Below, in pieces: positions 1 through 32,000 of a DNA stretch of 32,000 bases. Positions within the stretch are counted from its first letter, which is position 1. Each line of letters begins with the position of its first letter. The position numbers were made by a program, and so were the translations under genes. This stretch comes from Acaryochloris thomasi RCC1774 (GTDB lineage: Bacteria > Cyanobacteriota > Cyanobacteriia > Thermosynechococcales > Thermosynechococcaceae): contig NZ_PQWO01000004.1 in NCBI RefSeq assembly GCF_003231495.1, positions 330,001 through 362,000 on the forward strand, in the 5' to 3' direction. A model generated the notes under the pieces. The model saw only the letters and a program-made list of their open reading frames with translations, searched no databases and had not been told where the DNA came from.

Positions 1-1
1 G

Positions 2-370
2 CAGCCAACCTCTGAGACGGTGCTAGCGCTGCGAGAACAGCAGGCCACTGACATTCAGAACCAGGTGCGCCAGGATGTGACGCGCTATCGCTACGGTATT
101 GATGGTCATTTGGATGAGCAATTGGGTCGCATTGGTCTCAGGCCGTCTAATGAAGAGTGTCCGTCACTGGTGGGGCTGCAGGAGAAAACCACGGACGATG
201 CCTATACGCTTGTGCTTGAGTTTGCGTCGGAAGATGTGGCGCTGGAGGCTTGGCAAGCGAAACAGGAAAAAATCACCACATTTTTTGGGCCAGGAATTGA
301 GGCGGTGCTGCAGCAGCCCCAAGAGAACCGGATTGATTTAGCGTTGATTTCGAAGCCCGCGTCGCCGTAG
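2..370 (+). CDS. C-terminal end of a hypothetical protein; the ORF is open to the window edge, so the 5' part is outside the window
   Basis: The frame is open from nt 2 with no upstream stop, and the stop is at 368-370. The GTG at 20 in the ORF track may not be the true start. I recognise no motif. Confidence 0.4.
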   Translation, partial: QPTSETVLALREQQATDIQNQVRQDVTRYRYGIDGHLDEQLGRIGLRPSNEECPSLVGLQEKTTDDAYTLVLEFASEDVALEAWQAKQEKITTFFGPGIEAVLQQPQENRIDLALISKPASP

Positions 371-512
371 CGGCTCTGCCGAGGATAAATATGACTAACA
401 TGGCGATAGGGGCATCGCAAAAAAACGACAGATGTTTGCGCAAGATTGGGTTGTTTGCGATCGCATCTCGAGCGCCGATACATGACCGAAGGGATACGGG
501 GATTTAAAATCT

Positions 513-1541
513 ATGGCCACTATCCTACTCTGGCTGCAGCTTGCGGTTGCCATCATTTTGGTCATCTTTCTGGGAGCTGGCCTTGCTAAAAGCGCCGATG
601 TGATTGCGGAGAAGTCGGGGCTAGGTCGCACCTGGGTCGGTGCAATTTTGCTGGCAGGCGTGACTTCGCTGCCTGAGCTGGCGACGGGTATCAGTGCCGT
701 TACCATTTTAGATGCGCCAGATTTAGCGGCGGGGGCAATTCTAGGGAGCTGCCTCTTCAATTTGGTCATCCTCGCTATTTTAGATTTTGTCTGCGGTCCT
801 GATCCGCTGTTTCAGCGGGCACAGATGAGCCACGGTCTGGCAGCGGGCTTGGGCTGTGTTCTGTTGGGCATTGCGGCGGTGGGTATGGTGACGGGGGGGA
901 TGGCTGAGCCGCTCAGGGTGGGGTGGGTCAGCGTTTTTAGCCTGGTGCTGTTGGTGGTTTATTTCTTGAGTGGCCGCATGATTGCTCAGTGCGAAGTTGA
1001 GCGTCGCACTGAGGTTCTAGAGCAGGAAGCTGAAATTTTTCAATATCAGCATATTCGCCTTCGCCAGGCCTACGTTCGCTTCGTGGTGATGTCAATCGGG
1101 ATTGTACTAACGGGGATTTGGCTAGCGGGGATTTGCGATCGCATCGCTGAGGTCACGGGCCTCGGAGAGAGCTTTGTTGGGGCGTTACTGTTGGCGGCAA
1201 CGACTTCTTTGCCGGAGGTGGTCACCTCTATTTCTGCCATCCGCCTGAATGCAGTTGATTTGGCGGTTTCCAACGTTTTCGGGTCCAACGTTTTTAACCT
1301 CGGTATTTTAGGTCTGTTCGATCTGGCCTACTGGAAAGGAGATTTATTGGCTACCATCAGTCCGATTCACCTCAATACGGCGTTGGTGGCTATGATTATG
1401 ACTTCGGTTGCGATCGTAGGCCTCGTCTATCGCGCTGCTGTCAAAGAATCGCAGCGGTACGTTACCTGGGACGGGGTGACGCTGATTGTTCTATATCTCT
1501 TTGGAATGTATATGGTATACAACAACTCCCCCGGAACATGA
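513..1541 (+). CDS. Ca2+/cation antiporter (CaCA / Na+:Ca2+ exchanger membrane-region family, YrbG-like)
   Basis: 342-aa polytopic membrane protein. It carries the two internally repeated alpha-repeat motifs GAILLAGVTSLPELATGISAV and GALLLAATTSLPEVVTSISAI, separated by a charged loop. Confidence 0.85.
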   Translation: MATILLWLQLAVAIILVIFLGAGLAKSADVIAEKSGLGRTWVGAILLAGVTSLPELATGISAVTILDAPDLAAGAILGSCLFNLVILAILDFVCGPDPLFQRAQMSHGLAAGLGCVLLGIAAVGMVTGGMAEPLRVGWVSVFSLVLLVVYFLSGRMIAQCEVERRTEVLEQEAEIFQYQHIRLRQAYVRFVVMSIGIVLTGIWLAGICDRIAEVTGLGESFVGALLLAATTSLPEVVTSISAIRLNAVDLAVSNVFGSNVFNLGILGLFDLAYWKGDLLATISPIHLNTALVAMIMTSVAIVGLVYRAAVKESQRYVTWDGVTLIVLYLFGMYMVYNNSPGT

Positions 1542-1557
1542 TGAATTTTCCCAAGGG

Positions 1558-2163
1558 TTAAGGAAGAATCCACGAACTCGTCACGTTTTCGTTTTCCCAT
1601 TCAAAGAAGGCCCTATAGTTGCCTTCCTCCCGTAGATGAAGGACGTCGACGGCATGGATAATTGTCCGAATGGCGGCAAAATACTGACGGCCGACGCTGA
1701 GGTCCTCTGGAGAGAAGGTATCTGCTTCAATGTGTTGGGGTAAGCCAGACTGGGGAGCTGTGACCTGCGTACCAGGAGCCTGAGACTTAGTGTAAAGCTT
1801 GAGGCTCTGGGGAGAGCTGCTCTGCCAAAGCTGATTTGCGATCGCATCTTCAAAGTGTAGTGTCGCAGTACCTCGCAACCGCAGCTGCTCTCGCTGCTCA
1901 GGATGCCAGAAATGCCAGGTCACCCGAGCGTCTTGATCAACCTCTTGTATTTTGGGCGCTCGGCGATCAGAGTGGAACAACAGTGCGCGCGCTGAGACAT
2001 CAACCGCTCGTAAAACAACGGTTCGCAGATTGGGACCCCCAGCCCCTATGCTGCCAAATGTGGGACTGTGGTAGGGATGGCCTGGATGATTGGCACCATG
2101 ACAAATCTGATCCCAAACGTGGGTCAGCAATGAGTCAAGGCCGTTATGTCGCTTCAGTGCCAT
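1558..2163 (-). CDS. Pyridoxamine 5'-phosphate oxidase-like FMN-binding protein
   Basis: PNPOx-like core (RTVVLRAVD...LLFHSDRRAPKIQE...VTWHFWHPEQREQLRLRG). The C-terminus, ...YRAFFEWENENVTSSWILP, resembles the PdxH C-terminal motif. I chose the ATG at 2163; the track ORF begins at a TTG at 2175. Confidence 0.75.
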   Translation of the reverse strand: MALKRHNGLDSLLTHVWDQICHGANHPGHPYHSPTFGSIGAGGPNLRTVVLRAVDVSARALLFHSDRRAPKIQEVDQDARVTWHFWHPEQREQLRLRGTATLHFEDAIANQLWQSSSPQSLKLYTKSQAPGTQVTAPQSGLPQHIEADTFSPEDLSVGRQYFAAIRTIIHAVDVLHLREEGNYRAFFEWENENVTSSWILP

Positions 2164-2430
2164 ACTCCATCCCAATGAGGTGCAAGCCTATCTGGTGATC
2201 CTCGGCGCATATCATTTAGCAACGCAGAATAGATGTCTACCGTCTCTTAACTCTATGAGAAAACATCAAAAATGCTGATATCCTCATAAACCACAATTGC
2301 CTGCCCTCAGTCAGACCTTATGGCGGTACACGTATTGATTAGGAGATAAAAACATTAAACCCATCTGTGCTAAGGAAGGGCTGTCCTAACTCAGCCGAGT
2401 ACCGCCATATCGGCGTAACAAGCGGCTGCG

Positions 2431-2652
2431 TTACGAGCGTTGTTGCGAATCTTGAGCAGATTCTGGATCAAGCTGCCAGCGTTCTTGGTCTCGCTGCTCT
2501 AGCTTCTCTTGGGTGTGCAGCACCTCACCTGCCGGCATCTCAACGCCCGCCTTCGCTGCAATATTATCAATGCTGTGTTCAGGGGTTGGTTCGACCTCGC
2601 CCGCTTTGGCTCCATTCAAGTCGGCGGCCTGTGCTCTGCTGACGTCACTCAT
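2431..2652 (-). CDS. Small acidic hypothetical protein (73 aa from the internal ATG)
   Basis: ORF with an AAGAGGA Shine-Dalgarno-like element upstream of the ATG at 2652. It is on the same strand as, and downstream of, the 362-aa hypothetical gene. No family recognised. Confidence 0.4.
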   Translation of the reverse strand: MSDVSRAQAADLNGAKAGEVEPTPEHSIDNIAAKAGVEMPAGEVLHTQEKLEQRDQERWQLDPESAQDSQQRS

Positions 2653-2805
2653 CTTTTTGATAGTCCTCTTATTCTTCAAGACGGGGCGATGCATCCGTCT
2701 TGTTGTACCTTATCGGGTTGGCACTCTTTTGACCTCTGTCTAAAGGCAGAGACGATTGAGGCCCTCAAGATCAAGGGGCGTAGACCCTTGTTGGCAAGTC
2801 TTCTA

Positions 2806-3894
2806 TCACAGCCCCGACGCCTGAACTGGATATGAGATAGTTTCCACAGGTAAATGGGCACAGTCCAAGTCGTCATACCGTAACTGCAGCCGTCGCTCAC
2901 CGGCATACTCAACCAGCTTGCCGCTGTACTTCTCCGCATGGGTACCCAAGCACTGAATCCGCACCTGCCCTCCAAATACCGTCGCCCGAGCTAAATAAAT
3001 TACTAAATCATCCCGCGAAGGCCGGTTGACCGTCGTACTGGCCGTCAAATGAGCGAGTCCCCGCTCGTCCAGCTCCTGAGTGAGCGCCATTGCCGTGTTG
3101 CGAATGCCCCGAATCGCCACGATGGCGGCTGCCACCGCCATCGTGATATCAATGCCGTCATCGGTCAGAATCTGCTGATGGGCTAAGTACTGAAAATTCT
3201 GTTCGCCCAAATCATCTCGAATCCGTCGATGGATTATATTGTGGGGCTGATAGTTATTAAGGGTGTCTGAGATAGCACCACAGGCTGCCCGAGGCTCTCG
3301 CCAAGGCGACTCCCGCGTTTTGCCATAGGTCCGTTTTTTATTCCCCTCTGGTCCCTCTCGCAGACGACCCACATGGGTTTTCAGATCAATAGCCACCAAC
3401 ACCATTGACTGAGGGTTCCCTGTATATAACTGCTGGCGGAGCTGCTGATCAAGCTGGTGCGCCACCGTGACGTGGGCCAGCGTGGCACCATTGTCTGTGC
3501 CACCCCCCGCCGGGAAAAACGCCTCCAGCTTCAGTTCGCCAATTTCTGAAAGGGTGGCAAATCGAGAGGCCACCACATCTCGATAGCGCTTAGTAGCTTC
3601 ACCCTGATGGATGCGATCGCCACAGTTTGTATATGCCAAGGTTGTCACCACGCTGGGCAAGCTCAGATCCGCCCCACAGGCTTGCATGTCGGCATCGCCC
3701 TCGGCATCCCTCGGGGCCGCTAACTGTAGTTCATCGCGCAGCAGCTGTAGCCCTTTGATCAGGGCATAGCGATCGCTGACAATCTCATTGAGATAGTTGT
3801 GATAGGCATTGCGTTCCATCCCAAAGCTGGCGGAGAGCTGCCAAAATTGGTCAATTCGCTGCTGAGCAGCCTCTGCATCGAATTTCATTGCCAT
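2806..3894 (-). CDS. Conserved-looking hypothetical protein, 362 aa, function unknown
   Basis: Long clean ORF containing two HIP1 sites (3613, 3769) and host-like composition. I recognise no catalytic motif. Confidence 0.6.
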   Translation of the reverse strand: MAMKFDAEAAQQRIDQFWQLSASFGMERNAYHNYLNEIVSDRYALIKGLQLLRDELQLAAPRDAEGDADMQACGADLSLPSVVTTLAYTNCGDRIHQGEATKRYRDVVASRFATLSEIGELKLEAFFPAGGGTDNGATLAHVTVAHQLDQQLRQQLYTGNPQSMVLVAIDLKTHVGRLREGPEGNKKRTYGKTRESPWREPRAACGAISDTLNNYQPHNIIHRRIRDDLGEQNFQYLAHQQILTDDGIDITMAVAAAIVAIRGIRNTAMALTQELDERGLAHLTASTTVNRPSRDDLVIYLARATVFGGQVRIQCLGTHAEKYSGKLVEYAGERRLQLRYDDLDCAHLPVETISYPVQASGL

Positions 3895-4045
3895 AGAGGA
3901 GCCTATAAAACGCGAAGGGTGGAACCAGGGACTATTATAGAGAGCAGGGAATTCACGCGCTATAGGGATTTTTTACTCCTCAAGAGGATTAGAGTCGCCT
4001 GAACGCCATAATTCTAATGATTTCTGCAGCTTGGGGGAGAACGCA

Positions 4046-4468
4046 ATGGAATATATCGGCATGGGTCCTCGCATCATTGCAGGTCTAATCGATCTGGTGA
4101 TCATACTACTGATGAGCGTGATCATCACCTTGCTGTCAGGACTCGCGACATCTGCTGGAATGCAGGTCTCACCTCCCACTTTCATCGCTGTAGCGCTGTT
4201 CTTCTTTTACCCCATCGGCTTTGAAGGAATTCTAGGAGCCACCATCGGCAAAATGATTATGGGGCAGAAAATAGTCAAGACGAATGGATTTCCCATCGAC
4301 TTGCCTGCAGCCATTGTTCGCAACCTCCTGCGCCCCATCGATGCGATTCCTTTCTTTTTACCTTATTTAACGGGCCTGATTTTGATCCAATCTTCACCCA
4401 AGCAGCAGCGACTGGGCGATCGCATCGCAAAGACAATTGTTGTCAGCAAGCCTGGGCGTCGCCGTTGA
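4046..4468 (+). CDS. RDD family membrane protein
   Basis: Matches the RDD domain pattern (GPRIIAGLIDLVI..., ...NLLRPIDAIPF..., QRLGDRIAKTIVV) with three hydrophobic segments. I prefer the ATG at 4046, preceded by GGGGGAGA, over the TTG at 4031. Confidence 0.75.
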   Translation: MEYIGMGPRIIAGLIDLVIILLMSVIITLLSGLATSAGMQVSPPTFIAVALFFFYPIGFEGILGATIGKMIMGQKIVKTNGFPIDLPAAIVRNLLRPIDAIPFFLPYLTGLILIQSSPKQQRLGDRIAKTIVVSKPGRRR

Positions 4469-4820
4469 GACGAACGCAGCCCGAGCTCTACTACTTGGTC
4501 GCGCAAAAAACCAAGGTCAGTCCTTAGTGGCTGATTTGTGCATAACAACATTCCCGTAAGTCATGAATATCAATGTAGCCCCTGCTGGTCCTTTGTAGGC
4601 TCCCTGAGCGTCACAAATATGAGATGCAATTGCGGCCATTGTCCAAGCATCCTCCTCTGATCCGCTCTATTTCAGACTCACCAGTTTTTCAAAGCCATAG
4701 CGAGTGCCATACGTTCTGAAGATTCAATACTAGGGGCTAATGATCTTAGAATGCCCGACAGTGAGGTAAATCTGAATGCTGTTGACAACTAGGGATAGGC
4801 AAGTACAAAGGACTGTCTGT

Positions 4821-6635
4821 TTAGTCTAAGATCTCTCCTGCTTCGTGCAGTTGATTGAGCTGCCAGTAGAGTCCTCGATTCTGAAGTAACTCCTCATGAC
4901 GACCAACTTCTGCAACCATGCCCTGATCAAGTACGACAATTTTGTCCGCATCCCGTACGGTACTCAAGCGGTGGGCAATCACCAATAGCGATCGCGTTCC
5001 AAACAAAGACCGCATCGCCATCTGAATCTCTCGCTCAGACTCATAATCCAAACTGGAAGTCGCTTCATCAAACACCAGTACATCCGGTTCCACCAGCAGC
5101 GCTCGCGCGATTCCAAGTCGCTGTCGCTGACCGCCCGATAGACGGACGCCCCGTTCCCCCACGACCGTAGAGTATCCATTTGCCAGCGATGGGATAAATT
5201 CATCCACCCGCGCAATCCGACAGGCGTCTTGCACCTGCTCAAAACTGGCCTGAGAATTACCGTAGGTGAGGTTATCCAACAGTGTGCCGTTAAAGACATC
5301 CACCTCTTGATGGACGATCGCAAGTCGCTTCCGATACTGAGTCATATCCAAGGAGCGAATATCCTGGTCATCCATCAAAATCTGGCCTGCTGTCGGGTCA
5401 AAGTAGCGAAACAACAGCTTCACTAGAGTTGACTTCCCGGAACCCGAACGTCCAACGAGGGCAACGGTCTGATAGGGTTCCACCAGGAAACTAACGTCTT
5501 TTAAGACGGGCTTATCGGTATCGTAGCCAAAGCTGATGTTGCGGAAATCTACCTTTCCGGTGAACTGATAGGGAGGGGTCTCGCCAATGATGGATAAATC
5601 AACGTTGTATATATCCGACGGTTCTTGTATAAGTTCATGGAACCTTACCATTGCTGCATAGCGCCGTGCCACAAACTCGGCCACCATGCTCAGCGGCTCA
5701 ATCTCAGCGTAGGCCATGCTGGAAACCGTCAGCGTCGTAATGAAATGACCAATTGAAATCCGCCCCTGAACTGCTGCGATTAGCGTCATTGCGAGAACAC
5801 AGAATACAGAGGTTTGCACAACGGTTCGTTGCCAAGTTGCTAAGTTCACGTACCCTCGATGGATGCGATGAAGGATCACATCCTGCTCGCGCTTGAACCG
5901 CTGCCGCTGCCGCTCTAGCTCACTAGCCTCAGTGGCAAATGCCTTTACCGTTTTGATGTTGGTAATAATCTCGGAAGTGCGGCTCTCGGTGTTCTCGATG
6001 TAGCGATCGATGATTTCTTCCCGGCGAATGAGTGACTGCAGATTTCGCAGACTGAAACCGAGAATGACGATGAAGGAAAGGAGGAATGCGATCGCAATTC
6101 GCCATTCGATCAGCAAAATGACGCCAAAGATTCCCAGGACTCTCGCCAACTTGGGTACAAACTGTCCGGCAACTTCAGGATAGGTCCAGGTATGGTTCTC
6201 TAGCCCCCGCGAGACACGACCCGCGATTCGTCCTGGGTTATTTTCGTCATAGAACGCCAGTGGAAAAGTCAGGATTTTGGAGAGTACCCGCTCAGCATAG
6301 TCACGCCGCGCCCTCAGCGGAATCGCCCAGTGGAACCAGCTTCCAATCCAGGGTTGAATGGGCGCGCGCAAGACCGAGACCGCAAAAATTGCCCCTAGGA
6401 GAACCCAGAGAGCGAGGGATTGGCCAACGGGAATGTTGAAAAGTTCCCCAATGCTTACAACGATTCGCTGAACGGGGCCATCGAGGGGTTGACGAGAGAG
6501 AACATTGAGAATTTGACCAATGGCGTAGGGAACGAGTAAGTCAAGGATCTCAAATAGGCTAGCAGCCGCAATGCTGAGGGTTGCGATCGGCCAGTAGCCG
6601 CGATAGTACCTGAGAATATCTTTGTAGGAAGCCAT
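4821..6635 (-). CDS. ABC transporter, fused permease/ATP-binding exporter (MsbA/multidrug type)
   Basis: N-terminal six-TM-type domain. Walker A is GRSGSGKST, the ABC signature is LSGGQRQR, and Walker B is VLVFDEATS. I chose the ATG at 6635; the track ORF begins at a GTG at 6644. Confidence 0.9.
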   Translation of the reverse strand: MASYKDILRYYRGYWPIATLSIAAASLFEILDLLVPYAIGQILNVLSRQPLDGPVQRIVVSIGELFNIPVGQSLALWVLLGAIFAVSVLRAPIQPWIGSWFHWAIPLRARRDYAERVLSKILTFPLAFYDENNPGRIAGRVSRGLENHTWTYPEVAGQFVPKLARVLGIFGVILLIEWRIAIAFLLSFIVILGFSLRNLQSLIRREEIIDRYIENTESRTSEIITNIKTVKAFATEASELERQRQRFKREQDVILHRIHRGYVNLATWQRTVVQTSVFCVLAMTLIAAVQGRISIGHFITTLTVSSMAYAEIEPLSMVAEFVARRYAAMVRFHELIQEPSDIYNVDLSIIGETPPYQFTGKVDFRNISFGYDTDKPVLKDVSFLVEPYQTVALVGRSGSGKSTLVKLLFRYFDPTAGQILMDDQDIRSLDMTQYRKRLAIVHQEVDVFNGTLLDNLTYGNSQASFEQVQDACRIARVDEFIPSLANGYSTVVGERGVRLSGGQRQRLGIARALLVEPDVLVFDEATSSLDYESEREIQMAMRSLFGTRSLLVIAHRLSTVRDADKIVVLDQGMVAEVGRHEELLQNRGLYWQLNQLHEAGEILD

Positions 6636-6912
6636 GAAGTCCACCTAAGGATGCAGTGTTTTTCCTGGCGGCAGGAGTTGTTTGGGGTTGTGCCGTTAGG
6701 CCAAAGGTAGGGCGTATAAACATGGTTCGTAGCCTCCCGCAAACTTTGCATCGTCGGTGTTCACAAGTTCTAAGGTAGCAAATCTAGCCAGATTGTGGCT
6801 TGTGAAATGGAATGTGTGAGATCAAACCATTGAGAGGGGATTGTGATGATCAAACCCCTAAGCCTAATTTCCTGTAGGCTAATGACTGAGACTATTTTTG
6901 TATATACTAAAA

Positions 6913-7188
6913 ATGTATTTTGATTGGGATGAGCGCAAAGCTGAATCCAATATTCGTAAGCATGGTATTTCCTTTAACGAAGCTGTAACGGTCTTTGCTG
7001 ATCCCTACCTGGTTTTCACTGTAGACCTTGAACATTCTGGTCCAGAAGATCGAGAATGGGCCATCGGTGAAACTGACGGTGGTTTGCCTGTTGTGGTGGT
7101 ATTTACGATGCGTGGTGAGCAAATCAGAATTATTAGTGCTAGACCTGCAACAAAACAAGAACGCCAAAACTATGAATCAGGACTCTGA
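6913..7188 (+). CDS. brnT: BrnT-family ribonuclease toxin (DUF497)
   Basis: YFDWDERKAESNIRKHGISFNEA...FADPY...IRIISARPATKQERQNYE matches the BrnT/DUF497 pattern. I chose the ATG at 6913; the track ORF begins at a TTG at 6898. Confidence 0.85.
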   Translation: MYFDWDERKAESNIRKHGISFNEAVTVFADPYLVFTVDLEHSGPEDREWAIGETDGGLPVVVVFTMRGEQIRIISARPATKQERQNYESGL

Positions 7189-7438
7189 GTTTCCCTTTGA
7201 ACGAGCTAGACGAGTCACACCTGAAGAGCATCAGCAATTTAAAGAGGCGCTTTCTAAGCAATTTGGTCTCCAGCCCAGAAAGCGAGGGCGTCCCGCAAAA
7301 GAGCAAGATGAGAAGTATGAGCCGATTTCGATTCGGCTACACCCGAAGGTTCTAACTTGGGCTAAGGCTGAGGCTCAACGGCGGGGAATTGGCTATCAAA
7401 CGGTAATCAATGAGGTGCTGCTGGCTCAGATTGGTTAG
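7172..7438 (+). CDS. brnA: BrnA-family antitoxin (CopG/RHH-like C-terminus)
   Basis: The ATG at 7172 overlaps the brnT 3' end by 17 nt. The C-terminus ISIRLHPKVLTWAKAEAQRRGIGYQTVINEVL is typical of BrnA. Confidence 0.8.
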   Translation: MNQDSEFPFERARRVTPEEHQQFKEALSKQFGLQPRKRGRPAKEQDEKYEPISIRLHPKVLTWAKAEAQRRGIGYQTVINEVLLAQIG

Positions 7439-7746
7439 AGTGCTGCAAACTAAGCTTGGCAAATCTTGGAGAGCAACTCGCAAGTCGTTGCACTAAGGTC
7501 CGCAATCACAGCAGTTCCATCTACCTCATGTCTTGAGTTTTCTGCCCAAAACCTCCCACAAATTGAGCATGTCGTTGTTTTTAGCGCACGCAGCACAAAC
7601 AACAAGTGCAATGCTACGGGCAACTGCCACTTCAAATGACTGCGCTTATCGATGAAGTTTTGTGCTGAACATTTTCTTTCTTGGGCACTATAAATACAGC
7701 TCACCCCTCTGGGAGCAACACCTTAACCTGAAAGGATATTGTCAGT

Positions 7747-7929
7747 ATGAAACGAGCGACCAAAAAGGTGCTTCCTTCAATAGCAGGTGTTTGGGTCGTT
7801 CTCTTATTGATGAATCTTCCTGCAATGATAAATCCAACACCTCTTTCGAGAGTTCGTGAAAGGTTTGTTGTACAAACAATCTTGTTTGGGATACTTACCG
7901 GATCTGTGGAAATCTTTGCCAAAGAATAG
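7747..7929 (+). CDS. Possible small membrane protein (60 aa), doubtful
   Basis: Basic N-terminus followed by a hydrophobic stretch (MKRATKKVLPSIAGVWVVLLLM...), with AAAGGA upstream. It lies in an AT-rich, ORF-poor region and overlaps an equally long antisense ORF. Confidence 0.25.
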   Translation: MKRATKKVLPSIAGVWVVLLLMNLPAMINPTPLSRVRERFVVQTILFGILTGSVEIFAKE

Positions 7930-8078
7930 CTTGAAAATCTTGTAATTCTGATGCTGAAGAAATTGATTTAGAGTGAATAAAAATATCCATGTGTTGGACT
8001 TCGGATATGAATTGCTGAAAGATAGCTTTCAGTATGATTCCTACCCTAGACTGACGGGTAAAGATACTGGCACTCACC

Positions 8079-9446
8079 ATGCAACGTAAATTGACCGAAG
8101 GCTCCGTCGGCTCACAGCTCATCAAACTGACGTTGCCAATGGTGTGGGGTGTATTTGCTCTCATAGCCTTTAACCTCGTTGATACCTATTTTGTCGGTCA
8201 ACTTGGCACAGCACAGCTTGCTGCCATGAGCTTCACCTTCCCGGTGGTTCTGACCCTCGGAAGTCTAGCAATGGGTTTAGGCGTCGGCGCATCCTCCGTG
8301 ATCGCACGAGCCATCGGCGAAGGCGACATGAGCCGAGTCCAGCGGTTCACTACCAACAGTCTGACGCTAGCCGTAACGGCAGTGGTGCTATTTGTGACCG
8401 TGGGGTTGCTGACCATTGAGCCATTGTTTCAGCTACTGGGCGCAGGGCCAGAGGTGATGCCCTTCATCCAGGACTACATGCAGATCTGGTATTTCGGCAT
8501 GGTGTTTTTAGTGGTGCCAATGGTGGGCAATAGTGCAATTAGAGCTTCAGGCAATACCTTGACGCCTAGCCTAATCATGACGCTCGCCGCAGCCGTGAAT
8601 ATTATTCTCGATCCGTTGCTGATTACGGGGGCGCTGGGCTTTCCAAGATTGGAACTGCAGGGAGCGGCTATAGCAACCGTCATCTCCCGAGCCACAACCT
8701 TAGTGGCGGCACTCCTGGTACTGCGCTTCAAAGAAAACATGCTCTCCATGAAGCTACCAGGTCTAGAAGAGACTCTCTATTGCTGGAAAGATATCTTGAC
8801 CGTAGGCTTACCCGCAGCGGCGGCCAGTATGATTACGCCCATTTCGATTGGTGTGATTACGAGTCTGTTAGCCGTTCATGGTCAGGCTGCAGTCGCAGGT
8901 TTTGGCGTTGCTTCGCGCATGGAATCCTTTGCCCTCATTGCAGTCATGGCCCTATCGGCCAGTATGGGACCGTTTGTTGGTCAAAACTGGGGCGCGCAGC
9001 AGATTGATCGCGTGAGACTGGCACTGCGTCAGAGCTTCTTATTCTGCCTCGGCTGGGGAGTGCTCGTGGCCGTTGGACTCGGACTCGGGGCGCAAGCACT
9101 AGCAGGACTATTCAACAAAGATCCGGACGTGATTGCTGTGGCCGCTCAATACCTCTGGCTGGTGCCTATCAGCTATGGCGCAGCAGGGATTATCCAGGTC
9201 TCAAGCTCAGCCTTTAACGCGATGGGCAAGCCTATTCCATCGATTATTATGACCATCACTCGGATGTTTGTTCTCTATCTACCGCTGGCCTATGTTGGCA
9301 GCAAAATATCAGGGCCAACGGGAATTTTTGCAGCAGCGCTAGTGTCAAATGTGGTTGTGGGAGTGGGGGCTTACGCCTGGAATCGACGAGCCTGCCGTCA
9401 ACAACCTGCCGTCGAGCTGACTAAAAGCGAAGGCCTGAGTCCCTAG
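8079..9446 (+). CDS. MATE family efflux transporter
   Basis: 455-aa, 12-TM-type protein. The N-terminus (LIKLTLPMVWGVFALIAFNLVDTYFVGQLG) and overall pattern are typical of MATE/NorM-DinF transporters. Confidence 0.9.
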   Translation: MQRKLTEGSVGSQLIKLTLPMVWGVFALIAFNLVDTYFVGQLGTAQLAAMSFTFPVVLTLGSLAMGLGVGASSVIARAIGEGDMSRVQRFTTNSLTLAVTAVVLFVTVGLLTIEPLFQLLGAGPEVMPFIQDYMQIWYFGMVFLVVPMVGNSAIRASGNTLTPSLIMTLAAAVNIILDPLLITGALGFPRLELQGAAIATVISRATTLVAALLVLRFKENMLSMKLPGLEETLYCWKDILTVGLPAAAASMITPISIGVITSLLAVHGQAAVAGFGVASRMESFALIAVMALSASMGPFVGQNWGAQQIDRVRLALRQSFLFCLGWGVLVAVGLGLGAQALAGLFNKDPDVIAVAAQYLWLVPISYGAAGIIQVSSSAFNAMGKPIPSIIMTITRMFVLYLPLAYVGSKISGPTGIFAAALVSNVVVGVGAYAWNRRACRQQPAVELTKSEGLSP

Positions 9447-9473
9447 CCCCACTCCCATAGTGGATGAAGAGAG

Positions 9474-10577
9474 TTAAGAGGCCGTCGCGAACTGCCTTAG
9501 GGTTGGATAGTCCGTGTAACCTTCTGGGCCTGAAGTGTAGAATGTATCTGGATCAGGCGCGTTCAGATCTGCATTTTGAGCGAATCGCTCTGGCAAATCG
9601 GGATTGGCAATGAAAGGGACACCGTAGGCAATGGCGTCGGCTTGGTGGGTTGCGATCGCATCTCCTCCCGTCACCGCATCATAGCCACCATTAATAATCA
9701 TCGGCCCTTGAAACCCCTTGCGCATATGGGGATAAACCGTTGGCTCACCTTTCTCCGCCAGCATATGACCGGGCAGCGCCTCTAGCACATGTAGATAGGC
9801 TAGCTGAAAAGCATTCAGAGCCTCTGCGACATGAGTAAACGTTGCCACCGGATCACTATCGCGCATGTCATTAAAAGAACTGGTTGTCGAAAGTCGGATA
9901 CCTACACGGTCCGCACTCCAGGCATTGACAACGCCCTCCGTCACTTCTAAAAGGAAGCGCGCTCGATTGGCAATACTGCCACCGTAGGCATCTGTTCGCT
10001 GATTTGACCCATCTCGAAGGAACTGATCGATTAAATATCCATTGGCTGCATGGATTTCTACCCCGTCAAACCCCGCGCTTTTTGCCTTGCGAGTCGCCTC
10101 TGCATACTGCTCTACAATTCCTGAGATTTCTTCTGTATCAATCGCACGGGGCGTGACATAGGGCTTCTTACCTAAGGGGGTGTGAACTTCACCAAGCGGC
10201 GTTATCTCAGATGCCGAGATCGGGCGAATGCCACCCGGCTGGAAATCAGGGTGAGAGGCGCGGCCTGTATGCCAAAGCTGCAGAACAATCTTGCCTCCCC
10301 GCTGATGGACTGCATTGGTGATCGCTTGCCAGCCTTTAACCTGAGCATCAGAATAAATCCCCGGCGTTTCCGCCCAGCCTGCAGCCGCCTCTGAAATTTG
10401 CGTTGCTTCCGAGATAATCAGACCGGCGCTCGTGCGCTGCTGATAATACTCAACCATCAGCTCATTAGGGATACGCTCTACACCCGCACGCCCCCGCGTT
10501 AACGGGGCCATGATGATCCGATTCTCAAGGTTGATTGCACCCAACTGTAGGGGTTGGAAAAGAGTCGCGTTTTGCAT
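9474..10577 (-). CDS. Alkene reductase / NADH:flavin oxidoreductase, Old Yellow Enzyme family (NemA-like)
   Basis: LFQPLQLGAINLENRIIMAPLTR..., QLWHTGR and GFDGVEIHAANGYLIDQFL are canonical OYE motifs. Confidence 0.9.
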   Translation of the reverse strand: MQNATLFQPLQLGAINLENRIIMAPLTRGRAGVERIPNELMVEYYQQRTSAGLIISEATQISEAAAGWAETPGIYSDAQVKGWQAITNAVHQRGGKIVLQLWHTGRASHPDFQPGGIRPISASEITPLGEVHTPLGKKPYVTPRAIDTEEISGIVEQYAEATRKAKSAGFDGVEIHAANGYLIDQFLRDGSNQRTDAYGGSIANRARFLLEVTEGVVNAWSADRVGIRLSTTSSFNDMRDSDPVATFTHVAEALNAFQLAYLHVLEALPGHMLAEKGEPTVYPHMRKGFQGPMIINGGYDAVTGGDAIATHQADAIAYGVPFIANPDLPERFAQNADLNAPDPDTFYTSGPEGYTDYPTLRQFATAS

Positions 10578-10828
10578 TAGAAATAATACTCGTATGGGAT
10601 GAGAATAGAGAAAATACGGAAGCGTTCAACGCCAAGAGAAGATTAAGGCAGAGATGCTATCGGCTCTAGAATTGAGAGCAAGCTACCTTGAGACTTTCCC
10701 AACCCCCCTTGATCAGAGGAATTTGTCTGCTCGAGTCGATCGCTTTTGTTCCGAGTCGATACCTGACCCATCCACGGGATTTATCTTTGCCTCCTTGAAA
10801 AGAGAGGCTGGGGAATGGCCCCGTGAAT

Positions 10829-11152
10829 TTAAAGGTGCTTATCTAGCGCACTGGAGAGTTTTGACTTTGGTACGGCACCAGTCAGAGACTCAACGGCTTC
10901 TCCAGCTTTAAACACCATCAAGGTGGGAATACTCCGAACATCGTACTGGCTAGCGACATCACTGCTTTCGTCAATATTGAGCTTCACAACCTTGACTTGC
11001 TCAGCATACTGATCGGCAAGTTCTTCGACGATGGGACTGACAACCCGACAGGGACCACACCAAGGTGCCCAAAAATCCACCAATACCGGCTGGGCGTTCT
11101 CTAAAACTTCTTGCTGAAAGGTCGTGTCATTGATAGCAATCGTGGCCGACAT
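10829..11152 (-). CDS. trxA: Thioredoxin
   Basis: WAPWCGPCR active site and thioredoxin length from the ATG at 11152. That ATG is preceded by GAAGGAGG; the track ORF extends further, to 11248. Confidence 0.9.
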
Positions 11153-11176
11153 AGGTGTCCTCCTTCTTGTTCTTAA

Positions 11177-11193
11177 GTTCGAAAGTTTCGAAC
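11177..11193. promoter_or_regulatory. Perfect 8-1-8 palindrome GTTCGAAAgTTTCGAAC in the trxA/arsR-family divergent intergenic region; candidate operator
   Basis: Read directly from the sequence. It is centred in the 78-nt gap between the trxA start (11152) and the ArsR-family start (11231), just upstream of TAGAAT- and CATAAT-like -10 candidates. Confidence 0.45.
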
Positions 11194-11230
11194 AATTAGA
11201 ATATAGATCATTCAATGGCATAATGCAACG

Positions 11231-11551
11231 ATGAAGCTTCTTTATCATCCAGACTGTTCGCAGATTTCTTTGGCTGGGGTTCTATACGCCTTAGGCGATC
11301 CGGTGCGCCTACAGGTCGTGCAGCAGTTAGCGGCTGACGGTGAGCTAACCTGCAATGCTTTTGATTGCGATGTTGCTAAGTCCACAATGTCGCATCACTT
11401 TAAGATTTTGCGAGAATCTGGCGTGATTCGTTCTCGCAAAGAGGGGACTCAGCACGTTAATTCTCTAAGGCAAGACGAGCTGCAGGAACTGTTCCCAGGG
11501 TTATTAGATGCTGTGTTGCAGTCGAGTGCTTGTGGTGCTGTGACCGGATAG
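11231..11551 (+). CDS. ArsR/SmtB family transcriptional regulator
   Basis: [14 protein letters not shown]...[24 protein letters not shown] is a winged-HTH pattern of the ArsR family. A cysteine pair, ELTCNAFDC, sits at the position of the alpha3 metal/redox site. Confidence 0.85.
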
Positions 11552-11852
11552 GTCTGCTGTCACGGAAAAAGTGCTTTGCTTTTGAGGCCAAGTTGGTGAT
11601 CACCTGGTCAGCAATTCTCATTTTAGAGAAACGCTCTTTCTGCAAGGGTGGTGTGTCTTGCTAGGGTGACCGTAAGTGACCTTGTCCACTTTTTTTCGGG
11701 GCAAGGTCACGGGCGGAGTGGGCTGGGTGTGAGGACATATCTGAGTAGGTCTTTTAGACTCTGACATAATCAAGTTTGCTCAGATTTGATCTTCTTCTCA
11801 GCAGACGCGATGGCGTAACCATTGCCGCACTCGTACTTCTCAATTCAAGACG

Positions 11853-12959
11853 TTATCTCTTTGTTTGAGCTGTCACGAAGTTAGCAAAGCTAATCTCGTT
11901 CACCTGATGCCACTGATAAACCTGCTCCCGGAAAGCTGTCCACGGTTCATAGACCCGCCTGAAGTCGCTGTTCTTGGCTGCGTTTTCTGCATACAGCTCA
12001 AACGCTTTCTCTTGGGCTGCTTTGAGAATGTCATCACTATAGCGAGCTAACTTTGTTCCACCCGCCGTTAAGCGCCCCAGAGCCTCACGATTCAAGGCAT
12101 CATACTGGGCCAGCATATTGATATTGGCTTCATAGGCTGCGGTTTTGAAGACTTCTTGATATTCCGTCGGTAGCTTATCCCAGTCTGATCGATTCACCAA
12201 TACGTCTAGCGTGGCCCCCGGTTCCCACCAGCCTGGGTAGTAGTAGTAAGGAGCAGCTTTATGCAGCCCTAGCTTTTCGTCGTCGTAGGGACCAACCCAT
12301 TCTGCCGCATCAATGGTGCCGCGTTCTAGAGCCAAAAAGATTTCCCCCCCAGGAATGAGTTGAACATTGACCCCCAGGCGACTCATCACTTCGCCCCCCA
12401 GCCCCGGAATCCGCATCTTTAGCCCTTTTAAGTCTGCCACCGACTGAATCTGACGCTTGAACCAGCCCCCCATCTGCGTGCCAGTGTTCCCCGCCGGGAA
12501 GTTAATGACCCCAAAGTCAGCATAGATATCTTGAATAGCCTTTAACCCGCCGCCATGATAGAGCCAAGCATTCTGCTGCTGCGCCGTCAGCCCAAAGGGT
12601 ACAGAGGTTGCAAATCCCAGAGCTGGGTTCTTGCCAATGTAGTAATAGCTGGCGGTATGACCACACTGCACCGTTCCTGACTGCACTGCATCTAAAACCT
12701 GGGGGCCGGGGACGATCTCACCGGCTTCAAAGGGTTTAATTTCAAAGCGGCCATCGGTCATAGCACTGACGCGATCGCATACCCTTGTCGCTCCGCCGGA
12801 AATGGTGTCCAGCGAACCGGGCCAGCTTGTTGCCATCCGCCATTGGACTTTGGCAGCGCCCGTTCCCTGTGAGGCTCTACGCGGTATGGGTGAGCAGGCG
12901 GCGGCTGTACTTCCTGCTGCGCCGATTACTGCATTACGGATAAATTTGCTGCGTTTCAC
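11853..12959 (-). CDS. TRAP transporter substrate-binding protein (DctP-type, COG4663-like)
   Basis: Signal-like N-terminus ([21 protein letters not shown]) followed by [13 protein letters not shown]...[11 protein letters not shown]..., typical of TRAP solute receptors. GTG start preceded by GAGGAG. Confidence 0.85.
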
Positions 12960-13080
12960 ACCTGACTCCTCACCTGCGCTGCCGAGTGGCAGTTTTGCTC
13001 CCCAATCCTACCGGGAAATAGTTCGCTAACTTGTCTGAAGGCTCTTTCTTGACAGATATCGCTTTTTTCCTAAACAGCCC

Positions 13081-13413
13081 CTAGCTCAAGTCTTCCGTCG
13101 GAGCACCAGGGGCATTGGTCTTGACGGAAGAAATACCGTTCTCCATTGCTTGAATAGAGGAATACATCTCACTAGTGCCGACAATCTCGCCATTTGCAGC
13201 CTTGAGGACAAAGTAGGGTTCCTGCTTTGTCGATGTGAGTCGGTTGTACCGATCATCGTGGGGAGCATTCATTTGTACAGACTCGATGCCGTTCGTGGCG
13301 CTAGCCTTGGCTTTGTAGAGTTCGCTAGAGAGGATGACTTGACCATTATTGGCCTTGAAATTGAAGTGAAACTGACCGTTTGTAGCCCGCTTGAGTTCAA
13401 ATTTTCTCGGCAT
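13081..13413 (-). CDS. YegP family protein (tandem DUF1508 repeats)
   Basis: Two repeats of the DUF1508 pattern: GQFHFNFKANNGQVILSSELYKAKASATNGIESV and YFVLKAANGEIVGTSEMYSSIQAMENGISSV. Confidence 0.85.
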   Translation of the reverse strand: MPRKFELKRATNGQFHFNFKANNGQVILSSELYKAKASATNGIESVQMNAPHDDRYNRLTSTKQEPYFVLKAANGEIVGTSEMYSSIQAMENGISSVKTNAPGAPTEDLS

Positions 13414-13684
13414 TGGTCTTTCCTTGAGTGCAGTAGTTAGCGATTTAACCCACGCTTACGTGCTCTAACTCATGGGCGGCTAATCTCCAGTAATCGCTTG
13501 TAGGAATTATCTCAGTCGGAGTTACGACGGCCTGTACAGTGTTACATTTACTTACTCTGGTGCTGGAACCTCATGATTGATCAACCATGCAGTATGACCT
13601 CTATTTGCTGTTTTTGAAAGAGCTGTTCCCGACTTTGATCTATGGCCCTTATGGTTCTTAAGATAGGCGTAATTTAGTTCTGTA

Positions 13685-14779
13685 ATGCAGAAAGTTCTTA
13701 TTATTGGCGGCACTGGACGCATCGGCCAAAGTGTTGCGAAGGATATTCTCAGCCATACCGATGCCCACGTCATAATCACGGGTCGCCAAGTGGGGCAGAC
13801 GGTTGCAGATAAGCTCGGTTCTCGGGCAACCTTTCAAGCGCTCGATCTCGCAAACTATGAAGGTCTAAAGAGCGCTGTTGCTGCTGCTGATCTGGTCATC
13901 CACACTGCTGGTCCCTTCCACGATCGCAACGCCCAGGTCTTGCAACTATGTATAGACAATGGTGTCAACTACCTAGATGTCAGCGACCACCGTTCTTTTA
14001 CCAACAAAGCGGTGGCTTATCGAGAAGATGCGATCGCAAACAACGTCACGGCCATCATCAATACAGGCGTCTTCCCCGGCATCTCCAACAGCATGGTGCG
14101 GCAAGATGTTGAAGCACTCGATCAGGCCGAACATATTCATCTGAGCTATGTGGTGGCGGGTTCTGGTGGAGCCGGATTGACGGTGATGCGAACCACTTTT
14201 CTAGGCTTACAGAATACCTTTGACGTGTGGCGTTCAGGTCAGTGGGTGTCAGCGGAACCCTACAGCAAACGCGAAGTGATCCACTTCCCAAAACCCTACG
14301 GACCTGTCAATGTTTTTTGGTTTGATGTCCCGGAGGCGCTGACGCTGGCGCAGTCGTTCGATGTACAAACGGTAATCACAAAGTTTGGCTCGGTGCCAGA
14401 AATATACAACGTATTAACTTGGCTAACGGCTCGACTGCCAAAAGCATTGCTGCGGAAGCGTTCTGTGATTGAGTTCTTCTCTTGGGGCAGCTATCGTTGT
14501 ACAGAATTTAGCGATCGCTTCACGGGGACGGGTGTTGCCATGCGTTCTGAGGTCAAAGGTTTGAAGGATGGGAAGCCGACGACGGCTTGTTCGACATTGG
14601 TGGTGGATGACACTGCGATCGCAGCCGGTTATGGCACCGGTAGTATTGCCCAACTCATCTTGTCAGGGCAGTTCTCTAAACCGGGTGTTTGGCCTGTTGA
14701 AGCGAGTTTTCCCACAGATCTCTGTCAGTCGATGTTGAAACTGCGTGGCGTCAACATCGAACAGCAGATATTCAACTAG
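13685..14779 (+). CDS. Saccharopine dehydrogenase family NAD(P)-binding protein
   Basis: N-terminal Rossmann motif (KVLIIGGTGRIGQSVA) and overall sequence pattern typical of the saccharopine dehydrogenase family. The last ~270 nt are duplicated in diverged form at 15750-16025. Confidence 0.85.
   Translation: MQKVLIIGGTGRIGQSVAKDILSHTDAHVIITGRQVGQTVADKLGSRATFQALDLANYEGLKSAVAAADLVIHTAGPFHDRNAQVLQLCIDNGVNYLDVSDHRSFTNKAVAYREDAIANNVTAIINTGVFPGISNSMVRQDVEALDQAEHIHLSYVVAGSGGAGLTVMRTTFLGLQNTFDVWRSGQWVSAEPYSKREVIHFPKPYGPVNVFWFDVPEALTLAQSFDVQTVITKFGSVPEIYNVLTWLTARLPKALLRKRSVIEFFSWGSYRCTEFSDRFTGTGVAMRSEVKGLKDGKPTTACSTLVVDDTAIAAGYGTGSIAQLILSGQFSKPGVWPVEASFPTDLCQSMLKLRGVNIEQQIFN
14511..14518. repeat. HIP1 octamer GCGATCGC; representative of 23 copies seen by eye
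   Basis: Start positions found by eye: 467, 1135, 1838, 3613, 3769, 4416, 4988, 6088, 9652, 12771, 14030, 14511, 14615, 15858, 18564, 19221, 20954, 21994, 22795, 25400, 25518, 27419, 27711. HIP1 over-representation is a known hallmark of many cyanobacterial genomes. Confidence 0.8.
14511..14779 (+). repeat. Copy A of a diverged direct repeat; this is the in-frame, functional 3' end of the saccharopine-dehydrogenase-family gene
   Basis: By hand alignment to 15750-16025, the shared identical blocks are acgggtgttgccatgcg, gcttgttcgacatt and actgcgatcgcagccggtta. Homology begins at the HIP1 octamer at 14511-14518. Confidence 0.8.
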
Positions 14780-14849
14780 CGCTTTTCTGCTTCTGTTCTA
14801 AAACTGAGCTTTCACAACCCGCTTCGATAATGCCTGATATCAGTTTGGC

Positions 14850-14855
14850 TATAAT
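14850..14855 (+). promoter_or_regulatory. Consensus TATAAT -10 hexamer, ~50 nt upstream of the HNH-cassette first gene
   Basis: TATAAT read directly from ...tttggcTATAATgcg.... I found no convincing -35 element. Confidence 0.25.
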
Positions 14856-14905
14856 GCGATTGCAACCAGTCAGACGCAATTCTAATTTCACCAGGGCTGT
14901 AGGCG

Positions 14906-15316
14906 ATGCCATCTGTTCAAGTTACCTCACAAATCAACCTTGACCTTGACCAACTCATAGAAGGTGTGGCCCAGCTAGACACGCCTGATCTAGAAAAATT
15001 TCTAGCACAAGTGAGCCATGTTCTCGCCCGACGTAAAATTCCAAACCAGCCTGAGCAAGAGACAGAACTGCTGCAGTTAATTAATCAAGGCTTACCCGAC
15101 CCTATTCAGGAACGCTACGATTTTCTCCGAGCAAAATGTCAGGCCGAAACGCTAACGCTCACAGAACACCAAGAACTACTTAAGCTGATCGACACTGCCG
15201 AAAGCTCTACCAATGAGCGGCTAGGACATTTGATAACCCTAGCGAGTCTTCGTCAGGTTTCGCTGCCAGAGTTGATGAAACAGCTCGATATTCAGCCACC
15301 TGCCCCCGATGTCTAG
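14906..15316 (+). CDS. Hypothetical 136-aa helical protein, translationally coupled partner of the HNH endonuclease (possible antitoxin or immunity/adaptor)
   Basis: ATG at 14906. The stop TAG at 15314-15316 overlaps the HNH ATG at 15309 (ATGTCTAG, 8-nt overlap). The sequence is acidic and helical-looking, ending ...LRQVSLPELMKQLDIQPP. I have seen proteins of this kind upstream of small cyanobacterial HNH genes; this is recollection, not a search result. Confidence 0.65.
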   Translation: MPSVQVTSQINLDLDQLIEGVAQLDTPDLEKFLAQVSHVLARRKIPNQPEQETELLQLINQGLPDPIQERYDFLRAKCQAETLTLTEHQELLKLIDTAESSTNERLGHLITLASLRQVSLPELMKQLDIQPPAPDV

Positions 15317-15734
15317 ACGCTACATCACCATCGATGAGCAACAAATCGTTATTGATCGGGCTGCTAAACGCTGTGAATACTGCCAGAGCTTGATGGACTA
15401 CACACCACAATCATTCGCAATTGAGCATATTGTGCCGATCTCAGAGGGTGGTCTAACTTTGTTAGATAATCTAGCCCTTGCCTGTGGTGGCTGTAACGGT
15501 CATAAATACACTAAACAATCCGGCATCGATCCCGTCACGAAAGCGACTACGCCTCTATATCATCCCAGACATCTGCAGTGGGCAGATCACTTTGTATGGA
15601 GTCAAGATTACCTGAGTCTCATTGGTACAACGGCCATCGGTAGAGCAACGATTGAAACACTTAAACTCAATCGAACTGGCGTTGTCAATTTACGTAAGCT
15701 GCTGATTTTAGCTAGATTACATCCACCTAGCTAA
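15309..15734 (+). CDS. HNH endonuclease (small, McrA/COG1403-like)
   Basis: CEYCQS...EHIVPISEGGLTLLDNLALACGGCNGHKY is an HNH ββα-metal motif with a CxxC...CxxC zinc knuckle. Confidence 0.85.
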   Translation: MSRRYITIDEQQIVIDRAAKRCEYCQSLMDYTPQSFAIEHIVPISEGGLTLLDNLALACGGCNGHKYTKQSGIDPVTKATTPLYHPRHLQWADHFVWSQDYLSLIGTTAIGRATIETLKLNRTGVVNLRKLLILARLHPPS

Positions 15735-15749
15735 TCACTATGCCTCGAT

Positions 15750-16025
15750 GCGATCACTTCATGGGCACGGGTGTTGCCATGCGCTCTGAGTCAAAGACCT
15801 GGACCTGAAGGACGCGAAGCCGACGACAGCTTGTTCGACATTGTGGTGGATGATACTGCGATCGCAGCCGGTTACGGCACAGGCGGTATTGCCCAACTGA
15901 TTCTATCGGGGCAGTTCACTAAACCTGGAGTTTGGCCTGTAGAAGCCAGCTTGCCAACTAATTTCTTTCAAAAAATGCTCTCCCAACGTGGCATTTCAGT
16001 TACTCAGAAGATAGCAAAGAGTTAA
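15750..16025 (+). pseudogene. Displaced, frameshifted copy (copy B) of the 3' end of the saccharopine-dehydrogenase-family gene
   Basis: It aligns to 14511-14779. Relative to copy A it lacks a g in gag-tcaaag, has extra bases in acctggacc, and lacks a g in catt-gtgg. The copy-A frame therefore hits TGA after ...GTGVAMRSESKTWT. The last 60 codons are back in frame and 43/59 identical to copy A by hand alignment. The HIP1 site at the junction has decayed to GCGATCAC (15750-15757). Confidence 0.8.
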
Positions 16026-16084
16026 AATCATTCCCATCCTTGAAGGCTACTATGGAGGAGTAGAAGCGTATCATCACCAGATAA

Positions 16085-17212
16085 ATGCTATCTAAGTTGC
16101 AAGTTCAGCATTATAAGAGTCTATTTGATACAGAGATAACATTGGAGCCGTTAACCGTATTCATTGGCCCAAATGGATCGGGAAAGTCTAATATTTGTGA
16201 ATCTTTATCCGTACTATCCAGCTTCTTTCAAGCAATTTCTAATCCCCAAGATTATGACATGCAGGGGCTGTTTACAAAGTACACTCAAAAAACTGGTAGC
16301 AACCAAAGTTTTGAATCTAAATTCTGGCAAGGACAACTGAACTATCTTGTCTTCAAAGCCAGCTCACTAACTATCGAAGACGATCCTCCTTCCGAAGAGG
16401 GGAAAAATATTACTGAATTATCTCTTGGAATTGACTATCCCGAACAGCTAATCTTTGCCAAGGCTTCTAGCAAAGATTATGTAAGGAACAAATACACTGA
16501 ACGAGTTAGGTCTGAGCTGATTGGCTCAGGAGTTTTTGATTCTGAAATCTTCTCTGCACTGAAAAAAGTTGAAGTCTATGATTTCTCTCCTGCTGCCTTG
16601 GCACGTGTCGTTGGTTCATCAGTAACCTCCATGAATCGTACAGGAGAAGGTATTGCCTATGCTCTAGTCGACATCTTGCACGCTGATCGTCAAGGCTTTG
16701 ATGAATTGGAGGAGAGACTGAGGCAGCTCCTGCCCAACATCAGTAGGATTGTTCTACCTCGAGGCAATAATCAGAGCTTCTCACTTGAATTAATCGATAA
16801 ATATTCGGATCACCATATCCCTTCCTCCGATATCTCAGATGGCTCACTGAGAATTATTGCTTTCTTAACAGCGCTGTATCAGGAAGATACTCCAAGTATT
16901 ATTTGCTTTGAAGAGATTGAGAATGGAGTTCATCCTTGGCTTCTACACAAAATGGTGGAGTTACTGAAAATTGTCTCTACTGAGGGAATTTCCGGTCAGC
17001 CAGTCCAAGTTCTGATCACTACTCACTCACCTACACTACTCAACTATGTTGATCCTCATCAAGTACGCGCGGTAGAAATAGATAAAGAAGGTAAAACTCA
17101 AGTTCATACTTTACCAACAGACTCGGCTCGTTTCCGAAAGGCATTGGAAGCATACGACGGAGATTTAGGAGAACTCTGGTTTACGGATCAATTTGGGGGT
17201 AATCCAGCATGA
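16085..17212 (+). CDS. ABC-type ATPase of the AAA_15/AAA_21 (OLD/PARIS AriA/Septu PtuA-like) class
   Basis: Walker A is GPNGSGKS (aa 28-35, nt 16166-16189). The signature-like motif is SDGSLR (aa 251-256), Walker B is IICFEEIENGVHP (aa 272-284), and the H-loop is ITTHSP (aa 311-316). About 200 aa are inserted between Walker A and the signature motif. Confidence 0.85.
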   Translation: MLSKLQVQHYKSLFDTEITLEPLTVFIGPNGSGKSNICESLSVLSSFFQAISNPQDYDMQGLFTKYTQKTGSNQSFESKFWQGQLNYLVFKASSLTIEDDPPSEEGKNITELSLGIDYPEQLIFAKASSKDYVRNKYTERVRSELIGSGVFDSEIFSALKKVEVYDFSPAALARVVGSSVTSMNRTGEGIAYALVDILHADRQGFDELEERLRQLLPNISRIVLPRGNNQSFSLELIDKYSDHHIPSSDISDGSLRIIAFLTALYQEDTPSIICFEEIENGVHPWLLHKMVELLKIVSTEGISGQPVQVLITTHSPTLLNYVDPHQVRAVEIDKEGKTQVHTLPTDSARFRKALEAYDGDLGELWFTDQFGGNPA

Positions 17213-17949
17213 ATCGTCCAATTCGTATTGGGCTGATTGCAGAAGGTGAAGCAGAACTGGGACCGAGTGTGCCCTACATCAAACCTGAAGACGGCGGCAA
17301 GGCAATTGACAGAAACCAGGAAGGAGCACTTCATACGCTTATCAGGCGGGAGCTTCAAAGCATTGGTATCTCAGATTGTGAATTTGTTCAGAGGCACCCT
17401 CTGGCGAAGGAAAGTAAACGCCGGACAGGATATTCGATTCTGCAGCCGAAATATCTGGCTCAGGTCGTAATCTCGTGGTCTCCAGAAGAAGTCGACATGA
17501 TCCTCATTACGGTTGATTCCGACGATGAGCTATCTCAAAGGCAAAGCAAATTACAAAAAGCTTTGGAGACAATCCGTGAAAATCACTTTGATACCAATGA
17601 TCACCCAATTGATGATCAAAGTGTAGGAGGAATAGCAATACGTAACTTTGAAACATGGCTGCTGGCAGATTATCAGGCTGTGGCACAACTGCTAGCGCTA
17701 GATCTAGAAGAGATCGAAAGCTTAGAAGGCTCAGACAGTACGAAAGAGATCTTGGAGCAAGCAACTACTGATTCAACCTACCTTGCTAATGACTCTAGCA
17801 ATCAGCGCCCTCTCCGAGTTCGCTGGGATCTTGCCTTTAAAGTTGATCTGGATGTCGTGAAGTTCCGTTGTCCAGTGGGATATGGTGCGTTTATTCAGGA
17901 CTGTATGCAAACTGCGAGAGCAACCCAAGAGCGTATTGAATCGGAATAG
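17209..17949 (+). CDS. DUF4276-like protein with Toprim-type motifs (putative nuclease effector)
   Basis: The ATG overlaps the ATPase stop (ATGA at 17209-17212). IGLIAEGEAE (aa 7-16) is a Toprim glutamate motif, ILITVDSDDE (aa 98-107) is a DxD motif, and IRNFETWLLAD (aa 144-154) matches what I recall of the DUF4276 signature. The assignment is from memory and was not searched. Confidence 0.7.
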   Translation: MNRPIRIGLIAEGEAELGPSVPYIKPEDGGKAIDRNQEGALHTLIRRELQSIGISDCEFVQRHPLAKESKRRTGYSILQPKYLAQVVISWSPEEVDMILITVDSDDELSQRQSKLQKALETIRENHFDTNDHPIDDQSVGGIAIRNFETWLLADYQAVAQLLALDLEEIESLEGSDSTKEILEQATTDSTYLANDSSNQRPLRVRWDLAFKVDLDVVKFRCPVGYGAFIQDCMQTARATQERIESE

Positions 17950-17965
17950 CAGGCACTGTTGATTG

Positions 17966-18223
17966 CTACTCATAAATGGAACTTCTATGGCCCACTCTAA
18001 TCACAAGCACGATTAGCTCCGCGTCCTGGATACTATAGATAACGCGGTAGTTTCCAGAGCGTATGCGATAGAGATTCGTTTCACCCTTCAATTTTTTGCA
18101 GTCTCTAGGGCGAGGATTTTGTTCTAGCTCTCGTAGCTTTTTACCAATACGTTTTTGTTCAAGCTGTGGTAATTTCTTGAGTTTCTTAACGGCAGTCTTC
18201 TCGATATTGATGCGGTAGCTCAC
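17966..18223 (-). CDS. RelE/ParE family type II toxin
   Basis: KKLPQLEQKRIGKKLRELEQNPRP...LKGETNLYRIRSGNYRVIYSIQDAELIVLVIRVGHR is the classic RelE/ParE pattern. The GTG start overlaps the antitoxin stop (GTGA). Confidence 0.85.
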   Translation of the reverse strand: MSYRINIEKTAVKKLKKLPQLEQKRIGKKLRELEQNPRPRDCKKLKGETNLYRIRSGNYRVIYSIQDAELIVLVIRVGHRSSIYE

Positions 18224-18435
18224 AAACCTAGCTCAGCTTTTACCTCTGCCCAAGGGATTGCACTTCCGGGGGTTGCGCCAGCCAATACCTCCTGAGACAC
18301 CTGAATATCTTCCTGTTCTTCCGCAATTAAAGCTTCTGCAGCTTCCATGAGGAAATCCTCTACGGAGGCATAGCGGCCTTCTGATATAGCTTGATTAATA
18401 TATTGCTCTACTTGAGGACGCAGGGAGATGTCCAT
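18220..18435 (-). CDS. Type II antitoxin (ParD/RHH-like), partner of the RelE/ParE toxin
   Basis: 71-aa acidic protein directly upstream of, and overlapping, the toxin gene by 4 nt. The N-terminus MDISLRPQVEQYINQAISEGRYASVEDFLMEA resembles ParD-type antitoxins. Confidence 0.7.
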   Translation of the reverse strand: MDISLRPQVEQYINQAISEGRYASVEDFLMEAAEALIAEEQEDIQVSQEVLAGATPGSAIPWAEVKAELGL

Positions 18436-18535
18436 TGATTTTCCCCATATAGATTAGATATTTAGATCCTAGCCTAATGACGATAGGCTGCAGCAAGTGG
18501 TCAATTTCGGTCAGAGGGACTCTCCTAATCTATGG

Positions 18536-19366
18536 CTATCGAGGTCGCAGGATGCCAGGGGATGCGATCGCAACTCCACCCATCCCATCAACGGAATCTG
18601 GGCCCACCTGATAACACCCTGACCAAGCCGCCAAAAGCTGATTGGCCGACACTTCCATCCGCTGTAAATCGTTTTGAGATGCCCCGGCTTCCAGCCAAGC
18701 CTGAGGGATGCCCACTCGACCATTCAGCGCTCCAGAAAAAGCACCCGTCAGCAGCAAAGTGAGGGAAGAAACATCTGGAATGCGGTGGGCGCGCAGCACG
18801 CTGAGCTGAAATTGTTCCGCCGTACTCAGCCAGCAATAGAATGCTAAGGCAATCGCAACCTCAGTGTGTTGAGGATCTCCGAGTTTTTGAATGGCAATCG
18901 CTAAAGAATCTCGCCGAGTCAATAATATCTGGACCTGTCTTAATTTCTGAGAGAGCGTTTCATCTGGTAAAAGCTGAACCAACTTCGGCAGCAGCTCAAA
19001 AGGAGCCATTTGCGGCTTGAGAGCAGCAGCAATACTCTCAGCAACCACAAAGCCTACATCTTGAATCGCTTGAGGAATTGCATTCATGATCGCTTGTCTC
19101 AGCTTTTGAGCGTCGTCATGGAAGTAGAGCGCTATGGGTATTGTTGATGCAATCGCTCTATTGGTTTCGGCTACGAGTGGGGGGGCTGACCGGGTTGCAA
19201 TCAGAGATTGGGCTGACGTTGCGATCGCAAAAGATAAACTAGAGACCACCCGATCACGGTCCCCTCTTTCTTGGGGCTGTTCCGTGGGATTGGGATACGG
19301 CAAAATTTCACCCACTAGCGCTCCAGTGAGCGCCCCTCTAAATCGATTGATGAGCGAGTAAGGCAT
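18536..19366 (-). CDS. ADP-ribosylglycohydrolase (ARH/DraG) fold protein with divergent active-site motifs
   Basis: The N-terminus RFRGALTGALVGEIL aligns with the ARH motif G.a.GDALG. The C-terminus IPDVSSLTLLLTGAFSGALNGRVGIPQAWL aligns with GGDADTTGALAGMLAGATYG...IP..W. It contains HIP1 sites at 18564 and 19221. Confidence 0.55.
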   Translation of the reverse strand: MPYSLINRFRGALTGALVGEILPYPNPTEQPQERGDRDRVVSSLSFAIATSAQSLIATRSAPPLVAETNRAIASTIPIALYFHDDAQKLRQAIMNAIPQAIQDVGFVVAESIAAALKPQMAPFELLPKLVQLLPDETLSQKLRQVQILLTRRDSLAIAIQKLGDPQHTEVAIALAFYCWLSTAEQFQLSVLRAHRIPDVSSLTLLLTGAFSGALNGRVGIPQAWLEAGASQNDLQRMEVSANQLLAAWSGCYQVGPDSVDGMGGVAIASPGILRPR

Positions 19367-19450
19367 AGGTTCTTTGCTTGAGAATGCGATAGGAACAACA
19401 TATAAACCAGTTGATTCTACCCTCGTTAACCGCTTGAGCTGTCTCAGACT

Positions 19451-20542
19451 TCATCGACAATCTGTAGAGCCTGATTGCTGCACTACGCTGAAGGGCTTTG
19501 CACCTGCAAAGACAATATCTCTCCGATCATGGTGAATCAGTAGCTGTCGCTGCGACGGACTATTTTTCCACTCCCCCATCAAGACATAGTTCTCAATAGC
19601 AAAGGGGATAAAGTCAAAGTCTAGATGGTGTGGCTCTGCCTGCCGACTACTCATAAAGGCCAGCCTAAAGAGACGCGGCCAAAAGAGGGTCCGCCAGTAT
19701 CGACGCTGCACTTTGAATTGGGGCACGAACAGTCTGCAGAGATTGGGCGACGCGAAAGCAATACTCAATGACAAAGAGCTGCCTGACGAAATGAGATTCT
19801 TGGCATTGAGCATTACATTTATATCTTCTGCTAGAGATGAAGACTGCACCCTTACGCCGGGAATCAGACGTCTAAGCTGGGCAACACATAAATTTTCTGC
19901 ATCCTCTGCCACAACCACAATCTTGCTGAAGCCAAACTTCTCAATCACCTCTAAATAAAAACTTAAGGGAGGGGGAAGGAGACCTGGGTGAGGTCTTTTG
20001 GAAAAGATATCTCCTGAGCGGACGTGAATAACGAGGGTATCCTCTGCCATAGATGCGTTTTTCCGGTAGGGGAGTAGAGGCAGAACCCTAGCTCTAAGAA
20101 TGCGCCGATAGTCTGCCAGCTTAGGCACCAGCGGAAATACATCGTAGCTGAAGTAAAAACATCTCAATAAAAATTTGCCGCACTCAGGTCTAGCTTGGGT
20201 CGGGCTCAGGAGATCCCTCAACAGAACTTTAGGAGTGGCAACCCCTATATTGTTGCAATGGCCGTTATTCGTCGGATGGATACTGCCGATCGCCTCCACT
20301 GACAAAAAAGGATGCTGGGGAAAAGATAGCGGCAACCCCAGTCGTTGAGACAGCATCTCTGCATGGGCGATTTGAATAATATTGTTTCCAAGCCTACCGT
20401 GCCAGCGTCTCAGATAAATCTGACCGTTGCTCTCCCTCAGCCACATCTGCAATTTTGCGATTCTAAGCATAATTAGGCCAAAAACCTGCAGTAGGGCAGC
20501 TGGGTAAAGCAGCTTCTTGCCCTTTCTAAATTTATTGTTCAT
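19451..20542 (-). CDS. Putative glycosyltransferase with fucosyltransferase-like (GT11-type) motifs; start uncertain
   Basis: GRLGNNIIQIAHA resembles GT11 motif I (GGLGNQMFQYA), and LVIHVRSGDIF resembles the HxRRGD motif. The track ORF begins at a TTG at 20608. The first ATG at 20542 would give a hydrophobic N-terminal anchor. Confidence 0.55.
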   Translation of the reverse strand: MNNKFRKGKKLLYPAALLQVFGLIMLRIAKLQMWLRESNGQIYLRRWHGRLGNNIIQIAHAEMLSQRLGLPLSFPQHPFLSVEAIGSIHPTNNGHCNNIGVATPKVLLRDLLSPTQARPECGKFLLRCFYFSYDVFPLVPKLADYRRILRARVLPLLPYRKNASMAEDTLVIHVRSGDIFSKRPHPGLLPPPLSFYLEVIEKFGFSKIVVVAEDAENLCVAQLRRLIPGVRVQSSSLAEDINVMLNAKNLISSGSSLSLSIAFASPNLCRLFVPQFKVQRRYWRTLFWPRLFRLAFMSSRQAEPHHLDFDFIPFAIENYVLMGEWKNSPSQRQLLIHHDRRDIVFAGAKPFSVVQQSGSTDCR

Positions 20543-20716
20543 TCTGAGCAATAGATGAAGAATTGGCCTTGAGCCTAAAGCTATAGCAGAAATATCCTGA
20601 ACCTTCAAGAACGAAAATATCCGCTTGACTCGCTACTGGTATATATGTACTATGTAACTCCACGGCTACACCCATAAAAAATAGCCCGTGTTTGAACGTC
20701 TGACTGTGAGGCAACT

Positions 20717-21793
20717 ATGGCGACTGATGCATCCGGCAAACAAGCCGCACTCAATACGGTTCTCAATCAACTAGAACGTACCTTTGGAAAAGGTTCGATC
20801 ATGCGTCTAGGCGATGCCAGCCGTATGCAGGTAGAAACGATTTCGAGTGGCGCTTTAACGCTTGACTTGGCCTTGGGGGGCGGTCTGCCCAAAGGGCGTG
20901 TGATTGAAATCTATGGCCCTGAAAGCTCGGGTAAAACCACCGTAGCTCTCCATGCGATCGCAGAAATTCAGCGTAATGATGGCGTTGCCGCCTTTGTCGA
21001 TGCCGAGCATGCCCTTGATCCGACCTATGCTGCCGCTCTAGGGGTCGATATCGAAAATCTGCTGGTCTCTCAGCCTGACTCTGGTGAAATGGCGCTAGAG
21101 ATTGTCGATCAGCTGGTCCGCTCTAGCGCCGTAGATTTGGTGGTGATCGATTCTGTGGCGGCCCTCACCCCTCGCGCTGAGATTGAAGGAGAAATGGGCG
21201 ACTCGCATATGGGCCTGCAGGCTAGACTAATGAGTCAGGCCTTACGGAAAGTGACTAGCAATATTAGTAAGTCCGGCTGCACCGTTATTTTCCTGAATCA
21301 ACTGCGGCAAAAAATTGGCATTACCTACGGCAGTCCCGAAGTCACAACAGGTGGCAACGCTCTGAAGTTCTATGCCTCAGTACGCCTTGATATTCGCCGG
21401 ATTCAAACTCTGAAAAAAGGCACCGAAGGCTACGGTATCCGAGCAAAGGTCAAGGTGGTCAAAAATAAAGTTGCACCGCCGTTTCGGATTGCTGAGTTCG
21501 ATATTCTGTTTGGTCAGGGGATTTCGACCCTGGGCTGCCTTGTCGATTTAGCAGAAGAGACCCAGGTGATTATTCGTAAGGGGGCCTGGTATAGCTACGA
21601 TGGCCGCAACATTGGCCAAGGCCGCGAGAACACGATTAAGTACCTGGTTGAGAACCCTGAGGTGATGCAAACAGTAGAGCAGCAAGTGCGACAAAAATTA
21701 GCGATGGGTGCAGAGGTATCAGCGACCTCTGTTGTGCAGAAAGCTGAGGAGGAAGAGGCGGCTCCCAAAGCGCTAGAGCCTGTTGCAGCGTAG
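20717..21793 (+). CDS. recA: Recombinase RecA
   Basis: Unmistakable RecA sequence: [11 protein letters not shown], Walker [10 protein letters not shown], and VVIDSVAAL. Confidence 0.97.
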
Positions 21794-21832
21794 TCTTCTG
21801 ATGTTCTGTTTTACCCATTAAGTGCTCCATCT

Positions 21833-21870
21833 CCCCATGACGGCTACAGAGCCACCATGGGGATTTTTTT
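21833..21870 (+). terminator. Rho-independent terminator downstream of recA
   Basis: The stem CCCCATG (21833-21839) pairs with CATGGGG (21856-21862). An inner GGCT/AGCC pairing is also possible. A T7 run follows at 21864-21870. Confidence 0.6.
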
Positions 21871-21882
21871 AGGATGTTATTG

Positions 21883-22158
21883 TCAAGGAGCGACGGCGTC
21901 TTTGAATACTTTGCCTGCACTGAATGCCGGGACGGTTGTTGCCGGAATCGTCAGTGCTTTACCCGTTTTAGGGTTGCGTCCTTCTCTTGCTTTGCGATCG
22001 CGGGGTTCAAAGCTACCAAAACCAACCAAGGTGACTTTATCCCCCTGACTTACGGTGTCAACGATAGTATCGATGGTGGCGCTAACGATCTCGTCAGCCT
22101 GTTTTTTGGTGACGCCTGCCTTATCGGCCACGGCATTCACTAGTTCAGCTTTATTCAT
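21883..22158 (-). CDS. hup: DNA-binding protein HU
   Basis: MNKAELVNAVADKAGVTKKQADEIV...GFGSFEPRDRKAREGRNPKTGKALTIPA is canonical HU. I chose the ATG at 22158; the track ORF extends further, to 22188. Confidence 0.9.
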   Translation of the reverse strand: MNKAELVNAVADKAGVTKKQADEIVSATIDTIVDTVSQGDKVTLVGFGSFEPRDRKAREGRNPKTGKALTIPATTVPAFSAGKVFKDAVAP

Positions 22159-22224
22159 GGATAATGTCCTCACAATATTGGTGAGCATTGTATCTCAAGG
22201 TTTACAGAAAGCAAACACTCTGTT

Positions 22225-23562
22225 ATGCAACAGTCTGCTCGAAGTCATGCAATTTATCAGTCTCTAGCCCAAGAAATGCAGGCTAGCCTGAGCTTGAGTG
22301 CCCAGCAGCAAGCGGCTTTAGAGCAGCTTCACGATTTTGTGAATGGCTCTGAGTCATTCTTTGTGCTGGAGGGCTATGCCGGGACGGGGAAGACGACGCT
22401 GCTGCAGGCCTTTGTCGCTCAGCTGCAGGGGCAAGGCGATCATCGTCCGATTGTGTTTAGTGCCTTTACCAATAAGGCGACGAAGGTACTGGCCCAAATG
22501 ATGGCGGAGTGGGGGCTGGGCATTGACTGCCTCACCTGCTGTCAGCTCTTAGGGCTGCGGCCCCAGATTAATCAAGAAACGGGGGAGCAGGAGTTTATTC
22601 CTGATAAAGATCAGAAAAGCTCGTTTGAAAAGTATGCCCTGGTGGTGGTGGACGAGTGTTCAATGGTGAATCAAAACCTATGGGAACTCTTGATCACAGA
22701 AGTTGCCTGCTTTCATACCTCGGTGCAGCTTTTGTTTGTGGGGGATTCGGCGCAGCTACCGCCGATTAATGAGGTTTGCTCCCAAACCTTTGTTGCGATC
22801 GCAAATAAAGCTTTGCTCACCGACGTCATTCGCTACGGTGGTGCCATTGGAGTGCTTGCTGAATCGATCCGCTGCGGCTTAGACTCTCAGCGCTTACCCC
22901 CGCTCGTTACCGACCTCAACGCCGAGCAAACAGAAGGCACGGTGGTTTTAAGAACATCGGATTGGGAGCGACAGTTGGTGCGGGCCTTTAGATGCGATCT
23001 CTCTCAGTCCGACCCCGACTATGTGCGGGCCTTGGCCTATACAAATAAGCGCGTCAACGCCCTTAATCGTCAAATCCGAGACGCTATCTTTGGGTGCGAA
23101 GTCCCTCGGTTTGTCCCTGACGAGCGCCTGATTGCCATGCATCCGATCTTTGGTAATGAAGAGGAAATTTTGATGCAGACCTCCTCTGAATGCATCGTCG
23201 AAGAAGCCTGGGAAGACGAATCAAAAGGCTGGCGGATCTGGTGCTTGTATGTCGAGAACGACGCTAATCTCGTGTTTACGCTACGAGTTTTGCATGAATC
23301 TGAGCAGGGAAGATTGAAGCGAGAGTTAAATAAGCTGGCAGAGGCAAAGCAGTGGCAAGACTTTTGGGCTTTGAAGCAGCGCTTTGCCAGCGTTAACTAT
23401 AGCTATGCCCTGACCATTCATAAATCCCAGGGCTCTACTTTCCAAAATGTCTTTCTTGATCTCCCTGATATTATGCGAAATCGGAATGCACGAGAACGCA
23501 ATCAGCTACTGTATGTGGCTGTAACAAGAGCCGCTAAACGTCTTTTCATTCGCCATGCTTAA
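22225..23562 (+). CDS. SF1B RecD/Dda-like DNA helicase (AAA_30 plus UvrD_C_2-type)
   Basis: Walker A is GYAGTGKTT and Walker B is VVVDECSMV. Also present are FVGDSAQLPPI, LTIHKSQGSTF and LYVAVTRAAKRL. The start could instead be the ATG at 22276. Confidence 0.8.
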   Translation: MQQSARSHAIYQSLAQEMQASLSLSAQQQAALEQLHDFVNGSESFFVLEGYAGTGKTTLLQAFVAQLQGQGDHRPIVFSAFTNKATKVLAQMMAEWGLGIDCLTCCQLLGLRPQINQETGEQEFIPDKDQKSSFEKYALVVVDECSMVNQNLWELLITEVACFHTSVQLLFVGDSAQLPPINEVCSQTFVAIANKALLTDVIRYGGAIGVLAESIRCGLDSQRLPPLVTDLNAEQTEGTVVLRTSDWERQLVRAFRCDLSQSDPDYVRALAYTNKRVNALNRQIRDAIFGCEVPRFVPDERLIAMHPIFGNEEEILMQTSSECIVEEAWEDESKGWRIWCLYVENDANLVFTLRVLHESEQGRLKRELNKLAEAKQWQDFWALKQRFASVNYSYALTIHKSQGSTFQNVFLDLPDIMRNRNARERNQLLYVAVTRAAKRLFIRHA

Positions 23563-23732
23563 AAGCTTGAAGTTGAATCTGGCGCAGGTACACCCGCTGC
23601 CGCGAAGGGATGAGCTTACACTGACTCCTTCGCAACCCCGTCAAGGCTAGTTTGGCCGATCAGTATCCTGATGAAAAAACTCTGAGCAGAGCCTTAAAGA
23701 CTCAGCACCGTATACACTCTTACCGCCCTCTA

Positions 23733-23744
23733 CGTGTATACACG
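23733..23744. promoter_or_regulatory. Perfect 12-bp palindrome CGTGTATACACG, with a related half-site CCGTATACAC at 23708-23717, upstream of the sigma-factor gene
   Basis: Read directly from the sequence, ~140-170 nt upstream of the ATG at 23880. Confidence 0.25.
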
Positions 23745-23879
23745 GAGTGGTTTCTCCGTATAAATGCGGAGGTCTTGAGCTCACGACAACAGAAAGTTCA
23801 GTAATTTAACGATAGTGTGGCTGACGCCGTTTCTTAATAATGACTTCCATAGGGCTTAATCAACTGTTAGCGAAACACT

Positions 23880-24680
23880 ATGGCTTACCAAACGACTCTT
23901 CAATCTCAATCGATGGAATTGTTGGTTTCTTACCGTCAGGAACCCTCAGTTCGTCTCAGAAATAGACTCGTCCGTCTCAATATGGGACTGGTACGCAAGG
24001 TTGCTCACCGGCTCGCCAACCAGTGTGCAGAACCCTACGAAGATTTAGAGCAGTGTGGTTACATGGGGTTGATCACTGCCATTGAACGCTTTGACCCCAC
24101 TCAGGGCTACGCCTTCAGCTCCTTTGCTGTTCCCTACATTCGCGGTGAAATTCTTCACTTTTTGCGGGATCGCGCCAATACCGTTCGCGTTCCTCGTCGC
24201 TGGCAGCAGCTCAACAGAGAAGGCGCTAAAGTCCGTCAAGATCTGACGATGGAGTTGGGTCGCCAGCCCAGTGACCAAGAACTTGCTGATGCTTTAGATT
24301 TATCTATGAATGAGTGGCGCTCCGTGAAGCTTGCTGCATCTAATCGAACGCCACTGAGCTTGAATGCCCGCGTTTCTTCGAGTCACCACCAGCAGTCTGA
24401 ATCAGCAATGACGCTGGGCGATACATTGACGGATACACGTTATCAAATGTTGCAGGTGAATGAAGAGGACCGCATTGAGCTGCAGCATGCCCTCAACCAG
24501 CTTGAAGATAAGACCCGCGAAATGATTGAGTCGGTCTTCTTTCATCAGCTCTCTCGTCAGGAAGTGGCCAAGCGCATTGGTGTCAGCCCCGTCACAGTCA
24601 CTCGCCGCATTAAGAAAGGGGTCGATGAGCTAGTAGAGCTGCTACAGAATCAGTCGCAGGCACAGGCCACAGCTTCTTAG
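23880..24680 (+). CDS. RNA polymerase sigma factor, sigma-70 family group 3 (SigF/SigJ-like)
   Basis: Region 2 is GLVRKVAHRL...YEDLEQCGYMGLITAIERFDPTQGYAFSSFAVPYIRGEILHFLRD. Region 4 HTH is LSRQEVAKRIGVSPVTVTRRIKKG. It lacks the long region 1.1/1.2 of group 1/2 sigma factors. Confidence 0.9.
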   Translation: MAYQTTLQSQSMELLVSYRQEPSVRLRNRLVRLNMGLVRKVAHRLANQCAEPYEDLEQCGYMGLITAIERFDPTQGYAFSSFAVPYIRGEILHFLRDRANTVRVPRRWQQLNREGAKVRQDLTMELGRQPSDQELADALDLSMNEWRSVKLAASNRTPLSLNARVSSSHHQQSESAMTLGDTLTDTRYQMLQVNEEDRIELQHALNQLEDKTREMIESVFFHQLSRQEVAKRIGVSPVTVTRRIKKGVDELVELLQNQSQAQATAS

Positions 24681-24776
24681 TTTCAAGTTTCTTCGCTCTC
24701 TAGGTGTCGCGGAGGTTTTGCATCCACCCAATGCCCTCATCAACACCCTAAGCCCAAGCAGGCTCAGGGTGTTTTC

Positions 24777-25718
24777 TTACTCTTTTACAAGTCGAAAGCC
24801 AAACAAAATATGGCGAGAGCCTAACGGACGCGCATGGCGATAGGCGGCGCGGCAGAATCCTGGCAGATCGTCCCAGCCGCACCCCTTCATAACGGTCGCC
24901 GGTTTCCCTTTGCGTTCGGTGCGGGTGGAGGTGTATTCAAAGACATTGCCTGCCATGTCTTCAACGCCGTAGGGACTGCGACTGAGGGGATAGGCTCCAA
25001 TCTCGCTCGTCCGGTCTTGCCCGCTACCGGCCCAGTTTGTGGCATCGTCTTGCCATTGATCGCCCCAGGGGAAATATTGGCCCTTTGTTCCCCGCGCGGC
25101 TTTCTCCCATTCGAGGGCGGTGGGGAGTCGATAGGTGGTTCCGTCCTGCTTCCCTTTCCATTGAGCATAGGCTTGGGCATCGGCATAGGAGAGCAGCACA
25201 ACGGGATGTTTGGCGTCTCCGGCGGGGTGCTGATTGCCCTGCCAGAGATAAGGCGCAACGGTGCTGTAGGGATGCACCAGAAATCCCTGGTTTTGGTAGT
25301 CTGCTTCTGAAATTCCAGGAGGTTGGTGATCGGTGGCCTGGATAAAGGATTGATAGTCGGCGTTGGTCACGAGATTGCGGCTGATGCAGAAGGTGGGTTG
25401 CGATCGCATCTCCCGTTCTGGTTCATTATCAAACCAACGACTTTGACGCAGCTCTTGTTCATCGGGTGCGGTAGGGACGGTATCGGCAGAAATTTGATAG
25501 GCATAGTCCTGCTCTTTGCGATCGCTCCCCGCAATAAACTCTCCGGCCTCAATCAAAATAAATCCCGATTCCACCGCGCACTCAGAGCGAGAGATTTTGT
25601 CCTGAGATTTTTGAGGGCCTGTTCCTGAAGCATCACATTGAGCGAGCCCCAAACAAAGTGCTAGTACCAGCCCAGAGTGGAGTGTTTTAGGAACGCTTTG
25701 CAGCTTCAACTTAGCCAA
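24777..25718 (-). CDS. Formylglycine-generating-enzyme (SUMF1/FGE) domain lipoprotein
   Basis: Lipobox LGLAQC near the N-terminus. FGE-type motifs include RLPTALEWEKAARG, PWGDQW, YGVEDMAGNVFEY and RGGSW-like GCGWDD. TTG start. Confidence 0.85.
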   Translation of the reverse strand: MAKLKLQSVPKTLHSGLVLALCLGLAQCDASGTGPQKSQDKISRSECAVESGFILIEAGEFIAGSDRKEQDYAYQISADTVPTAPDEQELRQSRWFDNEPEREMRSQPTFCISRNLVTNADYQSFIQATDHQPPGISEADYQNQGFLVHPYSTVAPYLWQGNQHPAGDAKHPVVLLSYADAQAYAQWKGKQDGTTYRLPTALEWEKAARGTKGQYFPWGDQWQDDATNWAGSGQDRTSEIGAYPLSRSPYGVEDMAGNVFEYTSTRTERKGKPATVMKGCGWDDLPGFCRAAYRHARPLGSRHILFGFRLVKE

Positions 25719-25848
25719 CTTGCTAAAGCTCTCTCTTTATTTTTCATTTAAACATTAACTATTGATGCGTCTGTCTGTATAAAACCCCATTGTTTGCAAC
25801 AATAAAATAAGATTAACAATTGTTCCAAGGGATTAAGGAGAAAAGCAG

Positions 25849-26109
25849 TTGTTCACACCAACATTACTAGCTGTTGCAGTTCGCGCTGTTGATTGGAGCC
25901 CCAACGTGGCTGTTGTCATGATTGCCTGCAACGTTTTGGCAATGGTTTTTGCAAAGCTAACGGTCCAAAAACCCAACGAAGGTCCGGCTGCTCCTGCTGC
26001 TAGCTTCTTCGGCGATTTTAGTATGGGCGCAGTTCTCGGAACTTGGTGCCTAGGACATGCCTTTGGTGCCGGTGCTATCTTGGGTCTAACCCAGTTGGGC
26101 GCGCTCTAA
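25849..26109 (+). CDS. psaK: Photosystem I reaction centre subunit PsaK
   Basis: 86 aa; ...WSPNVAVVMIACNVLAMVFAK...GAVLGTWCLGHAFGAGAILGL... aligns along its full length with the cyanobacterial PsaK I recall. TTG start, 8 nt after AAGGAG. Confidence 0.9.
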   Translation: MFTPTLLAVAVRAVDWSPNVAVVMIACNVLAMVFAKLTVQKPNEGPAAPAASFFGDFSMGAVLGTWCLGHAFGAGAILGLTQLGAL

Positions 26110-26145
26110 ATTTTTTGATTTGTCTCCTTGTGTTGTTTGAATCTA

Positions 26146-26172
26146 CCAGAGGCTCCAGCCTCTGGTTTTTTA
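26146..26172 (+). terminator. Rho-independent terminator after psaK; it could act bidirectionally for the convergent TetR-family gene
   Basis: CCAGAGGCT (26146-26154) pairs perfectly with AGCCTCTGG (26157-26165). A T6 run follows at 26166-26171. Confidence 0.7.
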
Positions 26173-26181
26173 TTGCAAGAT

Positions 26182-26898
26182 TCAGCAGGCTGGAGCCAAG
26201 ATTCCGTGTAAAAAGACGTCGGCTAGCAGTTCAGCCATATCTTTCTGCTCTTTAGGGGAACGAGCCTCTGTTAGTGTGTCCTGACTAAATCCGGCAATCA
26301 TAAACATGCCTAAAAAGATGCGGGCCACCAGCTCTGGGTTGAGCGACCGATAGACCCCTCGATCAATGCCGGTTTGGATAAAGGCTTCGGTGACGCTTTG
26401 CATTTTGCCAATCACGTCGGTTTCGATGCGCTCTCGCAGTTCTGGATGGTACTGGGCTTCCATGAAGCAGACTCGCATCATGTCACCGTGTTCATGGAGG
26501 TGCAGCATCCGTTTTTGCATCACCTTAGAAACCGCTTTGTAGCTCGCGACTTCACTCAGCTCGGTTAACAGGTCCGTGAGCATCTCGCTCCAGCCCTGGG
26601 TGACGACCGCCGCTAGAATCGACTTCTTATTGTCAAAATGCCGGAAGAGGGTGCCTTCAGCGACGCCTGCTTTTTCTGCTAATTGTCGAGTGGTGGTCTT
26701 TTCAAAACCTTGGCGTGCGAATAAATGCTGTGCGGCCGTCAGTATGCGGCTATTGAGATCTGGCTCTGCCTGTTGCAGAGGACGAGAACGTTGCATGGGG
26801 ATAGCCGTAAAGAACTTGCATACATTGTTGACCGGATTGCTACCGTTGTGTGGTTGCTTTGACGTTTCTTTAGAAATACAATAATTTTTCTGAGCCAT
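26182..26898 (-). CDS. TetR/AcrR family transcriptional regulator
   Basis: The HTH RILTAAQHLFARQGFEKTTTRQLAEKAGVAEGTLFRHFDNKKSIL is typical of TetR. The true start may be the internal ATG at 26796, giving 204 aa and a more typical N-terminus. Confidence 0.85.
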   Translation of the reverse strand: MAQKNYCISKETSKQPHNGSNPVNNVCKFFTAIPMQRSRPLQQAEPDLNSRILTAAQHLFARQGFEKTTTRQLAEKAGVAEGTLFRHFDNKKSILAAVVTQGWSEMLTDLLTELSEVASYKAVSKVMQKRMLHLHEHGDMMRVCFMEAQYHPELRERIETDVIGKMQSVTEAFIQTGIDRGVYRSLNPELVARIFLGMFMIAGFSQDTLTEARSPKEQKDMAELLADVFLHGILAPAC

Positions 26899-26984
26899 AC
26901 CTCCGTTTTTAGGTTTATCTTTGCTTTTTCACAAAAGGCGGTGTTGCTGGCTTTGACAGAATCCAGTTGTTAATTGTCAAAACG

Positions 26985-27419
26985 ATGCCACCCCTAAAGC
27001 CCGAGGATGACACGCTCCGTTATTTGCTGACCTATGCCAAGGTGATCGCGGTGGTGGGCCATTCTGAAAAGTCCCATCGAGATAGCTATCAGGTAGCCCA
27101 TTTTTTACGCGAGGCGGGCTATCAGGTGTACCCCATCAATCCGCGCGTCACTGAAATTGACGGACATCTCAGCTATGCTTCTTTGCGAGATGTACCGGCC
27201 CCTATTGATATTGTGAATGTCTTTCGTCGGGCTGAGTTTTTGCCCGAGATTGTGGCAGATACGATCGCAACGCAAGCGGCAACCCTCTGGACCCAACTCG
27301 GCATTTCAGACCTGGGTGCAGCAGAACAGGCCACCCAAGCAGGGCTTAACGTAATCATGGATGCCTGTATCAAAACCGAGCATCAGCGACTGCAGATTCA
27401 TAACCTGGCGCTAGATTAG
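26985..27419 (+). CDS. CoA-binding domain protein (YccU/YneT-like)
   Basis: IAVVGHSEKSHRDSYQVAHFLREAGYQVYPINPR matches the CoA_binding_2 pattern. I prefer the ATG at 26985 over the TTG at 26967. Confidence 0.8.
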   Translation: MPPLKPEDDTLRYLLTYAKVIAVVGHSEKSHRDSYQVAHFLREAGYQVYPINPRVTEIDGHLSYASLRDVPAPIDIVNVFRRAEFLPEIVADTIATQAATLWTQLGISDLGAAEQATQAGLNVIMDACIKTEHQRLQIHNLALD

Positions 27420-27469
27420 CGATCGCCATCGGCAGTTATAATCCGCTAGCGACACTAAAGAGTAAAAGT

Positions 27470-28198
27470 TTAGTAGCTAATTTGCAGGGTCACAGATGAG
27501 CGAACGGCCTGCTCGCCACCGATGATAGGTTGGGACGAGGCTTCTGCCGCTAACGCTCGGTTGACGGGGCGAGGGGGGAGCGGAGATGAAGCACCGTTGA
27601 CCTGGATACCCACAATCTCTTTAGGGGCGAAGCCCAGGGACTCTAAGACTGCCTTGGCCTGTGCTTGAGCTTCTTGGGTGGCGTCCTGGAGCGCGGCTTT
27701 TTGAGCGGTTGCGATCGCATCTTCCGTCGCCATAAACGACACGCCATCGATGCGGCTGGCTCCCGCCTTCACCGATGCATCCATCAGGGGACCGGCATTC
27801 TCGATCTCGGTTTGAAAACTGACGATATTGCGGCCTTGGTACCCCACAAGCTGGCGTTTTCTGCCTTCGTTGTATTTATAGTCTGCATTTAAGCTGATGC
27901 CCGTCGTTTGCAGCTTATCCACCTTCCGTGACTCCAGTAGCTTGACCACCGCACTGGAGCGCCGCGCCACCTCTGCCTGCACCGCCTCCGCCGATGGGCC
28001 CTGCACCTCAACCCCAAGCCGGACCGTTGCCAATGTAGTTTGAATGTTCTCGATGCCCTGTCCCGTGACGGTGAGGGTTCGAAGTAACGGCTCCTGTGCT
28101 CTGACCGGTAGGGCTGTGACCAGACTTAAAACGATTGCCGCAGACAATGAAAGCGAGTGAGCACGATAGGGCTGCAGCCAGTTAGAAAAATAAGACAT
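27470..28198 (-). CDS. SIMPL domain (DUF541) periplasmic protein
   Basis: A signal peptide ending ALPVRAQEP, then LTVTGQGIENIQTTLATVRLGVEVQGPSAEAVQAEV..., typical of SIMPL/26-kDa periplasmic proteins. I chose the ATG at 28198. Confidence 0.8.
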   Translation of the reverse strand: MSYFSNWLQPYRAHSLSLSAAIVLSLVTALPVRAQEPLLRTLTVTGQGIENIQTTLATVRLGVEVQGPSAEAVQAEVARRSSAVVKLLESRKVDKLQTTGISLNADYKYNEGRKRQLVGYQGRNIVSFQTEIENAGPLMDASVKAGASRIDGVSFMATEDAIATAQKAALQDATQEAQAQAKAVLESLGFAPKEIVGIQVNGASSPLPPRPVNRALAAEASSQPIIGGEQAVRSSVTLQISY

Positions 28199-28327
28199 AG
28201 TCTTCCCCACAACGAACATCTAAAACTATAGTCTTCGATTGTCTTAACTGAGTTCCATACCGCAGCCGAAACCTGCCGCGCTGGATTGCGATGGCCCAGG
28301 CCTACCTTCGGTAATCGCAACCTTCTT

Positions 28328-29485
28328 TCAACGGAGAGCAACCTCAGGTTTTTGAAACATCTGACTATAGAATCGCTCAAGCTGATCAAGATTCTGTGTT
28401 AGATCGTAGCGTTCAAGCACCCGCTCTCGCGCCTTCTGCCCTAGAATTTTGACAATTTCGGGATGATCGATCAGCATCGGTAGCAGGGTCTGTAGCTCTC
28501 CCTTGGCCCGCTGAGGATTAAGGACAATGCCGGCTCCCTTTTCTAAAACTTCGCCGTCAGCCCCCGCATCAGTTGCTAGACAAGCAACACCACAGGCCAT
28601 GCCTTCTAATAAAGAGAGCGAAAGCCCCTCAACAAAGGAGGGCAAAATAAACACGTCTGCCCCTCGGAGAATTTCAATGCGGCGGTGTTCATCGGTCACC
28701 GTTCCCAGCCAAATAATATTGTGTTCCGAGCTATAGGTGGGCATCAAACCGTTCCGTAGAGGCCCGTCGCCCATCAGCAGCAGCTTGGCTTGACTGGGCA
28801 TATCAGATTGCCGCCATGCTTTCAGCAGCGATTCTACATTTTTTTCAATGGCAATCCGGCCCTGGTAAACATATAAGTGCTCGGCATCAAATTCGGCCTT
28901 AGCGCTGGACGGCCCTGGGCTGTATTTCGCCGTATCCACCCCATTGGGAATCACCACCAAGATTTCGGGTGGGACCCCAAGGCGCATTAACAAATCTCGC
29001 TGTGCCTTCGAGAACACAATCACCGCGTTGTAGTTTGCCAGCGAAGGCGCGTAAAGCTGATACATAAAGTGCTGCGTCCCTGCCGATAGACTCAGATGCT
29101 TATGGCTAAAGGGCGGGTGGAATGTTGCCACTAAGGGCACCCCTAACTCCTGGCAGATTTCCGGCAGCATGAAATCAAGGGGCGATAGCGTCAAAGACGC
29201 GTGAACGACGTCTGGCTTCAGCGCCGCTAACGATTGGGCCAGCACCTTGCTCGAACGCAGCGTTGGGATGGTGTAGACCTGGGATTTGTATAAAAACGGG
29301 AGTGAAACTTCCTTGCACTCTGAGAGTAGCTCTGGAACAGCGCAGTTGGCCGCCTCTTCTTCATCTTGAGAAAAATGCAGAAAGCTCACCAGATAACCTC
29401 GATCTAGGAGCCTATTGGTGATCTCTCGACCATAGGTGACATTGCCGCAAGGCGGCGATTTTTTCCCAATCCAGGCAATGTGCAT
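28328..29485 (-). CDS. Glycosyltransferase family 4 (GT-B, group 1)
   Basis: The EX7E region is PSFVEGLSLSLLEGMACGVACLATDAGADGEV, with an N-terminal GT4 domain pattern. Confidence 0.85.
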   Translation of the reverse strand: MHIAWIGKKSPPCGNVTYGREITNRLLDRGYLVSFLHFSQDEEEAANCAVPELLSECKEVSLPFLYKSQVYTIPTLRSSKVLAQSLAALKPDVVHASLTLSPLDFMLPEICQELGVPLVATFHPPFSHKHLSLSAGTQHFMYQLYAPSLANYNAVIVFSKAQRDLLMRLGVPPEILVVIPNGVDTAKYSPGPSSAKAEFDAEHLYVYQGRIAIEKNVESLLKAWRQSDMPSQAKLLLMGDGPLRNGLMPTYSSEHNIIWLGTVTDEHRRIEILRGADVFILPSFVEGLSLSLLEGMACGVACLATDAGADGEVLEKGAGIVLNPQRAKGELQTLLPMLIDHPEIVKILGQKARERVLERYDLTQNLDQLERFYSQMFQKPEVALR

Positions 29486-29500
29486 TCAGCTTAGATCGTC

Positions 29501-30979
29501 TCAAGACTCCACGGAGGATTGTTCTGAGTACAAAGACCCAGTATCGGCAATATACCAGGATAGGAGTCCCCCTGTAACCACAAGGCTCGCTAAACCTAGA
29601 AAGACAGGGCCTAATCCCCAAGCTGTTTCTGCCAGTCCAGCCAGGGCTAGGGGCAGGCTGAGCGCAATGTTCACCGCATTATTCTGAAGGCCGAAGACTT
29701 TGCCCCGCATTTCCTCCGGCGTACGGGATTGAATCGTGGTCTGCATCGGCACCCCAACGAGGGCGGCAAAGGCTCCGAGACCAAAGAGACAGCCTAAGAC
29801 GCCCCAGAGAGACTGGGTGGTAAATGCCAGACCAGCAAGCATCACCGCCATGCCCATCGAGCCATAGAAGCTGAGCCGATGGGGTTTAACTCGATGGCCC
29901 AGTTGGCCCAGAAGGGCGACGCTGAGCGCCATGCCAACCCCGCCAGCCGCCAAGAGAAAACCAAATTGAGAGGCTTCTAGAGCGGGCAAAATCTCAGCTA
30001 GACGAACGACTAATACGGCTAGAGCCGCAAAGACAGAAAATAAAATCACGAGCTGAATTAAGGCACCCCGCACCTGCCTTTGCTGACCGAGGTAGCGCAG
30101 CCCATCCTTGATGTCAGCCCAAACGTGAGCGTCTTCAGCATCAGAATCGTTCGCTGATTCGCCGGTGACCAGTAGGCACAAGAGCAGTCCAGCGACTCCG
30201 TAGCTTCCACCCACCACCACCATAGCCCCCAAATCGCGAGTCCCAGCCCAGGTGTCGGTGAAGGTGCTGGCTAAGGCTAGAAGAGGTTCACCCGCTGCGA
30301 AGCCCGCAATGACGGCTAGCATCATCGTGAAGGTATAAAGGGCATTGGCACTCAGCAGGTGCTCTCGTGGCACCACCAGCGGGATCGCAGCCTGCTCTGC
30401 AGGGGCAAAGAACTGGGTCAGAGCCGAGACTAAAAAGGTGACCAACAGCAGCAGCCAAAATCCGAAAGGAACCCCCATCCACTCCAGACCTGGTTGGAGA
30501 GCCGCCAAGGTCGGGAACAGCAAGAGAACTAGCACTCCTCGAACGATATTCGTGAGCACTAGGGTGGGGCGTTTCGGCCATCGATCAACGTAGACTCCAG
30601 CAATAGAGCCAAACAAAACGGCTGGGATTGTAAAGGCAATCATGATCGACGAAACCCAGCCGCTGATGGTCTGATCGGCTTCTTGAAATCGACTGCTGAT
30701 CAGAGCAATCATCAGCACCAGGTAAAACTTATCGGCCACCTGAGAGAAGACCTGCCCCGCCCACAGCATCAAAAAGTTGCGGTTCTGCAAGACAGGTCCG
30801 AAGCCTTGTGCTTCAGTCTCTTCGACCTCTACGGAGTGCGGATTAGACAGCTCGCTAACGGGTTTTTTCTCGGCGTTTGCGGATGCAGGCTTCGATCGAG
30901 GCGGCGAGGTCGGTCGCCGACCGCTTGGGTAAGTCTTAGGAGACTTCGGATCAGATTTTGGGTCACGGATAGAGGTCAT
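29501..30979 (-). CDS. MFS transporter with a ~60-aa Pro/Ser/Lys-rich N-terminal extension
   Basis: 12-TM-type hydrophobic profile with the MFS-like loop YVDRWPKRP. The ATG overlaps the recO stop (ATGA at 30976-30979). Confidence 0.85.
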   Translation of the reverse strand: MTSIRDPKSDPKSPKTYPSGRRPTSPPRSKPASANAEKKPVSELSNPHSVEVEETEAQGFGPVLQNRNFLMLWAGQVFSQVADKFYLVLMIALISSRFQEADQTISGWVSSIMIAFTIPAVLFGSIAGVYVDRWPKRPTLVLTNIVRGVLVLLLFPTLAALQPGLEWMGVPFGFWLLLLVTFLVSALTQFFAPAEQAAIPLVVPREHLLSANALYTFTMMLAVIAGFAAGEPLLALASTFTDTWAGTRDLGAMVVVGGSYGVAGLLLCLLVTGESANDSDAEDAHVWADIKDGLRYLGQQRQVRGALIQLVILFSVFAALAVLVVRLAEILPALEASQFGFLLAAGGVGMALSVALLGQLGHRVKPHRLSFYGSMGMAVMLAGLAFTTQSLWGVLGCLFGLGAFAALVGVPMQTTIQSRTPEEMRGKVFGLQNNAVNIALSLPLALAGLAETAWGLGPVFLGLASLVVTGGLLSWYIADTGSLYSEQSSVES

Positions 30980-31884
30980 GACTTTACAGAACGGGGCACA
31001 GTGGGAGCAAAACAGGTTTCAAGCAGGCTGGCAGAACGGATGGGCTGCTCAAAGTAATACTGAACATAGTGGCGCAGTGCCCGCTCTAGGGACATCCACA
31101 CTGCGATTGATTCCTGGCGACTGAGGGGCGAGAGCGGTGCTTCAGAGGGGGCTGCTGCTTCTCCCCCTTGCTCAATCGATTGCGATAGCAGTTGCAGGAG
31201 CCTTAGCTCTATGGCGTTGAGCTTTGTCTGCTCTCGGTTTCGGGCCTTTCGGATCGGCCCTCGGCGGTCGCTCGCGACAAATTTTGAGACCGGCTTGCTT
31301 TGCCACTGCTCTTGATTCCAGGCAGACAGAGCCACGGCCCCGCCTGAGCTAGGGCTAAAGCCTACGCGCCAGTCTGGGTCAGACAGGTTGGGGATCAGAG
31401 GCTCCTGGGTGATGCAGCATGCGTTGACTTGAGGGGCAATCCCAGCCCAGTCCAAGAGCTGATAGATGCCTTCAATCAAGGAGACAGGAATCTGGTCTGG
31501 GTCTGTTTGTTCGAGTTCAGCGAGCCGGTCACAGAGAAAGTCGAAAAGCTCGGGCTGGGGCTGTCCGCTCAGGGCTTGATGAAGAACAAGTTCTGCCCAG
31601 TACTGAGCCACCGTTAACTTGGCGAGGTCGCGGCTGAGACCGGGGTAAGAAACCAATGTTTCTGCCTGCGAAAGGCGATCCAGGGAGCGCCCCTCAGACA
31701 TCACTAAGTTATTGACGACGAATAAGGAACTGCGGCCCCCTAGTTTTGATTTGGGTTTGCGGGCTCCCCCGGCAACAGCGCGGACTAAGCCTCGTTCCCG
31801 TGTCAAAATCGTGAGCAGCCGGTCGGCTTCGCCCAGCGCCATGCTTTTGAGGTTGATTCCTGTCGCTTTATAAACTCGGCTCAT
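30976..31884 (-). CDS. recO: DNA repair protein RecO
   Basis: The N-terminal OB-fold pattern is YKATGINLKSMALGEADRLLTILTRERGLVRAVAGGARKPKSKLGGR. I chose the ATG at 31884; the track ORF starts at 31902. Confidence 0.85.
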   Translation of the reverse strand: MSRVYKATGINLKSMALGEADRLLTILTRERGLVRAVAGGARKPKSKLGGRSSLFVVNNLVMSEGRSLDRLSQAETLVSYPGLSRDLAKLTVAQYWAELVLHQALSGQPQPELFDFLCDRLAELEQTDPDQIPVSLIEGIYQLLDWAGIAPQVNACCITQEPLIPNLSDPDWRVGFSPSSGGAVALSAWNQEQWQSKPVSKFVASDRRGPIRKARNREQTKLNAIELRLLQLLSQSIEQGGEAAAPSEAPLSPLSRQESIAVWMSLERALRHYVQYYFEQPIRSASLLETCFAPTVPRSVKS

Positions 31885-32000
31885 GCTAGGCTGCTCATTC
31901 AATCGTGACTCGCGCAGGAAAAGTAGTCGTTGTGGCTATAGGGCACGTAGCTTCGCTACGCTAGAGATTCAGCCTGTTGCTGAATTAGATCGAGACCTCT

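Follow-up and report, generated by a model that had tools for sequence, protein, structure and literature searches.

The window, by which we mean the whole 32,000-nucleotide stretch of DNA analyzed, contains an intact saccharopine-dehydrogenase-family gene, 100% identical to Acaryochloris thomasi RCC1774 'lysine 6-dehydrogenase', followed by a two-gene cassette for a small helical protein, ORF136, and an HNH endonuclease. The end of the dehydrogenase gene (copy A) recurs in decayed form beyond the cassette (copy B), and a defense pair, a toxin module and an ADP-ribosylglycohydrolase gene lie further downstream (Table 1). Loci used for comparison are designated by L and a number.

Table 1. Features of the dehydrogenase-HNH region, in window coordinates (WIN, window allele).
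Feature	Position	Strand	Details
Saccharopine-dehydrogenase-family gene, 364 aa, intact, mosaic	13685-14779	+	PF03435 E 9e-21
Gene 5' segment of L012-like ancestry, putative remnant of the resident allele	13685-13756	+	13 informative sites WIN=L012 versus 3 WIN=L071=L070
Probable left homologous crossover zone	13754-13768	.	best breakpoint 13754 (maximum Fisher test, p 4e-10); last clustered L012-type site 13768
Putative imported block of L071/L070-type ancestry (gene body, tail A, promoter region, ORF136, HNH, 15-nt spacer)	13757-15749	+	8 versus 104 informative sites
Copy A, functional gene 3' end	14511-14779	+	HIP1 GCGATCGC at 14511-14518
Spacer with likely cassette promoter	14780-14905	+	TATAAT at 14850-14855
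ORF136, conserved all-helical partner protein, 136 aa	14906-15316	+	directly upstream of HNH gene
HNH endonuclease gene, 141 aa, intact	15309-15734	+	PF01844 E 8e-11; 8-nt overlap with ORF136
Spacer, HNH stop to junction	15735-15749	.	15 nt
Copy B, pseudogene, probably the displaced 3' end of a different allele	15750-16025	+	decayed HIP1 GCGATCAC at 15750-15757; indels
HEC-01-type defense pair (AAA_21 ATPase and DUF4276)	16085-17949	+	PADLOC HEC-01A E 8e-43, HEC-01B E 4e-8
ParE-type toxin (17966-18223) and upstream 71-aa partner (18220-18435)	17966-18435	-	PF05016 E 7e-14
ADP-ribosylglycohydrolase, right-hand syntenic anchor of the variable region	18536-19366	-	PF03747; syntenic in L010 and L070

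Formal alignment bore out the earlier observation that the gene end recurs as a diverged copy, and all sequence statements of that first-pass annotation hold. BLASTN aligned copies A and B over a 199-nt block at 84% identity (E 8e-51), and the repeat as a whole resolves into three ungapped blocks, 14511-14551/15750-15790 (90%), 14562-14599/15806-15843 (92%) and 14600-14727/15843-15970 (83%). Overall, A and B are direct repeats of 269-276 nt that are 76-84% identical and differ by indels. Two of these indels (+5 nt and -1 nt) break the reading frame of copy B, both within its first ~95 nt, and pseudogene-type lesions as a class number eight in the first ~110 nt versus two in the remainder. The final 60 codons of copy B are open (ORF 15771-16025) and identical to tail A at 43 of 58 positions.

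The substitutions separating the two copies are strongly biased, with 22 synonymous versus 9 non-synonymous differences (P = 8e-8 under neutrality). In the first 38 in-frame codons, differences at codon positions one, two and three number 3, 0 and 15 (dN 0.036, dS 0.86). Thus, A and B differ as functional alleles do, and not as a duplicate left to decay at its original site. Had the gene end been duplicated in tandem where it stands, or had a very long target-site duplication formed, with subsequent decay of the downstream copy, direct repeats would flank an insert, as observed here. However, a non-functional copy would vary equally at all codon positions, and a dS of 0.86 together with changes at only ~4% of first and second positions is impossible for a copy B that was always neutral. 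The two copies also differ in phylogenetic affinity. We therefore consider this origin very unlikely. Gene conversion from A to B was rejected as the source of the coding-like state of B: once converted, a neutral B is expected to change at first and second codon positions about 60% as fast as at third positions, and the observed ratio is ~1:10. The synonymous bias instead supports, at the level of sequence, the earlier suggestion that the copies are alleles of different lineages, too diverged for a recent tandem duplication.

Tail A groups with the tails of L071 (88.8% identity) and L070 (84.4%), and its informative sites are L012-like in 2 cases versus L071/L070-like in 23. Copy B is more evenly divided (11 versus 15), which points to a lineage other than that of copy A. 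Its likeness to L012 is uneven: the first ~135 nt are nearer to A, L071 and L070 (84-87%) than to L012 (79%), and the last ~70 nt show ~51% identity to every orthologue. Among the 120 best dehydrogenase homologues, none ends in a tail that resembles B more closely than tail A does. The first-pass annotation had proposed looking for empty sites ending in a copy-B-like tail, and none emerged; a genome with an uninterrupted B-type gene was likewise not found, and the true donor is absent from the sampled genomes.

As previously noted, the homology breakpoint sits at a HIP1 site. Homology starts at the first G of GCGATCGC in copy A and of the decayed GCGATCAC in copy B, 15 nt past the HNH stop codon (15732-15734), and the preceding 40 nt are unrelated between copies. 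The octamer at 14511 is native to the dehydrogenase gene, being kept in orthologues where it encodes Ser-Asp-Arg. HIP1 is hyper-abundant in the window (23 sites per 32 kb versus 0.8 expected), and a random breakpoint in the dehydrogenase gene would land within 1 nt of the start of a HIP1 site with a probability of ~0.8%, a post hoc figure. A second natural junction, that of a HigB module in L050, also lies exactly at HIP1. In total, HIP1 marks only 2 of the ~10 junctions examined and is absent from the left and right L070 breakpoints and from the L071 breakpoint. The right join at 15750 is abrupt; L070 and L071 are both truncated inside HNH, short of the corresponding donor flank. Earlier work connected HIP1 with illegitimate or site-specific recombination (Akiyama 1998 and Robinson 1997, as summarized in PMC4390886) and with transformation efficiency (Kamoku and Nielsen 2024, bioRxiv 10.1101/2024.09.10.611283). 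The exact position of the window and L050 junctions resembles those reports, which concern plasmid constructs and laboratory transformation, whereas the junctions described here are natural genomic scars. These coincidences suggest a role for HIP1 in junction formation, conceivably as a source of microhomology or of a break.

The dehydrogenase gene is itself a mosaic. Its first 60 nt are 87% identical to L012 versus 70-72% to L071 and L070, and beyond 13756 only 8 informative sites unite the window with L012 versus 104 with L071 and L070. From ~13757 through tail A, ORF136 and HNH, the window is uniformly about 82-86% identical to L071 and L070, and identity to L071 is flat (86.6% for the gene core, 88.8% for tail A, 85.6% for ORF136 and 86.4% for the 5' part of HNH). 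L071 and L070 carry the gene and cassette in the same arrangement without copy B; they lack the sequence past window positions 15611 and 15553, respectively, so the right-hand extent of the block is extrapolated. Relative to distant orthologues, whose synonymous sites are near saturation (dS 1.2-1.9), no discontinuity was detectable at 14511. The switch of ancestry near 13754 is the pattern that a homologous crossover on one side of incoming DNA would leave. Over the first 60 nt, L010 also groups with L071 and L070, so the 5' breakpoint may instead belong to the ancestor of the latter two. The dehydrogenase site is filled in the window, L071, L070 and, as a relic, L012; it is empty in L001, L010 and L011, L001 being the single close orthologue recovered by a genome scan. 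This distribution fits vertical inheritance with loss and repeated gain alike.

On balance, we favor the reading that the locus is the scar of a one-sided recombination that brought the HNH cassette into the A. thomasi RCC1774 lineage, an account we hold to be somewhat better than an even bet. Approximately 2 kb of DNA (roughly 13757-15749) from a related cyanobacterium would have recombined into the resident gene, supplying most of the dehydrogenase gene with its own end (copy A), the promoter, ORF136, the HNH gene and 15 extra bases. The left join would be a regular homologous crossover within the conserved 5' region of the gene (~13754-13768). The right join would be an irregular fusion, in which donor DNA extending 15 nt beyond the HNH stop met the resident gene at its HIP1 octamer equivalent to 14511. 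The resident gene body would thereby have been overwritten, leaving its first ~70 nt and last ~270 nt as survivors; the latter, copy B, would then have lost function and later gained two indels along with a small number of damaging substitutions. The assignment of donor and recipient is a matter of probable polarity that rests mainly on parsimony, because one event accounts for both the 5' mosaic and copy B. The route may have been DNA uptake followed by homology-facilitated illegitimate recombination (HFIR), a process for which the cited literature reports no demonstration in cyanobacteria.

Of the routes envisaged in the first-pass annotation, the best fit is the one in which a donor locus served for repair or recombination and the second join was irregular. 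Similar bracketing of the cassette is seen in L025, L035 and L043. Its view that the gene stayed intact while the original end was displaced agrees with the intact 364-aa reading frame, the significant breakpoint at ~13754 and the flat identity to L071 and L070. The claim that the cassette arrived with a donor-allele 3' end needs amendment: linkage of the cassette to a donor-type end stands, but the donor stretch covers nearly the whole gene.

The right flank has an ancestry different from that of the dehydrogenase gene, a further point in favor of the one-sided import: pairwise distances for the ADP-ribosylglycohydrolase disagree with the tree of the dehydrogenase gene. Identities between window and L070 or L010 are 72% and 73% for the ADP-ribosylglycohydrolase, versus 90% and 82% for the dehydrogenase. 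In L070, the stretch from HNH to the ParE module has been replaced by other DNA, with breakpoints inside HNH and the antitoxin gene and a module remnant kept from window 18307 onward; the region is therefore a turnover hotspot. These features, together with the low, foreign G+C content of the HEC-01 pair (39-44%) and the gene and cassette common to the window, L071 and L070, would also suit an event of the reverse polarity. In that case, gene, tail A and cassette are resident and copy B is the leading edge of an import from another lineage comprising B, HEC-01 and possibly further DNA, with a homologous anchor on its right and an irregular join immediately beyond HNH. Such an import would require a second, unrelated event for the L012-like first 70 nt and leaves without reason the recurrence of bracketing around the cassette elsewhere. 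We judge it distinctly improbable.

The cassette found between the repeats is a conserved pair, with ORF136 and HNH adjacent in at least 33 of 41 loci. Many cassette loci share a GCTATAAT-like -10 box ~55 nt upstream of ORF136; a consensus promoter scan did not call the TATAAT of the window, promoter and terminator scans gave nothing useful, and no Rfam match was obtained in 14400-16200. By sequence, the HNH protein has the features that define PF01844, namely a Cys4 zinc motif and catalytic His and Asn residues: C22, C25, H40, N54, C59, C62 and N63 do not vary across the family alignment, and all invariant residues are present in the window protein. HNH is truncated or frameshifted in L070, L071 and L043, and ORF136 is intact in all three. 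As stated in the first-pass annotation, no integrase is present: searches between the repeats and in neighboring ORFs revealed no recombinase or transposase, only ORF136 and HNH lying between A and B.

Diverged direct repeats also bracket the cassette at no fewer than three unrelated loci, L025, L035 and L043. The intact copy is always on the ORF136 side with the decayed copy opposite, and in L025 the duplicated part is the 5' end of the gene rather than the 3' end. L032 is ambiguous and was rejected as a clean example, the locus also holding an IS66-like transposase and a MazF-like gene. Of the dispersed direct repeats present in 214 kb of cassette loci, almost every one encloses either the cassette or a HigB module, and most cassette loci lack a flanking repeat. 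Each identical HNH protein is found at a single locus; multi-copy mobility was dismissed after identical proteins on many contigs proved to be one locus sampled repeatedly. Because junction sequences differ between bracketed loci, the cassette is, on the available sequences, not a site-specific element. Thus, the alternative of a site-specific, gene-end-targeting element raised in the first-pass annotation is disfavored by its boundaries, which share no motif, and by the L025 case, the repeat-free loci and the single-locus HNH proteins.

Integrase-type integration, with an attachment site bearing a replacement gene end as in islands that enter tRNA genes or gene 3' ends, would keep the gene intact and displace the original end, much like attL and attR of such islands. 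The expected recombinase is missing between and beside the repeats, the 269-nt repeats are only 76-84% identical instead of short and identical, and junction sequences vary between loci; this explanation is exceedingly improbable. A further alternative is endonuclease-driven homing of a replacement-end element. HNH, perhaps with ORF136, would cut an uninterrupted allele near the equivalent of 14511, and repair from a cassette-bearing donor would copy tail A and the cassette, the orphan tail being or becoming the right homology arm. The window HNH is intact, the bracketing recurs around the cassette with the intact copy always to the left, and the clustering of copy B lesions in its block-like first part fits an orphan arm that is older and came from the donor, with a subsequent homologous crossover on the right. 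Furthermore, the order of core, inserted end, endonuclease and native end is that of the Allomyces and Glomus hybrids (PMC3630166, PMC6279837). Against homing, the inner repeat boundaries of five loci share no motif, which speaks indirectly against site-specific cleavage by HNH. HNH proteins 60-70% identical occupy quite different insertion contexts, which argues against co-evolved site specificity; most loci are free of repeats, each identical protein has one locus, and the cassette often resides in type I restriction-modification operons or among toxin-antitoxin genes, in the manner of defense or addiction modules. Homing is, in our estimation, an unlikely explanation.

One-sided recombination, the reading that we prefer, yields a gene organization with close parallels in fungal mitochondria, where mobile endonuclease ORFs (mORFs) carry replacement gene ends. 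Examples are atp6-ORF360 of Allomyces macrogynus with its foreign gene C-terminus (Paquin et al. 1994, as cited in PMC3630166), atp6, atp9, cox2 and nad3 hybrids of Glomus (PMC3630166), and C-terminal duplications of cob and atp6 in Endoconidiophora (PMC6279837). The window shows the same succession of gene core (13685-14510), inserted C-terminal segment (14511-14779), endonuclease cassette (14906-15734) and displaced native end (15750-16025); the two ends differ as alleles of different lineages do, and the hybrid gene remains functional. The differences are also considerable. The present case is bacterial and chromosomal, its nuclease is an HNH protein with a second conserved gene rather than a LAGLIDADG or GIY-YIG enzyme, and the cassette is a separate operon 126 nt past the stop codon instead of an in-frame fusion. 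In addition, the import spans nearly the whole gene, insertion contexts are heterogeneous, and the native (B-type) end is found in no relative, the nearest, L071 and L070, having A-like tails and the cassette.

Displaced gene ends are also known from type VI secretion effector-immunity, Rhs and CDI loci (PMC5361080, PMC3240628), and HFIR has been proposed for the effector and Rhs cases (PMC5361080 and references therein). As in the window, one homologous anchor and one irregular join suffice, no dedicated recombinase is involved, and a new 3' end is installed with an accessory gene while the old end persists downstream as an orphan with residual homology. The window gene differs in being a housekeeping-type dehydrogenase and not a polymorphic toxin; its new end brings no added function, a separate HNH module forms the payload, and the join lies at a HIP1 octamer.

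A bolder extension, which we regard as doubtful, is that the repeat-bracketed unit is a self-propagating replacement-end cassette, a bacterial counterpart of the fungal mORFs. After a first irregular capture at HIP1, the orphan tail would become the right homology arm, and tail, promoter, ORF136, HNH and orphan stub would then enter related uninterrupted alleles by homologous recombination, with HNH possibly making the initiating break, an addiction effect protecting the repeats from collapse, and HIP1 serving as a genome-wide joint for cassette capture. If true, the 30-year-old HIP1 puzzle would gain a concrete role in horizontal gene transfer. Independent of this extension, the finding of two natural junctions exactly at HIP1 is in line with recent evidence for an effect of HIP1 on transformation and recombination.

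The locus offers a concrete, datable example of how small selfish or defense modules may move between related bacterial genomes without a recombinase of their own, riding on the homology of a neighboring conserved gene and leaving a displaced gene end as the scar. Anchoring in a neighboring gene may often be the means by which this cassette spreads. Because the pattern recurs around one widespread two-gene HNH module, end displacement, well known for mitochondrial homing endonuclease ORFs and polymorphic-toxin tips, would extend to ordinary bacterial genes. Such hybrids can mislead single-gene phylogenies and annotation; here, copy B is an unannotated pseudogene and the dehydrogenase gene is chimeric.

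The cassette itself is a widespread two-gene module that probably behaves as an addiction or defense pair. The top PADLOC matches of HNH are PtuB models, recalling the Septu system, but ORF136 is a 136-aa helical protein and not the PtuA ATPase, and no PtuA adjoins the HNH gene. Downstream, the AAA_21 gene forms the HEC-01 pair with DUF4276, and copy B lies between it and HNH. In resemblance to type II toxin-antitoxin pairs, ORF136 and HNH are small, co-oriented and overlapping, occur in defense and toxin-antitoxin neighborhoods, and tend to lose the nuclease gene first; unlike such pairs, ORF136 matches no antitoxin or defense model. ORF136 had no match in Pfam, NCBIfam, PADLOC or PHROGs, 38 diverse family members scanned against Pfam yielded singletons only, Foldseek against PDB returned nothing below E 0.4, and a PDB profile search produced weak matches only. 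Its AlphaFold model is mediocre (pLDDT 65) and contains six helices. The family, which lacks a Pfam model, is nonetheless large, with 3074 representative clusters at E<=1e-3, and one database member is an ORF136-HNH fusion.

The final 269 nt of the saccharopine-dehydrogenase-family gene (copy A, or tail A) are present again downstream as copy B, which starts 15 nt after the stop codon of the HNH gene. Pairwise alignment of the two copies resolves into three ungapped blocks of 83–92% identity, and the similarity is significant by BLASTN (199-nt block, 84% identity, E 8e-51). Copy B carries indels of +5 nt and −1 nt, both within its first ~95 nt, and its reading frame is open over the last 60 codons, where 43 of 58 residues match tail A. 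Because the 40 nt preceding the octamer in each copy are unrelated to each other, homology begins at base 1 of GCGATCGC in A and of GCGATCAC in B. The first-pass annotation had described just such a repeat of the gene end, with early indels, 15-nt spacing, an in-frame end and a start exactly at the HIP1 octamer, and these features hold under formal alignment. Equally accurate was its remark that no integrase is present: the insert between the copies consists of two genes only, ORF136 and HNH, neither a recombinase gene. We also observed a 14-nt inverted repeat (13/14 complementary) between 14561-14574 in tail A and 16031-16044, 6 nt past the copy B stop, which is probably due to chance since comparable pairs occur elsewhere in the region.

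Features of the dehydrogenase–cassette region and repeats bracketing the cassette in other genomes
Feature	Position	Strand	Description
Dehydrogenase gene	13685-14779		364 aa; 100% identical to A. thomasi RCC1774 'lysine 6-dehydrogenase'
Copy A	14511-14779		3' end of dehydrogenase gene
ORF136	14906-15316		8-nt overlap with HNH gene
HNH gene	15309-15734		141 aa; PF01844 match; best PADLOC matches PtuB; C1752_01810 of A. thomasi RCC1774
Copy B	15750-16025		decayed second copy of gene end
HEC-01 pair (AAA_21 + DUF4276)	16085-17949		candidate defence pair; low G+C (39-44% vs ~50% around)
ParE-type toxin + partner	17966-18435	minus	
ADP-ribosylglycohydrolase gene	18536-19366	minus	next gene common to relatives
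L025 repeat			181 nt, 89%; DUF2281 gene 5' end and upstream region duplicated
L043 repeat			104 nt, 92%; last ~100 nt of uracil-DNA-glycosylase-family gene, up to stop codon
L035 repeat			78 nt, 91%; type ISP restriction enzyme gene, final ~80 nt up to stop codon
L032 repeat			54 nt; ambiguous

Substitutions between A and B carry the imprint of coding constraint. In the locally aligned part, 22 of 31 are synonymous, against a share of 25% expected of random changes (P = 8e-8), and within the first 38 in-frame codons, A and B differ at 3, 0 and 15 sites for codon positions 1, 2 and 3 (dN 0.036, dS 0.86). This position bias and low dN indicate that copy B was a working coding sequence for nearly the whole of its separation from A, and a pseudogene only briefly. 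As judged from these patterns, A and B are alleles, not a duplication decayed in place, consistent with the earlier reading of two alleles and no recent tandem duplication. Repeated conversion of B by A was considered and ruled out, since a neutral B would change at positions 1 and 2 nearly as fast as at position 3.

Searching with ORF136 recovered two metagenomic contigs of closer relatives, L071 (86% identity, colinear over 13685-15611) and L070 (82% identity over 13685-15553, then a different gene, with homology again at 18307-20571). Both carry the dehydrogenase gene, an A-like tail and a cassette with truncated HNH, and both lack copy B. Identity to L071 stays nearly constant from the gene core (86.6%) through tail A (88.8%) and ORF136 (85.6%) to HNH (86.4%); therefore, gene body, tail and cassette share one history. 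That history does not extend to the 5' end of the gene. Within 13685-13756, 13 informative sites join the window with L012, the dehydrogenase locus of a more distant relative, and 3 with L071/L070, whereas downstream of 13756 the counts are 8 and 104, with the best ancestry breakpoint at 13754 (Fisher p 4e-10). With its first ~70 nt (within 13685-13768) L012-like and the rest L071/L070-like, the annotated dehydrogenase gene is thus a chimaera. Copy B has 11 L012-like and 15 L071/L070-like informative sites compared with 2 and 23 for copy A, and thus also differs from A in ancestry. The right flank tells the same story of an ancestry different from that of the block: the window's dehydrogenase is 90% identical in amino acids to that of L070 versus 82% to that of L010 (a further relative), and its ADP-ribosylglycohydrolase 72% versus 73%. 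In L012, the dehydrogenase stop codon is shifted (+7 residues), and a decayed ORF136 relic (L012:5159-5335; codons 1-59, in-frame stop) lies 47 nt past the gene; the contig ends 240 nt beyond the relic.

We lean toward a single event as the source of the 5' breakpoint, the imported block and copy B alike. In this event, ~2 kb (roughly 13757-15749) from an L071/L070-type relative would have replaced the body of the resident dehydrogenase gene, the left join being a homologous crossover within the conserved 5' end of the gene and the right an irregular one, with the donor DNA attached, 15 nt beyond the HNH stop, to the HIP1 octamer of the resident gene. Only the first 70 nt and the tail, as copy B, would be left over from the resident gene. 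By parsimony, we infer that the block is the import. Reverse polarity, with copy B and HEC-01 imported instead, is unlikely, as it requires one extra event and leaves the recurrence of the scar around the cassette elsewhere without explanation. The central proposal of the first-pass annotation, that the cassette arrived with a donor allele's end and that the gene stayed intact with the resident end displaced, is upheld and extended (flat L071 identity, breakpoint at 13754). The geometry of a homologous left join and irregular right join matches homology-facilitated illegitimate recombination, a mechanism suggested to account for the displacement of effector and Rhs ends (PMC5361080). The layout is also that of mobile endonuclease ORFs of fungal mitochondria, in which a foreign C-terminus is introduced and the native C-terminus persists downstream of it (PMC3630166, PMC6279837).

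Copy B is not uniform along its length. The first ~110-135 nt lie nearer to the L071/L070-type clade and contain both indels. Of the 8 substitutions that hit first or second codon positions invariant elsewhere (counted over the first ~220 aligned columns of B), 6 fall in this part. For the middle, the best match is L012 (87.5%), and this part looks recently orphaned. Over the last ~70 nt, identity to every orthologue is ~51%, yet a family-like C-terminus is still readable. Lesions number 8 in the first part versus 2 in the rest, a weak statistical difference (p about 0.05). Possibly, the donor already had an old orphan stub after HNH, and the right crossover was then homologous within that stub. 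If so, the repeat-bracketed unit would be a transmissible replacement-end element.

The cassette is a conserved, widespread two-gene module. HNH homologues of 57-72% identity occur in many cyanobacteria and in one MAG labelled Chloroflexota, and of 41 loci examined, at least 33 have an ORF136 homologue immediately upstream of HNH. ORF136 itself had no match in Pfam, NCBIfam, PADLOC or PHROGs. Its profile retrieved 3074 representative clusters (50% identity) at E<=1e-3, defining a helical family of ~135 aa that no Pfam family covers and that includes one ORF136-HNH fusion; annotation names within it are inconsistent (STAS/SEC14, HPt, Zn ribbon). The AlphaFold model is all-helical with moderate confidence, and structural search of it gave no informative match. 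HNH is truncated in L070 and L071 and frameshifted in L043, with ORF136 intact in all three; loss of HNH first is the order that would be expected of a toxin/antitoxin-like or defence pair. Surroundings of the cassette in L008 are TA-rich. Known defence and abortive-infection genes are frequently embedded inside type I R-M operons, and two unrelated operons of this kind have the ORF136-HNH pair between hsdR and hsdS/hsdM (L007:3598-4432, L009:2341-3130).

Comparison of left with right flanks at 31 cassette loci (about 27 independent) revealed diverged direct repeats bracketing the cassette in four further loci, one of them (L032) ambiguous. Without exception, the ORF136 side has the intact copy, with the remnant following HNH. 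Almost all dispersed direct repeats in 214 kb of cassette loci bracket this cassette or a HigB-type module (rough Fisher p about 1e-3 to 2e-4 for the cassette versus other genes, with an estimated denominator). Inner repeat boundaries share no common motif and identical HNH proteins occupy one locus each; therefore, the pattern reflects a mode of acquisition, not site-specific insertion, and the dedicated gene-end-targeting element envisaged by the first-pass annotation is unsupported as stated. Bracketing probably also reflects a mode of retention. In L035, a 76-nt fragment (92%) of a second ORF136 copy (L035:2806-2881 vs L035:1999-2072) sits just before the right-hand repeat, which hints that cassette events followed one another at this site.

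The HigB-type module, an independent case on the cyanobacterial contig L050, bears the same scar around different small genes (HigB-like 640-939, partner 902-1321). Its 168-nt direct repeat (83%; 218-383 and 1351-1518) begins at base 1 of the intact octamer in both copies (218 and 1351), as at the window's exact HIP1 join. In L025, HIP1 is 16 nt inside the repeat boundary, and the remaining junctions have none. Two exact joins among about ten junctions have a nominal probability of about 0.002, a post hoc figure from few cases. HIP1 is hyper-abundant in the window (23 sites versus 0.8 expected), and orthologues show the octamer at 14511 to be a conserved piece of the gene. The joins are compatible with HIP1 as a ready-made microhomology or break site and fit reports linking it to illegitimate or site-specific recombination and transformation efficiency (PMC4390886; bioRxiv 10.1101/2024.09.10.611283); we treat them as a lead rather than a result.

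HIP1 is absent from 15865 to 18564, a stretch spanning HEC-01. Between the dehydrogenase and ADP-ribosylglycohydrolase genes, L010 has an NRPS gene and L070 a Schlafen/AlbA_2 ATPase gene; as the latter of the two flanking genes is the next one shared, the stretch up to it is a variable, defence-rich region. In L070 (L070:1673-3735), the segment that starts within HNH and ends within the ParE partner gene is swapped for a Schlafen/AlbA_2 + HATPase_c_4 gene, and with both breakpoints inside genes, the 15553-18307 spot turns over by irregular recombination. On the upstream side (window 13400-13684 vs L071:300-625), homology to L071, the window's closest relative, begins only ~16 nt before the dehydrogenase start codon. 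Of the relatives, only L011 has an upstream neighbour in common with the window, the DctP gene, and the gene-cassette block thus lies in shifting surroundings.

What the first reader, a model, noticed from the sequence alone, without database searches (positions are those of the whole stretch)
16085..17949. ATGA-coupled ABC-type ATPase plus DUF4276-like Toprim protein: a split OLD/PARIS-like two-gene module that may be an uncharacterised defence system
Seen in sequence: gene 1 (375 aa) has a complete ABC/AAA_15-21 motif set. It carries GPNGSGKS, SDGSLR, IICFEEIENGVHP and ITTHSP, with a ~200-aa insertion between Walker A and the signature motif. Gene 2 (246 aa) starts inside the gene 1 stop (ATGA at 17209-17212). 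It carries Toprim-type acidic motifs (IAEGEAE, ITVDSDD) and FETWLLAD, which I recall as the DUF4276 hallmark. The pair is visibly AT-richer than core genes. By hand count, GC is 25/60 at 16141-16200 and 26/60 at 16501-16560, against 34/60 at 12421-12480. It lies between an HNH cassette and a RelE/ParE TA pair. Established knowledge: an ABC ATPase combined with a Toprim nuclease is the logic of OLD, Gabija GajA (fused) and PARIS (AriA plus the DUF4435 Toprim AriB). Inference: this is a related sensor-ATPase/Toprim-effector system, but with a different Toprim family and a much shorter ATPase than AriA. I do not recognise it as any experimentally named system.
Basis: partly seen in the sequence, partly recalled or inferred. 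Interest (0 to 1): 0.85.

Follow-up and report, generated by a model that had tools for sequence, protein, structure and literature searches.

The report
ABC ATPase plus DUF4276 nuclease pair (HEC-01)
Two overlapping genes in this cyanobacterial window encode an ATP-driven sensor-like protein and a small Toprim-type nuclease; the pair is real and strictly conserved, but it belongs to a candidate anti-phage system already catalogued as HEC-01, so it is a new member of a known kind.

Summary
The two ORFs (16085-17212 and 17209-17949), the ATGA overlap, every quoted motif and the hand GC counts are all as stated. Gene 1 is an AAA_21/AAA_15 ABC ATPase, and its nearest solved relatives are PtuA and OLD. 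Gene 2 is a divergent, full-length DUF4276 protein with a Toprim-like fold and an intact E...DxD site.

The pair is one unit:
- 70 of 71 related loci carry both genes.
- The 4-bp start/stop overlap is present in 67 of 67 evaluable loci.
- The two genes co-diverge and are under purifying selection.

Both proteins hit PADLOC-DB's HEC-01A and HEC-01B models best. HEC-01 (ABC ATPase plus TOPRIM protein) was defined by Payne et al. (2024). It has been tested twice: one representative showed no defence, and another protected against at least one of three coliphages. The ABC-plus-DUF4276 pairing is also known as Mad3-Mad4 of MADS.

The defence-island context is weak. Elsewhere the pair's neighbours are mostly housekeeping genes.

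The most likely mechanism is that the ATPase senses an infection cue and releases or activates the Toprim nuclease. This is inferred by analogy only. The window is from Acaryochloris thomasi RCC1774, where gene 1 is annotated as 'Smc'.

The parts
16085..17212 (+). Gene 1: 375-aa ABC ATPase of the AAA_21/AAA_15 (OLD/PtuA) clade, HEC-01A-type. It carries Walker A G28-S35 (K34), signature S251-R256, Walker B/D-loop I272-E279 (E276, E277) and H-loop T312-P316.
   Evidence: Pfam AAA_21 1.5e-30 and AAA_15 2.3e-22. PADLOC HEC-01A PDLC04175 7.7e-43 over residues 2-374. All motif residues are invariant in 36 homologues. The AF2 model (pLDDT 70.8) matches PtuA, SMC head, OLD and Rad50 at E ~1e-13 to 1e-11. 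The protein is 100 % identical to a protein annotated 'Chromosome partition protein Smc' in Acaryochloris thomasi RCC1774.
17209..17949 (+). Gene 2: 246-aa DUF4276-family protein (HEC-01B-type). It has a Toprim-like beta-alpha core plus a C-terminal helical domain. Predicted catalytic residues are E12 (with E14 and E16), D103 and D105 (DxD), and E148 and D154 (FETWLLAD).
   Evidence: Pfam DUF4276 1.4e-5, below the gathering score. PADLOC HEC-01B 4.1e-8. hhalign against generic DUF4276 gives 99.9 %, E 4e-34. The listed residues are invariant in 37 sequences. The AF2 model has pLDDT 80.8 and pTM 0.83, with strand-helix order b1(5-12), b2(57-61), b3(97-103), b4(139-144). The top PDB fold matches are the Toprim-containing C-terminal regions of OLD, 6njx and 6nk8, but they are weak (E 1e-2, TM 0.40/0.46).
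17209..17212 (+). ATGA start/stop overlap: the gene 2 start codon overlaps the gene 1 TGA stop, giving translational coupling.
   Evidence: Seen in the sequence. The same 4-bp overlap (ATGA 63, GTGA 3, TTGA 1) is present in 67 of 67 evaluable related loci.
14900..18440 (.). Low-GC3 accessory stretch that contains the pair. It comprises the orf136/HNH cassette, the orphan 3' fragment of the saccharopine-dehydrogenase-like gene, the pair itself and the ParE/antitoxin pair. This is context only and is not part of the conserved system.
   Evidence: GC3 is 0.36-0.48 for every ORF in this stretch, against 0.53 +/- 0.06 elsewhere. None of these neighbours is conserved next to the pair in 71 other loci.

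Best explanation
This is a two-gene cassette of the HEC-01 type: an OLD/PtuA-clade ABC ATPase (gene 1) translationally coupled to a DUF4276 Toprim-fold nuclease (gene 2). It sits in the chromosome of Acaryochloris thomasi as a horizontally acquired accessory module. Shown here: both proteins keep complete catalytic motifs, are inherited as one unit, and are under purifying selection. Inferred by analogy with PARIS, OLD, Gabija and Septu: the two proteins form a complex in which the ATPase acts as sensor and scaffold and keeps the nuclease inactive. On an infection cue (a phage protein, or aberrant DNA or DNA ends), ATP binding or hydrolysis releases or activates the Toprim nuclease. The nuclease then cuts nucleic acid, and this stops phage production by growth arrest or abortive infection. 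The substrate could be tRNA, as for AriB and P2 Old, or DNA, as for GajA and class 1 OLD. Sub-confidences: identity as an HEC-01-type ABC + DUF4276 pair about 0.9; a role in phage or mobile-element defence about 0.6; the specific sensor-release-nuclease mechanism about 0.35; the substrate is unknown.
For: Identity: PADLOC HEC-01A 7.7e-43 and HEC-01B 4.1e-8 are the best hits. Pfam gives AAA_21/AAA_15 and DUF4276. hhalign against generic DUF4276 gives 99.9 %, and 9 of 10 remote relatives pass Pfam's DUF4276 threshold.
Unit: 70 of 71 loci have a gene 1 homologue directly upstream. The 4-bp overlap is present in 67 of 67 loci, and identities to the window co-vary with r = 0.78. No other window gene is co-conserved.
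Activity: Walker A, signature, Walker B and H-loop are invariant. E12, D103, D105, W150 and D154 are invariant and E148 nearly so. dN/dS is 0.09-0.13.
Fold: the gene 2 model's top PDB matches are OLD Toprim regions. The gene 1 model matches PtuA, OLD, SMC and Rad50.
Accessory and horizontal origin: low GC and GC3. The closest relative (82 %) lies in another family, Thermosynechococcaceae, and relatives also occur in Chloroflexota and Rhodothermales.
Literature: HEC-01 is defined as ABC ATPase + TOPRIM and found embedded in Hma defence systems (10.1101/2024.01.29.577857). One HEC-01 representative protected E. coli against at least one of T4, T5 and T7 (10.1101/2024.09.26.614923). DUF4276 is assigned to the Toprim superfamily and Mad4 is a homologue (PMC12065111). 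MADS3-4 is listed among ABC ATPase + TOPRIM systems (PMC11464382).
Against: No experiment exists on this cyanobacterial branch. The HEC-01 representative tested by the system's authors showed no defence. Gene 2 falls below Pfam's gathering score, and its HEC-01B hit covers only residues 39-187. The structural match to OLD Toprim is weak: no PDB hit reaches E <= 1e-3. The pair is not in defence islands. Its immediate neighbours in 70 loci are mostly urease, iPGM and CobS genes, and only a few defence or TA genes occur. It was not found on viral contigs. Complex formation, trigger and substrate are all inferred.
Confidence: 0.6

Rival explanations
1. The pair is a non-defence DNA-maintenance module, paralleling RecF (ABC ATPase) and RecR (Toprim protein). 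It would act in recombination or repair rather than immunity.
For: Gene 1's N-terminus hits RecF and SMC models (NCBIfam RecF 6.3e-8; Pfam SMC_N 3.7e-10). In other cyanobacteria the pair sits between housekeeping genes at lineage-specific, syntenic positions: urease alpha/UreD in Nostoc, iPGM in Nostocales, CobS in Pseudanabaena. In this window it lies 2.8 kb from recA.
Against: The distribution is patchy: 71 species hits in 185,579 species genomes, and Acaryochloris's nearest relative lies in another family. Low GC and GC3 indicate acquisition. Best family matches for both proteins are defence candidates, not repair proteins. The RecF and SMC hits cover only the Walker A region. HEC-01 was found embedded in Hma defence systems.
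Confidence: 0.1
2. The pair is a selfish addiction or toxin-antitoxin-like cassette. The nuclease would be the toxin and the ATPase its regulator. The cassette would persist by post-segregational killing or mobile-element competition, without a dedicated anti-phage role.
For: It is a tightly coupled two-gene unit with a 4-bp overlap. It is a solo cassette moving between unrelated chromosomal sites. Here it lies next to a ParE TA pair and an HNH cassette. Payne et al. saw no phage defence for their HEC-01 representative.
Against: A different HEC-01 representative did protect against phage. Related ABC ATPase + Toprim systems (PARIS, OLD, Gabija) are bona fide abortive-infection defences. Abortive-infection systems and TA modules overlap in practice, so this rival is partly semantic.
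Confidence: 0.15
3. The pair is a detached module of a larger system: Mad3-Mad4 of the eight-gene MADS system, or a Septu-like PtuA working with the upstream PtuB-like HNH gene (15309-15734).
For: Gene 1 hits PADLOC mad3 (7.1e-19) and NCBIfam MAD3 (1.1e-30). Its closest solved structures are PtuA. The upstream HNH ORF hits PtuB models at 3.1e-14.
Against: The MAD3 score of 107 bits is far below the 420-bit cut-off. Gene 2 hits no mad4 model. No other mad genes or methyltransferase lie nearby. The HNH gene is upstream and is separated from gene 1 by a 350-bp spacer (15735-16084) that holds the orphan gene fragment. It is found in only 3 of 71 loci, none adjacent to the pair. The only conserved partner of gene 1 is gene 2.
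Confidence: 0.04

Closest known systems
HEC-01 (Hma-embedded candidate 01; PADLOC-DB; Payne et al. 2024, bioRxiv 10.1101/2024.01.29.577857)
   Same: It has the same two-gene architecture: an ABC ATPase (HEC-01A) followed by a TOPRIM-like DUF4276 protein (HEC-01B). Both window proteins hit these models best. Payne et al. also report a conserved metal-binding site for HEC-01B.
   Different: This is a divergent, mainly cyanobacterial branch. The HEC-01B hit is modest (4.1e-8, residues 39-187), and Pfam DUF4276 falls below threshold. The pair is not embedded in an Hma, BREX or RM system here and stands alone among housekeeping genes. I could not run PADLOC's own system-calling thresholds.
MADS Mad3-Mad4 (methylation-associated defence system)
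   Same: An AAA_15/21 ABC ATPase is paired with a DUF4276 Toprim protein (PMC12065111; PMC11464382). Gene 1 has partial similarity to MAD3.
   Different: MADS is a multi-gene, methylation-linked system, and no methyltransferase or other mad genes are present here. The MAD3 equivalog cut-off is not reached (107 bits against 420). Gene 2 has no mad4 model hit.
PARIS (AriA ABC ATPase + AriB DUF4435 Toprim tRNase)
   Same: It is a split two-gene ABC ATPase + Toprim effector system of the AAA_15/21 clade. The generic AriA models hit gene 1 (1.8e-32). It is the probable model for how the pair works: sensor-scaffold and nuclease release.
   Different: The effector belongs to a different Toprim family: DUF4276, with no DUF4435 or AriB hit at E <= 1. 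The ATPase is shorter (375 aa, about 42 kDa, against 55 kDa for AriA). No viral or satellite carriage was found.
OLD family nucleases / Gabija GajA
   Same: They combine the same ABC ATPase clade with a Toprim nuclease. The OLD Toprim regions are the top fold matches for gene 2, and OLD 6p74 matches gene 1.
   Different: In OLD and GajA the two domains are fused in one polypeptide. Here they are separate, overlapping genes. No GajB-type helicase is adjacent.
Septu PtuA / retron I-A PtuA
   Same: These are the closest solved structures to gene 1 (Foldseek E ~4e-13; profile E 2.7e-9).
   Different: PtuA's partner is an HNH nuclease (PtuB). The conserved partner here is DUF4276, and the nearby PtuB-like HNH ORF is not co-conserved.

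Membership tests
HEC-01 (PADLOC candidate system) | A protein matching HEC-01A ABC ATPase models | tested here: met
   PDLC04175 7.7e-43, residues 2-374 against profile positions 6-362 of 363. Five of the top seven hits are HEC-01A models.
HEC-01 (PADLOC candidate system) | An adjacent protein matching HEC-01B (TOPRIM/DUF4276) models | tested here: met
   PDLC04200 4.1e-8 (residues 39-187). Twelve of the 14 hits are HEC-01B models. The gene overlaps gene 1 by 4 bp.
HEC-01 (PADLOC candidate system) | The pair is called as a system by PADLOC's own per-model E-value and coverage thresholds and synteny rules | not testable with these tools
   Only the HMM library was available, not PADLOC's metadata or pipeline.
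DUF4276 (PF14103) / Toprim superfamily | Sequence membership in PF14103 | tested here: inconclusive
   A direct Pfam scan gives 25.9 bits, below the gathering score of 30.2. However, many close homologues carry precomputed PF14103. The family profile reaches proteins that pass the threshold, and hhalign gives 99.9 %, E 4e-34 over residues 3-239.
DUF4276 (PF14103) / Toprim superfamily | Toprim signature: a conserved Glu after strand 1 and DxD after strand 3, on a beta-alpha-beta-alpha-beta-alpha-beta core | tested here: met
   E12 follows b1 (5-12). D103 and D105 lie at the end of b3 (97-103). The strand-helix order comes from the AF2 model. These residues are invariant in 37 sequences and align with E/DxD of generic DUF4276.
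DUF4276 (PF14103) / Toprim superfamily | Significant structural similarity to a solved Toprim domain | tested here: inconclusive
   The top PDB hits are OLD C-terminal regions 6njx (E 1e-2, prob 0.93, TM 0.40/0.46) and 6nk8. No hit reaches E <= 1e-3.
ABC ATPase, AAA_15/AAA_21 (OLD/PtuA clade) | Walker A, ABC signature, Walker B/D-loop and H-loop, with the family profile matched above threshold | tested here: met
   AAA_21 107.7 bits (cut-off 27) and AAA_15 80.6 bits (cut-off 32.1). The motifs are invariant. Fold matches are PtuA, OLD, SMC and Rad50.
MADS (Mad3-Mad4 within the multi-gene system) | MAD3 equivalog score, a mad4 hit, and the accompanying methyltransferase and other mad genes | tested here: not met
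   NCBIfam MAD3 gives 107 bits against a cut-off of 420. Gene 2 has no mad4 hit. No mad or methyltransferase hits occur in neighbours.
PARIS | AriB: a DUF4435-type Toprim effector next to AriA | tested here: not met
   Gene 2 has no DUF4435 or AriB hit at E <= 1 in Pfam or PADLOC. The AriA hits are generic AAA_21/AAA_15 profiles.
AbiL | AbiLii (RloB-type Toprim) next to AbiLi | tested here: not met
   Gene 2 has no RloB or AbiLii hit. The AbiLi hit to gene 1 is secondary (3.1e-23).
Gabija / class 1 OLD | ATPase and Toprim fused in one protein (plus a GajB helicase for Gabija) | tested here: not met
   There are two separate ORFs. The GajA hit covers only ATPase segments. There is no adjacent helicase: the nearest UvrD-like ORF is at 22225-23562, beyond recA.
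Septu | PtuA with an operonic, co-conserved PtuB HNH partner | tested here: not met
   The HNH ORF at 15309-15734 hits PtuB (3.1e-14). However, it lies upstream across an orphan gene fragment and is not adjacent to the pair in any of 71 loci.

The most novel reading that the evidence does not exclude
This cyanobacterial clade of ABC ATPase + DUF4276 pairs has been resident for long periods between housekeeping genes, not in defence islands. It may have a trigger, substrate or role unlike PARIS, OLD or Gabija. One example would be a Toprim RNase aimed at cyanophage-specific cues. Another would be a chromosome-maintenance function akin to RecF/RecR. If so, studying it would give the first mechanism and first structure for any DUF4276 protein.
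Probability: 0.12. Interest if true: 0.6.

Novelty: new member of a known kind. Interest (0 to 1): 0.3.

Why it matters
The finding corrects an annotation: gene 1 is deposited as 'Chromosome partition protein Smc', and gene 2's family is mostly labelled 'hypothetical'. It also places a well-conserved cyanobacterial clade (at least 71 species) inside the HEC-01 / ABC ATPase + DUF4276 group. That group has conflicting phage-defence tests, no known trigger or substrate, and no solved relative of the DUF4276 partner detectable by sequence in the PDB. The clade's strict gene coupling and intact active sites make it a reasonable model for working out how DUF4276 Toprim effectors act. As a discovery it adds a member, not a new kind of system.

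Tried and rejected
- **Exact-sequence look-ups:** gene 2 and the 100 %-identical gene 1 protein returned no contig, so the source contig's own gene calls could not be read.
- **PDB sequence searches:** profile searches with the gene 2 family (A1) and generic DUF4276 (A2) gave no hit even at E <= 10.
- **Foldseek against viral structures (BFVD):** nothing meaningful.
- **Viral-contig scan for gene 2 relatives:** none, so there is no evidence of phage or satellite carriage as seen for PARIS.
- **PHROGs:** no gene 2 hit, and only function-unknown ATPase families for gene 1.
- **NCBIfam:** no model for gene 2.
- **Promoter/terminator scan:** no more hits than in shuffled sequence, and no convincing promoter upstream of gene 1.
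- **HIP1 (GCGATCGC):** there is a 2.7-kb HIP1-free gap over the pair, but similar gaps occur elsewhere, so I did not use it as evidence of foreign origin.
- **Septu, Gabija, PARIS, AbiL and MADS membership:** considered and rejected (see the membership tests).
- **Sdh-fragment duplication as island boundary:** rejected, because it brackets only the HNH cassette.
Full report
**1. Observation**

ORF 16085..17212 (+, 375 aa) and ORF 17209..17949 (+, 246 aa) share ATGA at 17209-17212.

In gene 1 the motifs sit as follows:
- GPNGSGKS at residue 28
- SDGSLR at 251
- IICFEEIENGVHP at 272
- ITTHSP at 311

In gene 2 they sit as follows:
- IAEGEAE at residue 10
- ITVDSDD at 100
- FETWLLAD at 147

The three hand GC counts are exact. 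Gene 1 has GC 0.415 and GC3 0.356. Gene 2 has GC 0.464 and GC3 0.409. The other 25 window ORFs average GC 0.513 +/- 0.035 and GC3 0.531 +/- 0.061, and the sliding profile dips to 0.41-0.45 between 15.5 and 18.5 kb.

One correction is needed. The ~215 residues between Walker A and the signature motif are the normal AAA_21 layout, because residues 23-320 align to profile positions 1-304 of 304. The spacing is not special to this protein.

**2. What the two proteins are**

Gene 1 is an ABC ATPase of the AAA_21/AAA_15 group: Pfam gives 1.5e-30 and 2.3e-22, both far above threshold. Walker A (G28...K34 S35), the signature (S251 D252 G253 L255 R256), Walker B/D-loop (C274 F275 E276 E277 E279) and the H-loop (T312 T313 H314 S315 P316) are invariant across 36 homologues.

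An AlphaFold2 model of gene 1 (pLDDT 70.8, pTM 0.73) matches several solved structures with Foldseek E of about 1e-13 to 1e-11:
- PtuA of Septu and of type I-A retrons
- the SMC head
- Thermus OLD
- Rad50

By sequence profile, the closest solved relatives are PtuA (2.7e-9) and OLD (5.3e-6).

Gene 2 scores below Pfam's gathering threshold for DUF4276 (25.9 bits against 30.2). Homology is nevertheless secure, on four grounds:
- Many close homologues carry precomputed PF14103.
- A profile of the gene 2 family reaches generic DUF4276 proteins in an exhaustive search.
- Nine of the ten such proteins I scanned pass the Pfam threshold.
- A profile-profile comparison gives 99.9 % probability, E = 4e-34, over residues 3-239. 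It aligns AEGxxE, VDxDxD and FExWLxAD.

The gene 2 model (pLDDT 80.8, pTM 0.83) has a strand-helix alternation of b1 5-12, b2 57-61, b3 97-103 and b4 139-144, followed by a helical C-terminal domain. The invariant E12 follows b1, and the invariant D103/D105 close b3. This is the Toprim signature.

The best PDB fold matches are the Toprim-containing C-terminal regions of Xanthomonas and Burkholderia OLD: 6njx (E 1e-2, prob 0.93, TM 0.40/0.46) and 6nk8. These are weak, and nothing reaches E <= 1e-3. I therefore treat the fold assignment as supported by topology, motifs and the literature, not by Foldseek alone. Two papers independently assign DUF4276/HEC-01B to the Toprim superfamily (PMC12065111; 10.1101/2024.01.29.577857). 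No solved structure is related by sequence to either DUF4276 profile.

**3. The pair is one unit**

A scan of one genome per species found 71 loci encoding a gene 2 relative.
- In 70 of them a gene 1 homologue lies immediately upstream. The single exception has only 42 bp of contig upstream.
- The 4-bp start/stop overlap occurs in 67 of 67 evaluable loci: ATGA 63, GTGA 3, TTGA 1.
- Identities of the two proteins to the window copies co-vary (r = 0.78, n = 55).
- dN/dS against the closest relative (82-83 % amino-acid identity) is 0.13 for gene 2 and 0.09 for the available half of gene 1.
- None of the other window genes is conserved next to the pair elsewhere. This covers the saccharopine-dehydrogenase-like gene, orf136, HNH, ParE, the antitoxin, ADP-ribosylglycohydrolase, orf385 and DUF1508.
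- A generic DUF4276 gene from outside the clade is also preceded directly by an AAA_21/AAA_15 gene.

**4. Source and context**

Gene 1 is 100 % identical to a protein of Acaryochloris thomasi RCC1774, where it is annotated 'Chromosome partition protein Smc'. That annotation is wrong.

The clade is mostly cyanobacterial: Nostocales, Planktothrix, Pseudanabaena, Chamaesiphon, Thermosynechococcaceae and Acaryochloridaceae. A few members occur in Chloroflexota and Rhodothermales. The nearest relative lies in a different family, which together with the low GC points to horizontal acquisition.

The pair is not a defence-island resident. Of 123 nearest-neighbour ORFs in 70 loci, the commonest Pfam families are:
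- urease alpha (13)
- iPGM (10)
- CobS (7)
- UreD (6)

Only a handful of neighbours are defence- or TA-related: Uma2 (4), RelE (2), and single PD-T4-6, DpdF and methyltransferase hits. In Planktothrix and Pseudanabaena the cassette sits alone among housekeeping genes. The Planktothrix copy lies near an NB-ARC/VMAP gene. No relative was found on viral contigs.

In this window the flanks are an orf136/HNH cassette, an orphan gene fragment and a ParE TA pair. All have low GC3, so the region is a small patch of accessory genes.

**5. Comparison with known systems**

Both proteins hit PADLOC-DB's HEC-01 models best. HEC-01A gives 7.7e-43 over the full length, HEC-01B gives 4.1e-8, and 12 of gene 2's 14 hits are HEC-01B models.

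HEC-01 was defined by Payne et al. as an ABC ATPase with a TOPRIM protein, found embedded in Hma systems. Their representative showed no defence in their assays. A later study reported that a cold-seep HEC-01 representative protected E. coli against at least one of T4, T5 and T7. The PARIS paper lists MADS3-4 (ABC ATPase + DUF4276) and AbiL among ABC ATPase + TOPRIM systems.

Membership tests against the other named systems fail:

| System | Why it fails |
|---|---|
| MADS | MAD3 scores 107 bits against a 420-bit cut-off; no mad4 hit; no methyltransferase nearby |
| PARIS | No DUF4435/AriB hit |
| AbiL | No RloB hit |
| Gabija / OLD | Domains are not fused; no adjacent helicase |
| Septu | The PtuB-like HNH upstream (3.1e-14) is separated from gene 1 by an orphan fragment and is not co-conserved |

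The pair is therefore a divergent member of the HEC-01 / ABC + DUF4276 kind. I could not run PADLOC's own thresholds.

**6. Mechanism**

Shown here:
- Catalytic motifs are intact in both proteins.
- The two genes are translationally coupled.
- They co-diverge.
- They are under purifying selection.

Inferred from PARIS, OLD, Gabija and Septu (established literature):
- The ATPase is the sensor and scaffold, and it restrains the Toprim nuclease.
- An infection cue, acting through the ATP cycle, frees or activates the nuclease.
- The nuclease then cleaves tRNA or DNA and halts phage production.

Trigger, stoichiometry and substrate are unknown. Rivals are a RecF/RecR-like maintenance role, a selfish addiction cassette, and a detached module of MADS or Septu. 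Each has limited support (see the rival explanations).

**7. Verdict**

The novelty claim is not supported: this is a new, cyanobacterial member of an already catalogued and partly tested candidate system. Interest is modest. It rests on the conflicting functional tests of HEC-01, the absence of any mechanism or detectable solved relative for DUF4276 proteins, and the clade's unusually stable residence outside defence islands.

Noticed in passing
window 14511-14779 and 15750-16025: The last ~270 bp of the saccharopine-dehydrogenase-like gene (13685-14779) is repeated as an orphan fragment (ORF 15771-16025) at 83-92 % DNA identity. The two copies bracket only the orf136/HNH cassette (14906-15734). 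This is the pattern expected from a Campbell-type single-crossover integration of a circular element that carried a diverged copy of the gene's 3' end.
   Followed up: partly
window 14906-15734: This is a two-gene cassette with an 8-bp overlap. It consists of a 136-aa ORF with no Pfam or PADLOC hit and a 141-aa HNH endonuclease. The HNH protein hits Septu PtuB models (3.1e-14) but is shorter than PtuB. It lies just upstream of a PtuA-like ATPase, yet it is not co-conserved with that ATPase.
   Followed up: partly
window 16085-17212: The identical protein in Acaryochloris thomasi RCC1774 is annotated 'Chromosome partition protein Smc'. This is a mis-annotation driven by the SMC_N-like Walker A region. 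Several homologues carry the same label. The exact gene 2 product is not on record in the protein collection.
   Followed up: partly
window 17966-18435 (- strand): A ParE-family toxin (84 aa, Pfam 7.1e-14) and a 71-aa upstream partner with no family hit overlap by 4 bp. They are convergent with gene 2, with only 16 bp between the two stop codons.
   Followed up: no
window 22225-23562 (+): A 445-aa SF1 helicase (AAA_30/AAA_19/UvrD_C_2, RecD/PIF1-like) lies just downstream of recA. It hits PADLOC candidate models PDC-M16A (1.5e-37) and PDC-S68. Whether it is housekeeping or defence-related was not examined.
   Followed up: no
whole window: The HIP1 palindrome GCGATCGC occurs 23 times, against 0.8 expected, which is typical of cyanobacteria. 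None lies between 15866 and 18563 (the pair plus the TA genes), but HIP1-free gaps of similar size exist elsewhere.
   Followed up: partly
L039, L045, L049, L051, L053, L055, L056, L058, L060, L061, L077 and other Nostoc loci, around 6950-12320: In many Nostoc species the pair sits between the urease alpha-subunit gene and ureD. In Anabaena and Dolichospermum it lies next to iPGM, and in Pseudanabaena it follows cobS. The insertion sites are lineage-specific and stable, not defence islands.
   Followed up: partly
L001-L004 (Planktothrix agardhii), 10856-12585: Directly downstream of the Planktothrix copy of the pair lies an NB-ARC / HTH_VMAP-M9 ATPase gene, an NLR/AVAST-like conflict-system protein. 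Beyond it is a variable segment that differs between strains.
   Followed up: no
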